This document shows positions 1-64,000 of a stretch of 64,000 nucleotides of DNA, one piece after another; within the stretch, counting starts at the first letter, position 1, and each line of letters opens with the position of its first letter. Origin of the DNA: a virus; the IMG/VR virus record IMGVR_UViG_3300045747_000527, positions 32,001 to 96,000 of that record; one strand, written 5' to 3'. The notes under the pieces are model-generated. The model ran no database searches and was not told the DNA's origin. It saw nothing but the letters and a program-made list of their open reading frames with translations. The position numbers and the translations under genes are program-made.

Positions 1-460
1 TTGCCGTATCTGGCGGCATTGTGAGGCCTTGTTCCGTGCGCCCGTACGCCAGGATGTTTCTGACTAAGGAACCGGCAACCAATGGGTCCGAAGACAAGCT
101 GGGAGAAAGGTGTCGGACGGACTGAAGGACCATCTCCACTTCCCTAGGATCTTCCTCCTTCAGAGAAGGATGAGCCTGCATCATGGCTGAGTGTTCGGCA
201 CGATGGTGTAGCCCACTGGTCGCAGCGTCGTACAGAGAGTCGCCGCCCTTACCAAGCAGGGAAACGCCGCCCACTATGCCCGCCCCAAGTGCGCCGTTAC
301 CTGTCATCTTGCCCGCGTTATACGCAAAGCGCTCACCTGTACCCGGCACGGCCTTCTTGAGCGCACCAGGCAGATCTTTCTCCGCCCCCAAAGTCAGCCC
401 ATGTTTCAAGGCATCCCAGACGCCCGCTTCCTTCAGGAAATCCTCAACTGGATTGCTCAT
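1..460 (-). CDS. Gly/Ala-rich putative internal virion protein with K-x-A motif (3' end runs off window)
   Basis: Manual translation from ATG at 460: MSNPVEDFLKEAGVWDALK...LSPSLSSDPLVAGSLVRNIL..., open to base 1. ATGA overlap with the stop of the 457-807 ORF. Not in the ORF track. Confidence 0.7.
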   Translation of the reverse strand, partial: MSNPVEDFLKEAGVWDALKHGLTLGAEKDLPGALKKAVPGTGERFAYNAGKMTGNGALGAGIVGGVSLLGKGGDSLYDAATSGLHHRAEHSAMMQAHPSLKEEDPREVEMVLQSVRHLSPSLSSDPLVAGSLVRNILAYGRTEQGLTMPPDTA

Positions 461-807
461 TGGTAATACCCTCCTTGATCTCCTCCACCAGACAGCCGCG
501 CCCGGACGGCCTGGACTGGGGAAGAGCCTACAACTTTGCCTGCTCCGTACATTGCTCCGGCATAGGGAGCTAGTCGGGCTGCGCCGCCAGCAGCACGCCC
601 GAGGCGGCTACCAGTGCCCTCCAAGTGTTCCGCGACTGCTGTGGAGCCTTTGCGCCCAGCCTCCCAGAGGTGGCCAGCTCCTTTGGCCGCAGTGCCTGCG
701 GCGGAGGCCCCATGGCCCAAGATGCTTTTCACAGCCGCGCCAAGACCGGGGGCTTCGGCGATCTTCTCGAACTCACTCAGGAACCCAGCAACTGTTACTC
801 GATCCAT
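457..807 (-). CDS. Small Gly/Ala-rich putative internal virion/ejection protein with K-x-A motif
   Basis: GGAGA RBS. N-terminal FLSEFEKIAE followed by an amphipathic G/A-rich body. Confidence 0.65.
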   Translation of the reverse strand: MDRVTVAGFLSEFEKIAEAPGLGAAVKSILGHGASAAGTAAKGAGHLWEAGRKGSTAVAEHLEGTGSRLGRAAGGAARLAPYAGAMYGAGKVVGSSPVQAVRARLSGGGDQGGYYQ

Positions 808-816
808 TGTGTCTCC

Positions 817-866
817 AGATCATGACACGCTACGGCTACTACCACTGTAGCCGAAGTGCATCAAAT
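817..866. repeat. Palindromic site A (copy B is inverted at 53028-53077)
   Basis: AGATCA TGACACGCTA CGGCTAC [TACCACT] GTAGCCG AAGTGCATCA; 43/51 identical to the reverse complement of 53028-53077. Confidence 0.9.
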
Positions 867-1799
867 TGCGACCCCTGAGATCGCCTTGTTCGTGAGTTTG
901 ATCTGCTCCTGCACGTCACTGATCGCGAGGTCAACCACGCGCACAGCCTGTGCTGCTTTAGTGAAGGCAGCGAACTTCACGACCAAGGGATGCTGTGGAT
1001 TCGGGATACGCCCAGCATGCGCGCGCTTCTCGATGGGTACACCACGCAGAGACCGGCCGATCTCTTCGGCAGAGTGACCGTGTTTTCCGAGATAGTCCTC
1101 TAGGTGCGCCGCGGCCTGCTTCACGTGTGCCTGGTGCTGGCTAACCGCCCCACAGGCGTACAGCACCTCAGCCAAACCGCAGGTGCCATCCATCATCGCT
1201 TGTTCCGCTGTCTTGGCGAAATCAGTGGAGATATCATCGAACACCAACTGGGCACCGGTCTTCATGGACACCAGCTCATCCCGAACGCCCTCCAAAGAGA
1301 GCTTGGTGTCCAACAAATCATCCAGGGGGTTGGCGTGCTGCTGATGCTGAGGTTGGGCAGAGGCAGTCTTGGATAGCTGCTCAGCCTGATGCTGGAACGC
1401 TTGGGCCAGGACATCCATCTCGCCAGCATGGCGAAAATCAGGGGAAGCCTTCTTGTAGTCCGAGCTCTCGGTGAGCAGGGTGGGGGAAGAGCCATCGTTC
1501 AGGTCCTGCAGTACCCTGGCTGGGTTCGCTGGCCCACCTTCGAACGTGACATTTCGCACGTTCCCGGACTTCTCGAAGGCCGCGAGGTACGCCGTGGTGT
1601 TGGCGAATTCACAAACCCGCTTGACCTGCTCTGGAGCCAAACAAGCGGTCTTGACGACCTCCACGACAGCCTCTGTGAGGGGCGTTCCTGCCCCGGAGTA
1701 CATGTCTGCTGCCTGTTTGCCAAACTTCTCAAGTTGATCTGGGTCTATGGCGCGTGCCTTCTCTTGTTGCGCCAAGCCCAGTGGTAGAGGTTCGCTCAT
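861..1799 (-). CDS. Putative virion protein with multiple K-x-A motifs
   Basis: ORF track 861..1838; the ATG at 1799 follows AAAGGGG. Motifs GKQAA, SKTAS, AKTAE, EKRAH, TKAAQ. Confidence 0.7.
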   Translation of the reverse strand: MSEPLPLGLAQQEKARAIDPDQLEKFGKQAADMYSGAGTPLTEAVVEVVKTACLAPEQVKRVCEFANTTAYLAAFEKSGNVRNVTFEGGPANPARVLQDLNDGSSPTLLTESSDYKKASPDFRHAGEMDVLAQAFQHQAEQLSKTASAQPQHQQHANPLDDLLDTKLSLEGVRDELVSMKTGAQLVFDDISTDFAKTAEQAMMDGTCGLAEVLYACGAVSQHQAHVKQAAAHLEDYLGKHGHSAEEIGRSLRGVPIEKRAHAGRIPNPQHPLVVKFAAFTKAAQAVRVVDLAISDVQEQIKLTNKAISGVAI

Positions 1800-1840
1800 G
1801 TGTGTCCCCTTTGGGTATATGATATCTGGTGAGGCCAAGA

Positions 1841-2350
1841 ATGGGAAGTCATGACGATGAACTAAGGCAGTTGGAAAGCAAGGTGTCTGTTTTGGAGAAG
1901 CAGGTCACCTTCCTACTGAAGGTTAACGGGTTCCACCTCTCTGAGATGAGGAAGATATCAGACGAAGCCCTCCTAAGGCTATACCAGGACTCCGTACACG
2001 TGATTTCTGTCATCCGAAAGGGCGTGGCACTGGAGATAGTGGAGCATTGGGCTGAAATCTTCCTGCAGCTATCCGAGGTCGAGATGGTTCGGCTGCAGCC
2101 CATAGTAGGGTTTGATCACACCTGGGAGCCCTTCTACGTGCTCTGCATCAAGCTGATGACCCAGGTTCGAACCTGTGCGGAAATCAAGACCAGCACTCGG
2201 GTTCAACAGTTGTTCTCCTTGCTGGAGAAGGGCCGGCAGGGGCTACAGGCCTGCGGAGTGATGATGTGCCGCAAGTTCCAGGATACCCTTACCGACACCG
2301 GCCGGGCCCTCATCAAAGACGGCGATTTGATGGCCTTTTTGCCTGCCTAG
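1841..2350 (+). CDS. Hypothetical protein with N-terminal coiled coil
   Basis: GAGG RBS. Heptad-like LRQLESKVSVLEKQVTFL. Upstream GGGTATATG resembles the plus-strand promoter core. Confidence 0.6.
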   Translation: MGSHDDELRQLESKVSVLEKQVTFLLKVNGFHLSEMRKISDEALLRLYQDSVHVISVIRKGVALEIVEHWAEIFLQLSEVEMVRLQPIVGFDHTWEPFYVLCIKLMTQVRTCAEIKTSTRVQQLFSLLEKGRQGLQACGVMMCRKFQDTLTDTGRALIKDGDLMAFLPA

Positions 2351-2400
2351 GCCGATCTGGTTAAGGACCTCTTTTGGGACCCCCAGAATAGGGCCGTTTG

Positions 2401-2430
2401 TGAAAAACGGGGGGCAAACGTGGGTATAAG
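2401..2430 (+). promoter_or_regulatory. Phage promoter motif, copy 1
   Basis: TGAAAAAcggggggcaaacgtgGGTATAAG, intergenic, upstream of ORF 2480. Confidence 0.7.
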
Positions 2431-2479
2431 TATTATGATCCAGAAGAACACTTATCTGGAACCACCACAAGGAGCCCCC

Positions 2480-2686
2480 ATGGAAAACATCGAGATTCAA
2501 CCTGGACACGGATTCTTCTCCCACATCGTCGGCACCAACAACGTCAACGGAACGACCTCGAAGGTCGCCAACGTCGCTGGCCGTGCAGCTCTCGTAGGCG
2601 CCGCGGTCTACGGCGGCATCAAGCTGTTCAGCAAGGACGAGCCGGTGGCCCTGGACGTGACGGTCGGCGGCTTCGAGCCGGCGTAG
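2480..2686 (+). CDS. Small single-pass membrane protein (stand-alone unit)
   Basis: GGAG RBS at 2471. Hydrophobic AALVGAAVYGGIKLF. Has its own promoter motif and terminator. Confidence 0.6.
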   Translation: MENIEIQPGHGFFSHIVGTNNVNGTTSKVANVAGRAALVGAAVYGGIKLFSKDEPVALDVTVGGFEPA

Positions 2687-2692
2687 GAAGAT

Positions 2693-2716
2693 GGGCCCAC
2701 AGGGGCCCTTTCCTTT
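2693..2716 (+). terminator. Intrinsic terminator
   Basis: GGGCCC-ACAG-GGGCCC followed by TTTCCTTT, just after the stop at 2686. Confidence 0.7.
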
Positions 2717-4550
2717 AGCCCAAGTTCTCCGAGAGCCCTGACTCCTGCACAGGCAGGATGATGTCATCCCTGCGGGTAACCAAAATGGACGCCAATACGC
2801 AGAGCAGGATGGCGTGAAAAGCATCGTCCGTCTTACCTGGTGGCTTCTTGAACTCGTTCATCCTCAGCCGGTCATTGTACTCCGTGAAGATGTTGAGAAT
2901 GTCCTGGCCGTGGGGATTCTGAAAGTCTTCCCAGCAGGGCAGATCAATCTTCTTTGCCTTCATGGCGTTGAAGATGTCGCTCATGATTTCTGTGCGGTGG
3001 CACATGTATCTGAGAAGGCTCGCATCCCAATAGATCTTTTTGCGCTGCCTCGGATTGTACTGGTACTTTGCCACGCGCCGCGGACCAAAGGCCTTGATGA
3101 GCTTGTCGTTCTGGTAGTGACCTCCACCGTAGTCGGTGCCGGTTACCTGGACGTTCAGCTGGCTCAGAATCTGGATGATGCTGTCCAGCTGCTTCTCGGG
3201 GTCCAAGTCTCGTCCCATGAACCGGTGAATCCAGAAGATGGTGAAGTTTCCAGTCCCCAAGTACCCGCCAAGCGCGATGGTGGTGTATGACGCCCGCTCT
3301 CCCGGACCCCAGTCGATGCCGGCGAATATTTGCCTGCCTTGGGCGAGCTCTCTGAACGCCTCGATGTCCACCAGCCGCACCGATGGGTTGCAGATGGCCT
3401 GCAGCTGAGCCCGCGTAATAGGACGAACGCCGGAGTCGTAGGACATGCCCAGCTTCTCGTTCATAAACTGGGCGCGCGAGTACTGCTCCTGTGCTTGAAG
3501 AACCTCTCCCCAGTCAACCCAGGGGACCATGATCTGAGGAATGCGGTAGCCCTCAAATGTGATCTTATCCGTGTTAGCTTCCGCGGGATTCATCGAAGCC
3601 CACATCGCCTGCGGATGCCGAGCTGAGATGAGGTTGCCGCACTTGTCACAGATAAGGCCCTCCTTCCCGATGCTCCGCTCCGTGAGCACGTTCCAGTGCC
3701 AAGTACTGGAGTCGTTGGGACCACCGTGCCGCTCGCAGGGGACCACCCACTCGTTTTGGGTCGAGAATTCGGACCAGTAGTGCTGGATGGTGTTGTCTAC
3801 AGACTTGGGCGTACCGGAGTAGAGGAACAGCTTGTAGCTAGAGTGGAAAGCGCACTGCTCGATGACGGGGATGTTGTCCACCATGATATCTTGGATCTCA
3901 TCGATAAGAACCAAGTCAGCCGGGATACCACGGACACGGTCAGCCGTGAGGTACGCGTACCTAAGTCTGATCTGAGAAAAGTTGATGAACTTCTTGAAGA
4001 AGACGGCTTGGTTTGCTGAGGAGGCGGTGTACGCCTTCAACATTGGCGACGCATCGATAACGTCCTTGATACGGTCATTCGAGAAGACCTTCGCCTGTTC
4101 CGCGGAAGGTGCTACGTACAGCGACCGAAAGTTGTTGGTCAAAGCTGAGTAGCACAAAAGCCGGTTGCCTAGCGTAGTTGATTTCTCGATCTGACGTCCG
4201 CACATAAGCAAAAGCTTCTTGGCGTCAGTATCGTAGATTTTCTGGAGGTACTCCCGCCCCTTGAATGAGAAGTCCGTCACGCGGCCAGCCTCAGGGACTC
4301 TGATGGCTGTCTCTGCAAACTGCGAAGGGGAGACTGAGATCAGCGCATCCTCGGTAGACTCATACGCATCGAAGGCCACCTCCTGTTCCGCCAAGAGACT
4401 CTCAGCAAAGTCCGGGTCATACTCCGGGCTGTCTACGTCGAACACAGAGAAGTCAACGTAAGGGGAGGGCTCTCCTGTGTACGAAGATCCTAGTTTCGTG
4501 TAACGCGCACCTGCCTGTGTTCTGACGCTGTCAAGAGGGACGATGGCCAT
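2715..4550 (-). CDS. terL: Terminase large subunit
   Basis: Walker A-like CGRQIEKST, Walker B RGIPADLVLIDEIQD, motif III SGTP, nuclease-domain FAGIDWG and DDAFHA, Cys cluster as in GpA-type terminases. Confidence 0.85.
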   Translation of the reverse strand: MAIVPLDSVRTQAGARYTKLGSSYTGEPSPYVDFSVFDVDSPEYDPDFAESLLAEQEVAFDAYESTEDALISVSPSQFAETAIRVPEAGRVTDFSFKGREYLQKIYDTDAKKLLLMCGRQIEKSTTLGNRLLCYSALTNNFRSLYVAPSAEQAKVFSNDRIKDVIDASPMLKAYTASSANQAVFFKKFINFSQIRLRYAYLTADRVRGIPADLVLIDEIQDIMVDNIPVIEQCAFHSSYKLFLYSGTPKSVDNTIQHYWSEFSTQNEWVVPCERHGGPNDSSTWHWNVLTERSIGKEGLICDKCGNLISARHPQAMWASMNPAEANTDKITFEGYRIPQIMVPWVDWGEVLQAQEQYSRAQFMNEKLGMSYDSGVRPITRAQLQAICNPSVRLVDIEAFRELAQGRQIFAGIDWGPGERASYTTIALGGYLGTGNFTIFWIHRFMGRDLDPEKQLDSIIQILSQLNVQVTGTDYGGGHYQNDKLIKAFGPRRVAKYQYNPRQRKKIYWDASLLRYMCHRTEIMSDIFNAMKAKKIDLPCWEDFQNPHGQDILNIFTEYNDRLRMNEFKKPPGKTDDAFHAILLCVLASILVTRRDDIILPVQESGLSENLG

Positions 4551-4551
4551 G

Positions 4552-4580
4552 CGAAACTCTTTCGAAAAGTGGGGTATAAG
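4552..4580 (+). promoter_or_regulatory. Phage promoter motif, copy 2 (abuts the terL start on the opposite strand)
   Basis: CGAAActctttcgaaaagtggGGTATAAG. Confidence 0.65.
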
Positions 4581-4585
4581 ATCAA

Positions 4586-4712
4586 TAGCAGGGAGAACTA
4601 CTCCTCTGCATGAACCGCAGGAGATGATGATGGAACACTCTAAGGCCGCTCAACTGAATACGCAGAGTGAAAAACATCATCCCAGCTTGGCCGGCGAAAG
4701 CCGGCTTTCATT
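4586..4712 (+). ncRNA. Candidate small structured RNA (alternatively a 32-aa peptide, 4624-4722)
   Basis: Lies between the promoter motif and the GCCGGC-GAAA-GCCGGC-TTT hairpin (4690-4708). Internal stems 4588-4609 and 4636-41/4664-69. An AGGAG plus ATG-opened 32-codon ORF is also present. Confidence 0.4.
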
Positions 4713-4716
4713 AGCC

Positions 4717-5217
4717 CTATGACAGTTGGCTGAACAAGCGGGACATCAGCATGTCCTGCGCTGTCGCAGTCCAGGCCGTAGGAAGAATGGGCTTGGCCAC
4801 TACCACGGACCAGCTGTCTACCTCAGGATCGAAGACCACCTTCGGTGTCTCTCGAAAGAATGAAGAGAACTCGTGCTGCAACTTTTCCCCTATGCCGCCC
4901 CACCAGGGGTACTTGGATAGGTGCTCCGTCAACTGGTCGTCTAGCTGGGCCAGCCGCCTAGGATTATCCGGAGATTGACTGGCCTCCTGCAGCGCCTCTG
5001 CGACCAGGCGCTTTCTCTCAACATGATAGATGTGGAAGATCAATCTGTTGCCACGCTCGGTGTACTCCACCAGAAGATTCCCCTTCTGCATTGGGGTGAA
5101 CACTGGCACGGAGTTGGCAAGTTTCCGGGCGGACGTTAGATCTTGTGGGGCCGTGGCCAAAGCCGCAGCTCCGCGTACCTCGTGGTGCGTGAGTGGCACC
5201 CTCGATGCATGGGACAT
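4717..5217 (-). CDS. Hypothetical protein
   Basis: AGGAGG RBS; co-oriented with the structural operon. Confidence 0.65.
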   Translation of the reverse strand: MSHASRVPLTHHEVRGAAALATAPQDLTSARKLANSVPVFTPMQKGNLLVEYTERGNRLIFHIYHVERKRLVAEALQEASQSPDNPRRLAQLDDQLTEHLSKYPWWGGIGEKLQHEFSSFFRETPKVVFDPEVDSWSVVVAKPILPTAWTATAQDMLMSRLFSQLS

Positions 5218-5226
5218 GTGTACCTC

Positions 5227-6126
5227 CTACGGTTCTTCAAGCAGTCGTGTTGATTGCGTTTCGCCAGTCCCTGCTCCCGACTGACTGTAGTTTAGCTTGG
5301 CCACTTCTTCGATAGACGGCACGGGTTTCGTGTTCTTATTCAGTCTGAATTTCTCGAAAGCTGTGAGTACGTCCTTCAGTGCCACGTCACTCTGGCGCAT
5401 TTCAGCTTCCGCAGAACACACCACCTTCATGTACTGGGACATGGTCCTGGAGTGCAATTCTCCAGCTGGCTGCCGCTCTATCTCCAGCAGCTTCATGAAC
5501 GCCACGTCCCTGATGCGTCTTGAAACAGAACCAGACGTGATGTTCGGGGGCGGGCCAGACAACCCGGTCACCCACGGCACGATCATATTTGCTGTGTCTG
5601 GTGCAGCCCGTACGATGGATTGAGCTGCCCCGTTTGGCTTGCGCTCATCCAGCAGTGACATCCACTCATCATCGGTCAGTAAGATCTTATTCCAGAAGTA
5701 ATGGCCGTACGTAGCCACGCCGTCGGGGGTCAGACTGATCTTAAAGTACTTGTTCAGCTGGATAGTCGCATCCTCCACCCTCATGGGAGAGAGCAGCAGG
5801 TCTTCCGTCAACGCCCGGACTCTTGGCTCCCCAAGGATGCGATATGCCTCCTGCACAGGCTCAGTGGGGTACCACAGGTCATGGATACCCTTGCGCTTCA
5901 TCCATTGGCGCGTGACCAGGTGGGCGTCCTTGTCTTTCTTCTTTGGCACCGCGGCGAACGGCTCGGGGTACGGCTCAAGGCTCAACTGTACCTTCTCAAG
6001 ATACCTGCCTGTTGGGTAGGCTATCTCGTGGTCATCGAGGACTCCCTCGATGGTGTCCACATCATGTTCGCGCCTTGAGAATAAGAAGCGAATAAAGTAT
6101 TCGGCCGGGGACCTGCTGAACGCCAC
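5227..6126 (-). CDS. Hypothetical protein (position compatible with a packaging/terminase small-subunit role)
   Basis: 299-aa helical ORF two genes upstream of terL. The function is a positional guess only. Confidence 0.55.
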   Translation of the reverse strand: MAFSRSPAEYFIRFLFSRREHDVDTIEGVLDDHEIAYPTGRYLEKVQLSLEPYPEPFAAVPKKKDKDAHLVTRQWMKRKGIHDLWYPTEPVQEAYRILGEPRVRALTEDLLLSPMRVEDATIQLNKYFKISLTPDGVATYGHYFWNKILLTDDEWMSLLDERKPNGAAQSIVRAAPDTANMIVPWVTGLSGPPPNITSGSVSRRIRDVAFMKLLEIERQPAGELHSRTMSQYMKVVCSAEAEMRQSDVALKDVLTAFEKFRLNKNTKPVPSIEEVAKLNYSQSGAGTGETQSTRLLEEP

Positions 6127-6135
6127 GGTAGCCCC

Positions 6136-8184
6136 CTACTGTGCGTCGCTGTCTACTGTCTTCAGCCCCGCCACCACTTTGTCTAGGTGAACAAGAGACC
6201 GCTGGATGGCGCCCTCGTCTACAGAGTGGAGCCCAAGTCTGGCCGCGACTAGCAACTCTGCCAGCCGGCGGATGACGGTCTCAATCTCAGGGATGTAGCT
6301 GGCGAACACAGCCACGTTCTCGGGGGTGATGAACCCGAGAGACAGTATCTTGTCCACCGCAATAGGATCGTCGATGGCCGTCGCCTCTTTGAGAAGGATG
6401 TGGTCCGTGCCGCCCCGAACAGCAGACACTTTGTTGACCACCGCTTCGGCTACCTTGGGCATTCCCGTCGGCGCCATCGCCACAGGGCGTGCCTTGAACC
6501 AGCCATCGTAGCTACCCTTCTTCCGCATAGAAGACAGGTCTGCTGCGAACTTCACCGGGTCCTGCCCCAGCACCGCACCCAGGAAGATAGCCTCGTCTTT
6601 GGAGACATCGTTGGTGCGCAGAACACCAGCCAACTTGTCGATGGGCTGGCCGTCAAAGGAGAACCGCCTACCGTCTTGATCGGTGAACACGCGCACAGCC
6701 ATGGGAAGAACACGTGCCTGGGCCACCTTGCTAGCCTCGTCCACGGCCGCCTCTTCCGTAGGCCCGCCCATGATCTCTACGTCCTCACCCCAGGGGGCGA
6801 ACTTAGCCTCAGCAGGGACACCAAACGTGGTGGCATCGATCTGAGAAACCGCCTGCAGACCTGGCACCTTGCGCACCAGAAATTGCTGACCCATGCTGTC
6901 CGTGCAGCGGAAAGCCAGGGCACCGCCCATGACGACGGAACCATCCACAGAGACTGGCGCCAAGGCAATTGGCCCATCAGGTGCCTCAAAGTAGAAGACG
7001 CCCTCACCCACTGGCGGAACGTCCAAGGGCTGCTCCGTAGTCTCCAGGGGGGAGCCAGCCATGCCGCTACCCATCGCGGAGAACTCACCATCCGTGAAGA
7101 GCATGGTGGACAGCTCGCTACCATCCCAGTCCACTACGTGGGGGAATACCCACCCCGTCAGCGCCATGTTATCCGGCTGTGCACTCACCCGGTATTTGCC
7201 GAACTGCTGGATGAGCTGGAAGGGCTCGGCCTGTGCCAGGTCTTGCTGCTGCTCTGGTGGACCCGCGGTGGCCTGGCCGTTTTGGTCTGCTTCGTTGACC
7301 ATCTCCGGGCCCAGGGCCTGGGTAGCCTCTGGCCGTGAGACATCAGCCTGCGCCGGGGGCGCCATAGAATCAGGATTTGCCATCTTGATCCTGTACCCTT
7401 CTGCCAACTTCAGAAGTTGAACGACAGTACGTTCGCCAACTTCCAGTGCACCGGCAGAGGCCACTTTACGTGTCCCCTCACCTGCATGCATGAGGGTCTC
7501 GATAAAGTGCGCCATGGCCCCATTGTGCACAGCCGCGTGTCCTATGGCCGCGTCCTTCTCCAACAAGCCGATCATGGAGGCCACGTCCGCGCGCTGAACG
7601 GACGGCATGAGCGCGTCCATGAGATACTCAGGCTTAGCCGAACCCTCTTTGCTCGCACCTGACGAACCGATGTCCGCCATGAGGGGACCGCGGGCACCAC
7701 CGTACTGACGATGAGGCGGGTAAAGCTGTTCGATCATACTCATATCGCCAGGCCGCTCACGCACAGCCTCGAATAGCTGCGGGCGGAACATGGCACGGCG
7801 CAGACGCTCTTCTGTCAGCGGCTCGGTCTTGCCGTCAGAGAGGAGGAGGTCCAAGGGCTTCATCCTGCCATCCTGTACGATGACTGGGATGCACGCCTTC
7901 TGACTTCCCTTGAGCGCGGCAGGTGTCGAGTCATCCCGCGGGTTGATGGCGAGCTTGTTGCTCAGCTCCACCTGTCCCAGGGCATACCGCCTGTCTGCAT
8001 CCACCGTGGGAAGGACCACCTTGGGGCTAAAGTCGCTGGTATAGGGCACCTGGCGCAACAGTTCGTCGAGAATCTGTGTCGGCCAATCGTTGGGGTCCTC
8101 GCTCAGCATGACTTCCATGCCCAGCTTTTCAAACTTCAATTCCGTATCGAGGTATAGCTCCATGTGATCCCTCTCGTTAGTCAC
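6136..8184 (-). CDS. Large putative virion protein with multiple K-x-A motifs
   Basis: 682 aa; FEKLG, RKVAS, SKVAQ, DKLAG, PKVAE, LKEAT. Confidence 0.7.
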   Translation of the reverse strand: MTNERDHMELYLDTELKFEKLGMEVMLSEDPNDWPTQILDELLRQVPYTSDFSPKVVLPTVDADRRYALGQVELSNKLAINPRDDSTPAALKGSQKACIPVIVQDGRMKPLDLLLSDGKTEPLTEERLRRAMFRPQLFEAVRERPGDMSMIEQLYPPHRQYGGARGPLMADIGSSGASKEGSAKPEYLMDALMPSVQRADVASMIGLLEKDAAIGHAAVHNGAMAHFIETLMHAGEGTRKVASAGALEVGERTVVQLLKLAEGYRIKMANPDSMAPPAQADVSRPEATQALGPEMVNEADQNGQATAGPPEQQQDLAQAEPFQLIQQFGKYRVSAQPDNMALTGWVFPHVVDWDGSELSTMLFTDGEFSAMGSGMAGSPLETTEQPLDVPPVGEGVFYFEAPDGPIALAPVSVDGSVVMGGALAFRCTDSMGQQFLVRKVPGLQAVSQIDATTFGVPAEAKFAPWGEDVEIMGGPTEEAAVDEASKVAQARVLPMAVRVFTDQDGRRFSFDGQPIDKLAGVLRTNDVSKDEAIFLGAVLGQDPVKFAADLSSMRKKGSYDGWFKARPVAMAPTGMPKVAEAVVNKVSAVRGGTDHILLKEATAIDDPIAVDKILSLGFITPENVAVFASYIPEIETVIRRLAELLVAARLGLHSVDEGAIQRSLVHLDKVVAGLKTVDSDAQ

Positions 8185-9340
8185 TGATCAGAACTTTTCT
8201 AGATAGCATAGCAGGCGTTGGCGGGTCTACCTTGATTCCCACCGTCGCGAGTGTTGTCACAAGGTTCAGCAGCCATGGCACTACGATATCACCATGCAGG
8301 GCGGGATGAGAAGCGTTTGGGCCGCCAAGAAATAAAGCAGAGGCCCCGATTGTCTTCACCCCTGTCCAACTCTCAGTGCTTCCTCCTCCGCCACTGATCT
8401 TATGTTCGCCAGAGATGTCTGTGCTCTGTGAACCTTTCACCGTCGTGGTGTGGTCCTTTCCAACTGACAGAGAGCAGTTCCCTGAGATGGTATTAGTCTG
8501 ATCGCCGCCTACCTCGACTGTCAGATCTGAGGAGTACTTCGTGTACCCGACGCCGGTATTGAAGACTCGCATGACATAGGCTGGCTTCGCACTGATAGTC
8601 TCGCCGGTCGTGGGGTTTATCCCACCCGCAGCCACTACTACTTCGTAGTCTGCACCAGACTTGGCAACCGTACCTACACTGATACGAACTGACGCCTTCT
8701 CATCCTGAGCAGCTTCTCTCGCGATAAGATCGAACTGTACCGCCTGGTGTTGGTTGTCCGGTCCTGTGTCTGCGACCGCAGCTCGCCAGGTCATTGAGCC
8801 ACCAACTGTGTCAAGTTCCCAGTTCTCGCATACATCCCGGATAAGGTTGTTGAGTGGAATGAAGAGGCGCTGACAGATGTCAGAGGCCCCAATCTGCAGA
8901 ACACCACCACGACGCAGGACTAGGAAGTTGTCATCCCTTCCCTGGATATATAGATCTCCAGGGTTCAGAAGAGGTCGTCCAGCGTTGTACCCGCCCATCG
9001 AAGGCTGGTCTGCCGACTGTGGAGAGCCTGATGCCACTGTCATAGCCGGCTCCGGTGGCTCCAAGAATCCCATAACAAACGGAGCCTCCCCGTCTGCTGG
9101 CCAACATACGGCGCAGATAGCACCAAGGTCTGGTATGACCGTGAACCCTTCACCGTTGTTGTAGTGTAGGTACGGGGAGGATACCTGAATACCGGGAACC
9201 AGACGTCCAGTGTACTGTGCTGCCCAGTCCACGGTCTTGTTGACTGGGTTGACGTTAACGATCAACCCAGTTTCTACCCGCGTCTCTCCCGTTACGGTAG
9301 ACGATGCCCTGGAATTACCGAAGCTATACGCGCCAGCCAT
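8177..9340 (-). CDS. Baseplate central spike, T4 gp5/VgrG/gpV-like
   Basis: OB-fold signature IPDLGAICAVCWPADGEAPFVMGFL; C-terminal beta-helix repeats VGGDQTNTISGNCSLSVGKDHTTTVKGSQSTDISG. Confidence 0.75.
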   Translation of the reverse strand: MAGAYSFGNSRASSTVTGETRVETGLIVNVNPVNKTVDWAAQYTGRLVPGIQVSSPYLHYNNGEGFTVIPDLGAICAVCWPADGEAPFVMGFLEPPEPAMTVASGSPQSADQPSMGGYNAGRPLLNPGDLYIQGRDDNFLVLRRGGVLQIGASDICQRLFIPLNNLIRDVCENWELDTVGGSMTWRAAVADTGPDNQHQAVQFDLIAREAAQDEKASVRISVGTVAKSGADYEVVVAAGGINPTTGETISAKPAYVMRVFNTGVGYTKYSSDLTVEVGGDQTNTISGNCSLSVGKDHTTTVKGSQSTDISGEHKISGGGGSTESWTGVKTIGASALFLGGPNASHPALHGDIVVPWLLNLVTTLATVGIKVDPPTPAMLSRKVLISD

Positions 9341-12300
9341 CAGTACTCTCCTGGCTTGCCCCTACCAAACTCTGCGGCATAGGCGATGGCAGGGATCGGG
9401 TGTGGGCCGTGAATGTGGGAAGTCCAGCCACGTTGAGCGGCGTCTATGACGGTATCATGCAGCCGCTCATGGTTGAGTTTCGCCATCCAATCTTCTTGAA
9501 CTTCCAGAGGCATCATGTCCACCCCCTTCAGCAAAGGCTTGTGAAGCACTGGCTTCTGCCCCACGGCAAGGGACCTGTTGTGCGCCACCACCTGAGATGT
9601 CGGAGCATAGTCGCCCCGAATGAAGTGGGTAGAAGACCCTGGGTGCAACACCTCCGTAAGATTGGTGACCGCCTTCACCACCACCTCAGCATTCCGCCGT
9701 CTGATGCCCTCACTCTTGTACCGGTCATACAATGCCCCTGCTAGATGTCCCTGTGTGTGCTCGATGCCGGTGAGCTCCAGCAACTCGTGCGGATTGACGG
9801 GCCCTCCAGAAATGGCACTCCCCTTCTTCACATCCATCCCCTTCTTGAGCGGTGACCCGTCGTACATAGGTACGCCGCGCGAGTTGGGAACGTAGTGGCG
9901 GCGACCATCAACGATCACGTCATGACCACCAGCCGGGTCCTTCCGTATCTCCTCCACCTTTCCAGTGACAGCACTGAGCGTAGCCGAACCAGGCAATACC
10001 TTCGGCAAATTCAGCAGGTCCTGCACCTGCTGGAAATCATCCGTGAGACCAGACTTGGACGCAGCCGATCCGCCCGTATGAAAGGCCTTCATGGCGAGCT
10101 GAACCGACCTCTCACCCAACGCCTGACCTGCGAGGATGCCGATGTTCGTCCCCACTGGCGGCAGATGACCGTCACTGTCCAGCCCGAAACACTTCTGGCA
10201 AATACCGGGGCCGTGCAAGCAGCGCAGCGGTGACCTGACCACTACCTTGCCTACCTTATTGTTGCGAAGAGTACTTTTGATCTCAGGAGTTATCAGTGTT
10301 CCAGCCGGGAGGGTTCGGCTGCCAACCTTGATGGGCGCTGCTGTGTACCGGTCAAGTATGTCCCTCTCGTCCACGTCCAAAGAGATACCCTTGTCAGTGC
10401 CGCAGTCATTGTCCTTCACCAGCGTGTCCATCGTGGTGTTCATGACCATCTTGCTGATGTACCCAGGCTCGCTGACCGATTGCACCTTTTGGATCGCCCC
10501 TTTACGAGCGCCGCTCACCGACGTCCAGTACTCTGATACGTCCAAGCCTTCTGCATATGACTTGCGGATAGGCGTGGGGAGCACACGCCCCTTGGCGTCC
10601 ATGACCAGCATCGGAGACATCTTGATCTGACGGAGAGTATCCATACCGGGCTTGACCCCTGCACGGTGCATGGTCATCAAGTTGCTGCTCTCGTCCGTCA
10701 TCTTATCCAGGGCCGCGTGCATCGTCTCTGTAGCCTTCGTGTACGCAGCGATACTGTGCGCGTCTCGTTTCTCCGCGGAGCCTGTGCCCTTCTTGGCCTC
10801 AATATCTGCAACCGCGAGTATCTTGTCCCGCAGCGCTCGGTCTGGGGTCACATCTGACAACCCAAGGGAGAACGAACTCTGAGTAGACCACGCGTTACCT
10901 AGGTCCTTCAGCTTGTTGACGACAACCCCGTACTCGTTCTTGTGCTCCCGTGCCAGCTTGTCCAGCAGCGCATCCTGTGCCTTGCCGTTCAGTACGGATG
11001 TGCTGGTGAGAACCTCCTTGCGCATAACCTCCGGCAGTGCACCAGCCAATAGGAAACGCCCAACCGAAGCCTTGATACCAGAGATTGTGATCACATCATT
11101 CAGGCGCGCTTCCCCCTTTCGTACGGCAGTCTCCACCTCCTGGATGGTCTTGAACGACTTGCCAGTATCCGTGCCGGCTTTCGATATGCCGTACAGGCCC
11201 AGCTTCATCTCGTGCGTGGGTGAGTACATCACCCTGCCCGTAGACGGGCTAAACAGATTGTGGGAGGGCATCATCCCCCGCGCCTCTGTTACCGCCTGTG
11301 CTGACACAGGAACGAACGCACCCATGGCATCACCGTCGAAGTCTGCGTTGAATCCCGACGTAACCAACGGGTGTATCTGGATGGTACGCCCGCTCACGAT
11401 GCGTGGCTTGAACGCCTGCACACTGTATTTGTGCAAGACCGGGTCTCTTTTCACCAAGATAGGTCGGTCAGAGATGACCCGCTCTAGCGCGCGATCAACC
11501 ATCTCTCCGCCCTTCTCAATCTGCGCACGGGCTGCCAGTGGAGAGATGCCCTGCAAGTTGCGCAACTCCTTGATGATGAACGGTTTGTAGAGCTCGATAG
11601 CCGCGGGCTTAGGGATACCCACCTCGTCCAGACCCAGTGAAGGTTCGGGTACGATGGTGGAGCGCATCGTTAGATCTTGCTTCCGCTGTATCAGCTTGCT
11701 CTGGAAGAAGCCCTGTTTCGGCGCACCAGACTTCTCCCCTGTCTCAGTATCCACCACTCGCTTGCCGGCTATGATGTCCAAGATGCCGCGACGAACCTGC
11801 TTAGGGTACCCGCCAATACCAGTCAGGGCGTGCAGACCATCGTGGATTTCCTCACGCAAAGCAACCTTCGCCTCATCATCGTCCGGGATAAGCGGCGACA
11901 TCTCCTTGTACTTCTGCGAAGACAGGTGAATGTACTTGTACAACCCGTTCAGATCATCCTCGCTGATGCGCTTGCCATCCGAGACAGAAAGCGGCCGCAT
12001 AGCCGGGGGCAAGATGGGCACGTGGCTCATCATGTACGCATCTTGCGGAGTCAGCTTTGCCCTCTGAAGGGCAGTCAAGAACTTGATCGTCTTGTTCGCG
12101 TCGTCCAGCTTGGCCCCCTTCAAAGCGGGCTTCTCAATCTCAAGCCGAGCAGCCGCGAGTGCCTTGTCCACGCTGATGTTACCAAGCAGGTGGTTCACTG
12201 CCTTGCCGCCCACCATTGCCCCTGGAGATTCTACGGGAACTACCTTGCCTGTCTTATCCACAGCGACTCGGCCGGCGACCAAGTCAGTGTACGTGGTCCC

Positions 12301-15300
12301 CTTCATGCCGAGTAACGTACGAGTTGCTCCCGCGAACAGAGGATTGGGGAACGGCTCCGGCAAAGTCATGTGCGACCACATGGTGCCGTCCAAGCCGCCG
12401 GTAATCCGCGGGTCGAAGAGGCCATCCTTTTCGGGCACCATGTTCTTTGCGCGGACCCATTTGGCAGGGTTTTTGATCTCCCCGTTACTCTGCTCTAAAA
12501 CCTGCTTGTCCGTCATCGGCACCATCGTGAGGTTGCTGCCCTCCTTCTTGACGTTGACCCCGACACCCTTCAGGTACGCCATGAACTTGTTGTAGGAGAA
12601 CGTAGGCCGCGGAGCCGGAAGCATCTCACCTGCCTGAAGGGCATGCCAAAACTGGTCGTGCTGACCTGCATCGCTCTTCATCGTGTACATCTCGCGCAGG
12701 TTATGGACCGCGCCATGGGCCAACATGGCGTACAACCCTAGCGCGCCCAGCGACTGGGCTCCGTGTGGGCCACCGCCCTTAGGCACCATACTGCTGTCGT
12801 AGGCGTAGCCGGGGCCGCCGGCGCGAGCAATCATCTTCTTGTCCACCTGGTGAACCAGCTTGACGATGTGTTGTGGGCCCACCAGCACCTGACCCATGAC
12901 CTTCCCGGTCGTAGGGTCTACTATGTCCTCCTTGTCCGGAAGTCCGTGCGCCTTGAGCTCGTCTGTGACTTTTTGGTGCAGGTCTACGCCAGGCTCGAAG
13001 TTCTTAATGAAGTAGGTCTTGCCGGTCTTCTCTGCAATCTTTCCGGCAGAGACCTCCAACAGCTGTCCCAAGTTAGTGCGGCCGGGAACACCTGCAGGGT
13101 TAAGTAAGATCTCCGTGGGCCTGCCATCCAAGGTATGTGGCATCTCGTGATCGGCAAGGATCTTAGTCACGATCCCCTTGTTTCCGTGGCGACCTGCTAA
13201 CTTATCCCCGACCTCCATAGGTTGGAGTGTCTTCACGTGGACCGCCACAGCGTGGCCTGTCTTGGACACCTCCTGGACGATACCTGGGTGGTCTGCCTCC
13301 CACTTCATCGAGACGTCCTTGAACGGCTTAACGATGGACTTGTGCAGCTTGGACAGGTCCGCGTCTTCCCGGCGCTCGTTTTCGTTCTTCTGCTGAAGGG
13401 CAGCGATCAATGTGTCGCCTGGCATGACGATGTGTCCTTCGCGAACAACGCCGTCATCATCCAGCTTATCCGCCTGCTCCTTGTTCAAGGCCGCGGGTGC
13501 ATAGGCACGAAACTTCCTCTTGTCTAGGACATGCCCGGTATCCCGGCTGATCTCATGGCGGTACAAGTGCTCTGAAGACAGCTTCTTCGCCGCGGTCTCG
13601 CTGATGACAACGCCGTCCTCGAAGTTGTATCCCTTGTACGGCATGTAGGCCACGCGCAGATTAGTGCCCAGCGCCAGGTTGCCGCCCTTAGTGTAGTTGG
13701 TGTCCGCTACCACCTGGCCCTTCGTAACCTTGTCGCCTACTCCTACAAGAGGCTCTGAGTGGATGAACACACGGTCCGTGTTCAGTGGGAAGTTATCGTA
13801 GAGCTGGACCTCATGCTTCTTCCCCTTGACGTCCTCAATGATAATCCCGTCCTTCTTGATCTTGGTGACGACACCATCATGCTGGCTGTTGTGACTAGCG
13901 TACGCGCCCACTATCCTCTCGAAGCTGTCCTTACCCGCCAGGCTCTGCACCAGGGGCGCTTCCCTATCCTTCAGAGAGATGGCTTGCTCCATGTGCCGGC
14001 CCGCCATAGTAGTACGGTTAGGGTGGTCTGCTCCCATGAACGGGATCATATTAGTGGACGTAGAAAACAGCTGGATCGGGTCAAGCATAACGTAATCCGC
14101 TTCGTGCAGAGGCGCAGATACGATTTCGTTACCCACGCCACTCATGCGGATGTTCTTGGCTACCGCTACCGGCTTGCCCTTAGCCCACGTAACCTGATCT
14201 GGCAGCACCACCTTGGTGCGCATGACCTGACTAGGTGTGATCTCAGTCTGCTTGCCCGTCTTTGTGTCATAGACCCGCATGGTAATATCGTGGCCGCGCT
14301 TGCTGATACCTACGGGCATTCGCAAACTGATGCCGACATCCTGTCCTTCGGACGTGTGCAGCGGGTCCATGAACCCCATGTGTGACGGGTCTACTAGCTT
14401 AGCGTCGTCCGACACAACGTGAAAATCTGAGATGCCTCCCTTACCCATGATGGTGGTTTTCATCTGGTTAGAGATCATCTCAAGCGGGTTCAGCTGACTG
14501 GGTGTGTTTGCCAAACCGCTGTTGCCCGTGAACAAGGACCTTACGGACTTGTTGAACACGTCGGGGCCAATGATATCGCGGATGCCTCTGTCTGGTCGGT
14601 CGATGGTGTTCTTGACCTTACGTGTGATCTCTCTGGCTCCGTTCTGTACCCGCTCCGCCACAAAGTCCTCCACAGAATGCAGGTCCTTGAACATGAGTGA
14701 GTCGCGCGGGTCAGACTTGGCTGTGCCGCGGGAGATGCCTAACAGCTTATTCGACGCCGCTAAGATCGCTTCCCCACTAGCATTCGCGTATGGATGCCCG
14801 AGGGTGACCTGGTTGACGTCAGGGCGCGATCCAGTGTTCTGGAACACCTCCTGGGTAACAGACTGTGCTGTCTCGGGGTTAGGCGCCTTTTGCCCCGTAG
14901 CTATTTCGTGGAATCTAGACAGAGTCTTGTTCGCGTCAGCTGCGTTCGCGTCTACGATCTCCTTACCCCAGTGTTTCTCAAGTTCATCTGGGTGAATCCC
15001 CAGACCCTGTAGCATCGGAGCCAACGGCAGGTGCTTGCCCTCGTACTCCATCTGGAACTTCTTGCTCTCGGGATCGAAGTGCAGCTTGAACGGGCGCCCC
15101 TTCACTCCGGCAGTGTTGAAGCTGGTCTCCAACGACCCGTCATCCTTGACCATGGAGTATGCACCAGCCTTCAAACGCCACTGGTTGTCTACCTGGTACT
15201 CCTTGCCATCGATAATGTGGCTGAGCCTGCGCGTACTCTTGGGCAGGTCCATCAGCTTGATCTTCTTTTTCTCGATAACGTGGCCAGTAGCGTTATCCTT

Positions 15301-15519
15301 CAGAGCAATCGTAGCCTGCACCGGCACGGTCCAGCTTTTCCCCTGAATCTTGGCTTCCTTCTGCGACCGGATATCATCCAGGTCCAGGTTGTCTGGGATG
15401 CTGATATCGTGAAGCTCAAGAGTTCGCGTGTTCCCTATGATGGGGAAGATGCTCTTGGTTGCCTCAGTTACCTTGTCCTTCAGTACGGTGAAACCAGTTT
15501 CTGGGTTTAGACGCGCCAT
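9340..15519 (-). CDS. rpoBC: Single-chain fused beta-beta' DNA-dependent RNA polymerase
   Basis: Beta motifs in order: HTSEGQDVGI, MIPFMGADHPNRTTMAGRHMEQA, AYMPYKGYNFEDG, GDKLAGRHGNKG, REMYTMKSD. Beta' motifs then follow: PEKDGLF, RKQDLTMRSTI, KRDPVLH, catalytic NADFDGD (11329-11349), bridge helix GARKG, CxxxxxxCxxC, trigger loop QLAMKAFHTGG. No stop at the junction (~12540). Confidence 0.95.
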   Translation of the reverse strand: MARLNPETGFTVLKDKVTEATKSIFPIIGNTRTLELHDISIPDNLDLDDIRSQKEAKIQGKSWTVPVQATIALKDNATGHVIEKKKIKLMDLPKSTRRLSHIIDGKEYQVDNQWRLKAGAYSMVKDDGSLETSFNTAGVKGRPFKLHFDPESKKFQMEYEGKHLPLAPMLQGLGIHPDELEKHWGKEIVDANAADANKTLSRFHEIATGQKAPNPETAQSVTQEVFQNTGSRPDVNQVTLGHPYANASGEAILAASNKLLGISRGTAKSDPRDSLMFKDLHSVEDFVAERVQNGAREITRKVKNTIDRPDRGIRDIIGPDVFNKSVRSLFTGNSGLANTPSQLNPLEMISNQMKTTIMGKGGISDFHVVSDDAKLVDPSHMGFMDPLHTSEGQDVGISLRMPVGISKRGHDITMRVYDTKTGKQTEITPSQVMRTKVVLPDQVTWAKGKPVAVAKNIRMSGVGNEIVSAPLHEADYVMLDPIQLFSTSTNMIPFMGADHPNRTTMAGRHMEQAISLKDREAPLVQSLAGKDSFERIVGAYASHNSQHDGVVTKIKKDGIIIEDVKGKKHEVQLYDNFPLNTDRVFIHSEPLVGVGDKVTKGQVVADTNYTKGGNLALGTNLRVAYMPYKGYNFEDGVVISETAAKKLSSEHLYRHEISRDTGHVLDKRKFRAYAPAALNKEQADKLDDDGVVREGHIVMPGDTLIAALQQKNENERREDADLSKLHKSIVKPFKDVSMKWEADHPGIVQEVSKTGHAVAVHVKTLQPMEVGDKLAGRHGNKGIVTKILADHEMPHTLDGRPTEILLNPAGVPGRTNLGQLLEVSAGKIAEKTGKTYFIKNFEPGVDLHQKVTDELKAHGLPDKEDIVDPTTGKVMGQVLVGPQHIVKLVHQVDKKMIARAGGPGYAYDSSMVPKGGGPHGAQSLGALGLYAMLAHGAVHNLREMYTMKSDAGQHDQFWHALQAGEMLPAPRPTFSYNKFMAYLKGVGVNVKKEGSNLTMVPMTDKQVLEQSNGEIKNPAKWVRAKNMVPEKDGLFDPRITGGLDGTMWSHMTLPEPFPNPLFAGATRTLLGMKGTTYTDLVAGRVAVDKTGKVVPVESPGAMVGGKAVNHLLGNISVDKALAAARLEIEKPALKGAKLDDANKTIKFLTALQRAKLTPQDAYMMSHVPILPPAMRPLSVSDGKRISEDDLNGLYKYIHLSSQKYKEMSPLIPDDDEAKVALREEIHDGLHALTGIGGYPKQVRRGILDIIAGKRVVDTETGEKSGAPKQGFFQSKLIQRKQDLTMRSTIVPEPSLGLDEVGIPKPAAIELYKPFIIKELRNLQGISPLAARAQIEKGGEMVDRALERVISDRPILVKRDPVLHKYSVQAFKPRIVSGRTIQIHPLVTSGFNADFDGDAMGAFVPVSAQAVTEARGMMPSHNLFSPSTGRVMYSPTHEMKLGLYGISKAGTDTGKSFKTIQEVETAVRKGEARLNDVITISGIKASVGRFLLAGALPEVMRKEVLTSTSVLNGKAQDALLDKLAREHKNEYGVVVNKLKDLGNAWSTQSSFSLGLSDVTPDRALRDKILAVADIEAKKGTGSAEKRDAHSIAAYTKATETMHAALDKMTDESSNLMTMHRAGVKPGMDTLRQIKMSPMLVMDAKGRVLPTPIRKSYAEGLDVSEYWTSVSGARKGAIQKVQSVSEPGYISKMVMNTTMDTLVKDNDCGTDKGISLDVDERDILDRYTAAPIKVGSRTLPAGTLITPEIKSTLRNNKVGKVVVRSPLRCLHGPGICQKCFGLDSDGHLPPVGTNIGILAGQALGERSVQLAMKAFHTGGSAASKSGLTDDFQQVQDLLNLPKVLPGSATLSAVTGKVEEIRKDPAGGHDVIVDGRRHYVPNSRGVPMYDGSPLKKGMDVKKGSAISGGPVNPHELLELTGIEHTQGHLAGALYDRYKSEGIRRRNAEVVVKAVTNLTEVLHPGSSTHFIRGDYAPTSQVVAHNRSLAVGQKPVLHKPLLKGVDMMPLEVQEDWMAKLNHERLHDTVIDAAQRGWTSHIHGPHPIPAIAYAAEFGRGKPGEY

Positions 15520-15633
15520 GTGCTCCTCGCGGTTGGTCTTCGGAGATTCTGCAAGCTCCTACAACTCCTACCAAAATACCAGATTTTGGGGGCGCTAGGG
15601 AATGAAACCCTGCAAGAAGGCCCTCGCAGGCAC

Positions 15634-15662
15634 TGAAAGCGCAGATCATAAGTGGGTATAAG
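15634..15662 (+). promoter_or_regulatory. Phage promoter motif, copy 3 (divergent from the RNAP gene)
   Basis: TGAAAgcgcagatcataagtgGGTATAAG. Confidence 0.7.
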
Positions 15663-15712
15663 ACAGGTAGAGGACGAGAACAATACTCGTACCCAATCAA
15701 GGAGGCGCCAAC

Positions 15713-15838
15713 ATGTACCCGGAAAATGAAGATGCCAGTGGCCAAGACGATGACGAAATGGACGAGGAGCCGACGAATACAGGAGAGGCGCTAGAGGCGG
15801 ATTTCTTCCAGCAATTCGACAAGGACGACGCTGGATGA
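15713..15838 (+). CDS. 41-aa highly acidic peptide
   Basis: AAGGAGG RBS. MYPENEDASGQDDDEMDEEPTNTGEALEADFFQQFDKDDAG (16 D/E, 1 K). Not in the ORF track. Confidence 0.65.
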   Translation: MYPENEDASGQDDDEMDEEPTNTGEALEADFFQQFDKDDAG

Positions 15839-15942
15839 GATTCTTTTGGATCTTCATGTTGTCTGTGCTGACAACAATGATCACAGAAATAATCTGTGAT
15901 CTGAACTGGGCGCGCGCACAGCGCGGTGACTCATGTTCATGA
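15835..15942 (+). CDS. 35-aa hydrophobic peptide
   Basis: ATGA-coupled to the acidic peptide; MRFFWIFMLSVLTTMITEIICDLNWARAQRGDSCS. Confidence 0.45.
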   Translation: MRFFWIFMLSVLTTMITEIICDLNWARAQRGDSCS

Positions 15943-16421
15943 AGATCCTGTCCACAGAAGCCTTATGTATCTGTGGAAAGCGGCTCGGTGAGGACACACT
16001 CGTTCTCATCGAGTCCGGCCAAATGTTACCGAGCAAGAAAGATAATCGGTTCTTACGCTTTCACCCGGACTGGAGTCTGCCTGCAGACAAATGGAACGAA
16101 CCGGGTGACCCAGAGAGCGTGCTACGCAAGGTAGTGCACTTCGAGTGTCTCAGAGAACGCTTCAACATCACAGACAAGACCTGGAGGGGAGACCCACAGG
16201 TGAACGAGTGCCACATCTGTGACAGAAGCTTTCTCTCCTGTAAATGGGCTCATCGATACACGGTGGGCGAGATCGTAAATGGCATCTTCGAACAAGATCT
16301 AGAGATGCCTAATTGGAAGGGTATCGTGTGCAGCTTTTGCGCTGAGGTAATAGCGCAAGACCCGCCAGCGATACCAGAGATCAAACAACCCACGAGAGGG
16401 CAACTCTCGCTCTTCGAGTGA
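15933..16421 (+). CDS. Cys-rich (Zn-binding) protein with C-terminal beta-clamp-binding-like motif
   Basis: CICG, HFEC, CHICD, CSFC; ends GQLSLFE. Confidence 0.7.
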   Translation: MFMKILSTEALCICGKRLGEDTLVLIESGQMLPSKKDNRFLRFHPDWSLPADKWNEPGDPESVLRKVVHFECLRERFNITDKTWRGDPQVNECHICDRSFLSCKWAHRYTVGEIVNGIFEQDLEMPNWKGIVCSFCAEVIAQDPPAIPEIKQPTRGQLSLFE

Positions 16422-16438
16422 CACAGAAAGGAGGCCGC

Positions 16439-16846
16439 ATGTCTAATCAACCGGAACGGAAACCCTTCCCAGCTAGTCCCCCACCAGAGTTACGTTTCTT
16501 CAGGGCAAGTCCGGCGGCCTCCGAGGTCGTCAAACAGAACTTCCTAGACCTAGTACACAAAGAAACAGATCTGACCATAAACGCATTCCTCAGGCTCCAA
16601 AGCCTAGAACAGAGGCTGGTCTACTGGGTAAACGTGGAGGTAGCTCTCGGCAAGTCAGAACACCCGACGTACTACTGGTACCCACGGGACAAAGCCAAAA
16701 AGCTGGTAGAGGAAACGAAGCTATCCCCAGACTACATAACGTACAGGCTGATCAGAGAAGCCATGCAGAACACCAACGAGGCCGGGCATGAGGATTTCCG
16801 CCGGCTCGTCGAGCTGATGTTCAACCCACAGAAGTGTACTCGGTAA
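16439..16846 (+). CDS. Hypothetical protein
   Basis: GGAGG RBS before the ATG at 16439; convergent with the portal gene. Confidence 0.6.
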   Translation: MSNQPERKPFPASPPPELRFFRASPAASEVVKQNFLDLVHKETDLTINAFLRLQSLEQRLVYWVNVEVALGKSEHPTYYWYPRDKAKKLVEETKLSPDYITYRLIREAMQNTNEAGHEDFRRLVELMFNPQKCTR

Positions 16847-18862
16847 CTAAACCAGCGCGGCCTCTACACCGCGTCTCGGAGCTCTCTGCTGTGGCAGGGG
16901 TCTCGCTGAGGCGGAAGAGGCTGCGCTGGGGCCGTTACCCCCACTTGCCATTAGCCCTAGTACGGCGCTGTAAAGCTCCGGGCTCGCTGTCTGCAGACGC
17001 CCCAGCACCTCCTGTCGGTTACCCATAGGCACCTGGGCCACTCTGTCCGCCAGCTTACGTGCTGTCACCAAGAGCTGAGCGTCAGCTCCTGACCCGCCGG
17101 AAGGTGCACTCTGGAGTTCGAGCGGAGACTTCACAGCCTTGGGCATATCTAGGACTGTGGGGTCCCGCGGCGTAGGCTGCAGGTCCGGGTTCTCTGGCTG
17201 TGGCTGCCCAGTCTGAGCTGCCATCTGGTGATCCATGATGTCCTTCTGGACCTCAGCCTGGAACGCACCCTGATCTTTGTTGGCCTCATTCTGCAGAGCC
17301 AACTGTTCAGCCATCGCCTTATTCTGCGCCTTGGTCTGCCACTTCGAGGTAACCATCGCAGCCTCGCCTTCGATGTCTGCCTGAAGCAAACGCTGCTTCT
17401 TGGTGACGTTCGCGCGACGAGCCGTTTCCATCTCCAGAATCTTGTCCTCTTTCTGAGAATCAAGATCTGCGTCTGCCAGCAAAGTTTCGTCAGACACCTT
17501 GCCTGCTTGTGCGAGCTGGAAGAGGTACGCCTTGCGCTGAAGATCGTCCGCCATCTTGAAAGGCTTGAACCGGGCACGAACCGGGGCCCACCCCAAGTAG
17601 GAAGATGTGCGCTCAATGATCCAATGGAGCAGCGTCTTGTGGTCTGTCAGATAGCCAAGGTGCATGTTCTCCAACATGCGCATGCTGACGTTGGAGCCGC
17701 TGTACGAGAGACCACCAAAGATCAGCTCTACAGGCACGCCCATGCCCGCGATGATGTGCTCCGACCACACACGAATCTCCTGGCTAAGGAGCATCGCCCG
17801 GCCGTCACCACCGATGGTCTGCTGCCCGATGGGCAGAGACATGATCGGAATATAGTTGTTATCCGCACGCCACTGCCGAATCTCCTGTGCCACCTGATCT
17901 CGCCAGTCAGCCAGGTTCACGCTGGAGTACGGGTCAGACGAGGCAGAGCCAGCCTGCGGGAACAACACGCGCAAAGGAACGATGTGCTCCATCGCGATGC
18001 TCTCCTGTGCCTTGCGAAGAATCTGCAGGTAGAAGGTGTCCTTCAGTACCGGCAAGATCATAGGCGTTCCCCAGCCGCGGTCCTTGCCCGCGAGAGTTGG
18101 ACGCTTGAAGTGGAAGATATTGTCTCGGCTGAAGACGACTGCTTTCTTTAGCCTAAGCGCCTCGATGAACAGCTGTGGCACCGTCTCAACCGCGGACTTC
18201 TTGCCGATAATGACGTCGTTCTTCAGCTGCACCGGGATGGTGTAGTAGTACTCGTACTCGCCGTTGATGTCATTGTACCGAATGTCCACGTCCTCCGGGT
18301 TCCACCGGATAAGCCGGATACCCTTCGCCGCCTTGACGTAGTGGTCCCGCACCTTGCACGGCCCCATCTCGCCGCACTTCGGGCAGTTCCAGTGGAACTC
18401 GAAGTTCATGAACCGGTAATCTGCGTGAGCCGCTTCCTTCTCGTAGTTGCAGTTCTTGCAGATTAAGATCTTAACGAACGGGTAAAAGATGCTGACCAGA
18501 GCGTTGCCGTAGACGTAGTAGTCCAGGCCAACCTCTATCTGAAACGCACGGTAGCGCAGCTGCTCACCCAGGAAGGCAGACCACCGCTCTTTGTGCTCCA
18601 GCCTGTCCGTATCCAGGATGATATCTGTGACTGGGTACTCGGCCATCTTGGAGGCCACTGTGTTGATCAGCGGGTTGACCAAGAAATAGTACCGACACCA
18701 CCGGAACATCTGCTTGACGGTGGCCGGCAGGTACGTCTGACCAATGTCAAAGAATGGACTCGGGTATTGGAGACCCTGGTCGCCCGAGCCCCCGATGCGT
18801 CCGCGAGTACGAGAGAACCTAAGTGCGGAGGACGCGAGGTCCCCAGAACCCATGAGGGCCAT
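16847..18862 (-). CDS. Portal protein with Zn-ribbon insertion and Gln-rich tail
   Basis: Portal-like architecture (NPLINTVASKMAEYP; GWGTPMILPVLKD; GVPVELIFGGLSYSGSNV). CKNC...CPKC insert. Located in the head/packaging region. Confidence 0.7.
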   Translation of the reverse strand: MALMGSGDLASSALRFSRTRGRIGGSGDQGLQYPSPFFDIGQTYLPATVKQMFRWCRYYFLVNPLINTVASKMAEYPVTDIILDTDRLEHKERWSAFLGEQLRYRAFQIEVGLDYYVYGNALVSIFYPFVKILICKNCNYEKEAAHADYRFMNFEFHWNCPKCGEMGPCKVRDHYVKAAKGIRLIRWNPEDVDIRYNDINGEYEYYYTIPVQLKNDVIIGKKSAVETVPQLFIEALRLKKAVVFSRDNIFHFKRPTLAGKDRGWGTPMILPVLKDTFYLQILRKAQESIAMEHIVPLRVLFPQAGSASSDPYSSVNLADWRDQVAQEIRQWRADNNYIPIMSLPIGQQTIGGDGRAMLLSQEIRVWSEHIIAGMGVPVELIFGGLSYSGSNVSMRMLENMHLGYLTDHKTLLHWIIERTSSYLGWAPVRARFKPFKMADDLQRKAYLFQLAQAGKVSDETLLADADLDSQKEDKILEMETARRANVTKKQRLLQADIEGEAAMVTSKWQTKAQNKAMAEQLALQNEANKDQGAFQAEVQKDIMDHQMAAQTGQPQPENPDLQPTPRDPTVLDMPKAVKSPLELQSAPSGGSGADAQLLVTARKLADRVAQVPMGNRQEVLGRLQTASPELYSAVLGLMASGGNGPSAASSASARPLPQQRAPRRGVEAALV

Positions 18863-19744
18863 TTACCACGCTCCTGGCTCTGCCGCAGGCGGCGGGGCCA
18901 TCTGTTGTACTGGTTGCTGCGGAGGCTGGAGAGAGGGCTTTGCCCGTGAGAACGTACGGTCTGCCAAGCGGCCTAGTCTATTGCCCGCGACGCCCATAAC
19001 GCCGCTTACTGCCAAGCTTGGGAGCACACCTGACGGGGCGACAAGGTTTCCTACCAAAGAGCCGGCGGAACCCAGAATACGCTCAGCCTTACCTGGGCCG
19101 CCCTCCTCTGTGGGTAGGACGGCCTGATGAACGGTGTCTGCCGCCTGGAGTCCAGTAACCGTTTTGCCGAGCCAGTCCATCCGGTTCCAGGCGTTCCCGA
19201 GCATGCGCTTTGGATCTCGCACCATGCCCTTAGCCACACCAGGGATAGTGTTCCACCCCTCAGCGTGTGCGAGATTATCCGCTGAAGTTGGTGTCTTGCC
19301 GAGCAGACCGACTTGCTTTGCTGACTTCAGGTCCATCCGGCTCACGTTCGGGGCACTGCCGGTAAACTGATAGCGTGTGCGCGTACCAAAATTCTGGAGG
19401 CTGCTCTTGGCCGCTGCACGCCCACCCTTAGTCGCGAGAGCTCCGACACCCACAGCACCTGCTCCCAGCAGAGCACCCTGGGCGATGTTGCCGATGCGGC
19501 TTCGACGATGTAGGCCGCCCTGGTCATCCTCCTCATACCCTGGCTGCCGAAGCCCGCCAAGCACCCCGCCAGCGCCCGCACCCATCAGCATCTGGGTGCC
19601 ATACCGCCCGCGGATGAGAGAGCGCGCAGCACCCAACGACGTGGGTATGCTGTGCTTGCCCGCGAATTCCGCGGCAGCACTTCCCAAGCCGCTGGTCTTC
19701 TCAAGCTCGGCCACCAGCGCGTCCATGCTCTGTATTGTGATCAT
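18863..19744 (-). CDS. Gly/Ala-rich putative ejection/internal virion protein
   Basis: N-terminal LVAELEKTSG; hydrophobic G/A segments; Gln/Pro tail. Confidence 0.65.
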   Translation of the reverse strand: MITIQSMDALVAELEKTSGLGSAAAEFAGKHSIPTSLGAARSLIRGRYGTQMLMGAGAGGVLGGLRQPGYEEDDQGGLHRRSRIGNIAQGALLGAGAVGVGALATKGGRAAAKSSLQNFGTRTRYQFTGSAPNVSRMDLKSAKQVGLLGKTPTSADNLAHAEGWNTIPGVAKGMVRDPKRMLGNAWNRMDWLGKTVTGLQAADTVHQAVLPTEEGGPGKAERILGSAGSLVGNLVAPSGVLPSLAVSGVMGVAGNRLGRLADRTFSRAKPSLQPPQQPVQQMAPPPAAEPGAW

Positions 19745-19752
19745 AGCTACCT

Positions 19753-20514
19753 CTACGTCAGCAGCAGTAGTTGTTCTTTGAGCTGCTCCCGACGCTTAGT
19801 CAGATAGTCCCACGCCACCTTCAATTTTGCTACCTGTACATCCACAGCATTTTCCTGCAGGTCCAGAGAGGCCCCACCACGCAGCTGGAGATACCTGGTC
19901 TGGGTCTCATGTACAATGGACGCGTAATCTTCCACCGGCCTGGAGGCCGCGTACAAATCAATGTCTGGCTGACAGAACTTCAGCTCGTCCGGGGCGTACA
20001 GAACACCTTCATCCAAAATACTGGCTGCGACGTACCCCTGCACCTCGGGGGAGAAGACCTCATCGGCACGGACCAAAGTAGCAACGTCAACGGCGTTCAG
20101 CAGCTGGCCGATAGACGGCTTCTGCATGGTCTGCCAGTCGGGAATGTTGTTGTTCAACGCCTGAGAGATCCAACCGAACACTTCCCACTCTGTCCAGAAA
20201 CTCTCTGAGATGTGCAAGGTCTTGATCGCTTGAATCTTCGTCTTGGCATGGTCAGAGATGGAGGGCACCTTGAAGTCCCGTAAAATCTCAGACCACAGAG
20301 TAGCTGCCTCCCACTCGAACCAATCCACGCCGTACTCTTTGAGCAAGGCCACGTCGTACACCACAGGGTGGGTGTCGTGATGTACGAACAGTGTTTTCCG
20401 CGTGACAGGAGACGCCTTCCACCCTGTTGCAGGCGGAGGCGTGGCCTCCACTATTGGGGCAGGCCGCTGGCCTATACCTTCCAGTACGGTCAGCAGGTCT
20501 GCCCCGTGGTCCAT
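19753..20514 (-). CDS. Hypothetical protein (structural operon)
   Basis: 253-aa ORF tightly packed in the minus-strand operon. Confidence 0.65.
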   Translation of the reverse strand: MDHGADLLTVLEGIGQRPAPIVEATPPPATGWKASPVTRKTLFVHHDTHPVVYDVALLKEYGVDWFEWEAATLWSEILRDFKVPSISDHAKTKIQAIKTLHISESFWTEWEVFGWISQALNNNIPDWQTMQKPSIGQLLNAVDVATLVRADEVFSPEVQGYVAASILDEGVLYAPDELKFCQPDIDLYAASRPVEDYASIVHETQTRYLQLRGGASLDLQENAVDVQVAKLKVAWDYLTKRREQLKEQLLLLT

Positions 20515-20518
20515 CTGG

Positions 20519-21286
20519 TTAGGCAGCCAGCGTGACGTTGACAGAGGACGTCAGCACACCATTGGACGAAATACGGATCGGCACGGTATCTGCCGCCGCG
20601 CAAGCTGGAGTCTGCCCCGTGAGAGCAGGCACCGTGACCTTGACGCCTGTGTCCGTCCAGGACGCTGCGCCAGCGGTACCTGTCGTGTTGAACGGCAAGC
20701 ACTCGGTGTTGGACGCCGTGACTTTGTTCCCAGCGTAGTAGCCTACGCCACCAGCCAGCGGAGTCTTGGCGACTGCAGCAACGTACTTACCGAGGCTGCC
20801 CGAGGCTGCCCGAATGATTCCGCGACAAGCCGAGGCATCCGCGTTGACTGCCGTGGCAATCGCGTCGTCCGTGCTACCGCCAGTAGCCAACGTGATCGTA
20901 AGGGTGTTGTTCGCAAACGCGATTATGAGCGAGGAGCCCGTCGCGACTACAACCGAAAGACCACTATCACCTGGCTTCAGCGCCGTAAACGTGACGGAGC
21001 CCAACCCAGTAGTGGGCGTAGCGTCCACCAGGGCGAGGCTGTCAAACGTCTGCCCTTGCAGCAAACGCAAACCATTCAGCTGCACTGCTGCGCCAGCCGC
21101 AGAAACAGCAGGTCCCTTGACCTGAATCAGCTCTGGAAATGCCACTCGGCCTTCCGCTGCCTTGAACCCCGCATCTACGTCTTTGCGAAGGTCATCCACA
21201 GCGCCGGGTACTCCTCCATGGCCCGCGGTCAGGTGTTCGTTGGCGGCCTTCTGTGGCCCGAATGAAACAGATTTCAACATTTGCAT
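20519..21286 (-). CDS. Putative head decoration/structural protein
   Basis: AGGAG RBS; Ala/Thr/Gly-rich beta-type sequence. Confidence 0.6.
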   Translation of the reverse strand: MQMLKSVSFGPQKAANEHLTAGHGGVPGAVDDLRKDVDAGFKAAEGRVAFPELIQVKGPAVSAAGAAVQLNGLRLLQGQTFDSLALVDATPTTGLGSVTFTALKPGDSGLSVVVATGSSLIIAFANNTLTITLATGGSTDDAIATAVNADASACRGIIRAASGSLGKYVAAVAKTPLAGGVGYYAGNKVTASNTECLPFNTTGTAGAASWTDTGVKVTVPALTGQTPACAAADTVPIRISSNGVLTSSVNVTLAA

Positions 21287-21316
21287 CTCCTTGTTTGATC
21301 AGCCAGTGAAGGCCAG

Positions 21317-22528
21317 TTAGGGCTGCGTATCCTGCAGAATGTGGCAGACAATACGCTTGGTATCCAGTGGAAGGGACCCGAATACCTCAATTGGTTTCTT
21401 CGCGAGTTCACTCGCCAGCTCCCCACCAAACCTGGCCTTTATCTGGTGGATCTTCCCGCTGTCATTTACGCCGTTTCTGAGAACGTCTTCCTTCAGGACG
21501 TCGGGCCCCTCCACCCAACTCCATTCCGCTCTCTTCTCGAAACCGAACGTAGACGAGACAGGGTCAACGACCTCACTGTCCCACCGTAGGTTCAGCCCGG
21601 TAGCTTCATCGAACTGCTTCAACGCCTCACAGAAAACCTCTGGAGATACGCTGGCGTACTTGCCCATCAAGCCATCCAGCAAAGTCTTCTCGGGGTCTCC
21701 GTTCGACCAGAACTGCATACGGGTTGCCACAGCAGCGTGAACATCATCCCGCTCCGCGAATTTGGTGCCCGCGTACTTACGGATGTTATCCGTCACGCTG
21801 ATACCAAGCACGTCTGCCCGAGCCGCCAGCTTCGTGCAGTACTCTCGTCTCTCGTCTGGATGAAGTGTACGCTGGTTCTCTTCGAACCACCGGTTAGCCG
21901 TGAGAACGTCACCGTAACTGTCCAGAGGGAACCGGCCATGCCCCTCCTTGACCAGCGCAAAAATCGGAGCCGCCGCTAGCTTCTGACAAAACGCCTCGAC
22001 CACACCTACCGGCTCTGATACTCCCGTGATATCCACGTACCGGCTCGCCAGCTTCTTCGTGTCACTGGATGCGGGCACGGACTCATCCGCAGTACCCGAA
22101 GCATGATCATTACCTGGATGGCTTGCCTGCATCGGCATGACCTCTGTCCCGGTAAGATCTGCTTTCTTTTGCGTCTTGGCTGCGGCCTTGAGCAGAAGAG
22201 GGGGCTCTACCCCGAACGCCTCACAAGCCACGCACAGGTTGGTGGCGGCAACGTACTGTGCTTCCTTCGTCAGCTTGCCCTGGTTGTCCAGAAAATAGAT
22301 CACGGACAACGCCGTGTTCCCCTGATCGACACATGCGTACTTCCGCAGCTTCTTCCCCTGGTCAACCAGAACCAGAGCGAACGCGTCATCTGGCAGAGAC
22401 GCCAGCTTCTCCGGAGTCACGCACTCCGCAGCTCGAACGTAGTCCGGCACCTGAGCCGCAGCCAGCTTCCTCTTCAGCACCAAACCCGTAGGGTCATCGT
22501 AGAAATCAAGGATCTCGCCAGTGTTCAT
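21317..22528 (-). CDS. K-x-A-motif virion protein with duplicated small domain (DUF6582-like by recall)
   Basis: Repeated FAL...RKYA/RFPL.D.....A..(Y/W)F unit; RKLAA, EKLAS, KKLAS, QKLAA, EKRAE. Confidence 0.6.
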   Translation of the reverse strand: MNTGEILDFYDDPTGLVLKRKLAAAQVPDYVRAAECVTPEKLASLPDDAFALVLVDQGKKLRKYACVDQGNTALSVIYFLDNQGKLTKEAQYVAATNLCVACEAFGVEPPLLLKAAAKTQKKADLTGTEVMPMQASHPGNDHASGTADESVPASSDTKKLASRYVDITGVSEPVGVVEAFCQKLAAAPIFALVKEGHGRFPLDSYGDVLTANRWFEENQRTLHPDERREYCTKLAARADVLGISVTDNIRKYAGTKFAERDDVHAAVATRMQFWSNGDPEKTLLDGLMGKYASVSPEVFCEALKQFDEATGLNLRWDSEVVDPVSSTFGFEKRAEWSWVEGPDVLKEDVLRNGVNDSGKIHQIKARFGGELASELAKKPIEVFGSLPLDTKRIVCHILQDTQP

Positions 22529-22584
22529 TGGCTGCTCCGCCTCGTTGTTGCCATGTGTCTAAAGTCGCCCAAACGCTTACGAAA

Positions 22585-22614
22585 ATACTACGTGCTTAGG
22601 AACTGCTGTGTCAA
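22585..22614 (-). promoter_or_regulatory. Sigma70-like promoter for the leftward structural operon
   Basis: Minus strand TTGACA-N18-TAGTAT, about 55 nt upstream of the 22528 start. Confidence 0.55.
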
Positions 22615-22625
22615 GCAACCCCTCC

Positions 22626-22654
22626 GGCAAAAAGCTGTGATTCGTCGGTATAAG
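22626..22654 (+). promoter_or_regulatory. Phage promoter motif, copy 4 (heads the replication operon)
   Basis: GGCAAAAAgctgtgattcgtcGGTATAAG. Confidence 0.7.
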
Positions 22655-22695
22655 TCCTTTGATCTAGTACCCAACTACTAACGCCAGGAGACCCA

Positions 22696-23073
22696 ATGTC
22701 ATTTGCCGACCGAATCGGAGTATCTGCCCCAGTAGAGAAACCCAGCTGCTGGGGAAACAAGAACGCCTTTGACCCGGAGGATAGCGACTGCTCTGAGTGT
22801 AGGTTCCAGAACAGCTGTCGCCAAGAAGTAGGCGCCAAGCAGCGCGTCTACCAGGTCGGGGTCAACCAAGCACCACGACCATCCATTCCGCAGACGTCCT
22901 ACCGCCCCAACTACCAAGCACACCCAAACGACACGTACCCAACCTGGGCTCCGGGTCCCACGCACGAAAATGACCGACCCCTAGCTCGACTCGCAAAGGA
23001 TGTTGCCGTAGGCGGCCTCCATGGATTAGGCCTACAGTTCGTTCGGTTCTTCTCCGTGTGGAGAATGAAATAG
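22696..23073 (+). CDS. Small Cys-cluster protein
   Basis: AGGAG RBS; CWG...CSEC...C; first gene of the replication operon. Confidence 0.65.
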   Translation: MSFADRIGVSAPVEKPSCWGNKNAFDPEDSDCSECRFQNSCRQEVGAKQRVYQVGVNQAPRPSIPQTSYRPNYQAHPNDTYPTWAPGPTHENDRPLARLAKDVAVGGLHGLGLQFVRFFSVWRMK

Positions 23074-23081
23074 GAGACAGT

Positions 23082-25325
23082 ATGAACAGAGATCCAGACC
23101 TCGGCTACTACGGGCGCAACCTGTGGTTGCCTAAGAAACACGTCAACGTCCGCAGTGTCAAAGCCGGCCTGGAGTTCCCCGTCATGGGGGAGAAAGGAAT
23201 CGAGTACCTCCAGCTGTGGACAGATAGGAGCACGCATCTTGTAGTACCAAGGGAGTTCATCCGTCGAACGATGTACCCGTCACTGCCGTTCAAGATCGTT
23301 CCGGTCCTTCCTGCATCATACAGGCAGGTAAAATTCAAAGAGAACATCACTCTGGACATCAAGGACCCCACCCAGGACATCCAGAAGAACGCGTTCAAAG
23401 CGTACATGGCTGCCGACTGCGGCATCCTGAACCTAGCCTGTGTCTCGGGAAGTGCCCTAATCGACCTGAATAGAGCGGGTAAGGGCTTCAGCATAAACCT
23501 GCGAGATGCCTACGAAAGGTTCAACGGATTAGCCGCAAAGCACAACTGGGATCAAACAATACCCACCTTCGTGAGATCAAATAAGGGAAAACAAGTAGGG
23601 CTACAGAGAGTGGCGGCCATGCTCTACAAAGGCAAGCGCCGTACGTACACGCTGCGCCTAAGAAACGGAATGACCTTACGTGCTACTGGAGATCACGAGA
23701 TACAAGTCGAAGAAAATAAGTACGTCCCACTGCGCGAACTCGCTCCTGGAGACTCCGTACTGATAGACTCAGATCGCACAGAGTCCATTCGAAAGCCAAA
23801 AGAGGCGTATCGGAGGCTTAGCTGGTACCCCAGTCACCCCTTCGTACGAGTACAAAAACGAACAAGACCCTCAGGCAAGATAGACCTGTGCTGCCAGATA
23901 GAAGAACACCGCATTGTGGCTGAGTGCGCCCTCAACAAAATAGGAAGCATCAAGGGGTATCGGGCCCTGTTCAAGACAGGCAAGATTGCGGGACTGCAAT
24001 TTATCGATCCTGCCCTTTTCCACGTACATCACATCGACGAGAACAAAAGAAACAACTCCCCGGACAACCTAGAGATACTGCCGGCAGAGGAACACAGAGC
24101 CCACCACTCTATGGGGGCCGAGGCATTTGGATACGGAATACCAACAGCTAGAGAAATAGAGTCCATCACTCCCTTTGGGATGGAAGACGTCTACGACATC
24201 GTGTGTGACGATCCGCACCACAACTTCACGGCTAACAAGATCATAGTACACAATTGTGGCAGGGGCAAAACGGCGCTGACTCTCAAGCGAATAGCAGCAC
24301 GAGGAGTACCCGCCCTCGTGATCATGAATAACACCACACTCATAGGGCAGTGGGGAAAAAGTATTGAACAGTTCTTGGAGGTGGAAGGAGGCGTGGGCAT
24401 AGTCCAAGGCCCGCCCGATACCTGGGACTGGCACGACCGGGGCATCGTGCTGGCCTCCCTCATGTCCGTGGCCATTCGGTACCAGGAGTTACCCGTTGGT
24501 TTCTCCTCCTACTTTGGTGACATCTACTACGACGAAGTCCACCACTTATCTGCTGAAGTGTTCTCCCGTGCCGCGCCCATGTTCTACGGCAAACGGTACG
24601 GGCTGACTGCAACCCCAAAGAGAGAAGACGGGCTAGAGCTGGTGTACCAGTACAACATCGGCCCAGTATTCCATCGATACTTGATCCAGGACCTGACTCC
24701 GAAAATCTTCTTCCACTTGAACCCAGTCAAGCTGAACATGCTCAGTGCGGATGTGAAGTTTGCCATCTCAGACAAGAACGGCAAACCCTGCCTACCTAAG
24801 CTGCGGTCGTACCTGGGCACCATGCCGGAGAACAATAGGTACATCGCCAAAGAAACCAAACGAGCCCTGGCCAAGGGCCGCAAGATACTGGCTCTGAGTC
24901 ACAGCGTAGACCAGCTCGTCACTCTCCACAAAATGTTCAGAGGGTCCGGGCTCTGCATAGGCGACGTAAAGGACATCAACCTTCGTCTGAAGGCCCTGCG
25001 GGAATGCCAATTGACCTTCGGGACACTCGATCTAGTGCGAGAGGGGCTAGACGAAGACACGCTAGACACAATCTTCTTCCTCACACCGTTCGGGAGCAAG
25101 GACATAGTAGACGGGGGCAAGAACACTTTCCAGCAGGGCATGGGGCGTGCTCTTCGCCCACGCAAAGACAAAAGGCAACCTGTGATCACGGTATTCGACT
25201 ACCTGTACATCCCTAAGCTGCACCAGCAGTGCAACAAAATGAAGCAGTTATTGAAGGAGTGGCCTGTCGATGAGGGCGGTCCATTTGAGTTTGAGGTAAT
25301 CAAAGCGTACGAGGAGATCAAATGA
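23082..25325 (+). CDS. Superfamily II (UvsW/XPB-like) helicase containing an intein
   Basis: Walker A restored after splicing (LNLA|CGRGKT); DEVHH; GLTATP; QGMGRALR. AGGAG RBS before the ATG at 23082. Confidence 0.9.
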   Translation: MNRDPDLGYYGRNLWLPKKHVNVRSVKAGLEFPVMGEKGIEYLQLWTDRSTHLVVPREFIRRTMYPSLPFKIVPVLPASYRQVKFKENITLDIKDPTQDIQKNAFKAYMAADCGILNLACVSGSALIDLNRAGKGFSINLRDAYERFNGLAAKHNWDQTIPTFVRSNKGKQVGLQRVAAMLYKGKRRTYTLRLRNGMTLRATGDHEIQVEENKYVPLRELAPGDSVLIDSDRTESIRKPKEAYRRLSWYPSHPFVRVQKRTRPSGKIDLCCQIEEHRIVAECALNKIGSIKGYRALFKTGKIAGLQFIDPALFHVHHIDENKRNNSPDNLEILPAEEHRAHHSMGAEAFGYGIPTAREIESITPFGMEDVYDIVCDDPHHNFTANKIIVHNCGRGKTALTLKRIAARGVPALVIMNNTTLIGQWGKSIEQFLEVEGGVGIVQGPPDTWDWHDRGIVLASLMSVAIRYQELPVGFSSYFGDIYYDEVHHLSAEVFSRAAPMFYGKRYGLTATPKREDGLELVYQYNIGPVFHRYLIQDLTPKIFFHLNPVKLNMLSADVKFAISDKNGKPCLPKLRSYLGTMPENNRYIAKETKRALAKGRKILALSHSVDQLVTLHKMFRGSGLCIGDVKDINLRLKALRECQLTFGTLDLVREGLDEDTLDTIFFLTPFGSKDIVDGGKNTFQQGMGRALRPRKDKRQPVITVFDYLYIPKLHQQCNKMKQLLKEWPVDEGGPFEFEVIKAYEEIK
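23439..24254 (+). mobile_element. Intein (272 aa) with HNH endonuclease
   Basis: Starts CVSGSA, block B ATGDHEI, HNH core HVHHIDENKRNNSPDNLEILPAEEHRAHH, ends IIVHN followed by Cys+1. Confidence 0.9.
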
Positions 25326-25798
25326 GTGAAGAGAGCAACAAACCAAACGAGTCCGAAGAATGGATCATGGTCGGCGCCGGCGACCCAATGAACTTCTACG
25401 TTGGCCACCTCCGAGCCTCAGAAGACTGGCCAGCGCAAATTGCGGCACGTGACCTACGTGATCCCGCGGAATTACGCGCAGTAACCGAGCGCTGCATCGC
25501 GTGGGGAGAGCCACTCACCCTTGTAGAAACGCGGCTGTTCATGACGATGTTCCAGCCCTCCCCCAATGGGGGCATGGGGATGGTCTCTCAGCTGGCTCCA
25601 GTTTCTGGTAGCGGAGGGCCAGTCATCCTGCGGATCAAGCCGACAATCGTTGTGTTCCCTGCGGACACACCAGGCATGGCAGAGCGCATCTCTGAGATGT
25701 CCACGCAGGTAGCATCACGAGAGATGGAGGCACGGGCCAAGGCATCCGGCATTCACCTGGGTGGAACTATGCCCCCTGGGATCAACAGGAGGCAGTAG
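25322..25798 (+). CDS. Hypothetical protein
   Basis: AGGAG RBS; coupled to the helicase stop. Confidence 0.6.
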   Translation: MSEESNKPNESEEWIMVGAGDPMNFYVGHLRASEDWPAQIAARDLRDPAELRAVTERCIAWGEPLTLVETRLFMTMFQPSPNGGMGMVSQLAPVSGSGGPVILRIKPTIVVFPADTPGMAERISEMSTQVASREMEARAKASGIHLGGTMPPGINRRQ

Positions 25799-26517
25799 TG
25801 AACAAGGGCAAACAGCTTGCCATACTGAGGGATGACTGGCTGGAGTGCGGCCGGTGCGGGCTCTGTGAGAGGAGAAAGCATGTTGTCTTTGGGGAGGGCA
25901 ACCCTTCTGCTAAGATCTTAATTGTGGGAGAAGCCCCAGGTCCGGAGGAGGACAAGTCGGGGCGCCCGTTTATGGGCGAGACAGGGAAGATCTTAGATAC
26001 GTTCCTCCGCGCAGCTAGACTTGACCGAAGGGAGGACGTCTACATCACCAATGTCGTCGGCTGCCGCCCAACGGTGTCCAACCTGAACGACGCCACGGGA
26101 GAGTCCGTGGTAGAGAACCGCACGCCAAGTACTGAAGAGAGGAACGCGTGTAAGCAGCGAGTCTTAGACACGATCTATGCAGTAGATCCGTTACTCATCG
26201 TAGGGCTGGGTAAGACGGCCCTCCAAACTCTGCTGGGCAAAACCAACGTCATAGCCAAGATGCGCGGCAACGTCTACACCATGCACATGCCCGGCAAGCG
26301 GGTCGCAGACCTACGGTACCCAGTGCTCGCCATGTTCCACCCATCCTTCCTAGCCAGGAACTTCGAGTACACAAACCCTGAGGGCGTCTGGTACCAGACT
26401 GGACGCGATTTCAAACTACTAACCGAAGTCATCGACTACATCGATCTGAAATACTACGGAATCGCACGGAGGCGTTATGACCAGCCCGAAGAACAAAACC
26501 CTGACACCGAAGACTGA
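25798..26517 (+). CDS. udg: Uracil-DNA glycosylase, family 4 (Fe-S)
   Basis: CGRCGLC, VGEAPG, GRPFMG, YITNVVGCRP, MFHPSFL. Confidence 0.9.
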   Translation: MNKGKQLAILRDDWLECGRCGLCERRKHVVFGEGNPSAKILIVGEAPGPEEDKSGRPFMGETGKILDTFLRAARLDRREDVYITNVVGCRPTVSNLNDATGESVVENRTPSTEERNACKQRVLDTIYAVDPLLIVGLGKTALQTLLGKTNVIAKMRGNVYTMHMPGKRVADLRYPVLAMFHPSFLARNFEYTNPEGVWYQTGRDFKLLTEVIDYIDLKYYGIARRRYDQPEEQNPDTED

Positions 26518-26995
26518 AGAGCCCTCGTTCGCCGCGAAGGTTGTTCGCAAATTCAAAGAGGCAGAGGACCGACTAACCCAGTTCATGCGAGACCCCGATG
26601 TGCGTGAACTACTTCAGCAGTACCACGATCTGGTACTTCAGAGAAATGAGCAACTCGGTGAGGCAGTTCGAGCAGTAAAATCCGAACTGTCTCGTTCCGA
26701 CCGCGCCAAACTGCTCATCGAAGGCATCGGCGCACAGAAGAAGTACGGGTACAAGTACGATATCGACCACTTACGTGCCTACCTGCCGCCGGAACAGGTA
26801 GCCATGATCATCACGGAAGAGACTGTCTACAACCTAAACGTGGAAGATCTGACCCGGCTCGTACGGCAAAAGGAAATTGACGAAACCATAGTTCGGCAGG
26901 CGTACAAAGAGGCGCCTGCTGGTGTAGCAAGCATGCCAGGGACCCCAAAGGTGTACGAGATGCCGCCCCTGGCACTGGAGGAAGAAGTTGACTAA
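26477..26995 (+). CDS. Hypothetical coiled-coil protein
   Basis: GGAGG RBS; helical N-terminus. Confidence 0.6.
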   Translation: MTSPKNKTLTPKTEEPSFAAKVVRKFKEAEDRLTQFMRDPDVRELLQQYHDLVLQRNEQLGEAVRAVKSELSRSDRAKLLIEGIGAQKKYGYKYDIDHLRAYLPPEQVAMIITEETVYNLNVEDLTRLVRQKEIDETIVRQAYKEAPAGVASMPGTPKVYEMPPLALEEEVD

Positions 26996-27341
26996 GAACA
27001 TAGCAAAGACCCCCGTAAGAGCAGTGGCAGAAGGCAAAGTCACCGCGACAGACAAACGAGAAGGACGGGTTCTGCGTGAGACACCCATTCATGTAGAGGA
27101 GACCTATGACATCATGAACCTGGGTAACGGAGGAGCCGTAGTCTGCAATACCCGCGGCTTCAAGAAGTGGGCGTCAACCCGAGAAAGCGGCCTGACCGTA
27201 GAAGCCACCGTCTCGGTCACGCTAACCTGTAACCAAGACCAGAACACGATTGACCAGGCCGCCGCACTGGCGGGCGGCATGGCCGAGCACCATGCCCGAG
27301 AGGGCATCACAGAAATGAACCAATACTTCGAGGAGCTATAG
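26988..27341 (+). CDS. Hypothetical protein
   Basis: GGAGG RBS; operon packing. Confidence 0.55.
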   Translation: MTKNIAKTPVRAVAEGKVTATDKREGRVLRETPIHVEETYDIMNLGNGGAVVCNTRGFKKWASTRESGLTVEATVSVTLTCNQDQNTIDQAAALAGGMAEHHAREGITEMNQYFEEL

Positions 27342-27344
27342 GCC

Positions 27345-27665
27345 GTGCACGTCACAGAAGAGTGCAAGATCAACGGCATCCGCCTGACCGAGTTCACGTA
27401 CGCGAACATCGCAGGCACTCCAGAGGTTTCCATCACGTACGCACTCACACAGGTAGACCCGAACACAAAAGCCACTACCAACACTCACGGAAAAGTCACT
27501 GCCGTCGGAGGCAACATGTCCGCGTACTCGTGGGAGCTGCTGCTTCGGCTGCTAGCTCACATCGAGAAGGACCTCGCGCCCAGACACTTCACTATCGACC
27601 CCAAGGAGACAGACGATGAACCACGGACTGCTACTTCAGGACCAGAAGAAACTCCTCAAATTTAA
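27345..27665 (+). CDS. Hypothetical protein
   Basis: AGGAG RBS; operon packing. Confidence 0.55.
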   Translation: MHVTEECKINGIRLTEFTYANIAGTPEVSITYALTQVDPNTKATTNTHGKVTAVGGNMSAYSWELLLRLLAHIEKDLAPRHFTIDPKETDDEPRTATSGPEETPQI

Positions 27666-28776
27666 CAGCGTGTATGAGGAGGTTACGCGCAAGGCTGATC
27701 TGAATCTACCTGATGTCACAATCGAGATGACCAAGGTTAAGATCGCAAATACCGGCGCCGCACAGGACGTCGCCCTAGACGTTCCAGGGCAGGGCACCTT
27801 CTGCATGACCCACTGGGCGCGCAGCCAAATGGGCTCCTACCTGGGCATCCAGTGGGACAAGTGGTTCAATCCCAAAGCCGTCAACTCCAGAGACATTCAA
27901 GAGGAAGTGCAGAAGCGCTTCCGCCAAAGCGGAGAAAGTAAAAAGCTGCGCCTCTGCCGGTTCAACGGAGCCGAGGCAGACGCCAAGCTGAAGAAGACCG
28001 GCTACGATGGCTACGTTCGCGCAGTCCTCGGTCCCACGTACGCATCCATTGACGACGTCCGCGTTTTCGACCGCATCGCCAAGTCCTTCAGGAACCAGCT
28101 GGACAGTGTCCACTTCATGAAGAACCACATGAGCAAGACGAGTCACTGGGGTAACGATCACTGCACCTACTACAGCATGATCGGAGAGCCCGTCAACCTC
28201 GGGCCCATCGACCGACTCAACTCCAATGTGGCAGTCCGACGTATCTACGATCTGGCTGAGCGAGAGGGCAAGTTGCCCGATGCTGACTGGGTCTACCCAG
28301 GCTTCCAACTACGAAACAGCGAAGTCGGGTACACCGCGGTCCAAATCAACGAATTCCTGTTCCGCCTGGTTTGCCTGAACGGGGCCATCATCTGCACAGG
28401 TGAGTCCAAACTGATGTACCGGACTCACAGGCCTATCGAAGATGTGATCTTAGACCAGCAACTGCATGCAGTATTCTCCGGCGCTCCAGCTCGATGGAAA
28501 CTCACGGAGAAGAACATCAAGATCTTGTCAGGCATCGTGCTCCAGAACCCAGTCGCAGAACTGGAGCACCAACTACTGAAGATGGACGTCCCCAAGTCCT
28601 TCATCAAGCTGGCCACGGAAGCGTTCGAGAAAGAGCCGCTGCCCACCATGTACGGCGTGCTTCAGGCCATCACCCGAGCCGCACAGCAAGAAGAGGACAT
28701 GGACAAGCGCTTCGACTTGGAGAGCTTGGGCGGTCGCCTCATCAACAGCGCACCCCGTCTGCAAGCTGCGGCGTAA
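27616..28776 (+). CDS. DUF932-like phage protein
   Basis: LRNSEVG...INEFLFRLVCLNGAI...HR and TMYGVLQAITRAAQ resemble the DUF932/phage-plasmid family. Confidence 0.6.
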   Translation: MNHGLLLQDQKKLLKFNSVYEEVTRKADLNLPDVTIEMTKVKIANTGAAQDVALDVPGQGTFCMTHWARSQMGSYLGIQWDKWFNPKAVNSRDIQEEVQKRFRQSGESKKLRLCRFNGAEADAKLKKTGYDGYVRAVLGPTYASIDDVRVFDRIAKSFRNQLDSVHFMKNHMSKTSHWGNDHCTYYSMIGEPVNLGPIDRLNSNVAVRRIYDLAEREGKLPDADWVYPGFQLRNSEVGYTAVQINEFLFRLVCLNGAIICTGESKLMYRTHRPIEDVILDQQLHAVFSGAPARWKLTEKNIKILSGIVLQNPVAELEHQLLKMDVPKSFIKLATEAFEKEPLPTMYGVLQAITRAAQQEEDMDKRFDLESLGGRLINSAPRLQAAA

Positions 28777-28877
28777 ACAGCAACCGATAGTGGGTATACC
28801 GGGGTGGTGGCCCCGTATCTAGTGCCTTGACCAGGGCTAGGTATGGGGCCACACCCCGGTTTCCTCAAAGGAGTATC

Positions 28878-30365
28878 ATGGCCGCATCCGTAGACCTAAA
28901 GTTGATCGCCAAGATTGCAGACGTAGGAGAGATCAAGTCGGTCATTGACGCCGGCATCACGGTGGACAAATTCAAAGACCAAGACGCCCGCCTTATGTTT
29001 GGCTTCGTTCTGAACTACTACAAGAACAGAAAGACGATGGGGAACATCCCCACCCGTGCATTGCTGGAGGACCACTACCCAACGGTAGACCTACCTCCAT
29101 CAGATCGGTTGACTCTGAGCTCCGCTATCGATGAGTTTCTGCACACAGACCTGAAAGCTCGTGTAAGCAAGCTCAATGATTACGTCTCTGACTGGGCGGA
29201 TAGCCCGCTGATAATGCTGCCCAAGGCGCAGCAGATGATCAACGACATGCTCAAGGACAAGCGCTCCAGCGTTGACATCGTAGTCGCAGAAGCCGTACTT
29301 GAGGCCCAGCAGCGCTATGAAGAAGCTAAATTCCGTGACGTGCTCAAGGGCATCCCGTACCCCTGGAAGATCTTAAACACAGAGACACAGGGCGCGCAAA
29401 ACGGCGAGTACATCATCTTCTACGGCAGACCCAAGAGCCTCAAGACATTCATAGGGCTCAAGGTATCCGTGCACGCCTACGAGTTCGCTGACAGAAGGAT
29501 ACTCATCTACACCAGAGAGATGAGCCCGCAGCAGATGATGGACCGGGTAATCTGCATGCTCATCCACGCGCCGTACGATGCGTTTAAGAAGGGGTACCTC
29601 CACCAAATACCGAATGAATTTGGGGGCACCAAAGAAGACGAGTTCTACGCGCTGATGGGGGCGATCAAAGAAGACGAGAACATGCTGGCTATCGGCGACA
29701 AGCACAAAACGATAGTGATCACCAGCGATAGGCAAGACAAAGATGGCGGCGGTGTCTCCGGCCTCCGCAGAAAAATAGAGGACCACCGCCCAGACCTGGC
29801 TTTCGTAGACGCCGTGTACTTGATGCGCAATGACCGCAGCGGTGTGCGTTCCGTGAAGTGGTCAGACCAGGCCGGCATTTCACAAGATCTAAAGGAAGTC
29901 GCCCAAGACTTCAACATCCCCCTGGTTGCCACACTCCAGGCAAACCGCGGCAGCGAAAACAACAAAGGCGAGAGCGCAGCAAACATGTCCTTCAGCGACT
30001 CGTACGCACAAGATTGTGACCTCGCCATAGAGATCATAAAGAAGAAAATCGACCCGCTCCACAACGAGTTGGCCCTTGCCATCACGGCGTCTAGGGAGAC
30101 CAACATGTCCGGCTTCGCTATCCACGGTAACCCGTGCGAGAACTTCGACATCCTGGAGAAACCCGTACTAGACAGACACGGCGAAATTGTGATCGGGCAT
30201 AACGGCCAACCCATGCTAGAGCCGGTCATCTTCCACGACACCGCTGACATCTGGAAGATGTTCAAGAAGGATGAGGACAAGTCCTATAGCGCCAAGAACC
30301 ACCTGGACCACCTGTCGAGTTCGGTCACGAATGCGAACGTCAGGGAACACAAAGCAAGGGGGTAG
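28878..30365 (+). CDS. dnaB: Replicative DnaB-like helicase
   Basis: Walker A-like YGRPKSLKT, VDAVYLM, LKEVAQDFNIPLVATLQANR, YAQDCD; adjacent to primase. Confidence 0.8.
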   Translation: MAASVDLKLIAKIADVGEIKSVIDAGITVDKFKDQDARLMFGFVLNYYKNRKTMGNIPTRALLEDHYPTVDLPPSDRLTLSSAIDEFLHTDLKARVSKLNDYVSDWADSPLIMLPKAQQMINDMLKDKRSSVDIVVAEAVLEAQQRYEEAKFRDVLKGIPYPWKILNTETQGAQNGEYIIFYGRPKSLKTFIGLKVSVHAYEFADRRILIYTREMSPQQMMDRVICMLIHAPYDAFKKGYLHQIPNEFGGTKEDEFYALMGAIKEDENMLAIGDKHKTIVITSDRQDKDGGGVSGLRRKIEDHRPDLAFVDAVYLMRNDRSGVRSVKWSDQAGISQDLKEVAQDFNIPLVATLQANRGSENNKGESAANMSFSDSYAQDCDLAIEIIKKKIDPLHNELALAITASRETNMSGFAIHGNPCENFDILEKPVLDRHGEIVIGHNGQPMLEPVIFHDTADIWKMFKKDEDKSYSAKNHLDHLSSSVTNANVREHKARG

Positions 30366-30368
30366 CTT

Positions 30369-31436
30369 ATGCTGAGGGACGTGATCATGCAGGAGCTGCC
30401 CAAGCTCCTGCGTTTCGTCAAGCCATCAGGCACCAACAACATGGGTGGGCCCTGCCCGTTCCACAAAGGCGGTGAAGAGAAGACCCCGTCATTCTACGTC
30501 AACGTGAACAACGGACTCTACTTCTGCCACTCGTGCGGCGTCCGCGGCACCTTCGTACAACTGCTCAAGAACCTCGGAGCCAGGGCAGACAAAATAGAAC
30601 TGCTCACCCAACTCGCAGCAGAAGAACAGGACGCCGAGAAACCAAAGAAAGCCCTGGACCACAGAGCCACCCACACCATCAGCGAGGCAATCCTAGGAGC
30701 GTTGGACTTCTGCCCCGAAGAGCTCCTTCAGGTAGGGTTCGACATGACCTTGCTACACGACCTGGACGTGGGGTTCGACAAAGAACTCAGTCGGATCACA
30801 TTCCCCATCCGGGACGTCTATGGCACCTTGGTAGGTATCTCTGGCCGCACAGTCATCGACGCCTGGCCCAGATACCTGGTGTACCGACCCCAGGACCTAG
30901 CCAAGTTTGCCCCAGCAGACGAGCCAGCAAAGTACGCCGGCCACCAACTGAAAAACCATGACCACGTGTGGAATCTACACAACGTGTACCCAAGCCTCTT
31001 CTACGGCGACCTGGACGCGGTCATCGTGGTGGAGGGGTATAAGGCGTGTATCTGGATGATTCAGCAGGGGTTCACCAACACCGTCGCCCTCATGGGCAGC
31101 CGCATGACGTGGAAACAGGAAGCACTGCTCACGAAATTCAGCGGCTCCGTCTTTCTCTGCCTTGACAACAACGAGGCAGGGTGGAACGGTACCTTTGAAA
31201 CGGGCCGAGCTCTAGCACGGCACGGCCAAGATGTTTGGGTGTTCCGGTATCCATTCGACTCAACCGAGGGCGCCCAGCCAGATAACTTAGACGCGAACGA
31301 AATTAAAGAAGGCCTCGACACATCGTCACCATTTGCAACTTGGAGAAGAAAAAATGCACTACTCATCGGCAGACCGCAAGTCACTATCGACACAGATCGG
31401 AGCGTTCGTCTCAGCAAACAAGAGCGGGGGTCTTAG
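30369..31436 (+). CDS. dnaG: DNA primase (CHC2 Zn finger plus Toprim)
   Basis: CPFH...TPSF...FCHSC; ITFPI; VVEGYKA; LCLDNNEAG; PDNLD. Confidence 0.9.
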   Translation: MLRDVIMQELPKLLRFVKPSGTNNMGGPCPFHKGGEEKTPSFYVNVNNGLYFCHSCGVRGTFVQLLKNLGARADKIELLTQLAAEEQDAEKPKKALDHRATHTISEAILGALDFCPEELLQVGFDMTLLHDLDVGFDKELSRITFPIRDVYGTLVGISGRTVIDAWPRYLVYRPQDLAKFAPADEPAKYAGHQLKNHDHVWNLHNVYPSLFYGDLDAVIVVEGYKACIWMIQQGFTNTVALMGSRMTWKQEALLTKFSGSVFLCLDNNEAGWNGTFETGRALARHGQDVWVFRYPFDSTEGAQPDNLDANEIKEGLDTSSPFATWRRKNALLIGRPQVTIDTDRSVRLSKQERGS

Positions 31437-32310
31437 TAGGGGATCGGCCCTCAATATCCGCTGGAGCAGCTGGTTCAAACCGCCGCTAGCCAAGACAACA
31501 AAGGCTCGCTTGATCCCAGGCGAATACGCTTGCCTAGACGGAGAAACCCACGACTTCTACCAGTACGTTGAGGTGTACTGCGCATCCGTGAAGAAGAGCT
31601 ACGTCAGCTCCGCGCAGTTCAAACTCAACCGAGGGATGCTGGAGAAGGTAGCTGGAGAAGACATCGGCTGGGATATCTTCAAGGAAGAGGTGGACAAAGG
31701 AGTCGAACGCGATCACCGCAGCGTGTCTGTGCGGCTGATGAACGTGTTCACCCTCATCCACTTGGTCAACTACCACCTCGTTCCAGTAGAGGACGAAAGT
31801 GGCAACCCCAAGACGTACACCCGTGGCCCCAAGACAGGGGAATTCATGATGTCCCGCGAACTGTGCGTAGGGGCTGGGTGCAGCTACTGCGAGCAGCAGG
31901 ACGAAATGGTCTTCGGCAAGCGCCTGCACTGGAGTCTGGGGCAAGGCCACCTGGAACAACTGGGTGGGTTTGCGCGCACCATTGCGAGCAACTGCGCTTC
32001 ATGCGGTGGGGAAGAAACCATCGCAGACCCCGATGCCCCCAAGCCAACCTGCTCACAGTGCGGGGAAGCCACCCCACTGAGCATCTTTGACTGCGACATC
32101 AGCGTCAAACGAGAAGGAAAAGGAACCAAGTCAGCCATCCAGGTTGCGCGGTTCAAGCAAACCGAACTCTCTGAAGAACTGACCGATATGGCAAAGCCGT
32201 TCGACTTCAAGGAGATCTTTGCGCCTGACCCGGTAGAGATTCAGGCCAAGCTCCTGCGAGTACGCGTGCAGCCTGAAGCCCGCGGCGCCCACGCTCGGGA
32301 CTACGCGTAG
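31354..32310 (+). CDS. Putative single-stranded DNA-binding protein with Zn ribbons
   Basis: Between primase and polymerase. CDISVKREGKGTKSAIQV resembles gp32/gp2.5-type SSB cores. CxxxCxxC and CxxC pairs. Confidence 0.55.
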   Translation: MHYSSADRKSLSTQIGAFVSANKSGGLSRGSALNIRWSSWFKPPLAKTTKARLIPGEYACLDGETHDFYQYVEVYCASVKKSYVSSAQFKLNRGMLEKVAGEDIGWDIFKEEVDKGVERDHRSVSVRLMNVFTLIHLVNYHLVPVEDESGNPKTYTRGPKTGEFMMSRELCVGAGCSYCEQQDEMVFGKRLHWSLGQGHLEQLGGFARTIASNCASCGGEETIADPDAPKPTCSQCGEATPLSIFDCDISVKREGKGTKSAIQVARFKQTELSEELTDMAKPFDFKEIFAPDPVEIQAKLLRVRVQPEARGAHARDYA

Positions 32311-32314
32311 TAAC

Positions 32315-32374
32315 AGAACCTGGCCCCTCGAAATGATGAGGCGTCTGTCCACTGTGGACGGGGGCCAGGGTTCT
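32315..32374 (+). promoter_or_regulatory. Structured intergenic RNA element abutting the polA RBS
   Basis: AGAACC-TGGCCCC (32315-27) pairs with GGGGCCA-g-GGTTCT (32361-74) and encloses the GTCCA-CTG-TGGAC hairpin. Confidence 0.45.
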
Positions 32375-32387
32375 CTATGGAGAAGAC

Positions 32388-35060
32388 ATGGCTCAGATAT
32401 TCCAACGAAAGCCGCCGACCATCTGGGTAGACAGTGCAGAGCAAATGGTTGAGGTGGTAGACCACGTACGCTCCACCGGAGAGTGCGCGCTAGACACCGA
32501 GACTACTGGACTTAACCTGTGGAGTGATCACATAGTTGTTTGGTCCCTGTGCCCAGACATCAACACTAGGTACTGCCTGTCCAGAGAGATGCTGGACATC
32601 TACGATATGGAGCTGGCTCCAGATCCTGGCATCACATGGTACCTTACGCGCCTATCGTACGACTTCTGCATGCTCCGCAACTCAGGAGCCAGCCCGCCCG
32701 TAGGAAACAGCTTCTGCACGCTAGCTATGGACTGGCTCTACGACGAGAACCGCCAAGGCACGCATGGCCTGAAGGAGACCGCCACCCAGTACTGCGACAT
32801 GCCGATGACGGACTTCAAGGAGACATTTGCCAAGAAGAAAGGTGAAACACTGCCTGAAGCATTTGCCCGCACCTTGATAGAAGACTTTGATAAGGCAATT
32901 GACTACGCATCAAACGACGCGTGGGCTACCTTCCGAGTCTTCAAGGCTCTCCGTAAAAGGCTCAAAGCTCAGTCCAACAGCCTGGGGCAAAACCTGTGGG
33001 ACTACTTCTGCGAAATAGAGATGCCCTACTCCCGCACTCTGTACAACATGATCCAGCGGGGCATCAGGATAGACAAACCGTACCTAGACTCGCTAGTGCC
33101 CAAGATGGAGAAGGACATCGCACGGTACGAGCGTAAGATCACCAAGATAGCTGGAAAAGAAATCAACCTGCGCAGCGTACAGCAGATGCGCTGGCTACTC
33201 TACGACAAACTCGGACTACCCGTCATCAAGCGCACCAAGGGTGGCAAGACCGGAGCCAAAGAGCCATCTACGGACGAGGACGTGCTCACGAAGTATGCAG
33301 AAGATGGCAATGAAATCTGTACGACTATTATCGAGATGCGAGGAATCTCCAAGGCACTGGGTACCTACGTAAAGGGCTTGCCCAAGCACGCTGACAGGGA
33401 GAACCGCATCCACCCGATGCTCAACCAGCACGTTACAGTCACCGGCCGCCTGTCTTCGACCGAACCCAACCTGCAGAACATACCGAAGTCTGAGGGAGAC
33501 GTGTACAGGCTACGCGAGGCGTTCATCCCACGCGACAGTTACATCTTCCTCGTGTTCGACTACGCCCAGCTGGAGATCAGAATCCTCGCGCACATGGCGC
33601 AAGAACCTAACATGATTGAAGTCATCAACAAAGGTTGGGACGTTCACATGGGTACTGCCAGCCTCATGTTCGGTCACTCGTACGAGGATATCGCAGCCGC
33701 GGTAAAGAAGAAGAAGAGAATATCAGCCGCGCTTGAAAAGCTGAAAGCCAAGAAGCCGCTCAGCATGGAGGAGTCCGAGTTCGCCCAGATGGTCCTGACC
33801 GCAGTCGAAGAGGAAATGCTCTTCGCCAGGACAGCCAGCAAGGCAATCGGCTTCGGTAGACCGACGTGTTAGGCCGAAGTAAAACCCACTCAAAACGGGG
33901 AAACCTAAGTGCGAGAGCATAAGGCAATCCCGTGCTGCCCTACCGAGGGTAGTGTATCGACTTGGACACCGGAGGGTGTCCTCAACAGGAAGCTTGGACA
34001 ACCAAGCAGCGTAGTCATTCGCGTTTTCCTGTTGATACGGTGGGTGAAGAGTATAGGATTTGGAATGTGGCAGCTAAGCAGCTCAGCGTCAAGTGCATCG
34101 ATTGCGGCAGATCGTTCAGGCGTACCGGGTACAACCACAAACGGTGTAAACGGTGCGCAAGAACGAACCACCTCAAGAAGTGCAAAGAACGCTGGCACAG
34201 AACGTACGAGAAAAAAGGCTATGATCAGTTGGGGCCTAAGAACAACGCGTGGAAAGGCGGCTCATGGAGCTACTACACCCGCATTGCGCGTAAAGCCTAC
34301 GGTGATAAGTGCAACAGGTGTGAGAAAAAAGCCGTGCTCACACACCACAAAGATCTCAATCACCGCAACAACGACCTCAGTAACCTCGAACGTCTGTGTA
34401 AAAGATGCCATCAAGTCTATGCGCACAAGTGCGCCCGAAACCTTCCTCAGTTTCGGAACTCTTCAAAGGGATAGTCAGTACCCAGGGAAACCTGGGATCA
34501 GTACGCTACTATATGGTGAGGGCGTCAAGAAGTTGGCTCACACGCTGGGCGTGACAGTAGAACGTGCCCGAGAATTGGTACAAATGTTCTTCGAGCCGTA
34601 CCCCCACATCAGAAACTACATAGACCTGTGCCACCGCAAGGCCCACGTAGACCACTACATCGAGACCCTGATGGGCCGTCCTCGACGGTTCCCCGCCATG
34701 GATGCTATCGGAGGCCTGTCTTGGCACCAGCTAAGCAAGATGAAGAACGGGGGAGAAATAAAGGGTCAGATCGCTCGCATGGAACGGCAATCGGTGAACT
34801 CCTCTATTCAAGGAGGCGCCGCAGACATCGTACGTAGAGCGCAAAACCTGTGTGAGTACGACCCACACCTCATTGAGATGGACGTACGCATGCTCCTGCA
34901 GGTACACGACGAATTGATCTTTGAGATCCCAGAAGAAAACGCAGAAGAGGCAATGCCCATCATCAAATACCACATGGAGCACCCTCTACCCTTCGAGCTA
35001 TCCGTTCCGCTGATCGTTGACGGCGGGTTGGGACACTCGTGGGCGAAGGCAAAAGGCTGA
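32388..35060 (+). CDS. polA: Family A DNA polymerase (3'-5' exo plus pol). Exon 1 32388-33857, exon 2 34506-35060
   Basis: ExoI LDTETTG, TGRLSSTEPNLQNIP, motif A DYAQLEIR, spliced motif B ASKAIGFG|LLYG, VNSSIQGGAAD, motif C QVHDEL. Confidence 0.95.
33858..34505 (+). mobile_element. Group I intron (IA2-like) in polA
   Basis: P1 exon CUUCGGU pairs with GCCGAAG (33873-79) giving the U.G splice pair. P3 ACCCAC/GUGGGU, P7 GACU/AGUC, P7.1 GGACACC/GGUGUCC, P8 GAAGAGU/ACUCUUC, P9 CCCAGG-GAAA-CCUGGG; terminal G at 34505. Confidence 0.9.
34067..34474 (+). CDS. Intron-encoded HNH homing endonuclease (in loop L8)
   Basis: AGGA RBS plus GTG at 34067; CNRC...THHKDLNHRNNDLSNLERLCKRCH; N-terminal CxxC pairs. 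Confidence 0.85.
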   Translation: MAAKQLSVKCIDCGRSFRRTGYNHKRCKRCARTNHLKKCKERWHRTYEKKGYDQLGPKNNAWKGGSWSYYTRIARKAYGDKCNRCEKKAVLTHHKDLNHRNNDLSNLERLCKRCHQVYAHKCARNLPQFRNSSKG

Positions 35061-35064
35061 TCAA

Positions 35065-35304
35065 ATGGCGCGAGAAACAAGCAAGGTCACCTTTCTGGGA
35101 CTAGGTCCAGGAGACCTACAAGAGATCGTACTGGATGTCATGTACGTGGCGGGAGGATTCGCTAGAGGTCCTGATGGCCTCTGCGCATTTTGCCACGGAG
35201 ATCCGTGTGATGAAGACTCACCAAAAGACAGCCTAATCGCTAAGTACTTCGCCACAGCGCACAGCCCCTCAAGCTGTCCTGTGTGTGAAGGTATGGCGAG
35301 CTAA
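35065..35304 (+). CDS. Small Cys/His-rich protein
   Basis: CAFCHGDPC...CPVC; ATG 5 nt after the polA stop. Confidence 0.55.
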   Translation: MARETSKVTFLGLGPGDLQEIVLDVMYVAGGFARGPDGLCAFCHGDPCDEDSPKDSLIAKYFATAHSPSSCPVCEGMAS

Positions 35305-35316
35305 CAAGGAGAGCCG

Positions 35317-35754
35317 ATGGAACTGCTGGACATCGTTTGCGAGGTCTCGAAGCGCACGCGGTACACCCGCAGAGAAGTACGTAAGCTACTTCGTGTAGCA
35401 GCCACGATCATCAAAGAGGAGCTGGGCCAAGGCAGGAACGTATCATGGCGCGGATTAGGGCAGTTCGAGAATGCCTACCGTGGTTACCGTACTGGGAGAG
35501 ACCCCAAGACCAAAGGTAAAACAACCATGTACGTTCCTCCTGGCCGGCGACTGAAGTTCGTACCAAGTGATGAGCTGATAGAGCTGGTCAAAAAGTCAAC
35601 CAAGTACTTCGCAGAGACAGACCCCAAAGCACGTTACCTACCTAAGGAGATCGCTAATGTCGATGGACAAATACGCAGTGGAACTGGACCAAGAGAAACT
35701 GGCCAAGATAGAGAAAGAGAAGATAGCGGCTGGCAAGACGCCCTCTTCGACTGA
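35317..35754 (+). CDS. HU/IHF-like DNA-binding protein with C-terminal extension
   Basis: VSWRGLGQFE...RTGRDPKT...MYVPPGRRLKFVPSDEL. Confidence 0.8.
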   Translation: MELLDIVCEVSKRTRYTRREVRKLLRVAATIIKEELGQGRNVSWRGLGQFENAYRGYRTGRDPKTKGKTTMYVPPGRRLKFVPSDELIELVKKSTKYFAETDPKARYLPKEIANVDGQIRSGTGPRETGQDREREDSGWQDALFD

Positions 35755-35833
35755 CCACCCCAACAGCAACATTCCCCTCGATCCCAAACTCGGAAGTCTC
35801 CCATTCGAGAAGGAGCCGCCCAATGGACGGTAA
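35657..35833 (+). CDS. 58-aa protein overlapping the HU tail
   Basis: AAGGAG RBS; MSMDKYAVELDQEKLAKIEKEKIAAG...GSLPFEKEPPNGR; not in the ORF track. Confidence 0.55.
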   Translation: MSMDKYAVELDQEKLAKIEKEKIAAGKTPSSTDHPNSNIPLDPKLGSLPFEKEPPNGR

Positions 35834-36089
35834 GCTATTCGTAGTGCTATTCAACCTCCAAGAGGAGGACCTGCCCATGGAGGTAGACGACTTGAGCACG
35901 AAGACCATGCCCACTACGGTCATGGCTTCGTCAGCACGGAACGCCGCCCACCAAGCCATAGAGTACCGCGTGGACAGAGGCCAGATTACAGACGAGGACA
36001 CCCTCCAGATAGTCGTTCTTGGTGTCTCAGGCAGAACCGTCAACAAATTCGATGCTCGCAAGGAAGGGTACAACCTGCATGAAGCCTAA
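35823..36089 (+). CDS. Hypothetical protein
   Basis: AAGGAG RBS; operon packing. Confidence 0.55.
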   Translation: MDGKLFVVLFNLQEEDLPMEVDDLSTKTMPTTVMASSARNAAHQAIEYRVDRGQITDEDTLQIVVLGVSGRTVNKFDARKEGYNLHEA

Positions 36090-37380
36090 AGCAACTGAAG
36101 AGCCCCGCAAGAAGATCGACCTGTCCAAGATTCCGCGGGACAACCCCGATGACATCTTGGAGGTCATTCAGAGCCTGGCCGGAGAAGGCGTGGTTGTTCA
36201 ACGCGGGCAAGACCTTGAGGGCCGCATGGACCTGCGCCGCTCCTCTGGGTTGGTCACCCTGGACATCGCTTGCAACGGAGGACTGCCAGCAGGAGGTCTC
36301 TGTCAGATCGATGGGAGCGACGGTATTGGCAAGAACCTACTCCTGTACCACTACTTCGCCCGGTGCCAAAAGACGTACGGGGACGACTGCAACATCATGA
36401 TGGTGTGCTTCGAGTCCGTGTACGACAAGGTGTTCGGGCGCAAGATGGGGGTGAAGGTGGCGCTGTCGGACTACGAGATTGACGTGGAGGACAGGAAGCG
36501 CAAAGACAAGAACCTGCCCCCACTTACGAAGAAAGAGAAGGACGTACTGGCCACCGACCAAGTCGGGAAGTTCCACATCGTCCGTGGCTCCATCGCAGAG
36601 CGCATGCTCCAGGTTGTGGCAGACGCCACTGCGACGAACTCCTATCAGATCATGGGCATCGACTCATGGGACGCTATGCTTCCGCAAGCAGGTAACACCA
36701 AGGACCTGGAGGACAATGCGAAGGTGGCCGATGCCTCGGGCGTTCAGACCCGCTGGATGTCCAAGGTCTTCGGGGCACTCACTCCCCAAAAGATCTGCCC
36801 GAGCTGCCTCAACAGACCCTTGGAATTCAAGACCACGGGACCGGCCAAATACGTCTACCTCTGCCGGCATGATGGTTGTGGGTGGAAAGGACAACGCCCG
36901 TACATGTGGGAGAACGAGACCACACTCATCGGCATCCGTCAGGTACGCGCGAACCTAAATAAGATGGGCATGCACGCCCGAGACACCAAGGTGGGTGGCT
37001 CTCACGCTCTTCGCCACGGCAAGATGATAGACATCGAGCTCCGCAAGGGTGAGAGCATCCTTGAGGGAAAAGCAAAGATAGGCAAAGAGGTCAACTGGGA
37101 GATCACAAAGGGGAAGGCAGGAACACACGAAGGACTGAAGGGCATGTTCAGATACTTCTACAGTCCCCCGCGGATTGACGTCGCCAGTGACCTGCTCTCC
37201 TACGCGCTACCCAACGGCATCATCGAACACACCGGAAAGACTTACTCCTTCCAGGGCACAGTCCTTGGTACCAAGCAGGAACAATTACTGCCTGCCGTAA
37301 CTGCCGACGGCAAGCTCAAGGCAGCCCTGCGCAAAGCCATCCTGGTGCACGCCGAGCTAGGGTACGTGAGGTATCGGTGA
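36079..37380 (+). CDS. recA: RecA-family recombinase with Zn-ribbon insertion
   Basis: SSGLVTLDIA...GGLPAGGLCQIDGSDGIGK, MGIDSW, QTRWMS, IRQVR, GGSHALRH, KEVNWEITKGK. Confidence 0.9.
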   Translation: MKPKATEEPRKKIDLSKIPRDNPDDILEVIQSLAGEGVVVQRGQDLEGRMDLRRSSGLVTLDIACNGGLPAGGLCQIDGSDGIGKNLLLYHYFARCQKTYGDDCNIMMVCFESVYDKVFGRKMGVKVALSDYEIDVEDRKRKDKNLPPLTKKEKDVLATDQVGKFHIVRGSIAERMLQVVADATATNSYQIMGIDSWDAMLPQAGNTKDLEDNAKVADASGVQTRWMSKVFGALTPQKICPSCLNRPLEFKTTGPAKYVYLCRHDGCGWKGQRPYMWENETTLIGIRQVRANLNKMGMHARDTKVGGSHALRHGKMIDIELRKGESILEGKAKIGKEVNWEITKGKAGTHEGLKGMFRYFYSPPRIDVASDLLSYALPNGIIEHTGKTYSFQGTVLGTKQEQLLPAVTADGKLKAALRKAILVHAELGYVRYR

Positions 37381-37718
37381 GGGTACTCGCCTGTGGAGGC
37401 CGTGACTTCCTCAACTACGACACCATCGTGCGCGGACTGTCTTGGCTAGGCCCGAGCACCATACTCGCGCACGGTGGTGCCTCAGGCGCAGACACACTAG
37501 CAGGTCGCTTCGGCAAATCCCGTGGCTGGGAAGTAGTCGTCTTCCCTGCGGACTGGACGAAGTACGGCAACGCTGCTGGTCCGATCAGAAACCAACAGAT
37601 GCTAGAGGTGTTCCTGCCTGAACTTGTGATCGCCTTCCCCGGCGGCAGAGGTACCAATCACATGGTGGGCATTGCACAAGAAGTGGGGGTTCTTACAGAA
37701 AGGATCGTACTCCTATGA
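37377..37718 (+). CDS. SLOG/YspA-like (DUF2493) protein
   Basis: VLACGGRDF, HGGASGADTLA, PADWTKYGNAAGPIRNQQML, AFPGGRGTNHM. Confidence 0.8.
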   Translation: MRVLACGGRDFLNYDTIVRGLSWLGPSTILAHGGASGADTLAGRFGKSRGWEVVVFPADWTKYGNAAGPIRNQQMLEVFLPELVIAFPGGRGTNHMVGIAQEVGVLTERIVLL

Positions 37719-38242
37719 AGGTCGAGCTAGTCATCCGATACGTCGGAAAAGGGCTGAACTGCAATAGCTGTGGCAGACGCAGAGAATCCACGCTGTACCA
37801 GCTGAGAAATACACGAACAGAAGAGTTGCTGGAGGAGTTCCAACTCTGCGACCAATGCCAGGACAGAGGCTTCTCCATCGGTTTCAACACCAGCTTCAAA
37901 GACCCGAAGGACTACCTGGCCGCCCGCCGCAACAAACTGTCCGCCGTGATGGAGCACCAGCTTGCCCGCGACGTGCGAGGAAAGAGACAGCCAGGCTCAG
38001 GTAACCAGGACGAAAAAGCAGACGTTCGGGTGATGGGAGACTGGCGGATAGAACACAAATTCACAGAGAACATAAAGGGCTATCACCTGGCCGTGGAAGA
38101 CCTGTCCACCATCATCCGACACGCAAACATGGCGAACGAGTGGCCCGCACTCGTCGTCGCATTCTCAAAACTCAACAGGAAGTTCGCCGTACTGCCGTAC
38201 GAAGTCTTCCTAGAACTCGTGGAGAAAATCCGTGGCAAGTAA
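37715..38242 (+). CDS. PD-(D/E)xK Holliday-junction-resolvase-like nuclease with N-terminal Zn finger
   Basis: CNSC...CDQC; RQPGSG...DVR...IEHK. Confidence 0.65.
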   Translation: MKVELVIRYVGKGLNCNSCGRRRESTLYQLRNTRTEELLEEFQLCDQCQDRGFSIGFNTSFKDPKDYLAARRNKLSAVMEHQLARDVRGKRQPGSGNQDEKADVRVMGDWRIEHKFTENIKGYHLAVEDLSTIIRHANMANEWPALVVAFSKLNRKFAVLPYEVFLELVEKIRGK

Positions 38243-39113
38243 ACTGATCAAACTGCTGACACTAGCCGACCTGTCCAAGCCCGACTGCCAAAAGGCAATG
38301 GGCGAAGTCACCATCATCCCCAGAATAGAAGCCCTGCTTGAGGACATGAACACCGAGTCCATCTCCATGCGGGGTGAACTAGAAATCGGAGACAAGGTCC
38401 GACGTACCCAGGTATTCAGCGCCTCTGAGGTTGGACTGAAGAATGGGAAAAGCCTATGTGGCAAGTACACCATGGGCTGCGGCCGGTACCTCTACTACTC
38501 GTACACAGGAGCCCCTGGGGTACGGCAGTGGGAGCCAAAACTCCGCAGGATTCTGGATACCGGCTCCGCTATCCACGTGCAACTGCAGCTCTACATCCTT
38601 GAGTGCGCAAAGCGCGAGGGGTTCAAGGCAGAAATAGAAACAGACGGCAACCCAGACCAGAACCAATGGGGCATCTCAGCCCACATGGACGGCATGGCTA
38701 CGATCACAACCCCCGAAGTAAAGGTGCGCTTCGGAATCGAGATCAAGACCATCGGAGATGACGGATTCAAGGTCACCTCTCACGTCCACGACAACCACGC
38801 TACGCAGTGTACGATCTACCAGAAGCTGTTCGACCTGCCAACAATGCTGGTGCTCTACTACAACAAGAACAACTCCTTGATGGCTGAGTTCGCCAAGACG
38901 TTCGACGCCGACAGGTGGGACGCTATCGAGAAGAAGCTGGACATGGTGAGGGAGCACAGCCTACAAGGCGAGCCCCCTCCGCACGAAGTATCGTACGAGT
39001 GCAACTCGTGCAAATACAAGGCAGTCTGCCAACCTCCGAGAAAGACAAGCGCAGCGGACACACGTAAACTGTTCACCTCAAAGCCGAAGACGGTGACCGG
39101 GAAGGGGAAGTAG
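38232..39113 (+). CDS. Cas4/RecB-like exonuclease (Fe-S)
   Basis: SASEVG...CGR, GSAIH, HMDG, IEIKT, QCTIY, ECNSCKYKAVC. No CRISPR context. Confidence 0.8.
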   Translation: MASKLIKLLTLADLSKPDCQKAMGEVTIIPRIEALLEDMNTESISMRGELEIGDKVRRTQVFSASEVGLKNGKSLCGKYTMGCGRYLYYSYTGAPGVRQWEPKLRRILDTGSAIHVQLQLYILECAKREGFKAEIETDGNPDQNQWGISAHMDGMATITTPEVKVRFGIEIKTIGDDGFKVTSHVHDNHATQCTIYQKLFDLPTMLVLYYNKNNSLMAEFAKTFDADRWDAIEKKLDMVREHSLQGEPPPHEVSYECNSCKYKAVCQPPRKTSAADTRKLFTSKPKTVTGKGK

Positions 39114-39731
39114 ATGCCAACACTTGAGGTCACATACGAAGACGGGATGCGAGAGTATGAACAAGCCGTAGCCCAGGGAGATGCAGAGCTGGAGAGCCTC
39201 GGCTTTCCGTCCGCACAACGTCCTCGGAAAACAGATGGGGACCTGGCCGACCGGCCCAACATCCCCTCCAACCTCAGTGTCCTCAGCATGTCCGAACTCA
39301 CGGACATGCTCGGGTACGCCACAGAATGGTACCGCTACGCCATGGAGACATTACCTACCGTGGCCAGCGAAAAGAACGCTGCTGAATCCGCACGAGACTT
39401 TGCCTGGGCTAAGATCAGAAAAGCCAAGGAAGGACGAGTAGCGGATAAAGACAACGAAACACGCTGCGATATACGGTACATCAACGCCGCCGTTCGCTTC
39501 GAAACCTGCGACTACAAATACCGCAGGATCAAAGCGATTTGCGACGGCCTCCTGCGAGAAGTCGAAACCATATCAAGAGCTATGGGCGGCAAAGAGCTGG
39601 AGAACAAGATGGAGGGCGTGGGGCTGTCCAACCAGCGACGCGCCTATCGTAGCGGAGAAGCTGGAGCCGGCAGAACTCCCGCGGGTACTGCCCAGTTCTT
39701 CAAGAGGCAACGGCCCCAGCAGGAGGAGTGA
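39114..39731 (+). CDS. UvsY-like recombination mediator (putative)
   Basis: Long helical coiled coil, RVADKD...CDIRY, ETISR; downstream of RecA. Confidence 0.45.
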   Translation: MPTLEVTYEDGMREYEQAVAQGDAELESLGFPSAQRPRKTDGDLADRPNIPSNLSVLSMSELTDMLGYATEWYRYAMETLPTVASEKNAAESARDFAWAKIRKAKEGRVADKDNETRCDIRYINAAVRFETCDYKYRRIKAICDGLLREVETISRAMGGKELENKMEGVGLSNQRRAYRSGEAGAGRTPAGTAQFFKRQRPQQEE

Positions 39732-40195
39732 TGCTGCACGTGTGGTTACCCTTCCTGCCGCCCTCCTCGAACAACATCTACATCCGGCACCCACAGGGTA
39801 AGGGCCGAATCCTCTCCCACGAGGCCAGGACCTTTAAGATCAGGGCAATGAGGGAGATGCAGGACAGTGGCATCGCCTTTGTCAAAACAGAGCAGAACGT
39901 CCCGTACCGCCTCCACCTAGCAGTCTTCTTCCCGCAGGTGGAGGTGGTGAAAAGTTCTGTAGGAGCCAGGTATAAGAAGATCGATCTCTCCAATATGGTC
40001 AAGCTGGTTGAAGATACAGTCGCAGAAGCTACCGGGCTAGATGACTGCCACAACTTCCAGCTGTTCCTGGAGAAACACTGCGATGAGAAACACCCTGGCA
40101 TGTACGTGGGGTTGAAGAGGATACACGAACACAACGTGGGGCTAACACGGGAGGCATACGATGAGCGAGAAGTACGCAGATCTAAACGAAACTGA
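39728..40195 (+). CDS. rusA: RusA-like Holliday junction resolvase
   Basis: PPSSNN, DLSNMVKLVEDTV...GLDD. Confidence 0.75.
   Translation: MMLHVWLPFLPPSSNNIYIRHPQGKGRILSHEARTFKIRAMREMQDSGIAFVKTEQNVPYRLHLAVFFPQVEVVKSSVGARYKKIDLSNMVKLVEDTVAEATGLDDCHNFQLFLEKHCDEKHPGMYVGLKRIHEHNVGLTREAYDEREVRRSKRN
39948..39976 (+). promoter_or_regulatory. Phage promoter motif, copy 5 (internal to rusA)
   Basis: TGAAAAgttctgtaggagccaGGTATAAG with the same spacing as the intergenic copies; ~185 nt upstream of ORF 40161. Confidence 0.5.
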
Positions 40196-40523
40196 ACTCA
40201 TCGAATTGTGCCGGCTGAAGGGCCTCTCGATAGCACACCGCGGCCTAGGAGAGAAAACCCTCATCGGCCTACTTGACGGAACGGTACAGGAGGAAGACTG
40301 TACCCAGGACCCCATAGACGAAGACCGGGACCTCATGCTGTACATGCAGCACGAATACCCAGATCAAACATTCGGACAACTCCACTGCGGTGATGAGGGC
40401 TATTTCTGCCCGAACTGCCCACCTGGTCGTGCCGTAGCGTGCACCGTAGTAGACTTCGAACCAACCCTCCGCAAGGACATTACCAACGAAATGGCACTGC
40501 AGAGGCTCAGGCTCCTGCGATGA
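40161..40523 (+). CDS. HeH/SAP-like domain plus Cys cluster protein
   Basis: LNETELIELCRLKGL...EKTLIGLL; HC...CPNC...C. Confidence 0.55.
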   Translation: MSEKYADLNETELIELCRLKGLSIAHRGLGEKTLIGLLDGTVQEEDCTQDPIDEDRDLMLYMQHEYPDQTFGQLHCGDEGYFCPNCPPGRAVACTVVDFEPTLRKDITNEMALQRLRLLR

Positions 40524-40765
40524 ACCCATGCTGCGCAAACTGCATCCACCTCACGTACTGTGACCTGGTGGACGAGAAGAAGTTGACCGAGAGCTACCTC
40601 TGCCGAGCGCATGAACTAGCGACCGCACCCGAGGTAGCCGCCAACGAAAGCGTCACAGAGTTGTTCGGAGCTTGGGCACTGGGCTTCGACAACCAAATTC
40701 TGCAGAGCCGAAAAACCCAACAGTTTAGAGTGAGTAAAAGAAGGAGACGACACCGCAATGGCTGA
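40520..40765 (+). CDS. Small Cys-rich protein
   Basis: CANCIHLTYC...YLC; ATGA overlap with the upstream gene. Confidence 0.55.
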   Translation: MNPCCANCIHLTYCDLVDEKKLTESYLCRAHELATAPEVAANESVTELFGAWALGFDNQILQSRKTQQFRVSKRRRRHRNG

Positions 40766-41597
40766 TCCAAAGACGACCCAAATCAAAGTCTACACCGAAG
40801 AAGAACTGAAGACCTTTTCCTTCAGTCGCGCCCGCTACCTGGCCATCCAGTACGAAGCTGACCCGACCAAGACCATGAAGCTTGAGGAGATCATAAAGTT
40901 CATTCTGGCTGCCCAGAAGAGGACCGGCGGCAAGATTCTTGCCCGACAGACCGTGGCGAAGCCAGCTACCGCTGCAGTGAAGAAGCCAGCGGCAGAGGAA
41001 GACGAGGAGAAGGGGGAAGAGGAAGAGCCCACGCCCACCAAGGCACCGGCAAAGGCAGCCACCAAGGCGCCTGCCAAGAAGGCCGCTCCAGCAGCAGACC
41101 CCGACGATGATGAGGAACCCGCGCCTCCCACCTCCCGCAAACGCACACCTATCGATGACGACGAGCCTCCGATGGATGATGATGACGAGCCAGTAGCCAA
41201 GCCCAGCAAGAAGGGCAAAGCCCCGGCCGCCGAACCGGAAGAGGTGGAGGATGACATGCCTCCCGCCGCGGAGGACGATGTCGAGGAAGAGGCGAACATG
41301 GGAGGAACAAACCCCACTGTCTCCCCAGAAGCAGGAGGCGAAATCGCGGGACTCCTCACAGCTATCGGGCACACGCTCGATGAAATCGCAAACAGCGTAA
41401 CGGCTCTCACCGAGCGCGTAGAGCAGATGGACGCAGGTCTTCTCGAAGAAGTCGGCATCGTCCGCGAGAAGATGTTCATCCAGAGCGGCCTCCTCCGGAA
41501 GATCTTAATCAAATCCGGCATGGGCAAGGAAGACGTAGACAAGCTCATCGCCCTGTACAAGGCGGACTGGGAAAAGAAACTAGCCGCCAAGAGCTAG
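40758..41597 (+). CDS. Rho-N/HeH-like domain, acidic disordered linker and C-terminal coiled coil
   Basis: YTEEELKTF...MKLEEIIKFILAAQ; D/E/P/A/K-rich middle; LDEIANSVTALTERVEQM. Confidence 0.7.
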   Translation: MADPKTTQIKVYTEEELKTFSFSRARYLAIQYEADPTKTMKLEEIIKFILAAQKRTGGKILARQTVAKPATAAVKKPAAEEDEEKGEEEEPTPTKAPAKAATKAPAKKAAPAADPDDDEEPAPPTSRKRTPIDDDEPPMDDDDEPVAKPSKKGKAPAAEPEEVEDDMPPAAEDDVEEEANMGGTNPTVSPEAGGEIAGLLTAIGHTLDEIANSVTALTERVEQMDAGLLEEVGIVREKMFIQSGLLRKILIKSGMGKEDVDKLIALYKADWEKKLAAKS

Positions 41598-41602
41598 TAC
41601 AG

Positions 41603-41630
41603 AGGGCCCCGAAAGGGGCCCTTTTCTTTC
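41603..41630 (+). terminator. Intrinsic terminator ending the replication operon
   Basis: AGGGCCCC-GAAA-GGGGCCCT-TTTCTTT. Confidence 0.85.
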
Positions 41631-41650
41631 GCCCTAAAATCCAGTCTTGA

Positions 41651-41965
41651 TCATGCCGGAACCCACTTGCCTTCGCGAATGAACCCGTGGTGCTGACAAG
41701 AAAGACAAAGCACCGACGGAGATATGGTCAGCGGGTCAAGACTCTGCACATCCCATCCACGCGGGTCGGCTGGGTTCACGCCCTTAAACGAAACGCCGCC
41801 CCAGCAACGCCCGCCCTTGCCGTCTGGGTGCTCGTACAAGATTCCAGCCTTAACGCTTTCGGCACTGCCGTGTAATCCATAGAACTGAGCAAGCACGCTG
41901 TGCCCCAGGTCCATCGTGCGAGGATCACTCGGGTCCATGTAGTCTTCTGGATCGCGGTTGCTCAT
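41651..41965 (-). CDS. DUF6527-like small protein
   Basis: WDV...PLTISPSVLCLSCQHHGFIREGKW; ATGA-coupled start at 41965. Confidence 0.6.
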   Translation of the reverse strand: MSNRDPEDYMDPSDPRTMDLGHSVLAQFYGLHGSAESVKAGILYEHPDGKGGRCWGGVSFKGVNPADPRGWDVQSLDPLTISPSVLCLSCQHHGFIREGKWVPA

Positions 41966-42699
41966 ATCGGCCCCGCCTCTGTCGGAACGTAGCCACTGTC
42001 CAGTATCCAATTCGCTGGAATGTCAGCGTAGTTGCTGAGTGACGCAACGGAGTTACCAGCGCCGTAGAAACACCTCGACGAGACGGGGGTATTGGTAAAC
42101 ACTGGCCTTGTCACGCCCTGGTCTGCGAGCTTGCCCGGCACACCCGCCACTCCAATGACCTCGCCGAGCGTGAAGTCAGTTCCGCTGTGGAAGTGCTTCT
42201 TGATTCGGTAGACATAGGTTGAGGTCTTCGACACCACGACCGCCGTCGCAGGCAAGAAGGAGACCTGACCCGTACCGACTCCGGTAACGACCCCAACGTG
42301 GTTCACCCCTGCCACACCAGCTCCAGGGATACAGATGCCCTGGCCAATCGCAAAGTCCCCTGAGTTAGCCACCGTAGCTGTCGTGCTACCGCTGGCAAGA
42401 GTACCGACTACGATTGTGCGAAATGCCGACCCACTCGCAAAATAGGGAGCGTCCTTCACGTTGCGCGTTTTGATGGGTAGATCGATGAGCCTTGTTGGCC
42501 AGTAAGGAGCATCCCCCGACGAGGAAGCTGTAGCTGACGTCTTGTCGTAGCCGTACGGCAAACTAGACCACGGGGATACCCCGTCGCCGATCTTCACATT
42601 GCCTGTATCCTTCTCTCGCCCCATTTCCCCCAGGGCAAGAATCGGGTTTACTGCCGTCCAGGCAGCGGCTAGATCACGTCGTACTCTGATTATTGCCAT
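41962..42699 (-). CDS. Short tail-appendage protein with Mtd_N-like N-terminal domain
   Basis: IRVRRDLAAAWTAVNPILALGEMGREKDTGNVKIGDGVSPWSSLPY. Confidence 0.75.
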   Translation of the reverse strand: MAIIRVRRDLAAAWTAVNPILALGEMGREKDTGNVKIGDGVSPWSSLPYGYDKTSATASSSGDAPYWPTRLIDLPIKTRNVKDAPYFASGSAFRTIVVGTLASGSTTATVANSGDFAIGQGICIPGAGVAGVNHVGVVTGVGTGQVSFLPATAVVVSKTSTYVYRIKKHFHSGTDFTLGEVIGVAGVPGKLADQGVTRPVFTNTPVSSRCFYGAGNSVASLSNYADIPANWILDSGYVPTEAGPI

Positions 42700-42718
42700 C
42701 GGCTACTCCTCTATGCTC

Positions 42719-43237
42719 TCACTTAACTGCTATAGCAAGACTCACTGCCGCAGCAGTCGTAATGATCGTCCCTAGCACAAACCCGAACGTCCAAGATCTG
42801 TACCACGCCTGTGACGTCTGAAGCTCTCTACTCAACTGAGCGTTACGAGCTACCAGCGCCGTATTCTGCGCCTCGGCAGCCAGCGCATCCTGCTTGGCCA
42901 CCTCAGTCGCTCGCGCCACCTCTATCTTCTGCTGTGACCGTGCAGTACGTAGCTCAATCCACTGAAGCCTGCGCAGACCCGTAATGCGCAGACCCAACAT
43001 CAGCACGCGGTTCTGGTCAAGCAGCAGCCCTGTGAAAGGTGCCGCAGCCCCCTTCGTCAGAGCCACAGAATCATTAGACAGATCGAGCTTCGGTACCATC
43101 GTATCCTCGTTCGGGATAGGGCAGTGCCAGTTCAGCTCCTTGTCGAACTCTCCGTACACCTGGGTAGTACACGGAACAGTCTGCGCAACCGCAGTCGCGG
43201 GAAACAAGATCAGTAAGATCAAGGCAATGTTCTTCAT
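42719..43237 (-). CDS. Membrane/periplasmic protein (signal peptide plus C-terminal TM; spanin-like candidate)
   Basis: MKNIALILLILFPATAVA; coiled coil; WTFGFVLGTIITTAAAVSLAIAVK. Confidence 0.55.
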   Translation of the reverse strand: MKNIALILLILFPATAVAQTVPCTTQVYGEFDKELNWHCPIPNEDTMVPKLDLSNDSVALTKGAAAPFTGLLLDQNRVLMLGLRITGLRRLQWIELRTARSQQKIEVARATEVAKQDALAAEAQNTALVARNAQLSRELQTSQAWYRSWTFGFVLGTIITTAAAVSLAIAVK

Positions 43238-43246
43238 GGTCTACCC

Positions 43247-44380
43247 TCAGAGCAGCATAGGGAGGGTACTGCGCGCCTCCCATAGTTTGCGAGCCAAGTT
43301 CACCGTCTTGCGGGCACTCCGCATGTCTTGGGCCACGTCCCCGAGCATACCCTGCTGAGGCTGGCCCATAGGCTGCGCCGGCTGCCAGGGCTGTGGAGCA
43401 CCGTAGAAGGGTCCTCGCGGTTCCGGGCCCATCTCCATAGGACCGAAGGCAGCCTTGACCATCTCGTCCAGTACGGCCCGTACAGTGACCGCGGAAATCT
43501 TGGTGAGCTTCCCCTTTGCCGCCACCAGCTGGTTTAAGCGGTCCATAGACACTTCGCTGATAGGACCGAGAAACTTACTAGGATCGTCGTAGTGAATTTC
43601 GAACGCTTCCTTGGCAGACTGCTTATCTGGAAAGCCTAGCATGATCTTATCCTCGTCCGGCTTCCCTGTATCAGGATGCTTCTGGTGTACGACGTACGCC
43701 TTCTCCGCGTCTTTCTTTGGCCCTACGTAGCAGTCCACGCCCTCGCCGTCCGCACCCTCCGTACTCTCGATGTACCCATAGGGGAACTTCATCTCAGTCC
43801 GCCACTTGTGGCCGTCCTTGTCCGTGCCACTTCGTACCGAACCAGCTTTGTTCTCGATAGCGATGGGCAAGCCCTGGAAGTCCATCTTACCTTGAAGCTC
43901 GAACGCAATCTTCAGGAGCTGGCCCAGCTTGCTGATCTTAGTAGGCGCTGGCTTAGACCCTCTGTCATCATCGTCATCGACGATAGGATTGTCCCCCGTT
44001 GTCCCGCCGCCCCCAGGCGTACTGGTCTGCGTACCAACGTCACTCTCGGTCTTACGTTGGGTGACAGGCTGATTGAAGAAGCTCTGGTTGCCGGCGTCCA
44101 GGTCCTCTATGTCCTGGTTAGAGTACTCCCCCGCAACCTTCTCCCGCGGAACCACGTGACCCATCTTGTGAATCTGGCGCAGAGCCGGCATCAACTTGGT
44201 GCCGTCTTCGTCAAACTCTGCATCCTTCTCCCCTCGCTCACCTATCGTGCCGTCCCGCGCAACGCCAGATTCTTGACCCTCGGGCACCGACTGAGCGAGG
44301 CCCTCATTCTCCTCACTGTAGCCGTCAGGCTTGCGCGTAGCGAGCGTCCCGATGCCTCTGGCTAGAACTGGTCTATCCAC
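43247..44380 (-). CDS. K-x-A-motif protein with inorganic-pyrophosphatase-like (InPase) domain
   Basis: FQGLPIAIEN.AGSVRSG...W...M..PYGYI..TEGADGEGVDCYVG...DEDKIMLGF; LKIAF, MVKAAF. Confidence 0.75.
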   Translation of the reverse strand: MDRPVLARGIGTLATRKPDGYSEENEGLAQSVPEGQESGVARDGTIGERGEKDAEFDEDGTKLMPALRQIHKMGHVVPREKVAGEYSNQDIEDLDAGNQSFFNQPVTQRKTESDVGTQTSTPGGGGTTGDNPIVDDDDDRGSKPAPTKISKLGQLLKIAFELQGKMDFQGLPIAIENKAGSVRSGTDKDGHKWRTEMKFPYGYIESTEGADGEGVDCYVGPKKDAEKAYVVHQKHPDTGKPDEDKIMLGFPDKQSAKEAFEIHYDDPSKFLGPISEVSMDRLNQLVAAKGKLTKISAVTVRAVLDEMVKAAFGPMEMGPEPRGPFYGAPQPWQPAQPMGQPQQGMLGDVAQDMRSARKTVNLARKLWEARSTLPMLL

Positions 44381-44691
44381 TTGGCGACCTCCGCAGACGA
44401 GCCCGTAGCCTTCAGCTTCTGGTACTCGGCCACCTGCTCCTGTGACGCCTTGCCCAATAGGGCCTGTGCCTGCTGATGCAGCGCCTCTACCTTCTGCTCA
44501 TGCTGCTGCTCTGACGCAACATTGTCCTGCTTTGGGGGCACCAGCACCGGGGGCTGCGGCTTGTCGCTCTCCAGCTTGAAGCCGATTAGGAGGCCGAGAA
44601 TAGTGAGGGGGAAGAGGACTACCTGCCACGGATGTTTCTTTATCCAGGGCCACGCCTTCTTAGACCAGAATTCTTTGATCACAAAAAACAT
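44362..44691 (-). CDS. N-terminally anchored membrane protein (i-spanin-like candidate)
   Basis: TM WQVVLFPLTILGLLIGF followed by a Gln-rich helix. Confidence 0.55.
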   Translation of the reverse strand: MFFVIKEFWSKKAWPWIKKHPWQVVLFPLTILGLLIGFKLESDKPQPPVLVPPKQDNVASEQQHEQKVEALHQQAQALLGKASQEQVAEYQKLKATGSSAEVAKWIDQF

Positions 44692-44700
44692 GAATCCCTC

Positions 44701-47700
44701 CTACACGCCTGGAACGTTGCCGGATGCGTGCGCCGACAGGTTTCCGTTTGTATTGACTTCCCCGACATTGCCTACGGTGATGCCAGTGCTCAAATTGATG
44801 TTACCGTTGCCCACAGGCAGTGACACGTTGTGGGTAACATTCCCTACGTCAGCCACATTGCGTTCTGCGCCTACTCTGATCCCGTGACGAACAGCTGACG
44901 AGCCATCTCCGACCACTGGGTTTTGGCCAACAACCGTGTTTCCCATCACGCTTCCGTGCTGGTTCATGTCAATACCCACGAACGTGCTGTACCACCCCAC
45001 GCCACCAGAGCTGCCCAGCGTATTGTTGATTATGATCTGGTTGCCGTGGACAATAGAACTCCACACGTAAGGTGTTTGCGCCTGGATAGAGATACACGCT
45101 TGAAGTGTCGTGCGCCCCGTCGTAGATCCCTGAGGATCTATGATGTCGTTATGATTTACCTGGCAAATGCCGCTCACGAAGATACTGAACACGGATGAGT
45201 TGTCCCCGGCTCCACTGCAGCCGCAACTATCCAGAATGTTCCTCTCCACAAACACCCTTGCCTTCGGCGGTTCACCTGCTGTTGTCTCGCAGTAGATGAC
45301 GCTGAACACCCCACTCGTACTAAGCTGCCCGACGCCCACTACGTGGGTGAGGCGATTGCCGGAGATGGTGCCGTAACACGTTGACGGACCTCCGCTCACG
45401 GTTACGTAGATGCCACCACCAGGTATCGGAGTTGTGCCGTCCTCAGACCGGATCGTGTTGTCACAAATGTGGTAGTCCGTGCTGTCCACAAGGTAGATAG
45501 ACGACCACGACCCGCTAGAACCGCGTAAGATATTGCCCTCTACCCGAACTCCAGCGCTGGTTGATACGTACACTGTGTTGCTTGTGGTGTACGTGAACGC
45601 GTTCCCGCGCACCACTGTACTATTCGAGTCGCTGACACTGATGCCTGATGTCAGCGTATGACCTACGCCGCTCACGGAAATCGTGTTGCGTGTAAATGAA
45701 CACCCTGGGTGACTGGCCACACGCATAGAAACGCCACAGCTGGCGCTGTCGTTTGTCTGGGTGTTAGCATCCACATCGATAGCAAACGGACCTGCCCCGA
45801 TGTCTACTATGTACTGAGTACAGTTGAAGAAGTGGTTGCCCCTGATCGCACCGTGCGCAAACCCCAGGGCGCGTACCCCCGTCGCGCAAGCAGCTATCGT
45901 ATTGTCTGACACAGTAAAGTGCCCGCAGTTGTTCAAGACGATCCCGAAGGACATGACGTCTGAAGTATTGAACGTCTGCCTAATGTTGTTCCCGTAAATG
46001 ACTAGGTTAGAGTTGTCTGACTCAACCTGATCCATGTCGAACTTAATACTGGTGATGCAGCCGAGGAACACATTCCCACAGATCTCCGCCTTGGTACTTC
46101 CAATGCCACTCTCTCCTGAGCTGTGGGAACCGTTTGAGTTGTCTCCTGTGATAGCGGCACGCCCGGAGAAGATCACGTTCTTGAACGAATTATCTGCAAC
46201 CGTAAACTGGCCAGCCGCGGTGGAGCCTGGGTAGACAAGCGACAACCCTACCCCCGTGAAGTCATTGTGGGCGACCTCGAACATACCGTCCGTGCCATCC
46301 GCCGGCTCAATGCCCAAAGACAAAAAGGCGCCGCCGACTGTTCTGAAAACACAGCGTTGAATAGACCCGCCACCACCAAGAGTGTTTACCCAGCCCCCGC
46401 TGCCGCTGACCTCAGTAAACAGACAGTCCTCCAAGACGGTTTTGCCGCCTGGGTTAGAGATCGCCGTACTAGAGATCGATGAGAACTGGCAGTTGCGGCA
46501 CGTAAGCTGCGCGGCAGACGCTCCCTGCACTACCGCTGTACTGAAGTTGGACCCGAAAAGCACGCCAGCAAACGTACACTCAGATAAGTCTGACCCGCTA
46601 CCCAGGTGAGCCAACGCTCCTGCCGTCGTTGTGCCACTACCTGGGGAGAAAGCAACTCTCCGCACGTGTACTACGCTGCCGTTAGCTTCCAGCGATACAG
46701 AGTTAGCCCCAACAGCTCCACGAAGGAGCGCCTGTCCTTTGTACACTGACGAGACAGAGCCTGAGCCAACTCCTTCTCCAACGATCTCCCATGCGTATGG
46801 GGAGTTCACAGGAAGCGTCACTGTTCCGGCGATGGCGCTGACATCCGTCACTCCACGCAATACCAGCCTCGGTCGCCAACCATCGAGATTAGGAGAAGCC
46901 AGACACTGATACTGCGCGTGTACGTAGTTCACCGCTCGCTGCAAATCTGAGAAGTCACACTGGGCATCCGGGCCTACAAATACCTCGAACTTGCCGTTTA
47001 GGTGACGACCCTTAGTGCGCAGATCACTCTGATAGTTGAATACCCCAAAGGCAGAGCTGACGTTAGCCAAGGCAATGATCACCATATTCTCGGTGAGGTC
47101 ACTGCCGACGGTACTGGCCGAAATGTAGGTTAGCGCGGGCGTGAGATCATCGTGGCTGATCACCACGTAGTAGTCCTGGTCGTCCCATGGCAGCTGTACC
47201 ACGGGGTCGTTCGTGGTGATGAATGACTCGCCGTTGATGGTGTACCCGTTGCCTGTTGGAATCGTGACGGTTCCCTCCATCCCATCGAACACCAACTCTC
47301 CTACCTTATCCACCACACGATTCGGCATAGAGCAGTCCACCCCGCCTATAGCGGAGTTAAGTTTGCCCAAAATACTCACGTGTCCTGCAGGAGACGCTGG
47401 GCTCAGCTGTGTGCCGTAAATGGGCTCAGAAAACCAATTCAGGTAAGGCGCGCACACGTCACGAAACGCGAGTTGATTCTCATCGCCGTTGAGATCTGTT
47501 ACGTGCCGCAGGGAACGACCGCCCAGGTGGAGGTCCTGCAACATACGCCGAGTACCGTTCTGAAGAATGACCCCTGCTGGCACACCGGTCTTGTTGATCA
47601 TCACCTGCAGTAGAGCATCGGACGCCAAAGTCTCATAGTTACCCTTTGCCCCGAAGATGATATTTACCACCGTGGCGTTGGGTATCACGTAGTCCGCGAC

Positions 47701-48252
47701 AAGGATGTCTCCGGTAGGGGCGTCCACCAAGCTGAACCCTAAGCGCACCCCAGGAGTCGGAGGAGGATCTGGGGGAGCAGGCACGATTGGGTAGAAACCA
47801 GCAGTGTCACCCAGCTTGTACACTGTCCCCACGTCAGCCACATCTCGTACTGTCGTCACCCGAACTTCGCCACCAAGGACGGGGTCCTGAAGGGTAGCCC
47901 AACGGTCGCTCAGCACGGAGAACAGTCGCGGCATCCCCAAGGACTCAATGGGGTAACTCGGGAGGCCAACAAAGACAAACTCAGTCAAGTTGTAGTAGCT
48001 GGTGCCTGTCGAGACAAACGTCTTGACTCCGGGGACGGTCCTACTGCCGGCGTAATTCTTGTAGATGTAATCGATGTTTTCCGAAAGTGCCCAGACACCT
48101 CGGTTAGAGTTCTTGGACTTCCCATCCTCCCCCACAGCGATCAGTTTGCCGCCAGTCGTATCAGGAGTGTCATTGTGATCGATCTGGACATTGACTCCGT
48201 AGCCATGCCCAATCTGCCCAGAATCTATGCCATGTGGGTGTGGAAGAGCCAT
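44701..48252 (-). CDS. Tail fibre/spike with right-handed beta-helix (depolymerase-like) C-terminal half
   Basis: Repeated I.(G/D)N.(F/I) PbH1-type rungs; FSDLQRAV lead-in; downstream of baseplate genes. Confidence 0.75.
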   Translation of the reverse strand: MALPHPHGIDSGQIGHGYGVNVQIDHNDTPDTTGGKLIAVGEDGKSKNSNRGVWALSENIDYIYKNYAGSRTVPGVKTFVSTGTSYYNLTEFVFVGLPSYPIESLGMPRLFSVLSDRWATLQDPVLGGEVRVTTVRDVADVGTVYKLGDTAGFYPIVPAPPDPPPTPGVRLGFSLVDAPTGDILVADYVIPNATVVNIIFGAKGNYETLASDALLQVMINKTGVPAGVILQNGTRRMLQDLHLGGRSLRHVTDLNGDENQLAFRDVCAPYLNWFSEPIYGTQLSPASPAGHVSILGKLNSAIGGVDCSMPNRVVDKVGELVFDGMEGTVTIPTGNGYTINGESFITTNDPVVQLPWDDQDYYVVISHDDLTPALTYISASTVGSDLTENMVIIALANVSSAFGVFNYQSDLRTKGRHLNGKFEVFVGPDAQCDFSDLQRAVNYVHAQYQCLASPNLDGWRPRLVLRGVTDVSAIAGTVTLPVNSPYAWEIVGEGVGSGSVSSVYKGQALLRGAVGANSVSLEANGSVVHVRRVAFSPGSGTTTAGALAHLGSGSDLSECTFAGVLFGSNFSTAVVQGASAAQLTCRNCQFSSISSTAISNPGGKTVLEDCLFTEVSGSGGWVNTLGGGGSIQRCVFRTVGGAFLSLGIEPADGTDGMFEVAHNDFTGVGLSLVYPGSTAAGQFTVADNSFKNVIFSGRAAITGDNSNGSHSSGESGIGSTKAEICGNVFLGCITSIKFDMDQVESDNSNLVIYGNNIRQTFNTSDVMSFGIVLNNCGHFTVSDNTIAACATGVRALGFAHGAIRGNHFFNCTQYIVDIGAGPFAIDVDANTQTNDSASCGVSMRVASHPGCSFTRNTISVSGVGHTLTSGISVSDSNSTVVRGNAFTYTTSNTVYVSTSAGVRVEGNILRGSSGSWSSIYLVDSTDYHICDNTIRSEDGTTPIPGGGIYVTVSGGPSTCYGTISGNRLTHVVGVGQLSTSGVFSVIYCETTAGEPPKARVFVERNILDSCGCSGAGDNSSVFSIFVSGICQVNHNDIIDPQGSTTGRTTLQACISIQAQTPYVWSSIVHGNQIIINNTLGSSGGVGWYSTFVGIDMNQHGSVMGNTVVGQNPVVGDGSSAVRHGIRVGAERNVADVGNVTHNVSLPVGNGNINLSTGITVGNVGEVNTNGNLSAHASGNVPGV

Positions 48253-48261
48253 GTTGTACTC

Positions 48262-48972
48262 CTAGAACTTCAATTGCCAACGCACTTCCAAAGAAATGCT
48301 TGGCGTCTTAGTGATGGGGGAAAAGGTGTGATAGGCGATAGCCTGTTGCCTGCTGTTAGTGATGTACGCTGGAGGGCTACTGTAGTCGTACACCTGATCT
48401 GCAGTCCGCGTAGCAACCTGAGCCGACGTGAACATTGCAATCTCAGAGAGCGGTATGTTTGTGTACGTTCCCGCCAGATCAAGATCACCTGTGTCGTTAA
48501 ACAGCCACATAAACTCGATGCCTACCGAGGAAACGGAATCTCCAAAAAGAGAAGGGGTGTCGATGCTGATGACGCACGGCTGTAGCCAGGTACCAACAGC
48601 TGCCCCCCTACCGGGAGTTCCAGAGACCTTGATGGGCCGCTCAAGGCAGTGCACAGTGTTGTCTTCATCCGAGAACGTCTGCTGCCCTGGATAATCGTAG
48701 CCGAGAGTACCTAGGCCGGTGGGAATGGTGGCTGTCTGCAGCTCTCCTCCGATCCCAAACCCCGTGTACTTCACTACTCGGTTGTCGTCATGCGTCCAAC
48801 TGCCGTCGCGATTGGGCTTTATCGCCCAAGCCAGAAACTCTCGGCCGGGGAAGACCCACTGGTTATGGCCGTGCCTACAGAGACCGGGAACCTTCTTGCC
48901 GCGTTCTCGTGCCGTGATGAACACGTTCGAGGTAGCACCTATAGTGTCGCTGAGTAACATCGATTCCTCCAT
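48262..48972 (-). CDS. Baseplate/tail-fibre attachment protein
   Basis: HNQWVFPGREFLA...YTGFGIGG...LSEIAMF...KTPSISLEVRWQLKF, typical of gpH/gp8-type attachment proteins. Confidence 0.55.
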   Translation of the reverse strand: MEESMLLSDTIGATSNVFITARERGKKVPGLCRHGHNQWVFPGREFLAWAIKPNRDGSWTHDDNRVVKYTGFGIGGELQTATIPTGLGTLGYDYPGQQTFSDEDNTVHCLERPIKVSGTPGRGAAVGTWLQPCVISIDTPSLFGDSVSSVGIEFMWLFNDTGDLDLAGTYTNIPLSEIAMFTSAQVATRTADQVYDYSSPPAYITNSRQQAIAYHTFSPITKTPSISLEVRWQLKF

Positions 48973-49012
48973 GGATAGAATAGCAAGCCGGCACACATGA
49001 TGTACAGCATCG

Positions 49013-52000
49013 TCAAGAAATGAAGTAGTAGAACTGGACGCTTCCTGCCGTTGTCAAGTTCCAGGTGAATGTTCGCGCTCGCCAGGTAACGGCGAACCCC
49101 TGGCCTGTACAGGGTGTTGTCAGGCCTGAGAGGTCTAGCGCTGTGTACGTTCCCTGTGACTGCGACAACGGAACCCCGGTGACGATGCTGGTAGATGGCT
49201 GCGCCAGGAGATCTATTGACGCATAGTCTGCCGCCGACGGTCCCCGCACAGGAGCCCGCACGATCACCACTACGCGGGTCAAGGTGCCTGATCCCGGTAG
49301 TACGCGCAGAACAGTCGTCACATCTTGAGACGCTCCCAGCGCCTGTAGCCCAGCCAGAGCGATCAGGTCGGTGGGCAGAGTACTCGATAAAATGGAGACC
49401 TGTTGACGAGGGCAGAGGCCGTCATGGTCCCACACGAACGAGATGGGTGCCTCATCCAAATGGTGTCTTATGCGCCCAGCTCCGTCGTAGTCATCCCAAC
49501 GAAGCACGCCGCGTACCAGCGGGTCTATGCTCTGCACGACCTTTAGCTTGACCGTGGTAGCTACCAGATCTACTACCTCAATGTCGTCCGAAAGATCTTT
49601 CTGCAGAACAGTCATCACGTTCGTGTAGTGCGGCTTGACGTGCCTCACAAAATCTGCGGCGAACATGATGTGCAAAGGATCGAACGCATCCGCGTTACCC
49701 CTCAGCATGAACCTGAAGTACTTCTGCAGACCAGAGATTGTATTGTTCGCCGTAAACCCACTTCCCCAGCTCGGGCTGTTGACCCAGTCTAGGATTTCCA
49801 CGCCTCCGCACAATGGCGCGAACCTCTCCACTACATCGCCTACCTTGAACTGCGTTGGGCCGACAGACCGTGGGTAGAAGTAGCTGCGCACCAGGGTACT
49901 GTTCTTGTCCTGAATGAGCAGGCGACCCTCTTTCGTGCTGAAGAGGTCGTTGACCTCTACAACCGTACCAGCCTCTTCCGCGAAAGGCAGGCCAAGCAGA
50001 ATCTGCACGCCCACTCGCATACGGAAAACAGAGGGCCCACCCCAGTAGGCGTACCACAAACCCTGCACCGCGGACAGGTAGTCTAGGTTTGGCAGATCTT
50101 TCTTCCACTCCGTGAAAGACTTCTCCGATAGCGGAGGCACCAAGCTGCCGAAGTTAGCCTCGATGGCTGGGCTATTATCCAGGTGAGTCTGCTCTGCCCA
50201 ATATGAGTCAACCGGCGGGTCCTGCGCAGCAAACGTCCCATTCCTGAGCACGATAGCGTTGACGCTCACCCCATTCTGCTCTATCCGCTTGACCGAGTAA
50301 TCCTTACCCTCCTCCAGCACATCCCTGGGGTTAAGTACGTCAGCCTGTAGGCGGGGTACGCTCACTACGAGATCATCTACAGGAATACTCTGCGTCCGCA
50401 AAACTCCAGTGAAAATGGTCTCGTAGTTATCCCGGTAGCCGTTCCACTTGATAAGAAGCGGTCGTGGGTCAAAAGCAAGCTGCTTACCATGCGCGATATG
50501 CACTGGACAGTGAATATCGACTACGCCTCCAGTAGACAGATCTCGCACAGAGAACACAGCCAGATCGCTGCGCAGAACCCCTGCAGCGTAAAAATCCACA
50601 GTCTTGGAGACAACCACACTGGGGACAAACCAGAGTCCAAGCGAAGCAGGAGGCAGCTCCTGGGTTATCCTCATGCAGAGATTCGTGTGAACATACGGAT
50701 CTTCCTCATAGCTGATACAGGTAGCTGCAAAGTTACGCCAGCCTGTAGGACTCCCGTAAAAGTCAGTGCTCAAAACCCGCAGAGAACTGTCGAACACACT
50801 ACGCATACTCGCTTCAAACACAACCATAGAACCCGGAAGCACCACATCCTGAAGGCGCTCCACGTCCCGAGCCCACCAACCCACGTACGTGAGCTTCCCC
50901 ATGACTGTACTATCCGTAGTCCACACCCAAACATAGCCATCTCCCCACACCTCATTTTGCGGGTTCTCAAAGGCCAAAGTATTTGGGTGCCGCCTGCCCC
51001 ACTGGAGGGTCACTGCGGCTGAGCTGCTGGGGTCGCCAATCAGTGCCTGCACCAACCCAGTGTGCACAATCTGCGGCATGACCTGCCCTGTGGCACCTAT
51101 GCGCACAGAGGCCATCTCCGGATACCCAGCTGCCACTAGAGCCGCGTTAATTTGCTCAACTATAGCCTCCGTCCCCATGAGGGGATCGGGGTCACCTGAG
51201 TCAAACACCAGACTGACAAGGGGTCCCCCATCTATGATCAAATCCAGGCGTTGGCCCCCCACGGGCCACGGCTCTAGAGAAAAGCCGTCACCGAATAGCG
51301 GCCCACGACTAATACGAATATCGGTAGATGTGTCTGCCACCTTGAACGAATACGGAAGCCACCGACGCTGGAAGGTGCGTTGGATATCTTTCAGACTCTT
51401 GTTGTAGTCGATCTGCCAGGCAGTCAATAAGATGTTTGCCGCAGCCTGGGCAAAACCGGACCACGCGGTGGCTACCTTCTCCTTGTCATCCAGGAGATCC
51501 CAGAAGTTAGATAGATAACTCCACAGGTACGTTACGTCCGGAACTACCCCCAGGGCCAATGCCGTAGGCACTACGTTCACCAGCATCGTGACGGGCGCGC
51601 TAGACATAGACACCGGTGGTGCCGTGGATACCACCAGTTGTACCTCGAACAAACCCGCGACATCAGGAGCCGCGTACGTAACCTGTGCCTGTGGTTCGTA
51701 GATAAACGTCGCTGTATGATTGACCGTCCATGCCGTGTTAGACCATGTGATCGGAATAGTGTCCCCGTCCACCACGAGCTGATCGTCATTCCAACCGCCG
51801 GCGTAATTGCGGACCCACGCGCCGTCCATCTGTGCCCACCTAGTCGGGCTGACCGTGTACGCGTAGGACTGCATGACACCCTGGGCGTCCCGCGCAGAGA
51901 GCACCAGGGTATCGCCCGGTTTCAGCAGTGGCGCGTTGGCTGCGCTAAACAACGATGCCCCTGGTAGCGCGGAAAACACAGGAGTGAATGGGTCGCCATC

Positions 52001-53011
52001 TTCATCGTCAATTGCGTGACCACTGTAATCATAGATCTTAAACCGGCTACCATCTGGGGCCAGCACCAGGGACCACTGGTACCGAAGGTTAGCGTCCGTG
52101 CTGTTCGGTCGATCACGAAAGGCGAGACTGGCAGAGGCATCCAGAAGAGTGGGCTCTCCGAGGAGGTCCGTTCTGTCAGGGCCCGGCACAGCCAACGGGT
52201 ATTCTACTGGGATGATGGGGACCACACGGTAGCAATCTGCCTGCACGTCAAATATTGAGAGACTCAACGGCGTGACTGCCTGACCCACGAACTCCAGCAC
52301 CGCTCCATTGCCGTACCCGTCTGGTGTATCGGGGGCAAGGGCCGTAAACAGAATTCCGGACTCCCCAATACTCTCTGTAGAGTAAGACAGCGTAGCTACG
52401 TTATTCTCGTCTACGGTCAAGCACAGCGTTGTGTCGTGCCCCACGCAAGCTTGAATACCCGCCGTGCCAGGTATGGGAACGACCCCAGAACTACTGAGCG
52501 CACCACCCCCAGGTACGCCTGGGCTACCCCAAGCGTCGCCGCCGTTGATCACCTCGCCAGAACTTCCACTCCAGGCGTCCCCACCGTCAATTACCTCGCT
52601 AGAACTTCCACTCCAAGCGTCGCCGCCATCGATCACCTGCTCCGGTGCTACTGCTCGGTCTACCAGAGCCACACCCTGCATGGACACCAGTACACCGAAG
52701 CACTTGCCCCCAGTACGGTACACCCCGAGGAAAAACCGATTGGCGGCCGGGTTGTTCAAATCTGCAGGCAGAGAGGCGGTGTTGAACCTAACCTGGAACG
52801 TGAATTTTGATCCTACAGGAAGGTCAAATTCCAAGTCGGCTACAGTGCCGTCATCACTCAGCACGTTCAGCCGGTCAGGAGACCCGTGCGCGGCCACAAC
52901 ACGCCCGGAGGAGGACACCTCTGCACAATCCAGCAGCGTATAGATACTCGTAGCACCCGCGTCTAGACAACGATAACTATCAGAAACAGGTACGTGTTGT
53001 AGATCAGCCAT
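49013..53011 (-). CDS. Large baseplate wedge protein with PKD/REJ-like domain
   Basis: PGPDRT...LDASAS...YQWSL; VQGLWYAYWGGPS...VQILLGLP; FVRHVKPHYT (gpI/gp7-like). Confidence 0.65.
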   Translation of the reverse strand: MADLQHVPVSDSYRCLDAGATSIYTLLDCAEVSSSGRVVAAHGSPDRLNVLSDDGTVADLEFDLPVGSKFTFQVRFNTASLPADLNNPAANRFFLGVYRTGGKCFGVLVSMQGVALVDRAVAPEQVIDGGDAWSGSSSEVIDGGDAWSGSSGEVINGGDAWGSPGVPGGGALSSSGVVPIPGTAGIQACVGHDTTLCLTVDENNVATLSYSTESIGESGILFTALAPDTPDGYGNGAVLEFVGQAVTPLSLSIFDVQADCYRVVPIIPVEYPLAVPGPDRTDLLGEPTLLDASASLAFRDRPNSTDANLRYQWSLVLAPDGSRFKIYDYSGHAIDDEDGDPFTPVFSALPGASLFSAANAPLLKPGDTLVLSARDAQGVMQSYAYTVSPTRWAQMDGAWVRNYAGGWNDDQLVVDGDTIPITWSNTAWTVNHTATFIYEPQAQVTYAAPDVAGLFEVQLVVSTAPPVSMSSAPVTMLVNVVPTALALGVVPDVTYLWSYLSNFWDLLDDKEKVATAWSGFAQAAANILLTAWQIDYNKSLKDIQRTFQRRWLPYSFKVADTSTDIRISRGPLFGDGFSLEPWPVGGQRLDLIIDGGPLVSLVFDSGDPDPLMGTEAIVEQINAALVAAGYPEMASVRIGATGQVMPQIVHTGLVQALIGDPSSSAAVTLQWGRRHPNTLAFENPQNEVWGDGYVWVWTTDSTVMGKLTYVGWWARDVERLQDVVLPGSMVVFEASMRSVFDSSLRVLSTDFYGSPTGWRNFAATCISYEEDPYVHTNLCMRITQELPPASLGLWFVPSVVVSKTVDFYAAGVLRSDLAVFSVRDLSTGGVVDIHCPVHIAHGKQLAFDPRPLLIKWNGYRDNYETIFTGVLRTQSIPVDDLVVSVPRLQADVLNPRDVLEEGKDYSVKRIEQNGVSVNAIVLRNGTFAAQDPPVDSYWAEQTHLDNSPAIEANFGSLVPPLSEKSFTEWKKDLPNLDYLSAVQGLWYAYWGGPSVFRMRVGVQILLGLPFAEEAGTVVEVNDLFSTKEGRLLIQDKNSTLVRSYFYPRSVGPTQFKVGDVVERFAPLCGGVEILDWVNSPSWGSGFTANNTISGLQKYFRFMLRGNADAFDPLHIMFAADFVRHVKPHYTNVMTVLQKDLSDDIEVVDLVATTVKLKVVQSIDPLVRGVLRWDDYDGAGRIRHHLDEAPISFVWDHDGLCPRQQVSILSSTLPTDLIALAGLQALGASQDVTTVLRVLPGSGTLTRVVVIVRAPVRGPSAADYASIDLLAQPSTSIVTGVPLSQSQGTYTALDLSGLTTPCTGQGFAVTWRARTFTWNLTTAGSVQFYYFIS
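52529..52638. repeat. Three ~42-nt tandem repeats encoding VI(D/N)GGDAWSGSS(S/G)E
   Basis: Seen directly in the DNA and in the 1332-aa translation. Confidence 0.85.
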
Positions 53012-53027
53012 GGTCTGCCCTTACCAA

Positions 53028-53077
53028 ATCTGACACGCTACGGCTACAGTGGTAGTAGCCGAAACGCGTCATGATCT
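53028..53077. repeat. Palindromic site B (inverted copy of 817-866)
   Basis: TGACACGCTA CGGCTAC [AGTGGTA] GTAGCCG AAACGCGTCA TGATCT. Confidence 0.9.
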
Positions 53078-53427
53078 TGCTATTTTGCGAAGAAGAGAAT
53101 ACGCTACCAAGCATGCAACTGATATGCATGGACCCAGACGAGATCTCAAAGTTACTAGAGGGCCACACGAACATTGTGACCCCCATGGCAGAGAAACGCG
53201 AAGCCTTCTACAAGAGCCAGCAGTGCCCCAACTGCGAGAGCACGTCCCTTACGAGGAGCACGAACAGTCGTATCGCATTCCGGGGCGACGATCCTCTTGC
53301 CCGGTACGTTATGACCTGCCAAGACTGTGATTGCGTTTTCGATCCTCACTCGAACCTCGTACTTGAGATGGGAAACCGTGCCAAACTGAAGTCAGCAATA
53401 CCCCTGCTATCGGGGCCCGAAGACTAG
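53071..53427 (+). CDS. Small Zn-finger protein, antisense within the baseplate cluster
   Basis: CPNC...CQDCDC; first ATG overlaps palindromic site B; true start may be downstream. Confidence 0.6.
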   Translation: MILLFCEEENTLPSMQLICMDPDEISKLLEGHTNIVTPMAEKREAFYKSQQCPNCESTSLTRSTNSRIAFRGDDPLARYVMTCQDCDCVFDPHSNLVLEMGNRAKLKSAIPLLSGPED

Positions 53428-56400
53428 CGCCGTGTGACCACTACCTTTCCGGGGAAGAAGGTCGATAGCCGCCCATGAGATATCACGTTGCTCGACCGCA
53501 CCACAGAAAGAACCCGACTAGCGTTCGTGTCTAAAGAGACCAGCACCAGGGGATTCTGCACGAACGTCGCTCCCCTCCGCATAGCCAGCTTCTGGATAGA
53601 GGACGCCTGCGCATTGTCGGTCGGCCCAAGCCCCGCCAGATACGCGTCTACATCTGCCTGGACTACCTCCATGGATGAGCCGCCTTGGTACACCAACTCG
53701 AAGTACAAGTAGCTAGGGAAGAGGTGTCGCGCCAACAGACTCGCCGTTACCACGCGATCCAGTTCAGCTCCAATGAAGAGCTGCACGGACTCGGTAAGTG
53801 AGGAGTAGTCATAGTTGACCTGGACATTCTGACCCGCGAGCGTGGCAGCGTTCCCCAGGTCATCAGTTTCGCCGTTCAGCAGCAGCTGACGACTGAAGAC
53901 CATATTCACGTCTTCCTCGGTAGAGAAGCTCAAGTTCGGGTCTACCACCTGAAGGTGATACCCGTCCGCCTCGTACCCAGTAGCGAGCAGCACAGTTCCG
54001 TCAGGAATATTGTACAAATCTCCGGCACCGTCTGACAGCAGCTGCACATCCATGTAGTACAGGCCACTCTCGACCTGATTCTGCATGGCTGTAACGTGAG
54101 TGCGCTGTGAGCCGGTCCTTCTGATCTGAAAATGCTGGCTGTTCCACTCTGACGTGATTTGAGCCTGGTCTTCCGGCACCAGCAGCAACCCCATGGTATC
54201 CCCCATGCTGCGGGTGAGGCCGGTGGTCTTGATGGTGTAGCTTCCAGCGTTGACTGCAGCGTTGCTGAGACCGTCTGTGCTACCTAGATAATTCGGCAGT
54301 CCCAAATAAGGTACAGCCCACAGAGCGTACCTCAGCAGATCTGTCGAGTAGACTCTAGGTATCTCTATAGAAAAATCTGCCTCAAGCAAAAGTCTACCGG
54401 TGTCATCTATCGACGCTATGGTGGAGCCGAGCTGCTCATTGATGAAATTGACGAGACTACTCGCGTTCACCACTTGGTCGGTGAACAAGAGGGTCTTGCG
54501 CGGACCACCTCCGAGACGGATGTCCATGAACTTACCCACTACGCCCGCGAGGTTGAAGTCAGCAGTCGCTAGTATCGGCCGGTACGTTATGTCAATTTGA
54601 TCTCCAGCCCGAACCCTGCGAGTGACAAAGTCCAGTTCCTCCGTACGAGAACTCACCACCTGCGCGTTGAAACTGTGTGCGGAGACAAGTCCATACCCGG
54701 TCCCAGCCGCCCTATCTGGTGTGCTACGCAAGTTGTTGGGAATTTTGGAGGTAGGGTCAGGGATAATCACTCTGGACAAAGCCGGGTCCGGTATGAACCG
54801 TAAAGGAACACCGTTCACAGTAGCCGTGAAGTGCGTACGCTTGACCTCTGTCTCCTGGATGACGTCAGGGTCACTTGGAAAGTTACGAACAGCTGCACAG
54901 TTAGCTGGACGGTCGGCCGTATTCAGCAACGCCGGCCGGTAGCCTCCCAGTACCTCCATAGAGGTAGGATCTTTAAAGTAAATCCTGGCAGTGCCAATCG
55001 ACCGAGTACCTACCTGCACAGGAACGTCATACTGTGGCTCAGGGAACCGGGTGATCTTCTTGTCCTCGTCAAAGTCAAGAACGTACAGACGAGCCGTGTC
55101 AACGTGCTTTAGGTAGGTATTCTTAGCTACACCTGCGCCCTGGATTTGCACAGAATCAAGCTCTGCATCCAAAGCTGCCCTAGCCCCTTCCGGCGTCTCA
55201 GCCCACGTAGCAGGGTCAAGCCAAGAAAACGCAGGCGGTTCCCGCACGTTTATGATCTGGCGGTTGTCGTCCATAGCGTCAATGCCGAAGTACTGCGAGC
55301 CGCCCGTAGGTATGGCCGCGGAAACGTGCAACCACGAAAAGTCAGATCTGAGCTGCAGCCGGTGCTTACCGTCCAGAGGGAAAAGACTCGCCACACCTGG
55401 AAGCCGCGAGTTGATCGCGTCCACCAACTCATCTTTGTTCATCACTCCACCGAGAGGCACCACCCTTGGGAGCTCATTATCTGCCGGAGATGCAGAGTAG
55501 TCCTTGTAGATGTACAGAGCAGCTTCGGTAGGCAGAGGGTAGGCCACATCTTCCAGCGGCACACGCCCTATGATCCCAACTATCGCATGGGACGTCACAC
55601 ACTTGACCCCAGTTCCTAAATTGGAGAAGGAACTAGACCGAATGTCTACAGGCACACCGTAAGGAACCTGGTGCCCAGTGGGCTGATTGCTACTGTCCAG
55701 AAGGTCTACCGAACGGATCTGAACCAATGGAAACTGAAGACCCGCCTGTACTCGTAACACCTCCCAGCCGACGCCCACAGCGCTGGTAGTCAGAGGAGCC
55801 GATAACTCCAGGTTTTTGCTGCCCGTGCCTGCCACCCTCAGGATGCTGTAGTCTCCAGCGTCTACTCCATCCGCGATACGCAACCTGTCTCCGGCGGCAA
55901 CACCGAAGTTCTGGAAGTTCACCGCACCGGCCGTAGTGAAGACGTTACTGGACTGAGCAGTACTTCCGTCGCCACCGGATGCCTTCCGCAGTGTAGGCTG
56001 CCGGAGGTTTACGGTGACAGTCTTGACGATCTTGTAGCGCAGGAACTCCTGGGTAGAGCTGAACGGTGGGGTAACCTGTAAGCAGCCATGATCTGTGCTG
56101 CCTAGGGGTTCCACTGCGTTCGACCTGCCGACACGCAGGATGGTCCTCGTGCCAGCGTCAGGACCTGTCTCCACTATCAGGCTATCCCCCGGCTCCACGC
56201 CCATCGCCCCAAAGTTAACGGTGGTGGGCATTCCGCCGTACCAGTACGAATCATCCGAAACATCAGGGGTAGGCCTATCCCAGAAGAAATCACGCTGATC
56301 TGATATCGTTCGGCCGTTTACACCGTCACGGAAAAGAGGATTCTCGTCCTCCAGGTCTGCGATAACCTGAGACGCCGCATCGGCAGCCTGACCTCGCACG

Positions 56401-57920
56401 TAAAAATCGGAGCAGCCCCCAATATGCACCTGGCCCGGCAGGACCTTGATCGCCGCCCTCTCATCAGAGAGAACAATGCCCGACGGAACACCAGAAATGG
56501 TGAGTTCCCGCCTACGAATTTCCCAGCTGAGCTTGGTTACCCAGTTGAGCGAATCTGCGGGAAGAGGGTAACTCCCATTTGCCGGGTCGTCCAAAACCAC
56601 CAGATCAGTAGTATTTCCGTCAAAGCTGACAATCTGACTCTTGCGAGTAGACCGGATCAACACCCACTTTATGTGCTGCTCACCCGCACCGTAGTACGCA
56701 GCAGAGGTTTGGGCATCTACTAGCTGGATATACCCGCCGACGACCTGTGAGATCTTCAGGGTCTTGACGCCGTTCTGCCCAGGAACACCCAAGATCGTTA
56801 TTACGCGACCTACGTCAGATGCATCAAAGACATTAGGACTTGGCACGAGCAGCCTGTCTCTGTGCACCACCTCAATGGACGCCTCGCCCCCACACACGAC
56901 CTCCGTGGTAAGCAGGTACAGCGGAGATTCTGCTGGTACTGGACCAGGGCTAAAACCCGGTGGGAGTACGGTGGCCACCTGAGCACCAAGCCGAGTAGTT
57001 GTGCTACCCCCAGCACCGTCGCTAAGAGGTATGCCGTCTACCCCCGACAAAATCACCTCTCCCAAATCTCCGCCCGTGAGCACATCCCGGTTCATCTCGG
57101 GGTCAGAGCACCCGATTACCTGCAGCTGTGTCAGTGCTGGAAACTCATCCCGGAGTCTTGCGCTCACACCCCGCGGAGTTACCAGGGAGCGTTCCGTAAT
57201 GCTCGCTGCTGTCCTGGCAATGAGATCCTCTGATGTCTCCGTGGGCAAACCACCAGTGAACCTGGTCACATTGGTCACCCGCACAGCCACGCTGATGTTC
57301 GTGACACCCACCAGATAGCCAACGTCGATGTTGTACTGATCTCCTGACTGCTCGGCGACAACATCTACGTCGAAGTAGAACAACGCCCCCGACTGGTTGA
57401 ACGCCATGTTCTCCGCAGAGATGCTCTGCTGCCGATCTGGGTAGAAGCGCAGGTTATCCGCGGTGTAGAACACGTTCCCCACGCTCACACGTACCGCTTG
57501 AGGCGCGTTGAAGTACAACCGGCCCTTACCTCGTGACAGGTCTCCGGTGTTCCGATTGACGAACAGGTTCGCCGCGAAGGCATCCACCTCACTATCCGCC
57601 AGCTGGTCTGGCGCGATAAGAGACTGGCCGTTCTTGATAAGCTGGAGCTCTCTGATCACAGGATCGAGCAGCACCTGCATCGGCTTGATGAGTAAGTCCC
57701 GAAGCCCTGTGCCCTCTTGCACGTTGGTGTCTGGGAACTCTTGAGCCATGCGCGAGTCAAGGAACTCCTCAACGGGCATTTCAAAGGGGTCGGGCTGATA
57801 GCGAACCACGGTAGGCTGCACAACCTGTGCATCCGCGGGAGAGCCTGAGGACAAGTCAATGGTAGGGTCGTAGACACGGAGTCTATCCTGCAGAAACTCT
57901 TCCAGTGTTGTGGTCGCCAT
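53424..57920 (-). CDS. Baseplate J/gp6-like protein (greatly enlarged, ~1498 aa)
   Basis: GTGLRDLLIKP, FAANLFVNRNTG, FTGGLPTETSEDLIARTAASITERSLVT. ATG at 57920 preferred over 57974. Confidence 0.8.
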   Translation of the reverse strand: MATTTLEEFLQDRLRVYDPTIDLSSGSPADAQVVQPTVVRYQPDPFEMPVEEFLDSRMAQEFPDTNVQEGTGLRDLLIKPMQVLLDPVIRELQLIKNGQSLIAPDQLADSEVDAFAANLFVNRNTGDLSRGKGRLYFNAPQAVRVSVGNVFYTADNLRFYPDRQQSISAENMAFNQSGALFYFDVDVVAEQSGDQYNIDVGYLVGVTNISVAVRVTNVTRFTGGLPTETSEDLIARTAASITERSLVTPRGVSARLRDEFPALTQLQVIGCSDPEMNRDVLTGGDLGEVILSGVDGIPLSDGAGGSTTTRLGAQVATVLPPGFSPGPVPAESPLYLLTTEVVCGGEASIEVVHRDRLLVPSPNVFDASDVGRVITILGVPGQNGVKTLKISQVVGGYIQLVDAQTSAAYYGAGEQHIKWVLIRSTRKSQIVSFDGNTTDLVVLDDPANGSYPLPADSLNWVTKLSWEIRRRELTISGVPSGIVLSDERAAIKVLPGQVHIGGCSDFYVRGQAADAASQVIADLEDENPLFRDGVNGRTISDQRDFFWDRPTPDVSDDSYWYGGMPTTVNFGAMGVEPGDSLIVETGPDAGTRTILRVGRSNAVEPLGSTDHGCLQVTPPFSSTQEFLRYKIVKTVTVNLRQPTLRKASGGDGSTAQSSNVFTTAGAVNFQNFGVAAGDRLRIADGVDAGDYSILRVAGTGSKNLELSAPLTTSAVGVGWEVLRVQAGLQFPLVQIRSVDLLDSSNQPTGHQVPYGVPVDIRSSSFSNLGTGVKCVTSHAIVGIIGRVPLEDVAYPLPTEAALYIYKDYSASPADNELPRVVPLGGVMNKDELVDAINSRLPGVASLFPLDGKHRLQLRSDFSWLHVSAAIPTGGSQYFGIDAMDDNRQIINVREPPAFSWLDPATWAETPEGARAALDAELDSVQIQGAGVAKNTYLKHVDTARLYVLDFDEDKKITRFPEPQYDVPVQVGTRSIGTARIYFKDPTSMEVLGGYRPALLNTADRPANCAAVRNFPSDPDVIQETEVKRTHFTATVNGVPLRFIPDPALSRVIIPDPTSKIPNNLRSTPDRAAGTGYGLVSAHSFNAQVVSSRTEELDFVTRRVRAGDQIDITYRPILATADFNLAGVVGKFMDIRLGGGPRKTLLFTDQVVNASSLVNFINEQLGSTIASIDDTGRLLLEADFSIEIPRVYSTDLLRYALWAVPYLGLPNYLGSTDGLSNAAVNAGSYTIKTTGLTRSMGDTMGLLLVPEDQAQITSEWNSQHFQIRRTGSQRTHVTAMQNQVESGLYYMDVQLLSDGAGDLYNIPDGTVLLATGYEADGYHLQVVDPNLSFSTEEDVNMVFSRQLLLNGETDDLGNAATLAGQNVQVNYDYSSLTESVQLFIGAELDRVVTASLLARHLFPSYLYFELVYQGGSSMEVVQADVDAYLAGLGPTDNAQASSIQKLAMRRGATFVQNPLVLVSLDTNASRVLSVVRSSNVISHGRLSTFFPGKVVVTRR

Positions 57921-57962
57921 TATGTGTTTGCTCCAGGTTCTTTGGGCAGGAGAATGGGGAAG

Positions 57963-57991
57963 ATTATACGCCACCAGCCACCCGGAGTGAA
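57963..57991 (-). promoter_or_regulatory. Sigma70-like promoter upstream of baseplate J
   Basis: Minus strand TTCACT-N17-TATAAT. Confidence 0.55.
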
Positions 57992-58015
57992 AGAACCGCT
58001 CTGTGACTCAGTGGG

Positions 58016-58044
58016 GCAAAATGAGGAGGCAAAATGGGTATAAG
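58016..58044 (+). promoter_or_regulatory. Phage promoter motif, copy 6
   Basis: GCAAAAtgaggaggcaaaatgGGTATAAG. Confidence 0.7.
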
Positions 58045-58066
58045 TACTATGAGGAAAGGAGATCAC

Positions 58067-58861
58067 ATGCGCTACATTACACTGATCATATTGGCCGCGG
58101 GGTGCTCTACTAACACCGCAGGCCTCCAAAACCGCACCACCCCAGGCGCCGATGCCGCCGCCGACATAGTCGTTCAGGTGGACACCCTGACCACCCAGTT
58201 AGCGGACGCCCATTTGGCGGACGCCCAGGTCACCATCCCTTGTGGCGGAGCCTGCGGCGTCGGCACAACCTGCGTGTCTGGCACCTGCCTCGCGACCAGC
58301 GGCCCAGAACCCCAGCAAGGTCCTGAACCCCAGATGGGACCTGAGCCACAGCAGGGGCCAGAGCCTCAGATGGGCCCCGAGCCGCGACAGTTGGTGGAGC
58401 CCCAGCCGCGACTCCCAGGACCCGAGCCCCAACAAGGGCCGGAACCTCAACAGGGCCCGGAACCACAGGGTCTGCTCCGCGAGGTAGGCCCCGAGCCCCG
58501 CCCTGATGGCGGAATGCCTGACACCTCCCCAGTTGGCTGCGGACACATTGGAGAGGCGTGCTGCGCACAGAGAACCTGCATCACAGGGTTCTGCACCAGC
58601 GGCAGCTGCGTGGGCCAGGACGCTGAAGTCGTCACCCCACCGGACACTACACCTGCTTGTGGCGGTGTCGGACAGCTCTGCTGCCTGACCCGAGCGCAAG
58701 CAGTCGCGATGGTGGCGCAAGGACAACCAGCAGACGTAATTCGGCAGTATGACTGCCCAACCAGCTACACGACCAGTGGCTGCTTCGACGTACAAAAGAC
58801 TGACGGCACCTGGGAAGGCCGCTGCCAGACGTGCAAGAACCTGAACAACTGTCCCTCCTAG
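58067..58861 (+). CDS. Lipoprotein with GPEPQQ repeats and myxobacterial-style Cys-rich modules
   Basis: AAGGAG RBS; lipobox LAAG-C13; CGxxGxxCC twice; PDGG/PDAAAD motifs. Confidence 0.75.
   Translation: MRYITLIILAAGCSTNTAGLQNRTTPGADAAADIVVQVDTLTTQLADAHLADAQVTIPCGGACGVGTTCVSGTCLATSGPEPQQGPEPQMGPEPQQGPEPQMGPEPRQLVEPQPRLPGPEPQQGPEPQQGPEPQGLLREVGPEPRPDGGMPDTSPVGCGHIGEACCAQRTCITGFCTSGSCVGQDAEVVTPPDTTPACGGVGQLCCLTRAQAVAMVAQGQPADVIRQYDCPTSYTTSGCFDVQKTDGTWEGRCQTCKNLNNCPS
58301..58500 (+). repeat. About nine degenerate 18-nt repeats encoding GPEPQ(Q/M)
   Basis: Amino-acid repeat conserved while third codon positions vary. Confidence 0.85.
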
Positions 58862-58867
58862 TTACCT

Positions 58868-58902
58868 GAAAGGCGACCCTTCTGTGGTCGGGGTCGCCTT
58901 TC
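58868..58902. terminator. Bidirectional intrinsic terminator
   Basis: 12-bp stem GAAAGGCGACCC/GGGTCGCCTTTC between convergent stops at 58861 and 58904. Confidence 0.75.
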
Positions 58903-58903
58903 T

Positions 58904-59557
58904 CTAGCCCACACCCAAACTGGCGATTGCCGTCTTACCGGATTGCGCGATCAACTCTACTCGTACGTCCAGCCCCGTGTTTTCCGCGTCGTATCTGCAG
59001 CCCAGAAGGTTTGCGGCCATGAGCTTCTCATCACCGGAGAGTTGTGACTGTCGTGCTTGAACAGAGCGCATTTGATCTGCGGCGACATTCACCGCCCTGG
59101 TAACCACAGCTACTACGTTCGCTCCCACAGCTGAATCCGCATTCGTGCCCAGTGCCTCTAATGCTCCGCCTCCCAGGCTGGGCGAAAAAGCGTCGTAGTG
59201 TGGCGTGGTCAGTAAGAACTTGGTGTACGTCTGCATCAAGCAGATCAGACCAGTTGCTTTTTTCGTGTCCCTTCCCAAACGAAAGGTTACCTGGCTCTCT
59301 CTCACAAAACGGAACTCCGAGCTGATTACGGAGACAGACCGCACTGCCTGCGTAGCCAGGTCGATAGGTACCTGTGCGATGACCACGTTGGGGCTTGCGA
59401 TGACGAAGGATGGGCTCGACTCGTCGTTGATTACGACATCTACAGCTGTAGTGAAGTCGGGACCTGTGATACGCAAGGCCCGCGGGGCGTGGTCAGGGAC
59501 TTCGTCCACGCTGGTGAGTGTGAGCAAGTCGCTGAACTGAACGTACTGAATGTCCAT
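58904..59557 (-). CDS. gp25-like baseplate wedge/sheath initiator with N-terminal Ig/IPT-like domain
   Basis: ATGLICLMQTYTKFLLTTP...PSLGGG...LSGDEKL...LDVRVEL. Confidence 0.6.
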   Translation of the reverse strand: MDIQYVQFSDLLTLTSVDEVPDHAPRALRITGPDFTTAVDVVINDESSPSFVIASPNVVIAQVPIDLATQAVRSVSVISSEFRFVRESQVTFRLGRDTKKATGLICLMQTYTKFLLTTPHYDAFSPSLGGGALEALGTNADSAVGANVVAVVTRAVNVAADQMRSVQARQSQLSGDEKLMAANLLGCRYDAENTGLDVRVELIAQSGKTAIASLGVG

Positions 59558-59889
59558 CAGGCATTCTCCGGTGGGTTTGCGTTGTCCTTGTTCGCGACAG
59601 CCTGGTCTGTGCCCCAAACCCACGCGGTAACCGGCGTATCCTTCACAACCTCCAAAGCCGATACCAAATTGCTGCGCACAGTCTCTATGCGAGCAAGCTT
59701 GCTCGGACGGGTGGTCACGACACCGGGAGTGCCTCGTATCTTCCCTATCGCAGCGTCCACAAGCTGCTCGTAAGTCGTCTGGCTGACTCGCTTCGTGTAC
59801 TGTGAGCCACGGACAAATCCGTAAGCATCCGAAATACTATCCCGGATACTGGCGATCAAAGCCTTCTGTTTCGTTGTCGTATCAGCCAC
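59557..59889 (-). CDS. Hypothetical structural-operon protein
   Basis: Coupled to the flanking ORFs. Confidence 0.55.
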   Translation of the reverse strand: MADTTTKQKALIASIRDSISDAYGFVRGSQYTKRVSQTTYEQLVDAAIGKIRGTPGVVTTRPSKLARIETVRSNLVSALEVVKDTPVTAWVWGTDQAVANKDNANPPENA

Positions 59890-62800
59890 TGAGAGTCTTT
59901 CCCGTTACCTGGTCCGCCGCCGGGTCTACAGAGTCTATGGTAGCACCAGCCCCTATCAGGCTGACAGGGTCCTCGTTCGAGACATCCGCATAGTCATACG
60001 ACGCATCCGGAGAGTACGCCGTGGTTTGATGCGTTCGCACGATGTCCGCACTATCCGTGGTCTTAGAGATCGGCACATCACTCTGCACAACACTGCGGGC
60101 CGCTTTTAGCATTGCTGCGGAAGAGGAGGCATCGTCCTTGTCCATAGCCAGAAAACCGATCAAGTCTCCTGTGGACAAAGCCTTGTACGCCAAGTCAAAC
60201 CCGCGCTCCTGAAGCATACCTAAAGCAGCGTCTACGCGATCTACCTTATTAGCGATAACTGCAGAGCACACAACTATCGCGGCACGCACAACGGAGATAA
60301 AGGCAGTAACCGCGGCTCTGGCGTCGTTGATCTGACCTGTGGAGGGATTGGGGTTAGCCAACAACGGATTTAACACGCGGTCTAACTCTGCTGTGGAACC
60401 CGTCGAGTATGGCCTCGCCTGCGCCTGCTGCATGTATGCGTAGTACTGCGGATACGCCCTCTCGATGAAGTACTTGTACTCAAACGCCTCATAGCTGTAG
60501 ACCACCCAGCCCAGGTCTGGGCCCGTCATCGGACGCAGCGATATGCCTGGCAGATCTAGCGCCAGCACCTTGTTACCACTGCCCGGCGCGTCGGGTTCTG
60601 CGAAGATTCCAGCCACAGTAAAGAGGGTCACACCAGGCTGCCCCAAGTCGCTTGGGTCAGGCCGCCAGAGCAAGTCGCTCTTCTTCACTCCATACGTCGC
60701 CAGATTGACAGCCGCTTTGTAGAACTGCTCGCTTAGTTGCGCAGGTATGGCGGATGAGGTAGGAAAAAACAGAACCCCGTTCGTAGACCCATAGAAGGTG
60801 CCAGCAAGCCCGAGGCTACCTGCGGCAGAGCCAGAAATCACCAGCTGAGACGTCAGTACCCCAGGTGTGCTCCACGCAGTACTTGTGATCTGAAGAGTAT
60901 CCTTCTCAATAGCGTAAGCAGTAGGCGCTTGTGCGCTATCTAGCGGGAAAGGCGCGTCCACACGCATGTGCACCGAGGCGCTATCGTGCGAAAGCATAGA
61001 GGACATTCGGCACACGCCATCGTTGTACCCAGTCTTGATGTGCACCGACAGAACGTCTGTGCCCGTGGCGTAGTTCTGGATGAACGCGGCCGGAATGTCC
61101 GCTGCAGGAAAACTAACGGAATCGGCGCCTAATACCGTGCAGGCAAGACCGGTAACGTCCAGTAGATCTCCGTTCGTCGTGGTGACCCCTCTACTCACGG
61201 AAGCCACCACATTCAGAGCTCTGAAGACAGGGTCCGCGTTCAAGAACTCCGCTAGCTGCTGGGCTGTGATGGGAGCTGTCTGCCCAATTTGACCGTCCTG
61301 AAAGCCGAGCAAAGCGTAGCACCTGGATAGCTCTTCTCGCGTATGGCCTGCATAGCCTCCTCCCACCAACGGGAGTGACATCTTAAACTTGAGCTGGCCG
61401 TTGCGTTGGAGAGAAATGCGTTTGTCATCTGTGTGTGCAGTCGCGACGAATTCTCCGTCAGAGAATGCGCTCGTGATTGCCACTGCTACGTCCGCAGTAG
61501 ATAGCGTTCCAGCGGGCAGCTCTACCAATCGATCTCCGTTGATGAGTAGCATCCGGTTGTAATCTGTGCCCGCGGCGTAAGCCAGACTTCCTTCGAAGCC
61601 CAGAACAGATCCAAGGGTACGCACTATGATTCCCGCCGTGGAACCTTGCTGCACAGTAGTGAGTACAATGTTCCCGGAACCACCGGCCACGACAGTCAGC
61701 ACACTAGAGAGGCCGGAGATAGCAAGGATGTCTGAGATCACGTCACCTGTGCCTCGGGTTCCTGCTGTAAGCAGCCCTGAGTACACAACACCATCCACGA
61801 TCACAGTGAAGACATTACCCGGACTATCGGGAATAACGAAGGGACCAGAGCTGCTGCCAGCTAAGGTCGCGGCAGTCGTATTTACGAACGTGTATTCAGT
61901 GGTCCCTCCACCGCTCAAAACTGTGGGCCAAACCACGGTAGGCAGGCTAAACACAGCAGCGGGTTGGCCATTGGCGGCTACAGCAAGTTGATCATTGGCA
62001 CTTGTAATCTTCCAGGGGCCGGCGATCTTCCCAACCGCAGTAGCATCCTGTGGGATAAACGGGTGGTTGACGTCATCGTAATAGCTGACCGGCAGGTTCT
62101 TGAAGAGAGCCAGACCAGATCCTGGCGTTGCGTCTACCTTCGGCAAACTAGGGTCTGCTAAAAGGCGCACCCCACTGACCGTGGCCTTCGCTGCAGCCAG
62201 CTGAAGGTACGCCACTCGTGCCTGCGAGACCTTGTACGCGTCTGTCGTGCCGGCATCCTCAAACATGCTCTGCATGTCGGTCAGGCTCTGCCGTGCCTGC
62301 GTCACCGTAGTCATCGCCGCGGCTTTCCTAAGTTCGAGCTCAAGAAAGTTAGCCAGGTAGATACCCAATCCCTGTATCCGCTGAAAGGTCGCAGGATAAG
62401 CGGTCCTGAGGGAGAGCAGCTGTCGGTAGACCGTTTGCACCGCCTCGGGGTGAGACCTGTGCACCACCGCGACTGAACCTGGAAGAATGATATTCGGGGC
62501 CAGAGACACATCACGGAAGGAATCCACGGCTCGGATAAACCGGTCGTAAGAAGCCCGCTGAACTGCTGCGTCCTTTGATAAGATCGCGTCTATCTCGATG
62601 AGCGCGCCAGCAGCGTCTCCCAGCAACGTCGTATGCGTGATCGACCTAGTGATCCCTGCAATCTCACTCACCGCTACCAATAGATCTTGCGCGGAGTTCA
62701 TCACCGCAACAAGATCATCCAGGATACTACTAGCGTCGAGGTACAGCAGGTAAAATATAGCGTTGGGATCGCTCACCAACGTCGTAGTCACCAGATCTAC

Positions 62801-62932
62801 TGCCTCCTGGAACTTAGCCGCAATGTCTACGGGTCCCAGTGAATCTACGGCGGTTGTCCCGCTTCCCTGAACCAGCGCAGCTGCGGCTGCAGTGACTTCA
62901 GCATTGCTGTACCCAGTAACTGAGCTAGCCAT
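59882..62932 (-). CDS. Large putative virion (baseplate/tail) protein
   Basis: 1016 aa; helical ends and repeated GP(W/F)xI...V..(N/D)G beta modules. Confidence 0.65.
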   Translation of the reverse strand: MASSVTGYSNAEVTAAAAALVQGSGTTAVDSLGPVDIAAKFQEAVDLVTTTLVSDPNAIFYLLYLDASSILDDLVAVMNSAQDLLVAVSEIAGITRSITHTTLLGDAAGALIEIDAILSKDAAVQRASYDRFIRAVDSFRDVSLAPNIILPGSVAVVHRSHPEAVQTVYRQLLSLRTAYPATFQRIQGLGIYLANFLELELRKAAAMTTVTQARQSLTDMQSMFEDAGTTDAYKVSQARVAYLQLAAAKATVSGVRLLADPSLPKVDATPGSGLALFKNLPVSYYDDVNHPFIPQDATAVGKIAGPWKITSANDQLAVAANGQPAAVFSLPTVVWPTVLSGGGTTEYTFVNTTAATLAGSSSGPFVIPDSPGNVFTVIVDGVVYSGLLTAGTRGTGDVISDILAISGLSSVLTVVAGGSGNIVLTTVQQGSTAGIIVRTLGSVLGFEGSLAYAAGTDYNRMLLINGDRLVELPAGTLSTADVAVAITSAFSDGEFVATAHTDDKRISLQRNGQLKFKMSLPLVGGGYAGHTREELSRCYALLGFQDGQIGQTAPITAQQLAEFLNADPVFRALNVVASVSRGVTTTNGDLLDVTGLACTVLGADSVSFPAADIPAAFIQNYATGTDVLSVHIKTGYNDGVCRMSSMLSHDSASVHMRVDAPFPLDSAQAPTAYAIEKDTLQITSTAWSTPGVLTSQLVISGSAAGSLGLAGTFYGSTNGVLFFPTSSAIPAQLSEQFYKAAVNLATYGVKKSDLLWRPDPSDLGQPGVTLFTVAGIFAEPDAPGSGNKVLALDLPGISLRPMTGPDLGWVVYSYEAFEYKYFIERAYPQYYAYMQQAQARPYSTGSTAELDRVLNPLLANPNPSTGQINDARAAVTAFISVVRAAIVVCSAVIANKVDRVDAALGMLQERGFDLAYKALSTGDLIGFLAMDKDDASSSAAMLKAARSVVQSDVPISKTTDSADIVRTHQTTAYSPDASYDYADVSNEDPVSLIGAGATIDSVDPAADQVTGKTLSG

Positions 62933-63365
62933 TGAACATATCGTACTGGCGTACGTCCCGCTTCTTCAGCTTCATGATCTTCTGGCGCATCAGCCTAGGA
63001 TCTTGCTGAAGATGCCAGCATAAACTGCGGAATGACATCAATTGATCAAACAGCCGCAGCTGGGCTTGCTGAGTCTGGGTGGCTGTCTTCTTGCCCTTGG
63101 TTTTGTACTCGCCGAAGAGCCTCGCTGCCGAGTCATCGTCGTCAGAAAATACCCAGTCTTTAGCCTCTCGGTACAGCCGCCTCGCTTCAGGACGACGGTC
63201 TCGCTTGTACTGGGCGATGTCGAAGGCCGCTCTCCGCAGCACAGTCGCCAGAAGCATCTTTTCTGCGTAAGACTGCGGTAAGATCTCACGGACAATCAGA
63301 AGCGAGGGCTCCAACTGGAACCTCTGCATCGCGGTGGCAACACTTGAGTCGTGTACAGCTCTCAT
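62925..63365 (-). CDS. Conserved-looking phage hypothetical protein
   Basis: LLATVLRRAAFD...AKDWVFSD...SFRSLCWHLQQDP pattern recalled from phage hypothetical proteins. Confidence 0.55.
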   Translation of the reverse strand: MRAVHDSSVATAMQRFQLEPSLLIVREILPQSYAEKMLLATVLRRAAFDIAQYKRDRRPEARRLYREAKDWVFSDDDDSAARLFGEYKTKGKKTATQTQQAQLRLFDQLMSFRSLCWHLQQDPRLMRQKIMKLKKRDVRQYDMFNG

Positions 63366-64000
63366 GTGACTGTAATTGTGATCGGCTGACCTGTGATAGG
63401 CTGGTACGGAATCTTCACGAGGCTCCCATCTGTCCGCGACACACGCAGCTGCGTCGTGCCAGGACTTATGCCCACCAAGAACACCTGCGTAGCGGAAGTG
63501 CTGACCCCAGCAATGCTCGGGTCGTCCACGGAGTAGACAACGTCGCTGACCGCAGACCCTGTCAGAATACTACCGTCCGAAGCAGCCACCACTGGCGTCA
63601 GGACTGCCTGCTCTAGAGGAGCCACTGTAACTGAAGGTGCCCCAAAGGCTACTGAAGCTACCACGGGGAACAGCAGATCTGGAAGATTGGCTGAGTTCAG
63701 GTTCGGTACCTTAACTATCCTCGGGAAAGTGATGCCGCTCGTACCCTCCAAATCCTCCTTCGCCTCCACCCCAGGAACCCAGGCTGTGTAGATACCGTTC
63801 CTGTACAGATCAATCTCTATGTACCCACTTTGATCAGTAGTCGCGCTGGCCTCACTGCTCATGACGGCGTTGCTGTCCACCACCACGGGAGAAAAGGTAT
63901 TGATGAAACTGACGGTAAGCCCTGGCAACGGCCGCCCAGAGATATCCAGAAAGAAACCGCTGCAGCGGCACAGCCGCGGGTTCGTAGCGGTAGGCCGGGT
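63362..64000 (-). CDS. Ig-like (Big2) domain structural protein, 5' end outside the window
   Basis: Frame open from base 64000 (TRPTATNPRLCRCSGFFLD...); YSVDDPSIAGV...GISPGTTQL. Confidence 0.65.
   Translation of the reverse strand, partial: TRPTATNPRLCRCSGFFLDISGRPLPGLTVSFINTFSPVVVDSNAVMSSEASATTDQSGYIEIDLYRNGIYTAWVPGVEAKEDLEGTSGITFPRIVKVPNLNSANLPDLLFPVVASVAFGAPSVTVAPLEQAVLTPVVAASDGSILTGSAVSDVVYSVDDPSIAGVSTSATQVFLVGISPGTTQLRVSRTDGSLVKIPYQPITGQPITITVT

What the first reader, a model, noticed from the sequence alone, without database searches (positions are those of the whole stretch)
9340..15519. Single-polypeptide, bacterial-like beta-beta' RNA polymerase embedded in the virion-structural operon
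All core beta and beta' motifs occur in order in one 2059-aa ORF (E. coli beta plus beta' = 2749 aa). Motifs can be aligned by eye to bacterial RpoB/RpoC, so it looks far less divergent than phiKZ/AR9 split subunits or the crAss-like single-chain gp66. Natural rpoBC fusions are known in Helicobacter and Wolbachia, and multi-subunit-RNAP-encoding tailed phages have been reported, so novelty of the fusion itself must be checked. It is co-oriented with and flanked by the spike and portal genes, which suggests virion packaging and ejection. No alpha, omega or sigma gene is seen in the window. Together with the GGTATAAG promoters, the K-x-A ejected proteins and the pyrophosphatase-like protein, this may be a minimal self-sufficient phage transcription system.
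Basis: partly seen in the sequence, partly recalled or inferred. Interest (0 to 1): 0.9.

Follow-up and report, generated by a model that had tools for sequence, protein, structure and literature searches.

The report
Single-chain phage RNA polymerase with sigma
A complete 191-kb uncultured pond phage encodes both large subunits of a bacterial-type RNA polymerase as one compact protein, next to its portal gene. This is the normal state in a very large phage family that I found in no paper, but the enzyme is not factor-free: the phage also carries its own sigma factors.

Summary
Window 9340-15519 (-) is one intact 2059-aa ORF: a complete beta fused directly to a beta'. All catalytic motifs are present. 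It lacks the beta' N-terminal zinc ribbon and the large lineage-specific inserts.

The fusion is not an assembly error. A contig from an independent pond metagenome crosses the junction without a difference. At least 58 of 69 testable IMG/VR relatives, and all top 150 clusters at 50% identity, have the same fusion.

The nearest cultured relatives are Salmonella phage Arash and Vibrio phages D69/D181, about 32-34% identical. They keep the beta-beta' junction but split beta' further on. Trees rooted on bacteria place that split inside the fused radiation, so it is derived.

The genome has no alpha or omega, but it has two sigma-70-family genes outside the window. One is conserved across the family and was detected in Arash virions together with the polymerase.

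My best model is a sigma-dependent, probably alpha-independent polymerase. It is probably carried in the virion and is predicted to be rifampicin-insensitive. Packaging and alpha-independence are inferred, not shown.

This scan found the same family earlier on other DNA.

The parts
9340..15519 (-). Single ORF of 2059 aa: fused beta-beta' RNA polymerase (P0001)
   Evidence: ORF list and translation; Pfam beta and beta' domains in order; matches to solved bacterial beta' chains
12541..15519 (-). Beta module, residues 1-993. It corresponds to E. coli beta 52-1340 but lacks about beta 230-375 (including SI1) and SI2. The flap-tip stretch appears retained by eye.
   Evidence: BLASTP against E. coli RpoB; Rpb2_3, Rpb2_6 and Rpb2_7
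9340..12540 (-). Beta' module, residues 994-2059. It has the clamp helices, NADFDGD, bridge helix and trigger loop. It has no SI3 and no N-terminal zinc ribbon.
   Evidence: BLASTP against E. coli RpoC; local alignment of the N-terminus; PDB matches
12490..12567 (-). Fusion junction, residues ~985-1010. The last beta strand (GVNVKK) joins through a tight turn to the first beta' strand (NLTMVP).
   Evidence: Alignment with the E. coli beta C-end; AF2 model has strands 448-453 and 456-461; junction columns are invariant in 42 relatives; an independent contig spans it
12382..12399 (-). Site where the beta' zinc ribbon (E. coli C70..C88) is missing. The sequence runs from ..DPRITGG straight to LDGTMWSH.
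   Evidence: Local alignment and Cys count: no Cys in residues 994-1110 and only four Cys in the whole protein
11329..11349 (-). NADFDGD, the catalytic Mg-binding motif of beta' (residues 1391-1397)
   Evidence: Motif search; alignment with E. coli beta' 458-464
13174..13194 (-). GRHGNKG, the beta active-site lysine motif (residues 776-782)
   Evidence: Motif search; alignment with E. coli beta 1065-1073 region
14443..14526 (-). Equivalent of the rifampicin-resistance cluster I (residues 332-359). E. coli D516, H526 and S531 correspond to S341, N351 and T356.
   Evidence: Read from the BLASTP alignment. The prediction of rifampicin insensitivity is inference from established knowledge of resistance positions in RpoB.
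10189..10404 (-). Second beta' zinc site is retained. C1706, C1767, C1774 and C1777 are the only cysteines in the protein.
   Evidence: Cys positions; alignment with E. coli C814, C888, C895 and C898
16847..18862 (-). Portal protein gene, upstream of the polymerase on the same strand
   Evidence: 33% identity to Arash portal gp204, E 6e-94; a portal lies upstream on the same strand in 57 of 69 relatives
8177..9340 (-). Spike/hub-like protein of 387 aa. Its start codon overlaps the polymerase stop codon by one base.
   Evidence: Weak matches to Gp5_trimer_C (E 2e-5, below Pfam cut-off) and phrog_430; a homolog lies downstream on the same strand in 46 of 69 relatives
2715..4550 (-). Large terminase subunit, in the same minus-strand late block
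   Evidence: phrog_675 E 3e-58 and GpA_ATPase; 29% identity to Arash gp1
15655..15662 (+). One of 33 genomic copies of GGTATAAG with an upstream GNAAA box. It points into the two plus-strand genes (15933-16846) that sit between portal and polymerase.
   Evidence: Genome-wide motif count: 33 found against about 4 expected

Best explanation
SHOWN: the ORF is an intact, catalytically complete, head-to-tail fusion of a bacterial-type beta to a beta'. The last strand of beta runs through a tight turn into the first strand of beta'. The protein is slimmed to 2059 aa by loss of the lineage-specific inserts (SI1, SI2, SI3), part of the beta lobe and the beta' N-terminal zinc ribbon. It is the only RNA polymerase gene in a complete 191-kb phage genome. 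The full fusion is the ancestral state of a very large family of roughly 150-200-kb tailed phages. The Arash/D69 branch later split beta' about 90 residues after the NADFDGD motif. The genome has no alpha or omega but has two sigma-70-family genes. One is a 256-aa sigma2-sigma3-sigma4 protein, conserved in the family and sitting among large structural genes. The other is a 192-aa FliA-like sigma. INFERRED: the single chain pairs with the family sigma to form the holoenzyme. The beta' clamp helices and the beta flap tip, the sigma docking sites, appear retained by eye in the alignments. The holoenzyme then reads phage promoters, and the 33 GNAAA-N17/18-GGTATAAG sites ahead of early-type genes are the obvious candidates. 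The gene is conserved between the portal and baseplate-type genes, and both the polymerase and the sigma were found in Arash particles. I therefore think the enzyme is made late, packed into the capsid and ejected with the DNA to start early transcription. Newly made enzyme, perhaps with the second sigma, would transcribe later genes. A covalent beta-beta' link would guarantee 1:1 stoichiometry and could replace the alpha dimer as an assembly scaffold. Substitutions at the three main rifampicin-resistance positions predict that infection is rifampicin-insensitive.
For: - Gene and domains.
- One polymerase per genome, and a complete genome with a 181-bp terminal repeat.
- Junction: an independent metagenome contig spans 12268-16000 with 0 differences. 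Junction columns are invariant in 42 homologs. The AF2 model shows an ordered strand-turn-strand there, and each half matches solved bacterial beta and beta' chains at E about 1e-32.
- Family size: the 120 best 90%-identity clusters shown, at least 528 IMG/VR contigs, and the top 150 clusters at 50% identity all fused-type. Of 69 testable loci, 58 are fully fused.
- Split is derived: FastTree and IQ-TREE PMSF trees.
- Sigma factors: FliA-like; family sigma; profile against PDB SigA/RpoD E 1e-15; all top structural matches are sigma chains.
- No alpha or omega.
- Synteny with portal and spike-like genes.
- Arash virion proteome: Gp206 gave 3516 spectra, Gp216 gave 1210, and sigma Gp10 had 100% coverage (PMC10585845).
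- Promoter motif.
Against: - Packaging has not been tested for this phage. The Arash preparation listed 116 proteins, including ribonucleotide reductases, and its authors say abundant infection proteins may have carried over.
- The protein has no N-terminal extension that could serve as a capsid-targeting peptide. Residue 20 already aligns with beta residue 52.
- TATAAG is close to the host sigma-70 -10 hexamer, so the host polymerase could read the early promoters.
- No promoter class was found for the late minus-strand block.
- Absence of an alpha gene does not show alpha-independence; host alpha could be recruited.
- Which of the two sigma factors, if either, binds this enzyme rather than the host core is unknown.
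Confidence: 0.6

Rival explanations
1. The enzyme is not carried in the virion. Host RNA polymerase reads the GGTATAAG early promoters. The phage polymerase and its sigma are made during infection and take over middle and late transcription. Their presence in Arash particles is carry-over from the lysate.
For: The -10-like TATAAG differs from TATAAT at one position. There is only one polymerase gene, whereas the phiKZ-type phages with a proven virion enzyme carry a second, non-virion set (PMC7598289, PMC7824862). The Arash proteome is broad, and its authors raise carry-over themselves. In the mReC-like Cobetia phage Carin-5, the sigma, beta and beta' genes sit in the replication module.
Against: The gene is kept between the portal and baseplate-type genes on the same strand across the family. 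The family sigma sits among large structural genes next to the homolog of the Arash virion cell-wall hydrolase. A polymerase needed for late transcription but encoded in the late block has a bootstrapping problem. The upstream box GNAAA is unlike TTGACA.
Confidence: 0.25
2. The enzyme is a hybrid that needs host subunits. The phage chain supplies beta-beta', but it folds and works only with the host alpha dimer, and perhaps omega, like an ordinary bacterial core.
For: The protein is close enough to bacterial beta and beta' (27-35% identity to many phyla) that alpha-binding surfaces might survive. Cellular rpoBC fusions in Helicobacter and Wolbachia still use alpha (general knowledge).
Against: No alpha gene is present in this phage or in five complete relatives. 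A family spread over many unknown hosts would need to match each host's alpha. The split multisubunit polymerases of jumbo phages work without alpha (PMC7598289, PMC8287921). The stretch aligned to E. coli beta 1110-1229 is about half as long here.
Confidence: 0.2
3. The long ORF is an artefact: an assembly join or a missed frameshift between separate rpoB-like and rpoC-like genes.
For: None was found.
Against: A contig from a different sample and study spans 12268-16000 with no difference. Relatives from 86% down to 31% identity keep one frame across the junction. The junction residues are invariant.
Confidence: 0.01

Closest known systems
RNA polymerase of Salmonella phage Arash (gp206 + gp216, sigma gp10; OQ632216, PMC10585845) and of Vibrio phages D69/D148/D181
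   Same: Same family: 34% identity over about 1500 residues to gp206 and 25% to gp216. The beta-beta' junction is equally direct. The portal lies just upstream. The sigma gp10 homolog and the cell-wall-hydrolase neighbour are conserved. Genome size is similar, 181-187 kb.
   Different: In Arash and D69, beta' is cut after about residue 1480 of my numbering, and the C-terminal 606-609 aa are encoded 0.6-4.8 kb downstream. Here the whole protein is one chain. Trees show the split branch is derived. The Arash paper labels gp206 a 'beta subunit' and does not mention a fusion.
mReC: multisubunit-RNAP-encoding Caudovirales (Weinheimer and Aylward 2020, PMC7481178), e.g. Cobetia phage Carin-5
   Same: Tailed phages with recognisably bacterial-like beta and beta' that branch apart from cellular enzymes. 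Carin-5, whose gene arrangement matches the mReC lengths, has a sigma gene beside its beta and beta' genes.
   Different: Every mReC row I read lists beta and beta' as separate ORFs of about 900-1560 aa each; none is a roughly 2050-aa fusion. In Carin-5 the genes sit in the replication module, not beside the portal. Whether the fused family branches inside mReC is unresolved, because the one mReC-like row was a long, half-filled branch.
Cellular rpoBC fusions (Helicobacter, Wolbachia)
   Same: Beta is followed directly by beta' in one polypeptide. This is possible because the beta C-end and the beta' N-end lie side by side in the clamp (general knowledge). The model here shows them as adjacent strands.
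   Different: The cellular fusions are about 2800-2900 aa (from memory), keep the zinc ribbon and work with alpha2 and omega. This protein is 2059 aa, lacks the zinc ribbon, and its phage has no alpha or omega. It is no closer to any one bacterial phylum.
crAss-like phage gp66 virion RNA polymerase
   Same: A single-chain enzyme with both double-psi beta-barrels, thought to be delivered from the virion.
   Different: PMC7481178 reports that the crAssphage fused enzyme has no recognisable sequence homology to the beta and beta' models. This protein scores Pfam E 4e-61 and PDB E 1e-109 and comes with a sigma-70-family factor.
phiKZ/AR9-type jumbo-phage virion and non-virion RNA polymerases
   Same: Phage-encoded multisubunit-type polymerases without alpha. 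One set is packed in the virion for early transcription (PMC7598289).
   Different: Those are cut into 4-5 polypeptides, come as two sets per genome and have no sigma factor (PMC7824862). Here there is one chain, one set and two sigma factors.

Membership tests
Bacterial-type RNAP beta (RpoB) | Catalytic double-psi barrel domain (Rpb2_6) with the GRHGNKG lysine motif | tested here: met
   PF00562 E 4e-61 over residues 547-903; motif at residue 776
Bacterial-type RNAP beta (RpoB) | Fork/Rif region (Rpb2_3) and N-terminal protrusion and lobe | tested here: inconclusive
   Rpb2_3 is found at E 2e-6. Residues 20-189 align with E. coli beta 52-229 (E 9e-6), but about beta 230-375 has no counterpart and Pfam Rpb2_1/Rpb2_2 are not detected.
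Bacterial-type RNAP beta' (RpoC) | NADFDGD Mg site, bridge helix and trigger loop | tested here: met
   Motifs at residues 1391, 1670 and 1813; Rpb1_2, Rpb1_3 and Rpb1_5; alignment with E. coli beta' 178-939
Bacterial-type RNAP beta' (RpoC) | N-terminal Cys4 zinc ribbon | tested here: not met
   No Cys in residues 994-1110. The alignment jumps from E. coli residue 63 to the MGHIEL equivalent. No Cys appears in the family consensus there.
Bacterial core enzyme (alpha2-beta-beta'-omega) | Alpha and omega subunits encoded or used | tested here: not met
   PF01000, PF01193 and PF01192 are absent from the complete genome. PF01000 is absent from five complete relatives. Use of host alpha is not testable here.
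Sigma-70-dependent holoenzyme | A sigma-70-family factor is present and its docking sites are retained | tested here: met
   Two sigma genes are present. The clamp helices and flap-tip stretch align with E. coli. Physical binding is not testable here.
Arash-type phage RNAP family | Direct beta-beta' junction, portal-adjacent gene and conserved gp10-like sigma | tested here: met
   nested in one clade with Arash and D69
Arash-type phage RNAP family | Beta' split into two genes after about residue 1480 | tested here: not met
   One uninterrupted ORF here, and in 58 of 69 testable relatives
mReC (PMC7481178) | Separate beta and beta' genes that form a clade apart from cellular homologs | tested here: inconclusive
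   Separate genes: not met. Apart from bacteria: met (100* branch). Relation to mReC sequences themselves was tested only through one long-branch row.
Virion RNA polymerase (N4, phiKZ vRNAP, crAss gp66) | Protein present in purified particles and ejected into the host | not testable with these tools
   Only indirect evidence: gene position and the proteome of a 34%-identical relative

The most novel reading that the evidence does not exclude
A ready-made bacterial-type holoenzyme, consisting of one 2059-aa beta-beta' chain plus a 256-aa sigma with no alpha and no omega, is packed in the capsid and injected. That would make a whole, very large family of ~190-kb phages independent of host RNA polymerase from the first minute (rifampicin-resistant infection). 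It would also be the smallest known sigma-dependent multisubunit-type polymerase, encoded by two genes.
Probability: 0.35. Interest if true: 0.85.

Novelty: new variant of a known kind. Interest (0 to 1): 0.65.

Why it matters
Phage-encoded multisubunit-type polymerases are known so far as heavily split enzymes (phiKZ/AR9), as separate beta and beta' (mReC), or as a fusion too diverged to align (crAss gp66). Here the opposite solution is taken: a compact, easily alignable bacterial-type enzyme in one chain that keeps the classical sigma mechanism but has no alpha or omega gene. It is the rule in hundreds of uncultured phages.

If the chain folds and works without alpha, it becomes a natural experiment on what the alpha scaffold, the zinc ribbon and the large inserts are for. 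It would also be a two-gene, sigma-programmable, probably rifampicin-insensitive transcription module for synthetic biology.

Cultured relatives exist (Arash on Salmonella, D69-type phages on Vibrio), so packaging, rifampicin resistance and promoter use are directly testable.

The trees also give a clear case of gene fission after fusion in a core enzyme.

Tried and rejected
1. An omega-like or assembly partner encoded just upstream. The 125-aa ORF at 15507-15884 (-) overlaps the polymerase start. It has no family match and no counterpart in relatives, whose upstream ORFs look spurious. It also contains a plus-strand GGTATAAG promoter. Rejected as a conserved partner; the ORF itself is doubtful.
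2. A late-promoter motif for the minus-strand block. K-mer enrichment over 42 upstream regions gave nothing convincing.
3. Near-identical phage records: megablast found none.
4. A host or donor clue from bacterial genomes. The 80 best loci are ordinary rpoB-rpoC from many phyla at 27-35% identity. None carries the fused gene.
5. Expression evidence: no RNA holder was listed among public runs. All three runs are DNA contigs, so nothing can be said about transcripts.
6. Placing the family relative to mReC. Only Cobetia phage Carin-5 could be added, and it was a long branch with 48% of columns filled. I left it out of the IQ-TREE run.
7. Rhizobium phage RHph_TM3_3_6 was fetched but covers only part of beta', so it was not used in the trees.
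8. Literature searches for a described fused bacterial-like beta-beta' in tailed phages returned only crAss gp66 and cellular rpoBC operons.
Full report
THE GENE

The window is bases 32001-96000 of an IMG/VR virus record of 191,220 bp. CheckV rates it 100% complete. Its first 30 bases recur 181 bases before the end, so it carries a terminal direct repeat.

The ORF at 9340-15519 (-) is real. It starts with ATG and encodes 2059 aa without a stop. Pfam places beta domains and then beta' domains along it in the cellular order:
- Rpb2_3, Rpb2_6 (E 4e-61) and a weak Rpb2_7.
- Rpb1_1, Rpb1_2, Rpb1_3 and Rpb1_5.

Solved bacterial beta' chains match at up to E 1e-109.

ANATOMY

Against E. coli, residues 20-189 align with beta 52-229, residues 213-715 with beta 376-894, and residues 758-993 with beta 1050-1340.
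- The beta part therefore runs from near its N-end to its very C-end.
- It lacks about beta 230-375 (including SI1) and SI2.
- By eye, the stretch aligned around the flap tip appears retained.

The beta C-terminal helix and strand (..FSYNKFMAYLKGVGVNVKKE) are followed after three residues by the beta' N-terminus. Residues 1011-1041 align with beta' 34-63.

The beta' zinc ribbon is gone. After ..DPRITGG the chain goes straight on to the equivalent of MGHIEL. There is no cysteine between residues 994 and 1110. The whole protein has only four cysteines, which are exactly the second beta' zinc site.

Residues 1101-1817 align with beta' 178-939. This stretch holds the clamp helices, NADFDGD (1391), the bridge helix (GARKG, 1670) and the trigger loop (FHTGG, 1813). 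SI3 is absent.

An AlphaFold2 model of residues 541-1500 has mean pLDDT 76.
- It puts the last beta strand and the first beta' strand side by side, joined by a tight turn.
- One half matches solved bacterial beta chains and the other half beta' chains, at E about 1e-32.

In the rifampicin cluster I equivalent, E. coli D516, H526 and S531 correspond to S341, N351 and T356 (alignment). From established knowledge of resistance positions, I predict the enzyme is rifampicin-insensitive. This is an inference.

NOT AN ARTEFACT, AND NOT ALONE

A contig from a second pond metagenome, from a different sample and study, covers 12268-16000 with no difference.

Homologs are numerous:
- The word-indexed search listed the 120 best clusters at 90% identity. 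Nearly all are about 2030-2080 aa or longer with intein domains, at 45-86% identity. They lie on contigs of up to about 199 kb.
- The exhaustive search of 50%-identity representatives returned 150 of 150 top hits of the fused type. All have E below 1e-154 and are mostly 2000-4739 aa, the shorter entries probably fragments or split forms.
- IMG/VR holds at least 528 contigs with a relative.

Of the 80 loci fetched, 69 are not cut by a contig end:
- 58 have beta, the junction and the beta' C-part in one frame. Of these, 41 are about 1940-2210 aa and 17 are longer.
- 4 clearly have the beta' C-part as a separate downstream gene.
- 3 more end at the same place.
- 4 are irregular; L081 has its beta' C-part about 1.7 kb downstream and clusters with the split group.

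Junction residues are invariant in an alignment of 42 members.

RELATIVES AND HISTORY

The nearest cultured phages are Vibrio phages D69, D148 and D181 and Salmonella phage Arash, at 32-34% identity. They carry a 1525-1527-aa protein holding beta plus the beta' N-part, and a separate 606-609-aa beta' C-part.

Bacterial genomes gave only ordinary rpoB-rpoC at 27-35% identity. These come from many phyla with none favoured, so there is no recent donor.

I built two trees on query-anchored alignments: a FastTree tree of 113 rows and an IQ-TREE LG+C20 PMSF tree of 47 rows by 1681 columns.
- Both separate bacteria from the phage family (100*).
- Both make the split forms one clade (100*).
- Rooted on bacteria, both nest that clade among fully fused lineages.

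So the full fusion is ancestral and the Arash-type fission is derived. In the split loci, one or two small ORFs sit between the pieces, and D148/D181 have a homing endonuclease annotated there.

The mReC phages of Weinheimer and Aylward list separate beta and beta' ORFs in every row I read. Their text mentions fusion only for crAssphage. Literature searches found no description of this fused family. The Arash paper calls gp206 a beta subunit.

PARTNERS

The genome has a single polymerase. It has no alpha (PF01000, PF01193) and no omega (PF01192). Five complete relatives also lack alpha.

It does have two sigma-70-family genes, both outside the window.
- The first is at genome 157897-158475 (-). 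It is a 192-aa FliA/WhiG-like protein with regions 2 and 4.
- The second is at genome 118657-119508 (-), with a called gene of 256 aa. It is the homolog of Arash gp10 (27% identity, E 6e-23). It sits beside the homolog of the Arash virion cell-wall hydrolase.

Evidence on the second, family-conserved sigma:
- It carries Sigma70_r3 above the Pfam cut-off and a C-terminal HTH.
- Its family profile matches SigA, RpoD and RpoS from region 2.4 to region 4.2 at E 1e-15.
- Its model has pLDDT 87.5, and all its best structural matches are sigma chains of holoenzymes.
- Homologs occur in 4 of 5 complete relatives and in 118 clusters. Five of these lie on contigs whose lengths match RNAP-bearing contigs, so they are probably the same contigs.

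The 'sigma-less minimal system' reading is therefore not supported.

WHERE AND WHEN IT ACTS

The gene lies in a minus-strand block with the large terminase (2715-4550), a spike-like gene that starts at its stop codon (8177-9340) and the portal (16847-18862).
- A portal lies upstream on the same strand in 57 of 69 relatives.
- The spike-like gene lies downstream in 46 of 69.

In Arash particles, Gp206 gave the most spectra of any protein (3516). Gp216 gave 1210, and sigma Gp10 was covered 100%. However, 116 proteins were listed, and the authors themselves note possible carry-over.

GGTATAAG occurs 33 times against about 4 expected. Of these, 28 are on the plus strand. Most are intergenic, lie ahead of small early-type genes and have GNAAA 17-18 nt upstream. 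No such site and no other enriched motif heads the late block.

I conclude that a sigma-dependent single-chain polymerase, probably packed into the virion to start early transcription, is the best-supported model. Packaging, the choice of sigma and alpha-independence remain inferences.

EARLIER NOTES OF THIS SCAN

The same family was found before on another genome, there with two inteins. That follow-up reached the same conclusions. Notes on this genome had already pointed out the missing zinc ribbon and SI3 and the GGTATAAG promoters. I re-derived both here.

Noticed in passing
Relatives: L014, L021, L033, L041, L054, L069, L076, L078, L084 and others; proteins P0004, P0011, P0018, P0031 and others: Seventeen of the 58 fully fused polymerase ORFs among the fetched relatives are longer than 2250 aa (up to 3596 aa; up to 4739 aa in the representative library). 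Such long homologs often carry intein or homing-endonuclease Pfam domains (PF14528, PF14890, PF03161, PF05204, PF07591). The window's copy has none.
   Followed up: partly
window 9340-15519: The 2059-aa protein contains only four cysteines. All four belong to the retained second beta' zinc site.
   Followed up: yes
whole genome; in the window at 2423, 4573, 15655, 22647, 31036, 39969 and 58037 (+): GGTATAAG occurs 33 times in the genome against about 4 expected. It mostly has GNAAA 17-18 nt upstream and points into small genes. The late minus-strand blocks have none.
   Followed up: partly
window 15507-15884 (-): A 125-aa ORF overlaps the polymerase start by 13 nt. It has no family match and no counterpart in relatives, and it contains a plus-strand promoter-like site. 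It is probably not a gene.
   Followed up: yes
genome 156733-159933 (L004), outside the window: The FliA-like sigma gene is flanked by two small ORFs with Cys/His-rich, HNH-endonuclease-like motifs (..HHKDEHKRNN.., ..CANCHRKLH..). It may therefore sit in a mobile or recently acquired patch.
   Followed up: no
L057, L087, L061, L067, L081; OZ196140 and OZ196545: In the split (Arash-type) relatives, one or two small ORFs lie between the two polymerase genes. Vibrio phages D181 and D148 have a homing endonuclease annotated there. This suggests the fission came from an insertion.
   Followed up: partly
L053, L081, L071: Three relatives have the polymerase homology spread over more than one frame or interrupted. 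This could be a frameshift, an intron or a sequencing error.
   Followed up: no
L170 (Cobetia phage Carin-5, PV155638): A 155-kb cultured phage has an annotated sigma factor gene directly ahead of separate beta (1083 aa) and beta' (927 aa) genes. They lie in its replication module, next to topoisomerase and DNA polymerase I.
   Followed up: no
genome ends (G000:C1:1-181 and 191040-191220): The record's first 30 bases recur 181 bases before its end, consistent with a 181-bp direct terminal repeat although longer prefix-suffix comparisons failed. The record is therefore probably a complete circularly assembled genome, although IMG/VR lists it as linear.
   Followed up: partly
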